A stretch of 38,757 bases of DNA, taken from the NCBI GenBank assembly GCA_041577335.1, contig JBFGJH010000026.1, positions 1 through 38,757 on the forward strand, in the 5' to 3' direction. Made by a program: the position numbers and the translations under genes. Positions 1 to 38,757 of the stretch are shown one piece after another. Every line of letters begins with the position of its first letter. Position 1 is the stretch's first letter. Source of the stretch: Acidimicrobiia bacterium. Lineage in GTDB: Bacteria > Actinomycetota > Acidimicrobiia > Spongiisociales > JAENVV01. The notes beneath the pieces are model-generated. The model was not told the DNA's origin. It worked only from the letters and a program-made list of their open reading frames with translations, and ran no database searches.

Positions 1-705
1 CCCCGCACCGGCGCTGGCCGCGAAGGTGAGGGAAATGAGGTGAAACTGCGGAGTGCGGAGCATCTCGCGGGCGGTGAAGTTGATGGTTCCGGCAGCGGCG
101 CCCGTTGGAGCCACGAAGCCCTCCGGCAGCCAGCCGTCGGGCGGCATGCGCATGACCGTGCTGCCCGCCAGCACCAAAGCGGCGAACGCCAGCCCATAGA
201 CGACAAAGGTTCCGCTCAGGTCGATGCGACCGATGAGTCCGCCCCAGTCTCCTGCCACCTTGATCCACCCCAATGCTCCGAACCCGAATCCGGCTACGGC
301 TGCGCCAGTGATCATGCCTTTCCGGTCGGGGTACCAGCGCATTCCGACCGCGATGGGCACAACGTAAGCCAGTCCGATGCCAGATCCGCCGATCAAGCCA
401 ACACACACGAGCACCGTCCAGAAGCTGGTTGCGCCGAGGAGGCCGGCGAGGAGGTAACCCGCCCCCAATGTGACCCCACCGGCCACTGCGAGTCGTTGCG
501 GACCCCATGTCTTCAGCTTCTTGCCGGCGAACACCATCATCAGCGCAAACGACGCCAAGCCAACCGAGAACACCACTTGGGTCTGGAGCCGGGTCCACCC
601 GGCATCGCGCAGGGCCGGTGTGAACACCGACCACGCATAGATGGCGCCGAGGCACAACTGGATGAGCACCGCGCCGACCACGACCAACCAACGACGACCC
701 GCCAT
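1..705 (-). CDS. OFA-family (oxalate/formate antiporter-like) MFS transporter, runs off the window edge
   Basis: Not in the ORF track because there is no stop in the window. Manual translation from the ATG at 705 gives MAGRRWLVVVGAVLIQLCLGAIYAWSVFTPAL...GIGLAYVVPIAVGMRWYPDRKGMITGAAVAGFGFG, which has OFA-type YAWSVF and W(F/Y)PDRKG motifs. SD-like AAAGGA lies upstream. Confidence 0.85.
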   Translation of the reverse strand, partial: MAGRRWLVVVGAVLIQLCLGAIYAWSVFTPALRDAGWTRLQTQVVFSVGLASFALMMVFAGKKLKTWGPQRLAVAGGVTLGAGYLLAGLLGATSFWTVLVCVGLIGGSGIGLAYVVPIAVGMRWYPDRKGMITGAAVAGFGFGALGWIKVAGDWGGLIGRIDLSGTFVVYGLAFAALVLAGSTVMRMPPDGWLPEGFVAPTGAAAGTINFTAREMLRTPQFHLISLTFAASAGAG

Positions 706-823
706 TTGTGAATCCTTTCACGAACTCACCGGCAACGTACCGCAGCGGGGTGGGGAAGGTCAGGGCCAAAGGTCTCGGACAGATAGTCCGGCCGTCCCTA
801 GCGATGGATCGCCGGCCAGCAGG

Positions 824-1231
824 TCAGATGAACCGGCGAGGCCGAGGCCAATACCTCCAGGCAACCCGCCGACACCGACTGATCGGAATCGGTCCGAGCG
901 TGCGGCTGTCGCTCGAGATCGTGCGTGAGTCGCCCAACACGAAGACGGTGTCTCCGGATACCTGCCATGACGCTTTGCCCGAAGTCACCGAGGTGGTCCA
1001 CGGATCGGCGAAGCTCTCCCCATTGATTGCCACGTCGCCGTCGGCAACGGTGATCACCTCGCCGGGAAGCCCGACGATGCGCTTCACCAGGTGAAATCCC
1101 GGCTGGTGTGGATGCTCGAACACCACCACCTGCCCGCGAGCGACCGACAGGAGCCGTACGGTGATCACGTAATCACCGTCAGACAATGCGGGTTCCATAG
1201 AGGACTCTGCGATGGCGAAACGTCGAATCAT
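824..1231 (-). CDS. sodX: S26-family peptidase, probable nickel-SOD maturation protease
   Basis: SSMEP (catalytic Ser), VKRI (catalytic Lys) and GDSRTISSDSR signal-peptidase motifs; no N-terminal TM helix; divergent from sodN. Confidence 0.75.
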   Translation of the reverse strand: MIRRFAIAESSMEPALSDGDYVITVRLLSVARGQVVVFEHPHQPGFHLVKRIVGLPGEVITVADGDVAINGESFADPWTTSVTSGKASWQVSGDTVFVLGDSRTISSDSRTLGPIPISRCRRVAWRYWPRPRRFI

Positions 1232-1292
1232 GGTGTACCCGGCGACAGTGTATCGTCACAGCAGTACGCGACATCTAGGAAGGAGCCGAACC

Positions 1293-1709
1293 ATGGGCCT
1301 TTTCAAGCCCAGAAGCCTGGCCCACGCACACTGTGATCTCTTTTGCGGTGTTTACGATCCGGCCCAGGCCAAGATCGAAGCGCTTTCGGTGCTGAAGTCA
1401 GCTCAGAAGTATCAGGACAGCGATGACGAGGTGTTCCGAGCCCGGGCGCTGGCGATTAAGGAGCAGCAGGCCGAGCTGTGCAAGCACCACCTGATGGTGC
1501 TGTGGGCCGACTTCTTCGCACCCGAACACGCAGAGCAGTTCCCGCAGTTGCACGATCTGTTTTGGCGGGCCATCAAGGCTGCCGGCGATGCCAAGAAATC
1601 GGCTGATCCGGCCGAGGGCGAGAAGCTGGTTGCCCTGATCGATGAGATCGCAGAGATCTTCTGGCAGACGGAGAAAGCCAAGGGCATGGGGGTCTACCCA
1701 CCCGCATGA
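1293..1709 (+). CDS. sodN: Nickel superoxide dismutase precursor
   Basis: ATG at 1293 follows SD GGAAGGAG. Short leader ending AHA, then Ni-hook HCDLFCGVYDPAQA and KHHLMVLWADFF. Confidence 0.93.
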   Translation: MGLFKPRSLAHAHCDLFCGVYDPAQAKIEALSVLKSAQKYQDSDDEVFRARALAIKEQQAELCKHHLMVLWADFFAPEHAEQFPQLHDLFWRAIKAAGDAKKSADPAEGEKLVALIDEIAEIFWQTEKAKGMGVYPPA

Positions 1710-1732
1710 GTTGACATGTTGATTCAGTCTGT

Positions 1733-1761
1733 CGAAAGGGCCCTCATTTTGGGCCCTTTCG
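1733..1761. terminator. Hairpin, probable bidirectional terminator between convergent sodN and the ABC operon
   Basis: Perfect 11-bp inverted repeat CGAAAGGGCCC-tcatttt-GGGCCCTTTCG. Confidence 0.75.
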
Positions 1762-2502
1762 CTATTCCTTGACGAGGTCGCGGTGCCGGAGCAGCAGGGT
1801 CGTTCCGGCGATGGACATGGCCGACAGCACGAGCACTTTTGCAAAGGCGCCCCATGCGCCAGGCGTGAGGTTCCCAAGCGCATCCAGCACATCGGCTGGC
1901 ACGTCGGGGGTGACTGCCACATATTCGGAGAGTCCCGTGCGCCACAGCGAGGCCACTGCCAGGGTGTCGCCGGCGCCTGCGATGACGCCTTCCCAAATCA
2001 GAATGAACGCCAAACCGATCAGGGTCGACTGGCGAGCCATCAGCCCCACCGGAACAAACACCGCTGCGTAACCGATCATGGTGATGGCCGCGCCCACGGC
2101 GGCTCCCCAGCCAATCCCTGTTTCGCCCGTGCGTACGGCGGCCACTGCCCACGCACTTCCGACACCCACCATGCCGATCGCAAAGCTGACGATGGTTGCG
2201 GCGACCCATCCGGCTCCGGCGATCGACGTCCTGGCGATGGGTTTCACCATCAAGTACGGCAGGGTGTGCCCGAAGCGCTCTTCGCCAAGGGCGGCCGACG
2301 CGGTCAGCAGTGCTACCAGCGGAAGGGCGAGAGCGAACAACAATGGGCCGACCCAGTTGTGGAACGCTGCCGGCTGGTTGCCGTCGTCGCGCACCATCAG
2401 CACAACGGCGGGAGCCAACGTGAGCAGGGCAAGTATCAGGGCCACCCGCCGACCGATCAGGCGTTTGCCGATCATTGCCACGATGGCCGTGATGGCGCTC
2501 AT
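1762..2502 (-). CDS. ABC-2 type transporter permease
   Basis: About 6 hydrophobic helices, EERFGHTLPYLMVKPIAR motif, C-terminal RHRDL; coupled to the ATPase gene. Confidence 0.85.
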   Translation of the reverse strand: MSAITAIVAMIGKRLIGRRVALILALLTLAPAVVLMVRDDGNQPAAFHNWVGPLLFALALPLVALLTASAALGEERFGHTLPYLMVKPIARTSIAGAGWVAATIVSFAIGMVGVGSAWAVAAVRTGETGIGWGAAVGAAITMIGYAAVFVPVGLMARQSTLIGLAFILIWEGVIAGAGDTLAVASLWRTGLSEYVAVTPDVPADVLDALGNLTPGAWGAFAKVLVLSAMSIAGTTLLLRHRDLVKE

Positions 2503-3410
2503 CGTCCGCCGACCAGATATCGGAACACGCTTTCGAGCGACTCGTCTTGTGGTCGGACCCGTGAGATCACCGTACCTGCCAGTTGCGACGTCGGGGCCAG
2601 CGTCCGCGCAAAGCCGGCCGCGTCACGGGCATCAACGATGATGGAGTGTTCCTCTACGGTCACCGATTGCACGAATGCCGTAGCCATGAGGGCGGCCGCC
2701 AGGCGGCGCGGATGATCAACTTCAACCCGAATCGACCGGGGCACATCGGTCATCAGGTCCCGGAGTTGGCGAACCGACCCGATCGCGGCCAAGCGTCCGT
2801 CGATCATGGCGATCACCCGGTCTGCCATGCGGTCGACTTCGTGGAGCACGTGTGACGAGACGAGCACCGTCTTGCCAGATCGGCCCAGCGTGACAAACAA
2901 TTCGATCAGCTTGGCGCGTTGCACCGGATCGGCGCCGTTCAGGGGCTCATCGAGAATGAGGATGTCCGGCTCGTGGGCCAGAGAGGCTGCCACCTTGGCA
3001 CGCTGGCGCATTCCTTTGGAGAATCCACCCAATGCCCGATCGGCTGCGGACGTCAGATCGACGAGCTCAATGGCCGCTTCCGTGGCAGCAGGGTCGGTCA
3101 CCCCGTTGAGCCGCGCGTTGAAGGCAATGAACTGGCGTGCGGTCATCTGCTCGTAGACCGCTTCGTGCTCTGGCACGAATGCCACCTTCCCGAACACGTC
3201 CGGCCACCGGTTGGGGTCTTTGCCGAGAACCGTCACCGATCCATCCGACGGATGCAGCAGGCCGACCAGACAGCGCAGCAGAGTGGTCTTGCCGGCTCCG
3301 TTGGGTCCGAGAATCCCGGTGACGCCAGGGCCGAAGGTACACGTGATGTCCGAGACGGCCACCTTGTGGCCGAACCACTTGGACAAGCGGGTCACCTCCA
3401 CGGTGTTCAT
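2499..3410 (-). CDS. ABC transporter ATP-binding protein
   Basis: Start MNTVEV at 3410 (ATGA overlap with the upstream permease). Walker A GPNGAGKT, signature FSKGMRQR, Walker B ILILDEP. Confidence 0.92.
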   Translation of the reverse strand: MNTVEVTRLSKWFGHKVAVSDITCTFGPGVTGILGPNGAGKTTLLRCLVGLLHPSDGSVTVLGKDPNRWPDVFGKVAFVPEHEAVYEQMTARQFIAFNARLNGVTDPAATEAAIELVDLTSAADRALGGFSKGMRQRAKVAASLAHEPDILILDEPLNGADPVQRAKLIELFVTLGRSGKTVLVSSHVLHEVDRMADRVIAMIDGRLAAIGSVRQLRDLMTDVPRSIRVEVDHPRRLAAALMATAFVQSVTVEEHSIIVDARDAAGFARTLAPTSQLAGTVISRVRPQDESLESVFRYLVGGR

Positions 3411-4288
3411 GGAAGCCTTCGATACTGCACCCAGATGGCGATGGCGGAAATGGCAGCAATCGCGCCTACCGTCGCCAAAGACACCCACGGCTCGAAGCCG
3501 GCAACTGTGGGGACGTAATCCTGGGTCTGCACGTCGAAGAACCAGTCGCGTATCACGCGGGGATGTTGCTCGAACGCAAACAGGCCAAGCCATCGCTCGC
3601 CGCCAGTGTCGTCCTCCACGATGGAAGACGTGAGGAGGTTGGCGATGAGCAGCGTTCCGAGGTACGAGCCGGCAGCGAAGCCGCTGCGGGGGACCGTTGC
3701 GGCGAAGAACAGCCCGAGTGAGGCGTGCAGCACGAAATAGACGAGTGCCGTGCCGAGAATCGCCAGAAGCACGTTGGCGTTGTCGGCGAAATAGGCGAAG
3801 AAACCGCCGCCATCGAGCGAGGCGAGTGAGGTGAACAGGATCGCCTGCGGGGCCAGCCACACGAACATCATCAACACGAACAAAGCACCGACCTTCGCCA
3901 GCAGGTACTGCGCGCGGTTGATGGGCCTGGACAGATAGATGGCGAGGGTGCCTTGCCGCCGGTCAGGAACCAGGAGGGCGGGTGCGGCCAGCGCGATGAA
4001 CAACTCGGGAAGCAAGCTGATGATGTCGAAATATTCGGCGTTCTCGGGGAGGGGGAGGTCGCCCAGTTGATCGCCGATGAACCAGGCGGGGATGACCACC
4101 CCGGCGAGAATCATTGACATCATGCCAATGACGCCCCACGGCAACAGCTTGCGGGTGAACTTGCGACGGATCCCGAACACCTTGCGGAATCCGTCCACCA
4201 CGATGGCCCACATGATCCATGAGGTTGACCGGCGTTCGCCCTCGTATGGCTGGTAGGCCCGATCGACGATGATCGCTCGATCGGTCAT
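3407..4288 (-). CDS. ABC-2 type transporter permease
   Basis: Multiple TM helices and DRRQGTLAIYLSRPINRAQYLLAK motif; lies between two ATPase genes. Confidence 0.85.
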   Translation of the reverse strand: MTDRAIIVDRAYQPYEGERRSTSWIMWAIVVDGFRKVFGIRRKFTRKLLPWGVIGMMSMILAGVVIPAWFIGDQLGDLPLPENAEYFDIISLLPELFIALAAPALLVPDRRQGTLAIYLSRPINRAQYLLAKVGALFVLMMFVWLAPQAILFTSLASLDGGGFFAYFADNANVLLAILGTALVYFVLHASLGLFFAATVPRSGFAAGSYLGTLLIANLLTSSIVEDDTGGERWLGLFAFEQHPRVIRDWFFDVQTQDYVPTVAGFEPWVSLATVGAIAAISAIAIWVQYRRLP

Positions 4289-5199
4289 GGCCGCGATCCG
4301 GGAAGTGGCGGAGGCTCGGATGACGGCACGAAGAACGCCTCTTCGAGCGTGACGTTGGCCTCTTCCAACAGGTGGATGCCGGCACCGGCCTGGGCGACCG
4401 AGGATTGAATCGCTGAGTAGATTTCGTCGAACGAGCGGATGTGAAGTACGTCGCCCTCGACTTTCACGTCGGCGCCCCGGGCGCGTAGCAAGCGGGTCAC
4501 TTCCTCCGAATGGTCATGAAGCTCGAGCCGAACGACTCCATGGCTTCCAAGTTCTTCGAGTGGTGAGCTCCGCAGGAGCGTCCCACCGTCGAGGAGGACT
4601 ACCCAATCGCAGGTCCGTTCGATGTCGGTGATGATATGTGTGCTGAAAACCACGCTTGTCCCGAAGTCACCGAGTCGCCGGATGAGTCCGAGCATGGACT
4701 CTCTGCCCTCTGGGTCGAGGCCGGCGGTCGGTTCGTCGAGGAACACGAGCTGAGGGTCGTGCACGATGGCCTGCGCAAGCTTCACCCGCTGCTGCATACC
4801 GGTCGAGAAGTCGCCGATGAACCGGAACCGCTCCTCATCCAGCCCAACCAGATAGAGGGTCTCCGACGCTCGGCGCCGGGCGTCCCGAGAAGGCAATCCG
4901 GCGAGTTGGGCGGTGTACGTGACGAAATCGGCTGCCTTTTGATCGAGCGGGAGCGCGCTTGCCTCTGGCATATAACCCACTCGGGTTCTGGCACCGGGGT
5001 CTGCTCCCATCACCTCGATGCTGCCGCTCGTCGGATCGAGCAACCCGAGCGAGAGTTTGATGAGTGTGCTCTTGCCGGCGCCGTTGGCTCCGACCAGCCC
5101 GATCTTTCCAGGGGGAGCGTCGAAGCTGACGTCGGCGAGGGAGCGCACGGAACCGTAGTCATGGGTGAGTTGGAGAACGCGGAGGGCAGGAGCTGCCAT
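4285..5199 (-). CDS. ABC transporter ATP-binding protein
   Basis: GANGAGKS, FSTGMQQR and VFLDEP motifs. Start placed at the ATG at 5199 because a TAGCGT -10-like box lies 7 nt upstream. Confidence 0.9.
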   Translation of the reverse strand: MAAPALRVLQLTHDYGSVRSLADVSFDAPPGKIGLVGANGAGKSTLIKLSLGLLDPTSGSIEVMGADPGARTRVGYMPEASALPLDQKAADFVTYTAQLAGLPSRDARRRASETLYLVGLDEERFRFIGDFSTGMQQRVKLAQAIVHDPQLVFLDEPTAGLDPEGRESMLGLIRRLGDFGTSVVFSTHIITDIERTCDWVVLLDGGTLLRSSPLEELGSHGVVRLELHDHSEEVTRLLRARGADVKVEGDVLHIRSFDEIYSAIQSSVAQAGAGIHLLEEANVTLEEAFFVPSSEPPPLPGSRP

Positions 5200-5272
5200 C
5201 TGAGGGACGCTAACCGGTCGGGCCGAGATTGACATGGTTTGGGAGGGGCAGCGACAAGTACACTTCCTCGCC

Positions 5273-6952
5273 ATGTCGCAACCTCGCCAAATCCTCGTCG
5301 CCGTGGCCTGGCCGTACGCCAGTGGCTCCCGTCACCTCGGGCACCTCGGCGGCGCCTACCTTCCGGCCGACATATTCGCCCGGTACCACCGCACGGCCGG
5401 CAACCGGGTACTCATGGTGTCGGGCAGCGACGTTCACGGGACTCCGATAACGGTCAGAGCCGACGCCGAGGGCGTTGAGCCCCGCGAGATCGTCGATCGT
5501 TATCACTCGGAGTTCTTGGCGAACTGGCGGGCGGTGGGGATCTCGTGGGATCTCTACACATCAACCGGCACCGACAACCACGCCGAAGTAACGCAAGACG
5601 TGTTCATGCGCCTTCTCGAGAACGGGTTTCTCGTCAAGAAAACGTCCGAGATGTTCTTCGATGAAGAGGCGGGGCGATTCTTGCCCGATCGGTACGTGGA
5701 GGGCACCTGCCCACATTGCGGCTACGAAGAGGCCCGTGGCGACCAGTGCGACAACTGCGGCCGGACCCTCGATCCCGAGGATCTCATTGATCCCCGCTCG
5801 AAGCTAAGCGGGGCAACACCGATCACACGAGCGACGGAGCACTTCTTCCTCAAGCTGTCTGATCTCCAGGAGCCGGTCGCGGCGTGGCTGGAGACACGGG
5901 AGGGCTGGCGATCTCACGTTCTCAACTGGGCCAAGAGCTTCGTCAACGAGGGTCTCCACGATCGGGCAATAACCCGTGATCTCGACTGGGGTGTGCCGCT
6001 GCCCGTGGACGACCTGGGCGACAGCAAGCGGATCTATGTCTGGTTCGATGCAGTCATCGGTTACCTGTCGGCATCCAAGGAATGGTCGAAGAGCGCCGGT
6101 GCCCCCGAAGCGTGGAAATTGTGGTGGGAAAACCCCGATGCGGAGTCGTACTACTTCGTCGGGAAGGACAACATCCCGTTCCACACCGTGATGTGGCCCG
6201 CAATGTTGCTCGGCTATGAAGGGCTCAATCTGCCCACCAACGTGCCGGCCAACCAGTACATCACCTTCAAGGGCGGCAAAGCTTCGGCCAGTCGGGGTGT
6301 GGGACGCCCGATCGGCTATTACACCGAGCGCCTGGAGGCCGACGCGCTTCGCTATGCCCTGGCCTCGAACCTGCCGGAGCACAACGACACCGACATCACC
6401 GAGGCCGAGCTCGAACGGGCGATCAACCAGGAGCTGGTGGCTACCTGGGGCAATCTGGTCAACCGCGTCTTCAACATGAGCTGGAAGAACTTCAACGCGG
6501 CAATCCCCGAGGCCGGCAATCTCGACGCGAGCGATCGGGCGCTGCTCGACAAAGTGGATCACGCCCTGGTCGAGGCCGGCAAGCAATTCGAGCGGGTCGA
6601 GCTCCGCGCGGCTCTACGGATCATGATGGACGCCGCCGCTTCGACCAACGCCTATCTCAACGAAAAGGAACCGTGGAAGACGGTCCGCCAGGACCTGGCC
6701 GGCACCGCTACGACCCTTCATACGGCCTTGTCGGCCATCAACGGCATCAAGACCGGGCTGTATCCCTTCTTGCCCCACACCAGCCAGACAATCCACGAGA
6801 TGTTGGGCCAGCCCGGCTCGGTGCGTGATCACGGGTGGGTGCGAACAGTCGTCATGCCCGGCGTCCCCCTCGACAAGCCCGAGCCCCTGTTCCGCAAGGC
6901 GGAGCTGGTGGAAGCCGAAGACGTAGAAGCTGACGGGGCGCCCGATGCGTGA
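5273..6952 (+). CDS. metG: Methionine--tRNA ligase (short form, no C-terminal OB domain)
   Basis: AWPYA..HLGH (HIGH motif), GSDVHG, Zn knuckle CPHC/CDNC, YVWFDA, GKDNIPFH. Confidence 0.96.
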   Translation: MSQPRQILVAVAWPYASGSRHLGHLGGAYLPADIFARYHRTAGNRVLMVSGSDVHGTPITVRADAEGVEPREIVDRYHSEFLANWRAVGISWDLYTSTGTDNHAEVTQDVFMRLLENGFLVKKTSEMFFDEEAGRFLPDRYVEGTCPHCGYEEARGDQCDNCGRTLDPEDLIDPRSKLSGATPITRATEHFFLKLSDLQEPVAAWLETREGWRSHVLNWAKSFVNEGLHDRAITRDLDWGVPLPVDDLGDSKRIYVWFDAVIGYLSASKEWSKSAGAPEAWKLWWENPDAESYYFVGKDNIPFHTVMWPAMLLGYEGLNLPTNVPANQYITFKGGKASASRGVGRPIGYYTERLEADALRYALASNLPEHNDTDITEAELERAINQELVATWGNLVNRVFNMSWKNFNAAIPEAGNLDASDRALLDKVDHALVEAGKQFERVELRAALRIMMDAAASTNAYLNEKEPWKTVRQDLAGTATTLHTALSAINGIKTGLYPFLPHTSQTIHEMLGQPGSVRDHGWVRTVVMPGVPLDKPEPLFRKAELVEAEDVEADGAPDA

Positions 6953-7127
6953 ACCGAACGCGGGATACCGCTCGTGACGTCGCTCGGTGTCGCCCAACTA
7001 TCGGAATCCCGACATTCTTCTTGTAGCGTGCCTGCGTTTGGCGCTTTGTACACGCAACAGCCGGGCCGGTGATCTTGGCGGTCGACATCTGCCCTTAGCG
7101 GGCTTCTGAGGGAGCCGAGGAGGAAAG

Positions 7128-8111
7128 ATGCGCCGCCTATTCGTTTTATTCGCCGCAACGGCACTGTTGCTGGCATCCGTACCGGCGACGATGGCCCTGT
7201 CGCACCAATCGTTGACGGTCAGCGTCGTCAAGGCACCCGTCACGCCGGACGGCACCACTGCAGGTTCCGTCACAGACTTTGTCCTCACCTTCGTGGATAT
7301 CGATCCCGCAGTCGACGGTATCAGCATGAAGAAAGGCGGCTCGATCTCGGCTCGCCTGCCGGCGGGGTTTGTCAACACCGCCGATGGAACCGAGAACACG
7401 GCCATCATCCTGCAGGGATGGCCACAAAGCCCACCTTTCCCGTTCATCTGGGACACCACGGTCGTCGGAAACAGAGTGACCGCCACCCTGACGGCCGATT
7501 ATCTCGTGGGCGCATTCGGGCCGGGCCCCAAGCAGTTCCACCTGTTGCTCGAGTCGTTCCGAAATCCCGGCCCGGGCCTCTACGAGGTTGGACTGGTTGT
7601 CAGACCTGATCCGGCCTCCAACGTGCGGTACAACGGCACCGGCACGGTCCTCATCAGCCCGCGGGCAACCCCAAGCGTTGAAATCGTCAGCGTCTTCAGT
7701 GGGGGAGGGCCACCACCCCCATTCAACAACCCGCTGTTTCAGACGGTGTCAGCAGGCGACGACTCGCTCGATGTCGGCGTCTATTTCTGGGAGCGAGGGA
7801 GCTTCGTTGCCGACGGCATCGTCAACCCATTCCTCGACGTTGACATCGAGATGAACAACCTGGAGCGTGGTCGGCTTACCCAATTCGGCCACACCGTCGG
7901 TCATATCGAGATCGAGGCTCCCGCCGGGGCGGATGAGTTCGCCGTCACGAATGACGGCCCATCATTCCTCGGCTCGACGGCCGTCACGGGGCTCGACGTG
8001 GGCGTCATGGTTGCCAGGCTGAGCACCGACCCGGACGCCACGGGCGACTACACCATCACCTTCGTGATGAACGGCGGCAACACCAAAGAGTTCCACGTCA
8101 CAGCTGAGTAA
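7128..8111 (+). CDS. Secreted hypothetical protein (beta-rich)
   Basis: Strong SD GAGGAGG, Sec-type signal MRRLFVLFAATALLLASVPATMA, GC3-biased codons; family not recognised. Confidence 0.75.
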   Translation: MRRLFVLFAATALLLASVPATMALSHQSLTVSVVKAPVTPDGTTAGSVTDFVLTFVDIDPAVDGISMKKGGSISARLPAGFVNTADGTENTAIILQGWPQSPPFPFIWDTTVVGNRVTATLTADYLVGAFGPGPKQFHLLLESFRNPGPGLYEVGLVVRPDPASNVRYNGTGTVLISPRATPSVEIVSVFSGGGPPPPFNNPLFQTVSAGDDSLDVGVYFWERGSFVADGIVNPFLDVDIEMNNLERGRLTQFGHTVGHIEIEAPAGADEFAVTNDGPSFLGSTAVTGLDVGVMVARLSTDPDATGDYTITFVMNGGNTKEFHVTAE

Positions 8112-8363
8112 GCCCACGCGGATGTGACGCCGACCGCAGCTCGGGGAGCCGCGATCGATGGCGCTCACATGGAATCCGTGAGCAGCTCGGTATTGCCGAC
8201 ACCCGTGTTCGGCCGCTCGTGATGCGTATGTCGCAGGTTTGGGCGTCCCGGGGCTGGAGGTCATCGATCGACGGGCCCATCGGGTACTCACCAGGAGCAT
8301 CATTTGCCTCGGGTTGCGAGGGCCTCATGGAGCTGAGCGCCCTGAGTATTCAGTGAACGAACC

Positions 8364-8391
8364 TTGACCTGCGTAAGACGCAGGATATACT
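8364..8391 (+). promoter_or_regulatory. Sigma70-type promoter containing a palindromic operator-like site
   Basis: TTGACC (8364-8369), 16-nt spacer, TATACT (8386-8391), then GTG start 7 nt later. Inverted repeat CCTGCGT-aag-ACGCAGG at 8368-8384. Confidence 0.65.
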
Positions 8392-8398
8392 GCGGTAC

Positions 8399-8788
8399 GT
8401 GCAGAATAACTCCCGGGATATTCTTCCTATCTTGCGTACCGACACCCAGCGCGAGCTGCTGATCGAGCTTTTCTTCGAAACTCGGGCACCTCGGACGCTG
8501 TCCGACCTTGCTCGCGCCATCGGTGTCGACCAAACCACGGTGATGAGAGAGGTCAATCGGCTGCTCGCGAGCGGGGTCGTTCTCGAAGAACGGGTCGGGC
8601 GGTCGCGCACGGTGGCCATCAACGAGGCCAGCCCGTTCACAGGGCCGCTTCGTCAGCTGATCAAGGTCGTGTACCAGCCGCTCGATGACACCGCAGACGA
8701 TCGTTTGCCGGCATTCGCAAGTCGTCATGGCCGCTACCACTCGAGCCACGAGCGCCGGCCCCTTCCCTCGTCACGGAGGCGAGGATGA
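8399..8788 (+). CDS. Winged helix-turn-helix (ArsR/MarR-like) protein
   Basis: ILPILRTDTQRELL...TLSDLARAIGVDQTTVMREVNRLLASGVVLEERVGRSRTV has HTH plus wing; the C-terminal ~30 aa look poorly conserved. Confidence 0.7.
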   Translation: MQNNSRDILPILRTDTQRELLIELFFETRAPRTLSDLARAIGVDQTTVMREVNRLLASGVVLEERVGRSRTVAINEASPFTGPLRQLIKVVYQPLDDTADDRLPAFASRHGRYHSSHERRPLPSSRRRG

Positions 8789-8865
8789 TGGCGTCCGCGA
8801 CAATGGGAAAAACAGGTACGCCGGCGTTTCGAACGGTCCCGCCGGCTTGGGTAACGTCAGCGGCG

Positions 8866-9444
8866 ATGCCATCAGAAGCCGAAGTCCGAGATGTGGTTCG
8901 CCGAGTGGTGGCCGGGCTCGCCGTCGAATCGGACTCGCCGGCCGCGGCCGCTTCTCTCGTCGCCCCCGCCGAACAACCTTCCCATGTCACGATCGCCATC
9001 GGTTGCGATCACGGTGGTTTCCCGCTCAAGGAGCGGCTGGGGTTCCGACTCAAGGAGCAGGGCTACTCCGTTGTCGATTGCGGCACCCACAGCGCCGAGT
9101 CGGTCGACTATCCCGATTTTGCCCATGCCGTCGCCGAGCAAGTGTCTCGAGGAGACGCAACCTATGGGATCATCATCGACGGAGCAGGCATTGGGTCTGC
9201 CATGGTGGCGAACAAGGTGCCAGGAGTCAGAGCAGCCCTGTGCTACGACCTGTCGAGCGCCCGCAACTCACGAGAGCACAACCATGCCAACGTGTTGACG
9301 CTGGGCGCCGGACTGATCGGCGCCAACCTCGCCCAACAGATCACCGAAACGTGGCTCGAGACGCCTTGGGGACCTGGCCGGCATGCCAATCGTGTCGACA
9401 AGATCACAGCAGTCGAACACAGATACCTCCGGAGTGAGACATGA
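8866..9444 (+). CDS. rpiB: RpiB/LacAB-family sugar-phosphate isomerase with N-terminal encapsulation peptide (BMC cargo)
   Basis: IAIGCDHGG, SVDYPD, ANKVPGVRAA, REHNHANVL, GRHANRV motifs. N-terminal helix SEAEVRDVVRRVVAGL plus Ala/Pro linker. Start at 8866 preferred (TAACGT 8 nt upstream); 8785 is an alternative. Confidence 0.88.
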   Translation: MPSEAEVRDVVRRVVAGLAVESDSPAAAASLVAPAEQPSHVTIAIGCDHGGFPLKERLGFRLKEQGYSVVDCGTHSAESVDYPDFAHAVAEQVSRGDATYGIIIDGAGIGSAMVANKVPGVRAALCYDLSSARNSREHNHANVLTLGAGLIGANLAQQITETWLETPWGPGRHANRVDKITAVEHRYLRSET

Positions 9445-10289
9445 ATCAACAAGAGCTCGTTGAAGCCGTCACCCGAGAAGTCCTTGCGGCTCTCAACGTC
9501 GGCGACCCATGCGAGGACTGCCACGGTTCCTGTGCCGCCCACAGCCCGGACAAGGTGCGCAGCGTGGTTGCCAACGGGGCCGACCGGGTCAGCTATCACG
9601 GGCAGGGCGCCGAGGTTCCCATGGACCTGGCCAAGTACATCGACCACACCCTGCTGAAGCCGGATGCGACGGCCGATGACATCGACACGCTCTGCGCAGA
9701 GGCCAAGGACTACGGATTCGCCTCCGTATGTGTGAACCCGGCATGGGTGAAGCGGGCCGCCCAGAATCTGCGGGGTAGTGATGTTCGGGTCGCGTCGGTG
9801 GTTGGGTTTCCGTTCGGTGCGACACCGTCGGAGATCAAGGCGATGGAGGCGCGGCGGGTGCTCCGCGATGGGGCTCGCGAAATCGACATGGTCATCAACA
9901 TTGGCGCGCTGAAGTCGGGTCAGCACGACGTTGTGCGGAGTGACATCGCCAAGGTGTCCGACGCATGTCACGAGGTCGGGGCCCTCAACAAGGTCATCAT
10001 CGAAACGAGCCTGCTCGCGGACGAGGAGAAGGTGATCGCTTCCCACCTCGCCCAGCTGGCCAAGGCCGACTACGTGAAGACGTCGACCGGCTTCGCCGGC
10101 GGAGGGGCCACCGTTCAAGACGTCCTCCTCATGCGCGAAACCGTCGGTCCCAAGATGGGAATCAAGGCGTCGGGTGGCGTCCGCAATCGCGAAGACGCCG
10201 AGGAGATGATCGCCGCCGGGGCCACCCGCATCGGAGCTTCAGCAGGAATCGTGATCGTTACAGGAGGAACTTCAGATGGGCAATATTGA
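9441..10289 (+). CDS. deoC: Deoxyribose-phosphate aldolase (DERA) with encapsulation peptide and Cys/His-rich N-terminal module
   Basis: [34 protein letters not shown] (Schiff-base Lys), [16 protein letters not shown] motifs. Confidence 0.95.
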
Positions 10290-10902
10290 ACTACGGTCGT
10301 TCGTGTTCCTCGACAGCCTCCAGCCGCAATACGCCGCGTTCATCGGCACCACCGCCTCGGGCTTTCTCCCACTTGCCCATGAAGCGTCGCTCTTCGTCGA
10401 GATTTCGCCAGGCATCGAGATCAACCGGCTCACCGACGTGGCATTGAAGTCCAACGCCGTGAAGCCGGGCATGCAGATCGTCGAGCGAGTATTCGGCCTG
10501 CTGGAAGTGCATTCGCCCGATCAGGCCGAGACCCGCGGCGCCGGCGCGGCGATCCTCGAAGCCGTCGATCTCAAGGAGGCGGACCGGCTGAAGCCGAAGA
10601 TCTTGTCGAGCCAGATCGTGCGCCGCATCGACGATCACCAGGCGCAGCTCATCAACCGTATGCGCCACGGTCAGATGATCACGCCGGGCCAGACCTTGTA
10701 TGTGTTGGAGTGCATACCGGCAGCGTACGCAGCGCTGGCAGCCAACGAGGCGGAGAAGGCCGCCAAGATCAACGTGCTCGAAGTGCGTGCTTTCGGCGCC
10801 GTCGGTCGGGTCTATCTCGGTGGAGAAGAGGCTGACATCGATGTTGGTTGGAGAGCGGCGGTGGCTGCCCTCGAGGGCATCACCGGTCGCGATCAAGACT
10901 GA
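10276..10902 (+). CDS. BMC-T shell protein, CcmP/CsoS1D-like stacked permuted tandem type
   Basis: [40 protein letters not shown] and [11 protein letters not shown] motifs; SD CAGGAGG. Confidence 0.88.
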
Positions 10903-10937
10903 GTTTCGAAACGAATCACAAAGAGGAGGAACAACAC

Positions 10938-11222
10938 ATGGCTGATGCATTGGGAATGATCGAAGCGCGCAGCTTCCCGGCGATGGTCGAGGCTGCCGAT
11001 GCGATGGTGAAGGCGGCCAAGGTAGAGCTGGTTTCCTATGAAGAAACGGGCGGAGGCTACGTGACCGCCGTGATCCGCGGTGACGTCGCAGCTGTCAAGG
11101 CGGCCGTCGAGGCCGGTTTGCGCGGCGCAGAACGCGTCGGCGAGATCGTAGCCAGCCACGTCATCGCCCGTCCGCACGAAACCATCGACGAGATCCTGCC
11201 CCTCGGCCGTCGAGAAAGCTAG
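10938..11222 (+). CDS. BMC-H hexameric shell protein (EutM/PduA/CcmK-like)
   Basis: MADALGMIE...[11 protein letters not shown]...[10 protein letters not shown]...HVIARPH; strong SD AAGAGGAGG. Confidence 0.96.
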
Positions 11223-11230
11223 AGGCTCCC

Positions 11231-11518
11231 ATGCTCCTCGCACGCGTTGCGGGAACCGTGGTGGCCAGCCGCAAGGAACCGCGGCTCGACGGGCTGAAGT
11301 TCTTGCTCCTCGAGCAGCTCGACGTCGACAACAAGGCCACGGGCAGCTATGTCGTGGCTGCAGACGCGGTCGGTGCGGGCGTTGGCGAAGTCGTCATGTA
11401 CGCCAGCGGCAGCTCGGCTCGCCAAACCGAGTACACCCATGAGCGACCATGTGATGCAGTGGTCATGGCGATCGTCGACTCGTGGGAGGTGGGCGGCGAT
11501 GACCGCTTCACCAAGTAG
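11231..11518 (+). CDS. BMC-P vertex protein (EutN/CcmL family)
   Basis: [44 protein letters not shown] motifs. Confidence 0.95.
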
Positions 11519-11521
11519 GCC

Positions 11522-12979
11522 ATGAGCCTGTCGGAGGAAGAAATCCAGGCGATCATCGCCCGGGTTCACCAACGTTTGGGAGATGTGCCCGCCGGATCTC
11601 GGCCGGCGGCGGCGGTGGCCGCCCAGTCGGAGCTCGAGGCCGAGATCGAGCTCGGCGACGGCATTTTCCGTACCATCGACGAAGCGGTGACCGCGGCCGG
11701 CCGAGCCCAGGTGAGCTATGCCGCGATGGGTCTCAAGGCTCGCTACGACATCATCGAAGGCATCCGCCGGTCGATGCGTGACAACGCCGAGTCGCTGGCG
11801 ATGCTGGCGCATACCGAAACCGGCCTCGGCCGGGATGAGGACAAGGTCAAAAAGAACCGGCTGGTGATCGAAAAGACGCCGGGACCCGAAGACCTCGAGC
11901 CACAGGCGGTGACCGGCGACGCCGGCATGGCCGTGATCGAATGGGCTCCACTGGGACTGGTGGGGGCCATCACGCCCACCACCAACCCGACGTCGACCAT
12001 CATCAACAACACCATTTCGATCCTGTCGGGCGGCAACGCCGTGGTGTTCAACGTTCACCCCGGAGCCAAGAAGGTCTCGGCTGAGAACATCCGGCTCATG
12101 AATCGCGCCGTGGTGGCGAGTGGCGGTCCACCCAACCTCATCACGGCGATACCCACCCCGACCATCGACAGCGCCAAGGAGTTGATGACTCATCCCGGTG
12201 TGCGAGTCCTGCTGGTGACCGGCGGCCCTGCCGTGGTGCGCGAGGCGCTTCGCACCGACAAACGAGCCGTCGCGGCTGGTCCCGGCAACCCGCCCGTCGT
12301 CGTCGACGAAACGGCGGATATCGAAAGAGCCGCCCGGGCCATCGTGGCGGGAGCGTCGTTCGACAACAACATCATTTGCACCGACGAAAAGGAGGCGATC
12401 GTCGTCGACTCGGTTGCTGATCGCCTGCTGCGAGAGATGGCCGGAGCAGGTGCGTACGTCCTCAAGCAACACGAGCTCAAACGGCTCGAGCGGGTGATCT
12501 TTCGCGAAATGGGGCCGCCCAACAAGCCGGGGGTCATCAACCCGCAATGGATCGGCAAGAACGCTGCCGTCATCCTCAACGAGATCGGGCTGCAACTCGA
12601 CCAGGACGTTCGCCTGGCAGTGGCCGAGGTCCCCAACGATCACAATCTCGTGTGGACCGAGCAGATGATGCCGGTCTTCCCGGTTACCAGGGTCGCCAAT
12701 GTCGACGCCGCCATCGACCTTGCGGTCCGGGCGGAGCACGGATTCCGTCACACCGCAGGCATTCACTCGACCAACGTCGAGACCATCACCAAGATGGCCA
12801 GAGCCATGAACTGTTCGATCTTCGTGGCCAACGGATCGTTCTTCTCCGGCCTCGGAGAAGGCGGCGAGGGCTACTCGTCGTTTTCCATCGCCAGTCCCAC
12901 CGGAGACGGCCTCACCCGATCGCGTACGTTCTCCCGGCCACGCCGAGTGAACGTCGTCGGCGCATTGCGGATCGTCTGA
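11522..12979 (+). CDS. Acylating aldehyde dehydrogenase (EutE/PduP-like) with encapsulation peptide
   Basis: PTTNP, VTGGPAVV, GPGNPP, SFDNNIICTDEKE (catalytic Cys), EQMMP, EHGFRHTA motifs; N-terminal helix SEEEIQAIIARVHQRL. Confidence 0.93.
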   Translation: MSLSEEEIQAIIARVHQRLGDVPAGSRPAAAVAAQSELEAEIELGDGIFRTIDEAVTAAGRAQVSYAAMGLKARYDIIEGIRRSMRDNAESLAMLAHTETGLGRDEDKVKKNRLVIEKTPGPEDLEPQAVTGDAGMAVIEWAPLGLVGAITPTTNPTSTIINNTISILSGGNAVVFNVHPGAKKVSAENIRLMNRAVVASGGPPNLITAIPTPTIDSAKELMTHPGVRVLLVTGGPAVVREALRTDKRAVAAGPGNPPVVVDETADIERAARAIVAGASFDNNIICTDEKEAIVVDSVADRLLREMAGAGAYVLKQHELKRLERVIFREMGPPNKPGVINPQWIGKNAAVILNEIGLQLDQDVRLAVAEVPNDHNLVWTEQMMPVFPVTRVANVDAAIDLAVRAEHGFRHTAGIHSTNVETITKMARAMNCSIFVANGSFFSGLGEGGEGYSSFSIASPTGDGLTRSRTFSRPRRVNVVGALRIV

Positions 12980-12986
12980 GGGCCCG

Positions 12987-13583
12987 TTGACCGATAACCA
13001 GCGCTTGGGAACGGCCATCGGGCTGCTCGAGTACAGCTCGATCGCCGCGGGAATCGAAGCAGGGGACGCCATGGTGAAACGAGCCCCGCTCGACGTGATT
13101 CGAGCAGGGACCGTCCATCCGGGCCGCTACCTGGTCCTCGTGGGAGGAGAAGTGGCAGACATCGAAGAGGCGATCGATGCGGCTCGACAAAAGGACACCG
13201 ATCAGCTCGTCGACGAGCTATTCCTCCCCGACCCCCATCCCGATCTCGTCGATGCGTTGGCCGGTCTGAGGGTTACCGGGACGGGCGAGGCGCTCGGGAT
13301 CATCGAGACCTTGTCGGTCGCCGCCATCATTCGCTCGGCAGACGCCGGCCTCAAGGGGGCCCGAGTGGTGCTGCGAGAGATCTTCCTGGCCGATGATCTC
13401 GGCGGCAAGGGATACTTGCTGTTCTCGGGCCAACTCACGGAAGTAGAAGCCGCCGTGGAACTGGGTGTTGCCAGAGCGCCCGGAGAGGTCCTCGCCTGGA
13501 GAGTCATAGCGCAGCTCCACGAGGAGATGGACGAGAATCTCGCCGCCGACGGACGATTCTCCGCCCGGATGAAGGAGGGATGA
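12987..13583 (+). CDS. BMC-T shell protein, PduT-like single-layer tandem type
   Basis: Two BMC domains, AIGLLEYSSIAAGIEAGDAMVK and ALGIIETLSVAAIIRSADAGLK, plus LGGKG; TTG start. Confidence 0.9.
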   Translation: MTDNQRLGTAIGLLEYSSIAAGIEAGDAMVKRAPLDVIRAGTVHPGRYLVLVGGEVADIEEAIDAARQKDTDQLVDELFLPDPHPDLVDALAGLRVTGTGEALGIIETLSVAAIIRSADAGLKGARVVLREIFLADDLGGKGYLLFSGQLTEVEAAVELGVARAPGEVLAWRVIAQLHEEMDENLAADGRFSARMKEG

Positions 13584-13587
13584 TTCG

Positions 13588-13890
13588 GTGCACCTGGGCC
13601 GAGTGATCGGGACGGTGGTCGCCACCGAGAAGACCCCCAACCTCGATGGGGTTCGGTTCCTCATCGTCCAGCCACTGACCCGCGACGAGAAGCCTGACGG
13701 GCGGCCAGTGATTGCCGCTGACGGGCTTGCCACAGCCGGGCCGGGTGAGCTCGTGTACTTCGTCGGCTCCCGGGAGGCAGCGCAGGCCATGCCAGAGCCA
13801 TTCGTCCCAGTGGACCACGCCATCGTCGGCATCGTCGATCAACTCCATGTCGAGCCATTGCCGGCCAAGAAACGAAAGCGAAAGAAATGA
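13588..13890 (+). CDS. BMC-P vertex protein (EutN/CcmL family) with basic C-terminal tail
   Basis: HLGRVIGTVVATEK, AGPGE, SREAA, PVDHAIVGIVD motifs; GTG start after AAGGAGG. Confidence 0.93.
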   Translation: MHLGRVIGTVVATEKTPNLDGVRFLIVQPLTRDEKPDGRPVIAADGLATAGPGELVYFVGSREAAQAMPEPFVPVDHAIVGIVDQLHVEPLPAKKRKRKK

Positions 13891-14156
13891 AGCTCGCCCG
13901 AGTCTCCGGCACCGTGGTATCCACGATCAGCGCCCCGATCTTCGACAACCAACGCCTGCTGCTGTGCGACTATGTCGATCCCGACGGCAGTCCTTCTGGT
14001 GGCTATGTCATCGCAGTCGATACGGTTGACGCTGGACCAGGTGAGATCGTTCTCATCCTCGATGAGGGCAACGGTGCCCGCCAGATCATGGGTGAGACCA
14101 CCGCCCCCATCCGTGCCGTGGTCGTAGGCATCGTCGACGAGGTGGCCCCGGCCTAG
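13887..14156 (+). CDS. BMC-P vertex protein (EutN/CcmL family)
   Basis: MKLARVSGTVVST, AVDTVDAGPGE, DEGNGARQ, PIRAVVVGIVD motifs; ATGA overlap with the previous gene. Confidence 0.93.
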   Translation: MKLARVSGTVVSTISAPIFDNQRLLLCDYVDPDGSPSGGYVIAVDTVDAGPGEIVLILDEGNGARQIMGETTAPIRAVVVGIVDEVAPA

Positions 14157-14437
14157 CTTCTCGTGTCCGGCGCACGAGCGCGTGAGGTGGGGATCCCGGT
14201 TCTCGCTTTGGCTGCGCACTGGGTGAAGCGGCTGACGGGCCATTGGCCTCTAGGCCCAGCGGCACCACGGAGGAGAATCATCGTGTTCCCTGTCGCAGCG
14301 TGTCCCGCAATCCGAGACCGTGGGCACGGAAAGGAGGTTGGTGCGGAGGGAATATCCACCGCAGTCTCGAGCCGGCACGAGCGGCGAGTTCACTTCATCC
14401 CGTTCGTGCGCGATCCTGCGAAATGAGAAGGGGGTTG

Positions 14438-14932
14438 ATGATGAGAACGAGATTTCGTGCCTTGTCCGTGATGAGCTTGCTTGTGCTTCTCTTTGTTGTG
14501 GCAGCTCCGGTCCGGGCGGACTCGCCGATCGATGTCGAGGGCCACTGGACCTACTACGTCTTCGACCTGGAAGTCAGGGAAGAAGGATGCGCCACATTCA
14601 TGGTCACATATGACCTCAGTCTTTGGAGTGGTGGCTTCGAGGCCGCCACGATTGACCGAGGTCAAGTGGGGATCAACTGCTCCGGCCTGGCGACATACCG
14701 GGCCCAGAACTACTTCACCGGCGTGACCATCGACGGCAAGTCCGGAGACTTCGTGATGGCCGTAGAAGGTCGCCAGCCTGTGGGAGAAATGTGGCGGGGC
14801 CAATGGGAGATCATCAGTGCCTCGGGGGACCTCGAAGGCATGTACGGATCCGGCACCTGGTGGGGACCCGGTGCGGGCGGACCGTTCATCTGGGGTCATC
14901 TCGACTATGCAGGCACGGTGGCGTTTGACTAG
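14438..14932 (+). CDS. Secreted hypothetical protein, possibly DUF3224-like beta-barrel
   Basis: Signal peptide MMRTRFRALSVMSLLVLLFVVAAPVRA; TIDGKSG and WEIISASGDLEGMYGSG resemble DUF3224-type motifs. Confidence 0.65.
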   Translation: MMRTRFRALSVMSLLVLLFVVAAPVRADSPIDVEGHWTYYVFDLEVREEGCATFMVTYDLSLWSGGFEAATIDRGQVGINCSGLATYRAQNYFTGVTIDGKSGDFVMAVEGRQPVGEMWRGQWEIISASGDLEGMYGSGTWWGPGAGGPFIWGHLDYAGTVAFD

Positions 14933-14964
14933 CGGCCAAGCCGGCTGATCGCCTCGTTTTGCCG

Positions 14965-15001
14965 CCAGGGAGCCCGCATCGTTCCGAGTGTGGGCTCCTG
15001 G
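14965..15001. terminator. Hairpin between convergent genes
   Basis: CCAGGGAGCCCGCAT...GTGTGGGCTCCTGG stem with G-U pairs and one bulge. Confidence 0.5.
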
Positions 15002-15008
15002 GCTTCGC

Positions 15009-15896
15009 TCAGAAATGGCTCCGGATCGCCTTCCGCGGCCCGTATTTGGGAGCCGAGAAACCAGCCGATTTGAGGAGGCGAATGACGCGACCCCGGTGTC
15101 CGGCGAAGGGTTCGAGGAGTTCGAGCATGCGCTCGTCGGTACCTCGTGGTTCGCCGGCCAGTGCCCACGAGACGGTGTTGGGAATGTGAAAGTCTCCCAC
15201 CGGCACTGCGTCGGGGTCGCCGTGCACGGCTCCGGTCACGAGGGCAGCTGTCCACGCCCCGACACCCTGAAACGCAGTGAGCAGGCGGGTCGTTTCGGCT
15301 GGCGCCATGCCGGCCACCGTCTCGAGCTTGCGTGCTCGGGCGGCGACCCTCTTGATGGTCTCGGCTCGTTTCCGCTCAACGCCGAGTGAGTGGTACTCAT
15401 AGCTGGGAAGCCCGGCGAGCACGCTGGGCTCGGGCAACACCCGAAGGGGGCGCGGTCCTGGCGCCGGCTCGCCATGACGGCGCAGAATCGCTTGCAGGCT
15501 GCGTTTGCTTTCGATGCCCGTGACCTTCTGTCCCAAGATCGCGGGGATGAGGGCCTCGAAGACCAGGTGTGTTCGGCCGATGCGATCAGCCGGGTGGTGG
15601 CGCTGGATGCGGACGATCAGAGGATGGTCGGTCACGAAGTCGTCTGGGTTGTCACTGGCACCACACAGGTCGGGAGCGTGCTCGAGAGTCCATTCGGACC
15701 CCGCTCCCCAGGCCGTTGCCTCTGCCGATGTTCCCTGGACACGGATATGAACTGTGGCAGGCCCATCGGGGGTCCGAGTGGCCCGCCACGCTTCGTTTCC
15801 TTCGAAGGCGGTTGTCCCGGTGGTGATGATGGCGGCCGCTCCGATCGTGCCGCCCAGCCTCACCGGTCCCGGCAGTTCGAACTGGCGCTGATTCAT
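15009..15896 (-). CDS. DNA-3-methyladenine glycosylase 2 family (AlkA/HhH-GPD) protein
   Basis: Start MNQRQFEL at 15896. WRATRTPDGPAT, ILGQKVTG, HhH FQGVGAWTA, and GDPDAVPVGDFH motifs. Confidence 0.88.
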   Translation of the reverse strand: MNQRQFELPGPVRLGGTIGAAAIITTGTTAFEGNEAWRATRTPDGPATVHIRVQGTSAEATAWGAGSEWTLEHAPDLCGASDNPDDFVTDHPLIVRIQRHHPADRIGRTHLVFEALIPAILGQKVTGIESKRSLQAILRRHGEPAPGPRPLRVLPEPSVLAGLPSYEYHSLGVERKRAETIKRVAARARKLETVAGMAPAETTRLLTAFQGVGAWTAALVTGAVHGDPDAVPVGDFHIPNTVSWALAGEPRGTDERMLELLEPFAGHRGRVIRLLKSAGFSAPKYGPRKAIRSHF

Positions 15897-15897
15897 G

Positions 15898-16347
15898 TCA
15901 CAGGGGTCGGACGCGGTAGATGAGGCTGCCGGTGGCGACCTTCGTCTCAGTGGCCACCTCGAACACCTCGGCCTGGCAGAACACCGTTGTGGTTCCGCGC
16001 TTGGCCACCCACGCCTCGGCCACGACGTCACTCGTGGCAGCGTCGAGGTAGTCGACATTGAGGCCGAGCGTGATGAGTGCCACCCGATGATCGTAGAACG
16101 CGGCGATTGCCGGTACCACTGCCGTGTCGATGAGTGCCGCGATGGCCCCACCGTGCACGATGTCCTGCGGCTGCATGTTCTCGACCCGCCCGGGGAGCCG
16201 CATACGGGCGTAGCCCGCTCGCACCTCTTCGAGCTGCATGCCGAGGTGTTTCGCCAGATAAGGCGTGTCCCATTGGGCGTACCTGCTCCACGGCCGAGCG
16301 CGGTCCTCATCGAGGGCCTCGAACCGGTGGGCGTGATGCGGATCCAT
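15898..16347 (-). CDS. PaaI-family hotdog thioesterase
   Basis: IVHGGAIAALIDTA, TLGLNVDYL and KRG motifs. Start MDPHH at 16347 with TACGCT 8 nt upstream. Confidence 0.88.
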   Translation of the reverse strand: MDPHHAHRFEALDEDRARPWSRYAQWDTPYLAKHLGMQLEEVRAGYARMRLPGRVENMQPQDIVHGGAIAALIDTAVVPAIAAFYDHRVALITLGLNVDYLDAATSDVVAEAWVAKRGTTTVFCQAEVFEVATETKVATGSLIYRVRPL

Positions 16348-16394
16348 GGTGCGGGAGCGTAGCCGGGCGATAGGCAGCGGCGGGTCGGTGCCGG

Positions 16395-17360
16395 CTACTC
16401 GGGCTGCTGCAACGAGCGAGCGAACTCGGTGATTTTGGCGGCCGCCTCGCGTCCGTCTCCGATCGGATCCAGAATTCCGTTGTGGGTGGCTGCCGGGATC
16501 ACATACACCTCGGCAACCCATCCCGCGTTGGCCAGGAGGTCGGCGAACAGCTGGCTGGAATCGAGGGGAACGAGGCGATCGCCGGACCCGTGAATGAGCG
16601 TTACCGGAAACAGTGGCGTTTCGACATAGCTCTGCGGGTTGCCGAGCTCCCATGCCTCGGGAACGTCGGCGGGCGCACCGCCGAACCAGGGAGCCATGAA
16701 GACGCCGAGCTCGACGGTGTCGTATGGCCCGGCCAAGCCGACGAGACCGACTACGGTCGGCGTGGCTCGGTCGAGGCAGCGACCAGATGCAAATGCGTCG
16801 CCACTCATCGCAACCGTGGCGCCGAGATGAGCACCGGCCGAGTGACCAACAACGATCACCTCGGATGACCCTCCCAAACCGGGACTGGTGACTGCTGCCG
16901 TGGACATTGCGCAATAGACGTCCTGATAGCTGTGGGGGTAGCCGCCGCCACTCTGACCGTTGAGGTAGGTGGCGTTGTACACGACGGCACCCTGTCCAGC
17001 GAGCGTCCGGGCAAACTCCCTGGTCGTCATCGAATCACCTCCGTACCACGACCCACCATGGAAGAAGACGACGGTGGGGTAGTCGCCTTCGTCGATGGGA
17101 TAGAACACTTCGGCGACCAAGTCGTCCACGACCGCCACTTCTGTTCGGTCGGTGGCGAGGGGCGTAGCTGGTCGCGAACGGGCGGTTGCCGCTTCAGAAG
17201 TCGGCGGCGTCGTGGCAAGCACCGTCGTCGGAGGAGCCGTCGTGGGGGGAACACTCGTGGTTGGCGAAGGTGGATCGGGTTGGGTAGACGGCGCGGGCGC
17301 TGCCACGCACGCCCCTGCGACGAGGGCAACGATCAGTGCTGCGCCGATCTGAGATTTCAT
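16395..17360 (-). CDS. Lipoprotein alpha/beta hydrolase (esterase/lipase)
   Basis: Lipobox-like VAGAC, Pro/Thr linker, HGGSW oxyanion motif, GHSAG nucleophile, HGSGDRLVP, ATH. Confidence 0.85.
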   Translation of the reverse strand: MKSQIGAALIVALVAGACVAAPAPSTQPDPPSPTTSVPPTTAPPTTVLATTPPTSEAATARSRPATPLATDRTEVAVVDDLVAEVFYPIDEGDYPTVVFFHGGSWYGGDSMTTREFARTLAGQGAVVYNATYLNGQSGGGYPHSYQDVYCAMSTAAVTSPGLGGSSEVIVVGHSAGAHLGATVAMSGDAFASGRCLDRATPTVVGLVGLAGPYDTVELGVFMAPWFGGAPADVPEAWELGNPQSYVETPLFPVTLIHGSGDRLVPLDSSQLFADLLANAGWVAEVYVIPAATHNGILDPIGDGREAAAKITEFARSLQQPE

Positions 17361-18208
17361 ACGAGCGTTTCCAGGAGTAGATGGACGGTGAGATTGGTGG
17401 CGTCACCCCACGGCTCTGCGATATCGCGGACGACGCCTTCGTCCAGGATATGATCACTCGTCCGATACGAGAAGCTGACGGCCTTGCGTACTCCCAGATC
17501 ACCCGCCGGGATGATGTTGGCTCTCCCCAAGCAACGGGCCAGCAGCCACTCGGCCGTCCAGCGGCCCACTCCTCGCATCTGGACGAGATGATGAACCGCC
17601 TCCTCGTCGCCCATCTCGGTCACGCCATCGAGCCAGCCGTCCGCCGCGGCACGTGCGATGCTCACGATGTACTCGGCTTTGCGGGTGGTGAATTGCATGG
17701 CGCGTATCTCGGCCGGGTCAGCGACGGCGATGGCATCCGGCGACGGGAACTCGTACACCTCGACTCCGTCGAGCTCGTATCGGCTTCCGTACCGTTCGAC
17801 CAGTCGGCGGCGGGTTGTGAGCGCCCAGGTCAAGTTCACTTGCTGAGCGGTGACAGACGTGATCAGCGACTCAAACGGGTCGACGACGAGGGGAGGTCTA
17901 TGGCCGGGAAATCGTTGGATCAGAGCTCTGACGATCTCGTCGGATTCTGCCAGCCTGAGGAGCGGCTCGCGGGGTAGCGACTCGGCCAGGCGCCAGCGAA
18001 TGTCTTCGACCGCCGCCGTGAGGTCTCCCTCGCCCTCGACGACCATCTCGGGTCCCTCCTGGTGGGCGCGGTAGGCCGTGTCGCCCACCACCCGATACAG
18101 CCAGCCGTCGGTCACAACATTCACAGGATCGAGCCCATGCCGGGTGAAACGCCCGAGCCAGCGGGCGAGGTCGAGAGCGCTTTCGGGAGTCCAGCGAACC
18201 GAACTCAG
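17357..18208 (-). CDS. DNA-3-methyladenine glycosylase II (AlkA-like)
   Basis: DPFESLITSVTAQQV, FTTRKAEYI, HhH RGVGRWTAE and PAGDLGV motifs. The track start is GTG 18124, but the open frame extends to a CTG at 18208 overlapping the pgl stop. Confidence 0.82.
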   Translation of the reverse strand: MSSVRWTPESALDLARWLGRFTRHGLDPVNVVTDGWLYRVVGDTAYRAHQEGPEMVVEGEGDLTAAVEDIRWRLAESLPREPLLRLAESDEIVRALIQRFPGHRPPLVVDPFESLITSVTAQQVNLTWALTTRRRLVERYGSRYELDGVEVYEFPSPDAIAVADPAEIRAMQFTTRKAEYIVSIARAAADGWLDGVTEMGDEEAVHHLVQMRGVGRWTAEWLLARCLGRANIIPAGDLGVRKAVSFSYRTSDHILDEGVVRDIAEPWGDATNLTVHLLLETLV

Positions 18209-18900
18209 GACGTTGCTCCAGTGATCTCGACCGCGGCGGCGGCATCGACGATGAACGTGATGTCGGCGGTGGCGTCTCGCACCAGCCTGCCCGCCGGAAA
18301 CCGGTCGTCGCCGGCGACGACGGCCGCCAGAGCCGACGCCTTGTTGCCTCCACTCACCACGAAGATCAGTTCATCAGAGCTGCTCAAGTAGCCGAGAGTT
18401 GCCGTGACTCGCCACGTGTCTTTGGACTCCACCCAGGAGGCCACGTAGGTACCCGACGCCTCCAGGGCGTCGGTCCCCGGGAACAACGAGGCGGTATGGC
18501 CGTCATCTCCCATGCCCAACAGCACCATCCGCCGGGCCCCCGGGGGCGTTGCCGCCACGATCTGAGCGCCGTATGCAATGGCGGCCTCCTCTGGCGCTCG
18601 GTCGGCGGCGTACGGGAACGGGAGGAACCTCGCAGGGACATGTCGAGCCAGCAAACGGTCAGCCATCCCGGTGTTGGAGTCGGCATGGTCGGGCGGAACC
18701 CAGCGCTCATCGCCCAGCCACAAGACCGTCCGGGACCAGTCGAGCTGAGCGCTCGTGAGTTGCTCGTAGATCGGCTTCGGAGTGCTGCCGCCCGCCAGCC
18801 CGAAGCTGACCGCGCCCGGGCAGTCGGCGTGCCGTTGGCTGATGTGCTCGGCGGCGCGTTGGGTGAGGTGGTCGGAATCTCCGCAGACGATGATCCGCAT
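18205..18900 (-). CDS. pgl: 6-phosphogluconolactonase
   Basis: LAGGSTP, GDERWVPPDHADSN, LLGMGDDGHTASLFPG, RVT, SGGNKA motifs. Confidence 0.93.
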   Translation of the reverse strand: MRIIVCGDSDHLTQRAAEHISQRHADCPGAVSFGLAGGSTPKPIYEQLTSAQLDWSRTVLWLGDERWVPPDHADSNTGMADRLLARHVPARFLPFPYAADRAPEEAAIAYGAQIVAATPPGARRMVLLGMGDDGHTASLFPGTDALEASGTYVASWVESKDTWRVTATLGYLSSSDELIFVVSGGNKASALAAVVAGDDRFPAGRLVRDATADITFIVDAAAAVEITGATS

Positions 18901-18981
18901 GCCCGAAGGGTACCGGGTCCGTGACCAGAGCCGCCATTGGGGCTAATTTGCCGGTGGTCTGCGCGAATTGGAGGTCTCGCC

Positions 18982-19206
18982 TTGGGTACGTTGTTGTTCA
19001 TTTTTGGTGGCGTCTTGGCATTGGTCGGCGCTGTCTGGCTTCTCGTCGAAGCCTTCCGAGTTAACATCTGGTGGGGCCTGGGAACCTTGTTGACCGGAGT
19101 CGTCGGGCTCATCTTCGCCGTGGTGCACTGGGACCGGGGCGGCAGGCCGCTCATCACCGAAGTAGCCGGCATCGTCGTCGCCGCCCTCGGTGCTTCCATG
19201 CGCTGA
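18982..19206 (+). CDS. Small membrane protein
   Basis: TTG start after SD GGAGGT; about 3 hydrophobic segments with a WLLVEAFRVNIWWGL...HW pattern. Confidence 0.65.
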   Translation: MGTLLFIFGGVLALVGAVWLLVEAFRVNIWWGLGTLLTGVVGLIFAVVHWDRGGRPLITEVAGIVVAALGASMR

Positions 19207-19309
19207 TCCCGCTTGCACCGGTTGGGGGCGCGCCGGCAACGGCCCGGCCCGCCTCCGCAATGAGCTGATCAGAATGAGACCAGCGGTTGGGACGCCGTAG
19301 GATGCTGCG

Positions 19310-21037
19310 ATGTCGGTGTTTGCCCCGTACCTCGATGAAATCACAGCTCCCGGGGCGCGCATGGAGATCGTCGAGGAAGTAATCGGCGGAGTTCGTCTGC
19401 GCACGTTTCGGGACCGGCCCCAGCACCTCAGTTTCCTCATCGATCGATCGGGGCGATATCACGATCGTGAGTTCTTGGTGCAAGGCGACGCTCGACTCAC
19501 GTACCACGACGCCATGACGAGGGCTCTTCGGCTCGCGGAAGGCCTCCGCACTCTCTACGGAGTGTCCGGCGGAGATCGAATCGGGATCCTGGGCTCCAAC
19601 GCAGTCGACTGGGTCGTGGCGTTCTGGGCTTGCATCGCCCTGGATGGGATCGTCGTGCCGTTCAACGCTTGGTGGACGGCCGAGGAGTTGGAGTTCGGGA
19701 TCGAAGACTCGAACACCGAGGTGATCATCACCGATGTTCGCCGGGCGAAGGTCGCCATCGAAGCGGGTTTGTCCCCTGACCGCGTGGTCGTCTGGGGCGA
19801 GGAGACCCGTCCCGAGGGGACCCGCTCATTCGACGCTTGCTTGGCAGCCGAGCCGTTGGATCGCACGACCGTCGTGGTCCGGGGCGAAGACGCGGTGGCC
19901 GGCATCTTCTACACCTCGGGAACCACCGGCCGACCCAAAGGCTCCGCCAACACGCATCGCAACGTCATCGCCAATCTCCAAAACGTCACCGCCTTCTTCC
20001 GTGCCGTTGGCGCTCGAAAGGCGGCAGAGGAGCCCGGAGAGGATGCCGGGCCCAAGAGCCAGGACTCCGATCTGACCGTGATCCCGCTCTTCCACACCAC
20101 CGCCCTCATGTCGACGATGATTCCCTACGTCTACGCCGGCCATCGGCTGGTGTTCATGCCGCCCGGTCGATTCGATCCGGAGATCGCGGCACGCCTCATC
20201 GACGCCGAACAAGTCACGCGGTTCGGCGGAGTGCCGACCATCGTGAATCGAATCATCGAATCCGGAGCCGCACGACACGCTGATTTCTCGAGTGTGAAGA
20301 GCATCTCGTATGGCGGGGCGCCGGCGTCACCTGCTCTCCTCGAGAAGATCCAGCGAGCCTTTCCGAGCATCACCGAGCGGGTCGTTCAAGGCTATGGGCT
20401 CACTGAGACGTCGCCTCTGCTGACGCTCAACGTCGGCACCGACTACTTCGACCATCCCGGCTCGGTGGGTGTCCCATTGCCGACGGTGGAGCTCCGCATC
20501 GCCGACGATGAGGGTAAACCGCTCCCGCCACGAACGGCCGGTGAGATCAGGGCCCGCGGCCCGAACGTGATCCAGGGCTACTGGAATCGGCCGGAGGTGA
20601 ACGCCGAGATGTTCGTCGATGGGTTCTTCCGGACCGGTGACATCGGATACCTGGACGACGACGGGTTTCTGTACATCACCGATCGGATAAAGGATGTGGT
20701 GATCCGCGGCGGGGAAAACGTCTACTGCGTGGAGGTAGAAGCGGTGCTCGAGTCGCACCCATCGGTCCATGAAGCAGCGGTGGTTGGGGTCCCCCACGAG
20801 GACCTCGGCGAAGAGGTGAAGGCCATTGTGGTGCTCGAGGACGGGCATGACGTCGATGAGGACATCCTGGCAACTCATGCCGGCCTCCACCTTGCCTCGT
20901 TCAAGGTGCCAAGCCTATGGGAGGTTCGCTCCGTGCCGTTGCCCCGCAACCCATCTGGCAAGGTGCTCAAGCAGGCTCTGCGAGGCGGCGAGTCGGCGGT
21001 CTTTGCGGTGGGCAGCGACACGGACTCGGCATTGTGA
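19310..21037 (+). CDS. Class I adenylate-forming enzyme (long-chain acyl-CoA ligase-like)
   Basis: YTSGTTGRPKG, PLFH, QGYGLTET, FRTGDIG, DRIKDVVIRGGEN, PRNPSGKVLK motifs. Confidence 0.93.
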   Translation: MSVFAPYLDEITAPGARMEIVEEVIGGVRLRTFRDRPQHLSFLIDRSGRYHDREFLVQGDARLTYHDAMTRALRLAEGLRTLYGVSGGDRIGILGSNAVDWVVAFWACIALDGIVVPFNAWWTAEELEFGIEDSNTEVIITDVRRAKVAIEAGLSPDRVVVWGEETRPEGTRSFDACLAAEPLDRTTVVVRGEDAVAGIFYTSGTTGRPKGSANTHRNVIANLQNVTAFFRAVGARKAAEEPGEDAGPKSQDSDLTVIPLFHTTALMSTMIPYVYAGHRLVFMPPGRFDPEIAARLIDAEQVTRFGGVPTIVNRIIESGAARHADFSSVKSISYGGAPASPALLEKIQRAFPSITERVVQGYGLTETSPLLTLNVGTDYFDHPGSVGVPLPTVELRIADDEGKPLPPRTAGEIRARGPNVIQGYWNRPEVNAEMFVDGFFRTGDIGYLDDDGFLYITDRIKDVVIRGGENVYCVEVEAVLESHPSVHEAAVVGVPHEDLGEEVKAIVVLEDGHDVDEDILATHAGLHLASFKVPSLWEVRSVPLPRNPSGKVLKQALRGGESAVFAVGSDTDSAL

Positions 21038-21693
21038 AGACGACGAGTGTTTCGATTCCCTGGTCAGCCGACCAAGCCGTGACAGGGCGCTTGATCGGCG
21101 GATCGTTGGCGCCTGGCGTGCTGCTGGCTCACGGCGCAGGCACCGATCAAGATCACACCTCGATCGTTCGGCTGAGAGATGGGATCGCCGCCGCCGGCTA
21201 TCCGGTCCTCACGTTCAACTATCCCTACACCGAGCGTGGCGGACGCCGGCCTGATCCCCAGCAACGCCTGCTCACCTGTCATCGAGCGGTGGTCGAATGG
21301 TTCTGTGACAACGTCGCCCAGACCGTGGTCGGGGCCGGGCGGTCCATGGGCGGCCGCATGGCTACCTACCTCGCCGCGGAAGGAATGCCGTTCGTCGGCC
21401 TCATCCTGTTCGCGTATCCACTCCATCCGGCCGGCAAGCCCGATCGCCTCCGAAAAGACCACCTCGCCGACGTGAGATGTCCCATGTTGTTCATCGTTGG
21501 GACCCGCGACCCGTTGTCGACCATGGCGCTGTTCGATCAATGGATCCGACCGCTCCCTCAGGCAGCGGTCGTTGAGATCGAAGACGGAGATCATTCGTTT
21601 CGGGTGAGAAAGTCGAGCGGGCGGACCAATGAAGAGGCTCAGGCCGAGATAGCGGCTGCCGCTGTCGATTGGTTGGCGTCGCTCGAGCGCTAG
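21034..21693 (+). CDS. Alpha/beta hydrolase (KANL3/Tex30-like)
   Basis: LAHGAG, GRSMGGR, YPLHP, GTRD and GDHSF motifs; GTGA overlap with the ligase stop. Confidence 0.85.
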   Translation: MKTTSVSIPWSADQAVTGRLIGGSLAPGVLLAHGAGTDQDHTSIVRLRDGIAAAGYPVLTFNYPYTERGGRRPDPQQRLLTCHRAVVEWFCDNVAQTVVGAGRSMGGRMATYLAAEGMPFVGLILFAYPLHPAGKPDRLRKDHLADVRCPMLFIVGTRDPLSTMALFDQWIRPLPQAAVVEIEDGDHSFRVRKSSGRTNEEAQAEIAAAAVDWLASLER

Positions 21694-21700
21694 GCCAATC

Positions 21701-22144
21701 TCAGCCCTGTTCGAGGGCCAGAACTTTGTTGAGTCGGCGGATGAAGCGTTCTTCGCGTTGGAATTGTGCAGTCAGGAACGAATCGACGACTTCGTTGGCG
21801 ACTTCGACCCCGACGACTCGGCTTCCGAGGCAGAGGACGTTGGCGTCGTCATGTTCGACTGCTTGGTGGGCCGTGTAGACGTCGGTTCCTTGCAGCGCTC
21901 GGACCCCCTTGATCTTGTTGGCGGCGATAGCGGCACCGGCGCCAGAGCCGCACACGACGATCCCACGTTCTGCGCGTCCGTCGGCCACTGCGTTTCCGAC
22001 TGCGGCTGCGAAGTCGGGGTAGTCGACCGACTCTCGTGAGTGGGTGCCGAAGTCGGTAACGGCGTGGCCGACGTCGGCCAGCCGCCTGGCGAGATGATCT
22101 TTGAGCTCATAACCGGCGTGGTCGGCTCCGATGGCAATTCGCAC
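21701..22144 (-). CDS. rpiB: Ribose-5-phosphate isomerase B (canonical, no N-terminal extension)
   Basis: GTG start after AGAGGA; IAIGADHAG, VDYPD, VCGSGAG, EHDDANVL motifs. Confidence 0.93.
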   Translation of the reverse strand: MRIAIGADHAGYELKDHLARRLADVGHAVTDFGTHSRESVDYPDFAAAVGNAVADGRAERGIVVCGSGAGAAIAANKIKGVRALQGTDVYTAHQAVEHDDANVLCLGSRVVGVEVANEVVDSFLTAQFQREERFIRRLNKVLALEQG

Positions 22145-22226
22145 GTGTCGTCCTCTCTGAACGCTCTTCACGTTAGCCGCAGGCCAGGTTGTTCCTGATG
22201 ATGGGTGCCCGTCGTACACTGCGGAC

Positions 22227-23492
22227 GTGGAACAGATCGTGGTGACCGGCGGAACCCCCTTGACCGGTTCGGTGGCGGTGCTCGGCGCCAAGAACGCAGT
22301 GCTCAAGGAAATGCCGGTGATGTTGCTCGCCTCTGGCGCCCATCGGCTCGAAAACGTGCCCAACATCCTGGATGTCCGGCTCATGTGCGACGTGCTCCGT
22401 CACATCGGAGCGGACTGCTCTATCGAAGGAAATGTTCTCGATGTGACCGTCCCCGACACGCTGCGCCCCGAGGCGCCTCTGGAGCTGGTCCGGCAGATGC
22501 GGGCATCGATCATCGTGCTCGGTCCCCTCTTGGCCCGATGCGGCACGGCTCGGGTGGCATTCCCGGGCGGCGATGATCTGGGGGCGCGACCGATCGACAT
22601 GCATTTGGACGCCCTGCGCAAGATGGGTGCCGAATTCGAGCTGCAACACGGCGTCCTCACCGGGACCGTCGACGGGCGGTTGCGTGGCACGACGATCGAT
22701 CTCGATTTTCCCAGTGTCGGAGCCACTGAGAATGTGCTGATGGCCGCCGTGCTCGCAGATGGAACGACTGTGGTGAACAATGCCGCTCGCGAGCCCGAGA
22801 TCCAAGATATCTGCCTCCAGCTGGTCGAGATGGGAGCAGTGATCGAGGGAGCGGGAACCGCCTCGATCGTGATAACCGGGGTTGATGCTCTCACTCCGTC
22901 GAACCATCGGGTGGTTCCTGACCGACTCGAGGCAGGCACATACGCTGTCGCCAGTGCGATTTCGGGCGGGGATGTCGTCGTGGAGGATTGCCAGCCCGAG
23001 CACCTCCGGATGGAGCTGCGCAAGCTCGAAGAGGCAGGTTGCGAGATAGAGCGGTTGGAGACGTCGTTCCGCATCGCCGGGCCGAAACGACCGCGAGCTG
23101 TCGATTTCGCCACGCTTCCGTTTCCTGGGTTCCACACTGATATGCAGCCCCAGATGGTTGCCCTTCTCGCCATCGCCGAGGGCACGTCGATCGTGACCGA
23201 GAACCTGTACGACGCTCGATTCCGCTACATCGGGGAGCTGGCCCGCATGGGGGCCGATATCACCACCGAGTGGCAGCATGCCGTGATTCGGGGCGTACCG
23301 CGGTTGTCAGGGTGCCCGGTTCTCGCCTTCGACATCCGCGCCGGAGCTGCCCTCGTGTTGGCCGGCCTGGCCGCCGACGGATACACGACCATTGGCGACG
23401 TTCATCACATCGATCGGGGTTACGACGGATTCGTCCCAAAGCTGGCAGCTCTGGGCGCCGACGTTGCCCGCCTAACCGTCGAGGATCGGTGA
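22227..23492 (+). CDS. murA: UDP-N-acetylglucosamine 1-carboxyvinyltransferase (Asp variant)
   Basis: GAKNA, MRAS, PGGDDLGARPIDMH, SVGATEN, AAREPE, PDRLEAGT, FHTDMQ, DIRAGAAL, IDRGY motifs. Confidence 0.96.
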   Translation: MEQIVVTGGTPLTGSVAVLGAKNAVLKEMPVMLLASGAHRLENVPNILDVRLMCDVLRHIGADCSIEGNVLDVTVPDTLRPEAPLELVRQMRASIIVLGPLLARCGTARVAFPGGDDLGARPIDMHLDALRKMGAEFELQHGVLTGTVDGRLRGTTIDLDFPSVGATENVLMAAVLADGTTVVNNAAREPEIQDICLQLVEMGAVIEGAGTASIVITGVDALTPSNHRVVPDRLEAGTYAVASAISGGDVVVEDCQPEHLRMELRKLEEAGCEIERLETSFRIAGPKRPRAVDFATLPFPGFHTDMQPQMVALLAIAEGTSIVTENLYDARFRYIGELARMGADITTEWQHAVIRGVPRLSGCPVLAFDIRAGAALVLAGLAADGYTTIGDVHHIDRGYDGFVPKLAALGADVARLTVEDR

Positions 23493-23593
23493 GATGGCAG
23501 GCTCCCGCCGGGTACTCGGTTTCTGAGTAGGGTCATCGCCCGGATACACTGCCGGGGAACAACAGCATTCGATCACTGGTTGAACTACCCGAA

Positions 23594-23860
23594 ATGACGA
23601 ACGAGCTCACATTGCGACAAGGCCCGACCGAGGACGTCGATCTGGACGTGCTCGAGTCCACTTTGGAGTACATCCGACCTGCCCTTCAAGCTGACGGCGG
23701 CGACCTGGTGCTACTCGGCGTGGACGAAGGAGTCGTCAACCTCCAGATGGTAGGTGCCTGCGGAGGCTGCCCGATGTCGATGATGACGCTCAAAGCGGGC
23801 ATCGAACGCATCTTGCAGGATCGCGTGCCAGGCGTCGTAGGCGTCGAAGCCACCGCCTGA
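23594..23860 (+). CDS. NifU/NfuA C-terminal domain Fe-S carrier protein
   Basis: IRPALQADGGD, GACGGCPMS and TLKAGIER motifs. Confidence 0.9.
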   Translation: MTNELTLRQGPTEDVDLDVLESTLEYIRPALQADGGDLVLLGVDEGVVNLQMVGACGGCPMSMMTLKAGIERILQDRVPGVVGVEATA

Positions 23861-23898
23861 TCCCAGACGGCGACTGTCGGTCGTTAGGCTCCCCGGCC

Positions 23899-24816
23899 AT
23901 GAGTTCCCTCCTCGACCGCGCCATGTCAGGTGATCGTCGGGCACTGGCCCGACTCATCTCTGCGGTAGAGGCCGGTGCCGCTCCCGGCCATGACGCGATC
24001 GCCGCCTCGTATCCGCAGACAGGGCGCGCTCACGTCATCGGCATCACCGGTGCTCCGGGCGCCGGAAAGTCGACTATCACCAACGCTCTCGTCCGGCGTA
24101 TTCGCAATGCAGGCCAAGAGGTGGCGGTCGTCGCCGTGGACCCGTCGAGCCCATTCACCGGCGGAGCCATTCTCGGCGATCGCATCCGTATGCAGGATCA
24201 CATCAGCGACGCCGGCGTCTACATCCGGTCGATGGGGAGCCGAGGTCACCTCGGCGGTGTCGCCGAAACCACGCCTCAGGTGGTTGCGCTGCTCGACGGC
24301 ATCGGCTTTCCGGTGATCATCATCGAGACGGTGGGTGTTGGCCAGGCCGAGGTGGAAATCGTCGATGCCGCCGATACGACGATCGTCGTTCTGACGCCGG
24401 GTTGGGGAGACAGTGTCCAGGCCAACAAGGCCGGGTTGCTCGAGATCAGCGACGTTTTCGCCGTCAACAAGGCCGATCGGCCGGGCCTCGAAGGAACCGT
24501 CAACGACCTGAAACAGATGTTGATGCTTGGCGCCGAAACGCCGTGGACTCCGCCGATCGTGCCTACGGTCGCCGTCGACGACGAGGGGATTGCCGAGTTG
24601 GCGACCGCCATTGCGGGCCATTGGTCGTTCCTCGAATCCACCGGGCGGCTCGAGCAGGTGCGGGCTCACCGCATCGAGGGATCGTTTCGGAGCTCGGTGG
24701 CCCGCGCCTACGAACGCCGGGTAGTGGAAACCGACCTCTACCGCGCCGCCGTGGATCGGGTCCGGCGCCGAGAGACCGATCCATGGAGCGCCGCCCGCGC
24801 CTTCGTCGCCGGGTAG
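23899..24816 (+). CDS. meaB: Methylmalonyl-CoA mutase-associated GTPase MeaB/ArgK
   Basis: GITGAPGAGKST, VDPSSPFTGGAILGDRIRM, ETVGVGQ, NKAD motifs. Confidence 0.92.
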   Translation: MSSLLDRAMSGDRRALARLISAVEAGAAPGHDAIAASYPQTGRAHVIGITGAPGAGKSTITNALVRRIRNAGQEVAVVAVDPSSPFTGGAILGDRIRMQDHISDAGVYIRSMGSRGHLGGVAETTPQVVALLDGIGFPVIIIETVGVGQAEVEIVDAADTTIVVLTPGWGDSVQANKAGLLEISDVFAVNKADRPGLEGTVNDLKQMLMLGAETPWTPPIVPTVAVDDEGIAELATAIAGHWSFLESTGRLEQVRAHRIEGSFRSSVARAYERRVVETDLYRAAVDRVRRRETDPWSAARAFVAG

Positions 24817-24859
24817 GGTCGGCCGCATCACCGGAACGAATACCGAGGAGCGGAGTCGC

Positions 24860-25627
24860 ATGTCGTTGGTCGAATTCAGTCGCGATGGAGCGGTGGGTCT
24901 CATTCAGCTGAATCGCCCGCCGGTGAATGCGCTCTCAGAAGCCCTGGCCGTCGATCTCGGCGAGGCGATCGGCGCCGCCGAGGATCCTGGTGTTCGAGCG
25001 GTGGTCATCTATGGCGAGCCGCACTTTGCAGCCGGAGCCGACATCAAGGGCTTCCAGGTTGCGTACGACTCGGGTGTGCAAGACGAGTTGGCATCTTCAC
25101 TGGCGACCGTGTTCCGACGACTGGAAAGGCTCGAGAAGCCGACCATCGCAGCCATTCGCGGCTTTGCTCTTGGCGGCGGCCTCGAGTTGGCGATGACCGC
25201 CGATTTTCGATATCTGTCGGAGGACGCCAAGGTCGGCCAGCCCGAAATTCTGCTGGGCATCATTCCTGGGGCGGGAGGCACACAGCGCCTTCCCAGGCTG
25301 GTCGGATTCCAGGTCGCCAAGGAGATGAACTTCTCCGGACGCCAGGTCGACGCGGCTGAAGCCTTGCGGATCGGGCTCGCCGACAAGGTGGTTCCTGTCG
25401 ACCAGGTGCTGTCGGAGGCCATGGGCGACGCAGCCGAATGGGCCACCAAGGCCACCCGGGGTCTCAGCGCTGTGAAGAGGGCGATGGGAGAGGGTTGGGG
25501 CCGCCCGATCGACGACGCCATGGCCGTCGAGGCGGACGCGTTTCAAGAGGTGTTCTTCACCGATGACGCCAAAGAGGGAGTGGCGGCGTTCATCGAGAAG
25601 CGTTCGGCCGACTTCGAAGGGCGCTAG
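24860..25627 (+). CDS. Enoyl-CoA hydratase/isomerase
   Basis: FAAGADI, ALGGGLELA, GQPEILLGIIPGAGGTQRL motifs. Confidence 0.92.
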   Translation: MSLVEFSRDGAVGLIQLNRPPVNALSEALAVDLGEAIGAAEDPGVRAVVIYGEPHFAAGADIKGFQVAYDSGVQDELASSLATVFRRLERLEKPTIAAIRGFALGGGLELAMTADFRYLSEDAKVGQPEILLGIIPGAGGTQRLPRLVGFQVAKEMNFSGRQVDAAEALRIGLADKVVPVDQVLSEAMGDAAEWATKATRGLSAVKRAMGEGWGRPIDDAMAVEADAFQEVFFTDDAKEGVAAFIEKRSADFEGR

Positions 25628-26064
25628 CCCTCCCTTTCGACCCTGGCCTTGAGCCGTTCGAGGTTTCCTCGCCACACTGCCTGCAGGACCCGCCCACTGA
25701 TGGGCCTGCCCAGGTTTCCGCCGAAGTACCAAGGTAGGTCGAGCTGCTCTTCCCATGTGAATCGGGTCTGGTTTGGGCCCAGTTCTTCGAGCAGAAAACG
25801 CCCCGTCCCGGTGACGACACCGCGGTGAACGACTCCGATTTCGGTCCCGTCTACCCACGACGTGATCTCGATGACGTCGGTCGTCGCCAAAGGGCCGATC
25901 TTGGTGAGCACGTTCATCGTCGTGCCAACGCCGGTCCGCTGCTCGCCCTCGAAATCGATACGGTCGGCATCGCGCATCCATTCGACATGTGAGGCGAGGT
26001 CAGCAGCCTCGTCCCACACCCGATCGAGGGGTGCGTCGATATCGACGGAAATTCTGATTGCCAT
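25624..26064 (-). CDS. SRPBCC (START-like) family protein
   Basis: ISVDIDAPLDRVW...W, GVGT, TRFTWEE, C-terminal helix NLERLKA. Confidence 0.82.
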   Translation of the reverse strand: MAIRISVDIDAPLDRVWDEAADLASHVEWMRDADRIDFEGEQRTGVGTTMNVLTKIGPLATTDVIEITSWVDGTEIGVVHRGVVTGTGRFLLEELGPNQTRFTWEEQLDLPWYFGGNLGRPISGRVLQAVWRGNLERLKARVEREG

Positions 26065-26130
26065 GTACCCATGCTACGGAGCCACGGGCCTGTTCGTATG
26101 TAGCGGCCCGGTCCGTGGCACAATTTGGGG

Positions 26131-27242
26131 GTGCTCTACCTCGATCATGCGGCAACCACACCGATGCGTCCCGGCGTCTGGGACGCCATGGCACCATTCG
26201 CCGGGGATGTATTCGGGAACGCCTCCGGCATCCACGGAGTGTCGCGACGCGCCAAAAACGCCCTCGAAGAAGCACGCGAGCAGGCGGCCGGCCTCTTGCA
26301 TGCTCGGCCGCAAGAGATCGTTTTCACCGCGGGAGGCACCGAGGCAGACAATCTCGCCGTGAAAGGAGTGGGCCTTCGCCATCGAGACCGGCAGGTCGTG
26401 GCGTCGGGCATCGAGCATGAGGCGGTTGTCGAATCGGTGGCATTCCTCGACTCGCTGGGCGTTCCCACCGCAGTCCTGCCCGTCACCAGCGACGGCGTCG
26501 TCGACCTGGACGCACTGCCCCAGATCGTGGCCGGAGCGAGTCTGATGTCGCTGATGCTGGCCAACAACGAGACGGGGGTGGTTCAGCCGGTGGCAGCCGC
26601 CGCCGTTGCGGCTCGTGCGGCGCATCCCGACATCGTCGTGCACACGGATGCTGTGCAGGCGTTTTCGTCTCATGCGCTGGATGTCTCGAGCCTGGGCGTC
26701 GACCTCTTGTCTCTGGCTGGGCACAAATTCGGTGGCCCCAAGGGCGTCGGAATCCTCTATGTGAGGTCAGGAGTCGAACTCGAGCCAGTGCTGCACGGCG
26801 GCGGGCAGGAGTTGGGAAGGCGCTCTGGCACACACAATGTGATGGGCGCCGTCGGTATGGTCGCCGCCATGCAGTTGGCGTCAGACGACCGGGCTCGTTT
26901 CGTCGAGCGCACCGCTCGGGAGCGATCTGCACTCGAAGCGGAGCTGCTCGAAGTCGGTGCGCTCATCACCGGAAAGGACGTCGATCGGCTGCCGCAGCAT
27001 TCCCACTTCCGGCTGCCAGGCCATCTCAGCGAGACGCTCCTCATTCGCCTCGATTCGATCGGCGTGGCCGCGTCGGCGGGCAGCGCCTGTCAGTCAGGAG
27101 CGGTCACTCCGTCCCACGTCACGACGGCCATGGGATGGGACACATTCGCAGCTGGGGAATCACTCCGTTTCACGTTCGGATGGGACAGTCAACCGGGCGA
27201 TGGCCTCACAGCTGCGGCCGCAGTGATCGAAGCGGCACGCTC

Positions 27243-27246
<4 letters not shown>
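26131..27246 (+). CDS. iscS: Cysteine desulfurase (IscS/NifS-like)
   Basis: YLDHAATT, GGTEADN, IEH, ANNETG, HTDAVQ, GHKFGGPKG (PLP Lys), SAGSAC motifs. Start is GTG 26131 or TTG 26125. Confidence 0.9.
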
Positions 27247-30794
<3,548 letters not shown>

Positions 30795-30863
30795 GAGTCG
30801 GCAAGTGTATCGGCGGACCCAACCTGTCGGGCATCGGCTCTCTCCGGCCTACACTCACCGGCC

Positions 30864-32009
30864 ATGCATATCAACCCGGTCCTGGCTGACCTCGGATCGT
30901 CCCCGATGGCGGATATTCACGACCGTGCACGGGCTATGCGCACCCAAGGCGTGGCGCTGATCGACTTCTCGATCGGAGATCCACGAGAGCCCACGCCCGA
31001 GTTCATCCCGGCCGCGTTGCGCGATGCCGTCCCGGAGATCTCCCAGTATCCAACGACGGCCGGCATGGCCGAGACACGCCAGGCAGTGGCCGGATACGTG
31101 CTGCGGCGGTTTGGCCGCACCGTCGACCCGAGCACGCAGGTCATTCCGACCGCCGGTGCCAAAGAGGCCATCTTCTCGACGCCCTTGGCCTTTCTCGATC
31201 GGGCGGGCCGGAGGACGGTGGTCTACGCCAGTCCCGGCTACGCAACCTACGAGCGCGGTACCAAGCTGGCCGGTGGTGTGCCGTTCGAAGTGCGCCTCTC
31301 CGGCGATTTCCGCTTCCGCGCTTCGACCATCCCGCCAGAGATATGGGACGAAGCCGTGCTGGTGTGGATCAACTCCCCCCATAACCCGTCGGGTGCCGTC
31401 TCCACGCGGGAGGAGCTCCAAGAGTTCTATGACACTGCTCGGGCGTCGGACACGCTCCTGTGTGCTGACGAGTGCTACGCCGACGTGTACGTCGACGATC
31501 CGCCCGCCTCGGTGCTCGATGTGGCTGACAGCGAGTTGACGGGCGTGCTGTCGTTTCTCAGCCTCAGCAAGCGGTCGGGAATGACCGGGTATCGGGCGGC
31601 AGCCATCGTGGGTGACTCCGCCGCCGTGGGCGTGCTCAAGAACCTTCGGTCGGCCACTGGCACAGCCTCGCCGGAGTTTGTCCAGGCGGCCGCCATCGCC
31701 GGCTGGAGCGACGATGCCCATGTTTCGCCACGGCGTGAGGTATTCGCCGCCAAACGAGCCATCCTCCGGGATGTCTTCGCCAGCCATGGTTACCCGACCG
31801 TCGCTTCCGACGCCGGTTTGTACCTGTGGGTCGAGGTCGACGACGACGAGGCGATGGCCAGGGATCTTCTCGAACACCACATCGTCGTTTCGCCGGGGAG
31901 GGTCTTCGGGCATGGCGGCGAGGGTCACATCAGGTTGGCGTTGGTGCCGACGCTGGAAGAATGCCGAGAAGCTGTGGAGGTCTTGAACGCATGTCTGACG
32001 AATCGCTGA
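30864..32009 (+). CDS. dapC: Class I/II PLP aminotransferase, probable N-succinyldiaminopimelate aminotransferase
   Basis: FSIGDPREPT, GAKEA, NSPHNPSG, DECY, SLSKRSGMTGYR motifs; first gene of the dapD-dapE operon. Confidence 0.85.
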   Translation: MHINPVLADLGSSPMADIHDRARAMRTQGVALIDFSIGDPREPTPEFIPAALRDAVPEISQYPTTAGMAETRQAVAGYVLRRFGRTVDPSTQVIPTAGAKEAIFSTPLAFLDRAGRRTVVYASPGYATYERGTKLAGGVPFEVRLSGDFRFRASTIPPEIWDEAVLVWINSPHNPSGAVSTREELQEFYDTARASDTLLCADECYADVYVDDPPASVLDVADSELTGVLSFLSLSKRSGMTGYRAAAIVGDSAAVGVLKNLRSATGTASPEFVQAAAIAGWSDDAHVSPRREVFAAKRAILRDVFASHGYPTVASDAGLYLWVEVDDDEAMARDLLEHHIVVSPGRVFGHGGEGHIRLALVPTLEECREAVEVLNACLTNR

Positions 32010-32797
32010 TCCAGGCGGCGTACGCCGATCACGACCTGATCGGGGACGCCCGCCAAGCCGTCGAACGGACAATCGCGATGCTCGATCGAGGAGAGCTTCG
32101 GGTGGCCGAGAAGATAGGTGGAGAATGGATCGTCAACGAGTGGGTGAAGCAAGCGATCCTGCTGTATTTCCGGATGACGACGCTCGTCACGATGCAAGCG
32201 GGCCCGTTCGAGTACCACGACAAGATCCCCACCAAGAAGGATCTGGCCGGACAAGGTGTCCGGGTGGTTCCGCCCGGCACGGTTCGCTACGGCGCGTATT
32301 GCGAGCCAGGCGTCGTGGTGATGCCCGGCTACGTCAATATCGGGGCGCACGTGGGCGCCGGCACGATGGTTGACACGTGGGCGACGGTCGGTTCCTGTGC
32401 CCAAATCGGTAAGAGCGTTCATCTTTCGGGAGGCGTCGGCATCGGGGGAGTTCTCGAACCGCCCAACGCCACACCCGTGATCATCGAAGACGGAGCATTC
32501 ATCGGCAGCCGGTCCATCGTCACCGAGGGCGCCCACATAGGGGCAGGAGCCATCTTGGGCGCCAACACCACGCTCACCGCTTCGATACCGATCTACGACG
32601 TGACAACGCCGGCCCGGGCCGAGTATCGGGGACACGTCCCCGATCGAGCGGTCGTTGTCCAGGGCACCCGGCCAAGGGAGTTCCCGGGTGGGACCGCATA
32701 TCTCCAATGCGCATACATCATCGGGTACCGGTCCGAGGAGACCGACGAAAAGGTGAGTCTCAACGATGCGCTCCGCACCTTTGGTGTCTCCGTGTGA
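31991..32797 (+). CDS. dapD: Tetrahydrodipicolinate N-succinyltransferase
   Basis: WVKQAILLYF, RVVPP, YVNIGA, MVDTWATVGSCAQIG, HLSGGVGIGGVLEP motifs. Confidence 0.95.
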   Translation: MSDESLIQAAYADHDLIGDARQAVERTIAMLDRGELRVAEKIGGEWIVNEWVKQAILLYFRMTTLVTMQAGPFEYHDKIPTKKDLAGQGVRVVPPGTVRYGAYCEPGVVVMPGYVNIGAHVGAGTMVDTWATVGSCAQIGKSVHLSGGVGIGGVLEPPNATPVIIEDGAFIGSRSIVTEGAHIGAGAILGANTTLTASIPIYDVTTPARAEYRGHVPDRAVVVQGTRPREFPGGTAYLQCAYIIGYRSEETDEKVSLNDALRTFGVSV

Positions 32798-33846
32798 TGG
32801 CTGATTCGCTCACCGACACGTTGCAATGGCTGGTCGACATCCCGTCCGTCATCGGCGAAGAGGCCGCGATATGCACCGAGCTCGATCGGCGGATCGAGGC
32901 GGCGGGCATCGAGACAGTTCGGTACGGTAACGGCCTCGTGGCCGGCGCACGCACAGGCAAGCCGCTGCTGCTTCTCGTTGGTCACATCGACACGGTCCCG
33001 GACCAAGGCCAGGGACCGGCGCGAATCGAGGGTGATCGATTGCATGGGCTCGGGTCGACGGACATGAAATCCGGAGTGGCGGTGATGCTCCACCTACTCG
33101 AATCGGATGATGTCCGCGGTGGGCCATACGATGTCGTCGGCGTCTTCTACGACCAGGAGGAAGGGCCGGTCGCGAACAATCAGCTCGCCCCGATCCTCGA
33201 TGACCAGCCCTGGCTGTGCGACGCTGAGTTTGCCATCGTGCTGGAGCCAACAGACATGCGCATCGAGCTCGGGTGCAACGGGGCGATGAATGTGGTGTGC
33301 CGTTTCTTTGGCAAATCGGCCCATGGCGCCCGTCCCTGGCTCGGAGTGAACGCAATCACCAGAGCGGTTCCCCTCTTGGGGGTCTTTGCGGATCACGAGC
33401 CCATCCCCTTCGAGCAGGCGGGTCATGTCTTCTACGAAACCATGACGGTCTCCATGGCGTCTGGCGGAATCTCACGCAACGTTGTGCCCGGACAGTTCGA
33501 GTTCAACGTGAACTACCGGTTTCCCCCGACGATGACCATCAGCGAAGCCGAATCCCGATTCCGAGAGTTTGCCCAACTCGCCGACGAGCTGGAGTTCGTG
33601 GACAGGGCCCCGGCTGCGCCGATCCCCGAAGACAACCCTCACCTCGATCGGTTGGCGAAGCTGTCGGGTGCGGAACTCGCTCCGAAGCAAGCATGGACCG
33701 ATGTTGCCCGCCTCGAGCAATATGGGATACCAGCAGTCAATTACGGGCCGGGAGAAGTGGCGCTTGCCCATCAGGCAGAGGAGAGCGTCCCCCTCGCCAA
33801 TCTCGGAATCGTCTTCGAACACCTGAAAGCGTTCTTCGCCGGCTGA
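32797..33846 (+). CDS. dapE: Succinyl-diaminopimelate desuccinylase (M20)
   Basis: GHIDTV, GLGSTDMK, EE, LEPT, SAHGARPWLGVNA, WTDVAR, YGPG...AH motifs. Confidence 0.92.
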   Translation: MADSLTDTLQWLVDIPSVIGEEAAICTELDRRIEAAGIETVRYGNGLVAGARTGKPLLLLVGHIDTVPDQGQGPARIEGDRLHGLGSTDMKSGVAVMLHLLESDDVRGGPYDVVGVFYDQEEGPVANNQLAPILDDQPWLCDAEFAIVLEPTDMRIELGCNGAMNVVCRFFGKSAHGARPWLGVNAITRAVPLLGVFADHEPIPFEQAGHVFYETMTVSMASGGISRNVVPGQFEFNVNYRFPPTMTISEAESRFREFAQLADELEFVDRAPAAPIPEDNPHLDRLAKLSGAELAPKQAWTDVARLEQYGIPAVNYGPGEVALAHQAEESVPLANLGIVFEHLKAFFAG

Positions 33847-33860
33847 GCTCGTATTGCCGA

Positions 33861-35303
33861 TCAGTCGCCGGCGACCGCCGCCAGCCAATCGCCGTTTTGG
33901 GTAATGAGAACCCGCATGCCGACATATCCGTTTGAGCGGAAGAAATCGACTTCCTCTTCGTTGTAGATCGGGACAATGGCTTCCCAGTCGGCCTCCGTCG
34001 GGTTGTCCTGAAATGCGCCCGGCCAGGTGTATACCGTGTTGCCTTCATCGTCGATCGATGTGGTGTACGGCGTGTCGAGAACCGCAACGATCTGAGCAAG
34101 GACGTCTTCGCGATTCTGTTCTGCCTGCACCCAGGTGCGGAGCGGCGACGTACTGCCTCCGAGGTCGTGCACGAAACCGGGCGCGGTCAACTCCTCGAGG
34201 GCGTCGTAGTCGCACTGCGTTGCTGCTTCGACAATCTCTGTCCTGATGAACGCCACCGGGGCGGGCAGGCCCTCCTGAGCCATCGGTCGGACCGCCAGAC
34301 CCTCGGCTGAACATCGCTCACCAGGCTCGCGAATCCCGCCGAGAAACGCTGTCTCGGGAACGCTGACGGGGCCAAAGAGGAGGGTTGCCCCTCGGAGCCC
34401 CGGTCCGGGATCGACCGTCACCGCGCTTGCGTCCACACCTATCAGCTGGAGCTTGCCGTCGACGCCAATGGCAACGGTGTCGCCGTCAAAGTCATAGACG
34501 GCCGATATCGAGCCGTCGGTTGGCGTCAGGTCGGCGTTGTTGGAATGTTCATCGACTTCGAAGTACGAGACGCCACCGTCTTGGGCGAGAGCCAACGATC
34601 GTGAGCCATCCGCGGCGAGATGAGCATCGGTGACCCCGGCCGCACAGTCCCATGTGCCCAATTCGTCCCCAGAAACATCGAAGAGCGAGGCGGTTGTGCA
34701 CCCCGTCGAACGCTCGACCACCGCGACGAGATCGCCCGAGAAGGTTCCGTCGGTGAGGTTCTCCCCTGACGCAACCTCAGACGGGCTTCCCCCGGCGAGC
34801 GGAAGTGCTTGGAGTCGTCCGACTCCATCTCCGGTTTCGAGATAGAGGATTTGTGGAAGACCCTGGAAAAGGCCGACGTCGACGAGACGAATACGGCGAT
34901 TCTCCGGTGCTGACGTGATCACCGTGGGGCTCGACGCGCCCGCCCGCAGGTGGAGCACGGCATCGCTTGGGAACGGCGAAACGGCCCGGGTGTACTGGTA
35001 CACGATGCCTCCGTTGCCGTCGCCAAACGCCACTCTGATCGGTATCTCAAAATCGGCTAGGAGGTCGACGGTGGTGCCGTCGGCGTTTCGGACCAAGAGC
35101 CGATCGCGGAACATCAAGAGCAGCGCCGGACCCAAGCTCGTCTGCTCCGGAGTCGTCGTGGTCACGGGAGCGTTGAGGCCCGTTGTTGTGGTCGAGGCTG
35201 GCGGCGGGGCCGCAGTGGTAGTCGTGACGGTGTCGTCCCTGGCAGCCGGCGTGCACGCCACGAGGAGCAACAAGGCCACGACCGACGCCCTGTGAAACTT
35301 CAT
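33861..35303 (-). CDS. Hypothetical lipoprotein
   Basis: Lipobox LVAC, Thr/Pro linker, beta-rich middle region and a distinct C-terminal domain; TACCAT 6 nt before the ATG. Confidence 0.75.
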   Translation of the reverse strand: MKFHRASVVALLLLVACTPAARDDTVTTTTAAPPPASTTTTGLNAPVTTTTPEQTSLGPALLLMFRDRLLVRNADGTTVDLLADFEIPIRVAFGDGNGGIVYQYTRAVSPFPSDAVLHLRAGASSPTVITSAPENRRIRLVDVGLFQGLPQILYLETGDGVGRLQALPLAGGSPSEVASGENLTDGTFSGDLVAVVERSTGCTTASLFDVSGDELGTWDCAAGVTDAHLAADGSRSLALAQDGGVSYFEVDEHSNNADLTPTDGSISAVYDFDGDTVAIGVDGKLQLIGVDASAVTVDPGPGLRGATLLFGPVSVPETAFLGGIREPGERCSAEGLAVRPMAQEGLPAPVAFIRTEIVEAATQCDYDALEELTAPGFVHDLGGSTSPLRTWVQAEQNREDVLAQIVAVLDTPYTTSIDDEGNTVYTWPGAFQDNPTEADWEAIVPIYNEEEVDFFRSNGYVGMRVLITQNGDWLAAVAGD

Positions 35304-35319
35304 GAGGGCATGGTACGGG

Positions 35320-36681
35320 CTACGCGCCGATAGCGTCCTCGTATGCCTCGACGTACCTGCGCGCTGCTCGCTTCCACGAGAAGTCCGACGTCATGCCGCG
35401 GCGCATGAGATACGACCACATGGCGGGATCGCGCTCAAACGTGCGCTGGGCACGCCGGATCGTCTTGGTGAGCTCGATGGGCTCGAAGAGCCTGAACCCA
35501 AAACCTGTCGCCTCGGTCGGTCGCTCGTCGATGTCCACGACGGTATCGGCCAGGCCGCCGGTGAGATGGACGATCGGAACTGCTCCATACCGCATCGCAT
35601 ACATTTGTCCGATCCCACACGGCTCGAACCGGGACGGCATCAGGTAGGCATCCGCGCCGGCCGAGACCATGCGGCTCAGCTCCTCTGAGTATTCGGCATG
35701 CCACACCGCGTTGGGATGCCGGTCCGCCCATCCATCGACCAGCTCGTCGAGCTCGCCGTTGCCGACGAGCACGAACCGAACTCCCGACTCGACAAGCGCG
35801 TCGAGTGATCCGTCGAGCAGCCCGAGGCCTTTTTGTTCGGACATACGTCCGACATTGCCCAGCAGGAACCCGCCGTCGAGGCCGCTGCGCTCGAGGAGCA
35901 CTTCCCGAGCTGCCGACCTGCCCTTGAGATCTTTTTCGGAGAACGGCTCAGGGAGTCCGGGGTCGGTTGCCGGATCCCACGCCGTGGCGTTGATTCCGTT
36001 CGTGATGCCGCGTATGGGCGTTTGCAGAGATGAGATCACCCGGTCGAGGCCGCTGGAGATGGAGGCGTCGTGGCCGAGTTGCTTTGCAAACGTGGGGCTC
36101 ACAGTTGTCACCACGTCGGCTCCGGCGATTCCCGCCTTGAGGTAGTTGGCCTGGCCCCACCACTCCAAAGGACCCTCCGCCTGCACGGCCGCAGGTGGCG
36201 CATGCACGAGAGCTGCGGCAGCGTCGAGGGGCCCGATGATCCCGTATGCGGCGTTGTGGATGGTGAACACGGTTGGGATGGGCGCAGTGAGCGCGGCCGG
36301 CCCGGTGTGCGCATCGTGAATGTGGAGCACGTCGAATTCGGCGGATAGGCGGGCGACCGCCGAGCTGAATGCTCCGAAGCGAACCCATTGATCGGCGTAG
36401 GCGGTGCCGTGCTCATCCCCATAGATGCCGGCTCGGTCGAAGAGCTCGGGCTCGTCGAACGCCATGACCTCGACATCGCCTGAGCGCCATGCGCGGAACG
36501 CCACGCCATCGTGCCCGTTGCGAGCGACTCCTTCGTCCCGAAGATGCCGGTACGCGGGCATGACCACGGTGACCTCATGGCCCAGCGAAGCCACCCCCTC
36601 GGCGATGCCGGCAATCACCTCGCCCAGACCACCGGTTCGAGCAAACGGCGACATTTCGGAGCCCGCCATGAGAATGCGCAT
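35320..36681 (-). CDS. glgA: Glycogen/starch synthase (GT5)
   Basis: RTGGLG, HIHDAHT, FTIHN, TVSPT, GITNG, GRMSEQKG, PSRFEPCG..QMYAMRYG, TGGLADTV, FSW motifs. Confidence 0.92.
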   Translation of the reverse strand: MRILMAGSEMSPFARTGGLGEVIAGIAEGVASLGHEVTVVMPAYRHLRDEGVARNGHDGVAFRAWRSGDVEVMAFDEPELFDRAGIYGDEHGTAYADQWVRFGAFSSAVARLSAEFDVLHIHDAHTGPAALTAPIPTVFTIHNAAYGIIGPLDAAAALVHAPPAAVQAEGPLEWWGQANYLKAGIAGADVVTTVSPTFAKQLGHDASISSGLDRVISSLQTPIRGITNGINATAWDPATDPGLPEPFSEKDLKGRSAAREVLLERSGLDGGFLLGNVGRMSEQKGLGLLDGSLDALVESGVRFVLVGNGELDELVDGWADRHPNAVWHAEYSEELSRMVSAGADAYLMPSRFEPCGIGQMYAMRYGAVPIVHLTGGLADTVVDIDERPTEATGFGFRLFEPIELTKTIRRAQRTFERDPAMWSYLMRRGMTSDFSWKRAARRYVEAYEDAIGA

Positions 36682-38387
36682 CAGTTGATCACCTCGATGT
36701 TGAAGGAGTAGCTGCCCGAGCCTTCAGTCGGATAGGAGAGCCACAAGAGTACGCCCTGGTGGGTTGTCGTCGAGACGCCACTCTGGTCGGTGTGCACCGT
36801 CCTGAGCGGGCTCAGCTCGAGGCGTCCCGGAACGGGAAGCGAGATCAGGACCTGACGCTGCCCATCGCCGGCGGTGAGGCGGAAGCGGTGCCCATCGACG
36901 GTGCCGGATTCCGACACGGCAACGTTGACCCCACCATCGATTCGCATGACTGCCTCCGAATCGATGGCGAGGGGGAAGAGGGGCCCAAATCGGCCGACGG
37001 GCGCATCGCTGAGTTGATAGGTGAGGTCGATCCTGCGGCCCGACGCCTTCAGTGTCTTGAGAACCTGTTCGGAAGTGAATTCGACGGTTACCTCCCCGCG
37101 CCCTGCGACCGGCTCGGCCATGTCGTATGCGGGGGACCGACCGGTCTCCCACCGGTCCTCGAAGGCGAGCACGTGGTAATCCGGCCATCCGACATCCGTT
37201 ACGGGCCAGACCGATGGTTTGTCATCGAAGTAGTAGAGGCCGGCTCGATCGGTGGCTGCCACCCATGATTGGTTGGGCAGTTCCACATAGAGATCGAGCC
37301 GCCCGTCAGCCCGCCAATCGATCACGTCAACCTCAGCCCACCCGGATCGGCGGGGGTCGTGAGCGACCCGGGCGGCGATCAGCTCTTCCGATATGGCGTT
37401 GCGCAGATATGGGATCCGAGATCCGCCGAAAGCGCCATGCCAGTAGGCGTCGTTGCATTGGGCGCGCAGAAGGTGTCGTCTGGCGTCCTCGTTGGAACGG
37501 CGTAGGAGTCGCGACATGTGCTCCATTCGCCGAAACAGGATGGCTGACTCATGTCGTTGGTACGCCAGCCGCTGCCAGTGACCACCCGACCAATCCATCA
37601 TCTCGGAATAGGAACATGGGCCCAGGGCCAGATGGCCTCCGGACCGGACAGCGGTATAGGCATCGGCGAGCGTCGTCAGTTCCAGGTGATCGTGGCGATC
37701 GATCTCTGTGAAGAACTGCCTCAGCCATCGGGGGGAGTAGGTGTTGCTCCAATGTCCGAGCTTCTCCCCGTCGTCGGCGAAGACCACGACTCCGGCAGGA
37801 TCTTGTGCGGCATATCGCTCCAGGAGAGCGATCACATCTTCTACGGGCCAATCGGGAATGGCGTGCCGGAGCTCTTGGCTGATGAAGAAAGCAGTGACGG
37901 TGCGACCGTGGTATTCGAGCGTGTACGGTCGGGTGGCAGGCAGGTCCGGCGGAAGGTTTTCGCCATCGAGGATCGTGTAGGCGATGTCGTGGCGGTGGAG
38001 GGTGCCGGCGAGACTCGGCTCCCACCAGCGCTCACCGAGCCACACGCCCCGTGGCAAGTCTCCCGTGAGCTCTTCGAGCCGGCTCTGGCCGAGCGTGAGT
38101 TGTTCGACCCGGTCGTTCTCGGGGATGGCCGCCAGTATGGGCTCGTACCAACCACCCCCGAGCATCTCCAGTTGCTCGGATTCGGCGAATCGGGCGGCTA
38201 CGTCGGGCTCGTGCGCCAGCCACCACTCCCATAGCGGGCCGGAATTGTGGACAACCGCACGCGTGGCTTCGGGTGCCGCTTCGATGGCACTCAGAAACGG
38301 TAGATAGGCCTCGGTGGTGGCAGCTGCCACCACCTGGTCGAGGTTGCCGATCGGCTGATGATTGTGCAAGGCAAAGACGACCTTCAC
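36681..38387 (-). CDS. GH57 alpha-amylase / 4-alpha-glucanotransferase
   Basis: GTG start after GAGGAG; HNHQP, GGWYEPIL, WLGERWWEP (nucleophile Glu), DDGEKLG (acid/base Asp), AQCNDAYWHGAFGG motifs. Confidence 0.88.
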   Translation of the reverse strand: MKVVFALHNHQPIGNLDQVVAAATTEAYLPFLSAIEAAPEATRAVVHNSGPLWEWWLAHEPDVAARFAESEQLEMLGGGWYEPILAAIPENDRVEQLTLGQSRLEELTGDLPRGVWLGERWWEPSLAGTLHRHDIAYTILDGENLPPDLPATRPYTLEYHGRTVTAFFISQELRHAIPDWPVEDVIALLERYAAQDPAGVVVFADDGEKLGHWSNTYSPRWLRQFFTEIDRHDHLELTTLADAYTAVRSGGHLALGPCSYSEMMDWSGGHWQRLAYQRHESAILFRRMEHMSRLLRRSNEDARRHLLRAQCNDAYWHGAFGGSRIPYLRNAISEELIAARVAHDPRRSGWAEVDVIDWRADGRLDLYVELPNQSWVAATDRAGLYYFDDKPSVWPVTDVGWPDYHVLAFEDRWETGRSPAYDMAEPVAGRGEVTVEFTSEQVLKTLKASGRRIDLTYQLSDAPVGRFGPLFPLAIDSEAVMRIDGGVNVAVSESGTVDGHRFRLTAGDGQRQVLISLPVPGRLELSPLRTVHTDQSGVSTTTHQGVLLWLSYPTEGSGSYSFNIEVIN

Positions 38388-38757
38388 CTCGGCTCCTCTC
38401 ATCTGACCCGGTCGGAGACCGGCTGCTTTGGTGATGCCCCGAACGCTAGTGGCCCCAATACCGAGTTGGGCTCCTCCGGCACCTTCATCGCGTACGACGC
38501 GTGGTCCGGCTATGGTCGCGGGATTCCGTTGTGCGGAGCTGGGATGGCTGAGAACACATCGCCGTACGGCATTCATCACGCGCACGCTCCGGCGGAAGTT
38601 GGCGCAACATCGAACGCCTCCGCGGCGCGTTTGTCGTACGCCCTGTCGGCGGCGAGTTGGTTCTCAGCGGAAACGCATGTCGACGGCGGCGACCCGGCAT
38701 GACTCGGCTCATGCATCCACTGGCGGCTTCTCATCGCATCGAGGGATCATCCGGCGA

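Follow-up and report, generated by a model that had tools for sequence, protein, structure and literature searches.

An SPU3-type microcompartment operon in an acidimicrobial genome, predicted to enclose deoxyribose-5-phosphate aldolase with a CoA-acylating aldehyde dehydrogenase

The window analyzed here, a 38,757-nucleotide stretch of a contig from an Acidimicrobiia bacterium, harbors nine genes on the forward strand. The first two are rpiB (8866 to 9444; PF02502), whose RpiB-family product has a predicted N-terminal targeting helix at residues 3 to 19 and Asp105 in place of the catalytic Cys, and deoC (9441 to 10289; TIGR00126 at 274 bits, cut-off 117), which encodes deoxyribose-5-phosphate aldolase (DERA) extended at its N terminus by 60 residues. 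They are followed by genes for a CcmP-like gated-pore shell trimer (BMC-Tdp, 10276 to 10902), a shell hexamer (BMC-H, 10938 to 11222), a first pentamer (BMC-P, 11231 to 11518; PF03319), an acylating aldehyde dehydrogenase with a predicted N-terminal targeting helix (AldDH, 11522 to 12979; PRK15398, 616 bits against a cut-off of 403), a PduT-like trimer that lacks the Fe-S pore Cys (BMC-Ts, 12987 to 13583), and two adjacent further pentamer paralogues, pentamer 2 (13588 to 13890; PF03319) and pentamer 3 (13887 to 14156; PF03319). Judged from catalogued locus tags, pentamers 2 and 3 occupy the "orange" and "grey" paralogue positions, respectively. A preliminary description of the sequence had listed these nine genes in this order, and this was confirmed, with every open reading frame intact and intergenic gaps of -14 to +35 bp. 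A start codon for rpiB further upstream, at 8785, was ruled out, as the Met at 8866 is conserved among close relatives. RpiB and DERA are encoded as separate, unfused genes, and together with AldDH they are the only enzymes of the locus. BMC-domain genes are confined to the operon, and no satellite shell genes were found in the host genome.

The same nine genes in the same order are present in 25 of 35 related loci, and the remaining 10 are cut short with identical order. The order also occurs in 14 of 80 deoC loci, from four phyla. Among 301 genomes of the class, 50 of 51 pentamer-2 matches fall in a single taxonomic order. The Acidimicrobiia-like host proposed earlier is supported by the AldDH tree and by how the nearest named homologues are labeled.

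Upstream of rpiB lies a small gene (8399 to 8788, forward strand) for a 129-residue winged-HTH protein, with Pfam HTH matches below cut-off and matches to Atlas wHTH clusters at 0.96 to 0.97. A gene of this kind is found directly 5' of rpiB in related loci L021 to L024, L049, L050, L058, and L061, and it is probably a tenth gene that heads the operon. Directly 5' of its start codon is a sigma-70-like promoter (TTGACC-16-TATACT, 8364 to 8391, forward strand). The promoter scan returned one site against 0.8 expected by chance, which is weak on its own; the -10 region is kept in the window and eight related loci. As the predicted promoter abuts the start codon, the transcript is probably leaderless. 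Two tandem palindromes, CTGC-N7-GCAG (8369 to 8383 and 8390 to 8404), span the promoter and start codon. They are kept in the window and in all eight related loci with a close HTH orthologue, and the exact pair occurs only once in the host genome. The palindromes are likely an operator, and the HTH protein, within a subclade, is likely both the first gene product and an autoregulator that would control its own promoter through them. A wider deo regulon under this protein is unsupported, as the operator-like site is absent from eight deoB regions.

The preliminary description assigned the locus to the SPU class of microcompartments, and the components that mark this class are all present, namely a DeoC-type aldolase (PF01791, with catalytic Asp/Lys/Lys), AldDH, an Asp-type RpiB, and a BMC-P triplet. 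The DERA catalytic residues D149, K213, and K242 are invariant in 65 sequences, and the DERA model superimposes on solved DERAs with a TM score of 0.96, normalized by target length. In AldDH, Cys286 sits in an SFDNNxxC motif, and the best solved match is 5JFL (E 1e-126).

The RpiB protein requires separate consideration. Asp replaces the catalytic Cys in 86 of 89 compartment-type RpiB matches, the other three being unparsed, and this replacement is shared by all SPU RpiBs (PMC11585597). A second rpiB in the host, of the Cys type, lies at 21701 to 22147 of the window. The SPU class had been described as known but physiologically poorly characterized. The former is correct, but part of its biochemistry has since been characterized, as the SPU6 DERA is active on deoxyribose-5-phosphate and forms a complex with its own RPI (PMC11585597). 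The compartment RpiB is likely a packaging partner that would bind DERA and aid its encapsulation, and it is likely not a working ribose-5-phosphate isomerase. One may ask instead whether this Asp-type protein actively isomerizes some other sugar or sugar phosphate, in which case the true entry substrate would not be deoxyribose-5-phosphate. All but three of the 89 matches (86) share one DGAGIG motif, a uniformity tighter than a scaffold might require, and Dwyer 2024 allows for a rare RPI substrate (PMC11585597). We nevertheless consider this improbable, given that the SPU6 RPI has negligible activity on ribose-5-phosphate (PMC11585597), that RPI is absent from SPU5, that the host has its Cys-type rpiB, and that the compartment DERA is usually the sole deoC, as described below.

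All three enzymes had been described as carrying N-terminal amphipathic helices with low-complexity linkers. The three helices are present, but the DeoC linker is not of low complexity. The hydrophobic moments of the helices are borderline on the Fauchere-Pliska scale (shuffle p values of 0.028, 0.056, and 0.037), with p values of 0.18, 0.13, and 0.16 on the Eisenberg scale. Related RpiB and DeoC proteins share the N-terminal helix pattern, and the helices of RpiB, DERA, and AldDH are predicted to be targeting peptides. Solved non-compartment DERAs align to the window DeoC only from residues 53 to 66 on. The extension that precedes this region consists of the helix, a Cys-rich stretch (CxxCxxxCxxH, residues 24 to 34; 9510 to 9542, forward strand), and a conserved GAxR element. 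We found no mention of the Cys-rich stretch in the SPU literature searched. At least two Cys residues are present in 81 of 92 DERA extensions and CxxCxxxC in 30 of 92, counts in which start codons were chosen by a heuristic and near-duplicate loci are included. The stretch is possibly a metal site in the window protein; a metal site universal to DERA extensions was rejected, as Cys is missing from 5 of the 92 and occurs singly in 6. Residues 21 to 60, which include the Cys-rich stretch, have pLDDT values of 41 to 55 in the alignment-based DERA fold, too low to speak for or against a metal site, and the single-sequence fold, with a pLDDT of 40, was discarded.

With regard to the shell, BMC-Tdp gave no Pfam match. 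Its CcmP-like placement is by best match, CcmP (5LSR, E 1e-82) ranking ahead of CsoS1D (E 2e-50) among solved structures, and its score against NF053796 (324 bits) is below the cut-off of 340. BMC-H has the standard interface motifs (KAAK25 and ARPH77) and a GGG pore. In BMC-Ts, His44 aligns where the Cys of CP(G/S)K would stand, and the Fe-S pore Cys is missing in 50 of 51 related BMC-Ts proteins.

This gene content is that of SPU3 as defined by Sutter 2021 (PMC8217296), and Dwyer 2024 records SPU3 among Actinobacteria, including a locus in an Acidimicrobiia bacterium (PMC11585597). Our assignment rests on the text definition, locus-tag order, and tree neighbors rather than on the authors' HMMs. 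In common with SPU3, the window operon has only AldDH, DERA, and RpiB as enzymes, with rpiB before deoC and N-terminal peptides on all three (PMC8217296; PMC11585597). Its shell likewise has a single BMC-H of standard type, three BMC-P paralogues, a BMC-Tdp resembling CcmP, and a BMC-Ts that lacks the pore Cys and is not accompanied by PduS. The catalogued SPU3 locus tags fit the order Tdp-H-(P)-(AldDH)-Ts-P-P, where genes between tags are inferred from spacing. The tags are A2Y55 07485 (Tdp), 07480 (H), 07465 (Ts), and 07455 (grey P); A2Z37 05630 (Tdp), 05635 (H), 05655 (orange P), and 05660 (grey P); DCY40 08485 (Tdp) and 08505 (Ts); and A2Z12 09720 (P) and 09730 (Ts). The homologue search with BMC-Ts gave no direct link to the catalogued accessions, and the locus tags searched for were not found in the PNAS 2024 supplements.

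The preliminary description had raised the possibility of an undescribed subtype, based on gene set, order, and host. What can be said for a subtype specific to Acidimicrobiia is that in the AldDH tree the Acidimicrobiia enzymes form one supported group (24 rows) with a few from Chloroflexota and Acidobacteriota, and that the window operon differs from SPU3, in the part of its description available to us, in having the upstream HTH gene with its conserved operator-like site and in the basic tail that ends pentamer 2. The tree is a quick version, from which we claim no donor or direction of transfer. However, the locus matches published SPU3 in its genes, its shell proteins, and the phylum of its host, the order fits the locus tags of catalogued actinobacterial loci, an Acidimicrobiia locus is already listed, and the HTH gene and basic tail are restricted to part of one bacterial order. 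A new subtype is thus very unlikely, and the window locus contributes one more genome carrying an already catalogued compartment, from a lineage in which it had been listed before.

Other systems are more distant. SPU2 has a fourth BMC-P (an extra "green" copy) whereas the window operon has three, and the pore Cys is present in approximately 80% of SPU2 BMC-Ts proteins where the window protein has His. SPU6 of Chloroflexi bacterium GWB2_54_36, the SPU with biochemical data, resembles the window in its DERA catalytic residues, Asp-type RPI, absence of PduS, and long DERA extension, which also has four Cys residues in the published construct sequence (PMC11585597). In contrast, the SPU6 AldDH has a C-terminal peptide and the window AldDH an N-terminal helix, the AldDHs fall in separate clades of the tree (where L098 is a listed SPU6 host), and SPU6 has its own gene order and a GntR-like regulator. 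The HO microcompartment of Haliangium ochraceum shares a similar BMC-Tdp (E 1e-73 and 7e-69), a Cys-less BMC-Ts, and a BMC-P triplet, but satellite loci often house its aldolase, and its AldDH is closest to those of SPU5 and SPU7.

The host genome provides a context for the substrate. In it, deoB adjoins pdp, and two PNP-family genes (nucleoside phosphorylases) are present besides; in related loci L062 and L064, pdp lies just 3' of the operon, together with PNP in L062. The compartment deoC is the only TIGR00126 match in the host genome and, among 34 genomes with a complete deoC in the locus, the sole full-length deoC in 32. A free deoC is present in 22 of 25 genomes without the locus (the 22 and the 25 each include one unpublished genome, G036). 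The enclosed DERA therefore appears to replace the ordinary deoC in its bacterial order. As the operon is common in one order and usually carries the sole deoC, this suggests that routine deoxynucleoside breakdown proceeds via an organelle. Only 26 of 61 relatives yielded a DeoB match, so a different mutase would be required in many genomes that carry the locus.

Our direct observations comprise gene identities and order, catalytic residues, extensions, and upstream-pathway genes elsewhere in the genome. With a shell predicted to enclose both DERA and a CoA-acylating AldDH, this intact SPU3-type operon very probably serves to convert the sugar of deoxynucleosides to glyceraldehyde-3-phosphate and acetyl-CoA. 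Cytosolic phosphorylases (Pdp and the two PNP-family proteins) and DeoB would yield deoxyribose-5-phosphate, which may enter through the BMC-H pore or the gated BMC-Tdp pore; DERA would split it, and the dehydrogenase would capture the acetaldehyde as acetyl-CoA. This chemistry, already put forward in the preliminary description, is consistent with both the published model and the residues identified here. No assayed SPU3 enzyme was found in the SPU literature searched. The weakest step is cofactor exchange. Neither PTAC nor acetate kinase was found in the host genome (90.75% complete), nor was MNdh, its three PF01512 proteins being NuoF-like by inspection and on other contigs; EutB and ComEC were likewise not found, and the single Fe-ADH has no obvious targeting helix. 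With PTAC and MNdh not found, cofactors would have to cross the shell, and because the locus itself lacks PTAC, an alcohol dehydrogenase, MNdh, and an Fe-S pore, NAD+/NADH and CoA/acetyl-CoA would need to exchange through the CcmP-like pore. A nine-gene system without a cofactor-recycling enzyme offers a compact test of NAD and CoA passage through a shell.

In principle the compartment could run in reverse, making deoxyribose-5-phosphate from glyceraldehyde-3-phosphate and acetaldehyde derived from acetyl-CoA. The DERA and acylating AldDH reactions are both reversible, and DeoB and the phosphorylases could likewise operate backwards. The host genome, however, has two ribonucleotide reductase genes, so such a deoxyribose bypass is unneeded, and we regard the synthetic direction as extremely unlikely compared with breakdown.

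Pentamer 2 ends in a basic tail (residues 90 to 100; 13855 to 13887, forward strand) with seven Lys/Arg residues in a row, and we found no Lys/Arg tail on the middle pentamer described in the SPU literature searched. The last 12 residues of pentamer 2 hold 5 to 7 Lys/Arg in all seven genomes of one family (f1) and in one further genome (G313), and 0 to 2 in the other 22 of 30 loci; a C-terminal end with at least seven is found in only 6 of 1952 likely host genes. The tail is 11 residues long in the window and at most 36 residues beyond the core in 119 parsed homologues. Among 22 "longer" pentamer matches, the 12 inspected were mostly P2-P3 joins or miscalled genes, and none had a long basic region. 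The tail might merely reflect the ribosome-binding site of the following gene, but the composition of long tails weakens this idea, as 33 of 35 have at least three Lys/Arg outside the last six residues; for the short tail of the window, such an origin is possible.

The closest parallel is AMC-P2 of Hodarchaeales, in an SPU-type compartment where the first of two adjacent pentamers after BMC-Ts carries a basic extension (PMC12747264). The equivalence with pentamer 2 is by operon position, compared through tags CEE45_05330, 05340, and 05345. The archaeal region differs in being disordered, 36 to 137 residues long, and shown to bind DNA and RNA, and its operon also holds MNdh, an Fe-S BMC-Ts, PTAC, and citrate synthase. 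That 2025 preprint states that a DNA-binding AMC-P2 vertex was "not observed in BMCs" (PMC12747264). We tentatively raise the possibility, doubtful as it is, that the tail in one Acidimicrobiia family and some Chloroflexota faces outward and binds nucleic acid, and that this vertex type arose in bacteria too, at the same operon position. If so, the tail would anchor the organelle to the nucleoid, or to DNA or RNA under degradation, and one of the three pentamers of the unexplained BMC-P triplet would have a function. The basic vertex tail offers a cheap test of why three pentamers persist in such shells. Some pentamer-2 tails carry PAAKK-like repeats.

Our results indicate that the locus is a real, ordinary SPU3 operon, belonging to a catalogued type of the sugar-phosphate-utilisation (SPU) bacterial microcompartments. 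All nine genes of the + strand (8866-14156) are intact and in the order proposed in the preliminary description (rpiB, deoC, BMC-Tdp, BMC-H, BMC-P, AldDH, BMC-Ts, BMC-P, BMC-P), with intergenic gaps of -14 to +35 bp and a GC content in line with that of the remaining window. Family scans and matches to solved structures confirm the identities of RpiB, DeoC (TIGR00126), BMC-H, BMC-P, the CcmP-like BMC-Tdp, the acylating AldDH (PRK15398), the PduT-like BMC-Ts and two further BMC-P proteins, and no further shell genes were found elsewhere in the genome (90.75% complete). The N-terminal helices described for the three enzymes are present and kept in relatives; judged only by hydrophobic moment they are borderline, with p 0.03-0.06 by one scale and 0.13-0.18 by a second.

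Passages of Sutter 2021 (PMC8217296) define SPU3 by AldDH, pfam01791 and pfam02502 enzymes and a shell of one standard BMC-H, a BMC-P triplet, a CcmP-like BMC-Tdp and a BMC-Ts without pore Cys, without PduS, in hosts that include Actinobacteria among others. The operon agrees with every item of this definition that was checked. The tags of catalogued SPU3 loci are compatible with Tdp-H-(P)-(AldDH)-Ts-P-P, where brackets mark genes placed by the spacing between tags. SPU3 entries in the locus table of Dwyer 2024 (PMC11585597) include five genomes named "Actinobacteria bacterium" and one named "EX267 Acidimicrobiia bacterium". In a quick AldDH tree the window enzyme is separate from SPU6 and groups with hosts of phyla listed for SPU3. 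Because definition, locus tags, host listing and tree agree, the operon corresponds to a subtype already described from the same lineage, and the earlier proposal of an undescribed subtype does not hold.

The nearest named homologues bear Acidimicrobiia labels. Within the host's order, BMC-Tdp was matched in 38 of 61 genomes, 36 with an SPU-type copy and 2 with only a different four-gene locus (46% identity). Among 39 retrieved stretches, 35 were SPU-type; 25 of these are complete, with nine genes ordered as in the window, and 10 are truncated and keep that order. The second pentamer gene (pentamer 2) was matched in 51/301 genomes of the class, 50 of them from this order. The nine-gene order was found in 14/80 deoC loci, in records titled Acidimicrobiia, Ilumatobacteraceae, Chloroflexota, Thermoanaerobaculia and Woeseiaceae. 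In the AldDH tree, the Chloroflexota, Thermoanaerobaculia and Ilumatobacteraceae enzymes (loci L062, L064-L070, L072) nest inside this order's group. The distinct four-gene locus, P-H-AldDH-Tdp, occurs in L042 (genome G014), L043 (G003), L044 (G033) and L045 (G022) and in content resembles the gene set published as MIC1; an SPU3 locus is also present in G022 and G033.

The deoC product (DERA) retains D149, K213 and K242, invariant across 65 sequences, and is predicted to fold as a DERA barrel. Dwyer 2024 (PMC11585597) reports cleavage of deoxyribose-5-P by the SPU6 orthologue, which also binds its RPI; this RPI had negligible isomerase activity. The window RpiB shares a Cys-to-Asp change with this SPU6 RPI, as do 86 of 89 RpiB matches. 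A second rpiB (21701-22147, - strand), 7.5 kb 3' of the operon, keeps the catalytic Cys and allows an internal comparison with the Asp-type copy. The DERA extension carries CxxCxxxCxxH at residues 24-34, a stretch over which the predicted model is of low confidence and of which a search of the main text of Dwyer 2024 (PMC11585597) found no mention. At least two Cys occur in 81/92 related extensions and none in 5/92; as a lead, the stretch is a candidate metal site.

In the genome deoB and pdp lie side by side and two PNP-family genes are present, and the deoB regions of relatives (L209, L210, L213, L214, L215) show a recurring upp/deoB/pdp/pnp/etf cluster; deoC was not among the genes scanned in five annotated deoB regions of the eight retrieved. 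Of 34 genomes with a full deoC in the locus, 32 have no other full TIGR00126 match, and a free deoC occurs in 22/25 genomes without the locus (21/24 leaving out G036) and is missing from three, all incomplete; these counts include kin and are not independent. Two results count against a complete account: DeoB was found in only 26/61 relatives, and searches of the 90.75% complete genome turned up neither PTAC nor acetate kinase, and neither MNdh nor an Fe-S pore. Part of the MNdh paper (PMC11626177) treats NAD+ regeneration as unresolved in loci with neither system. Cofactors might exchange through the gated BMC-Tdp pore, by analogy with a proposal made for acetyl-CoA in a section of Dwyer 2024 (PMC11585597). 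The presence of two ribonucleotide reductase genes in the genome speaks against the compartment having a biosynthetic role. Two Chloroflexota loci (L062, 6419-8362; L064, 13559-14887) have a pyrimidine-nucleoside phosphorylase just 3' of the operon on the opposite strand, together with a PNP in L062.

Genes flanking the window operon include two with signal-peptide-like starts, at 7128-8111 (+; without Pfam match) and 14438-14932 (+; weak DUF3224 match under cut-off). Two AlkA-like DNA glycosylase genes and a 6-phosphogluconolactonase gene lie just 3' (15009-15902, 17357-18124 and 18205-18900, all -). A nickel superoxide dismutase gene lies at 1212-1709 (+), and its 70% identical orthologue is directly 3' of the operon in L061 (7225-7680).

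A tenth gene, directly 5' of the operon (8399-8788), encodes a winged-HTH protein of 129 aa and is absent from most related loci. A sigma-70-like promoter (1 site versus 0.8 expected by chance) stops 7 bases 5' of its start codon. Two CTGC-N7-GCAG palindromes, 21 bases apart and the sole exact tandem pair in the genome, span this promoter and the start of the gene, a layout kept in 8/8 related loci with a close orthologue. This arrangement suggests that the protein regulates its own gene. A third, single operator-like site (8222-8236; score 16.5, ranking fourth genome-wide) lies 147 bases 5' of the pair. The C-terminal end of the winged-HTH protein (8749-8788) has a conserved basic RRPLPSxxRR-like motif after a variable linker in 8/8 orthologues.

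Pentamer 2 (13588-13890, +), right after BMC-Ts, ends in seven consecutive Lys/Arg; a C-terminal end with at least seven is rare in the genome (6 of 1952 likely genes). Among the best 30 of 51 matches to a tail-less query, all seven genomes of the window's family (window counted) have 5-7 Lys/Arg in the last 12 residues, as does G313; the remaining 22 have 0-2. When homologues were gathered by a database search that favoured tailed matches, 102/120 had at least four Lys/Arg, tails ran to 36 residues and six had PAAKK-like repeats. Three Chloroflexota loci have Pro/Ala/Arg-rich ends reaching 35-47 residues past the last conserved motif. BMC-P C-termini are expected to face the cytosol. For Hodarchaeales archaea, a preprint (PMC12747264) describes AMC-P2, a pentamer with a Lys/Arg-rich disordered region that binds DNA and RNA, as having no counterpart in bacterial microcompartments. 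The AMC-P2 gene is placed in its operon as pentamer 2 is here, with BMC-Ts on one side and the "grey" pentamer on the other. On the boldest reading, which is unlikely, the tailed pentamer would be a bacterial nucleic-acid-binding vertex protein. A putative role of the tail in DNA capture has against it that the tail is short, that most of the order lacks it, that it overlaps the initiation region of the next gene and that a search for ComEC found none. The literature searched held no description of a Lys/Arg tail on BMC-P, although subscription papers and supplements may; passages of Sutter 2021 (PMC8217296) treat extensions on BMC-H and enzymes. In database proteins P0241-P0244, P0246, P0248 and P0256, pentamers 2 and 3 form a single chain, possibly through sequencing frameshifts or as rare fusions; each of these proteins comes from one contig. 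L185, from G313 of another family, has a basic-tailed pentamer 2 with 82% identity to that of the window, which may reflect transfer.
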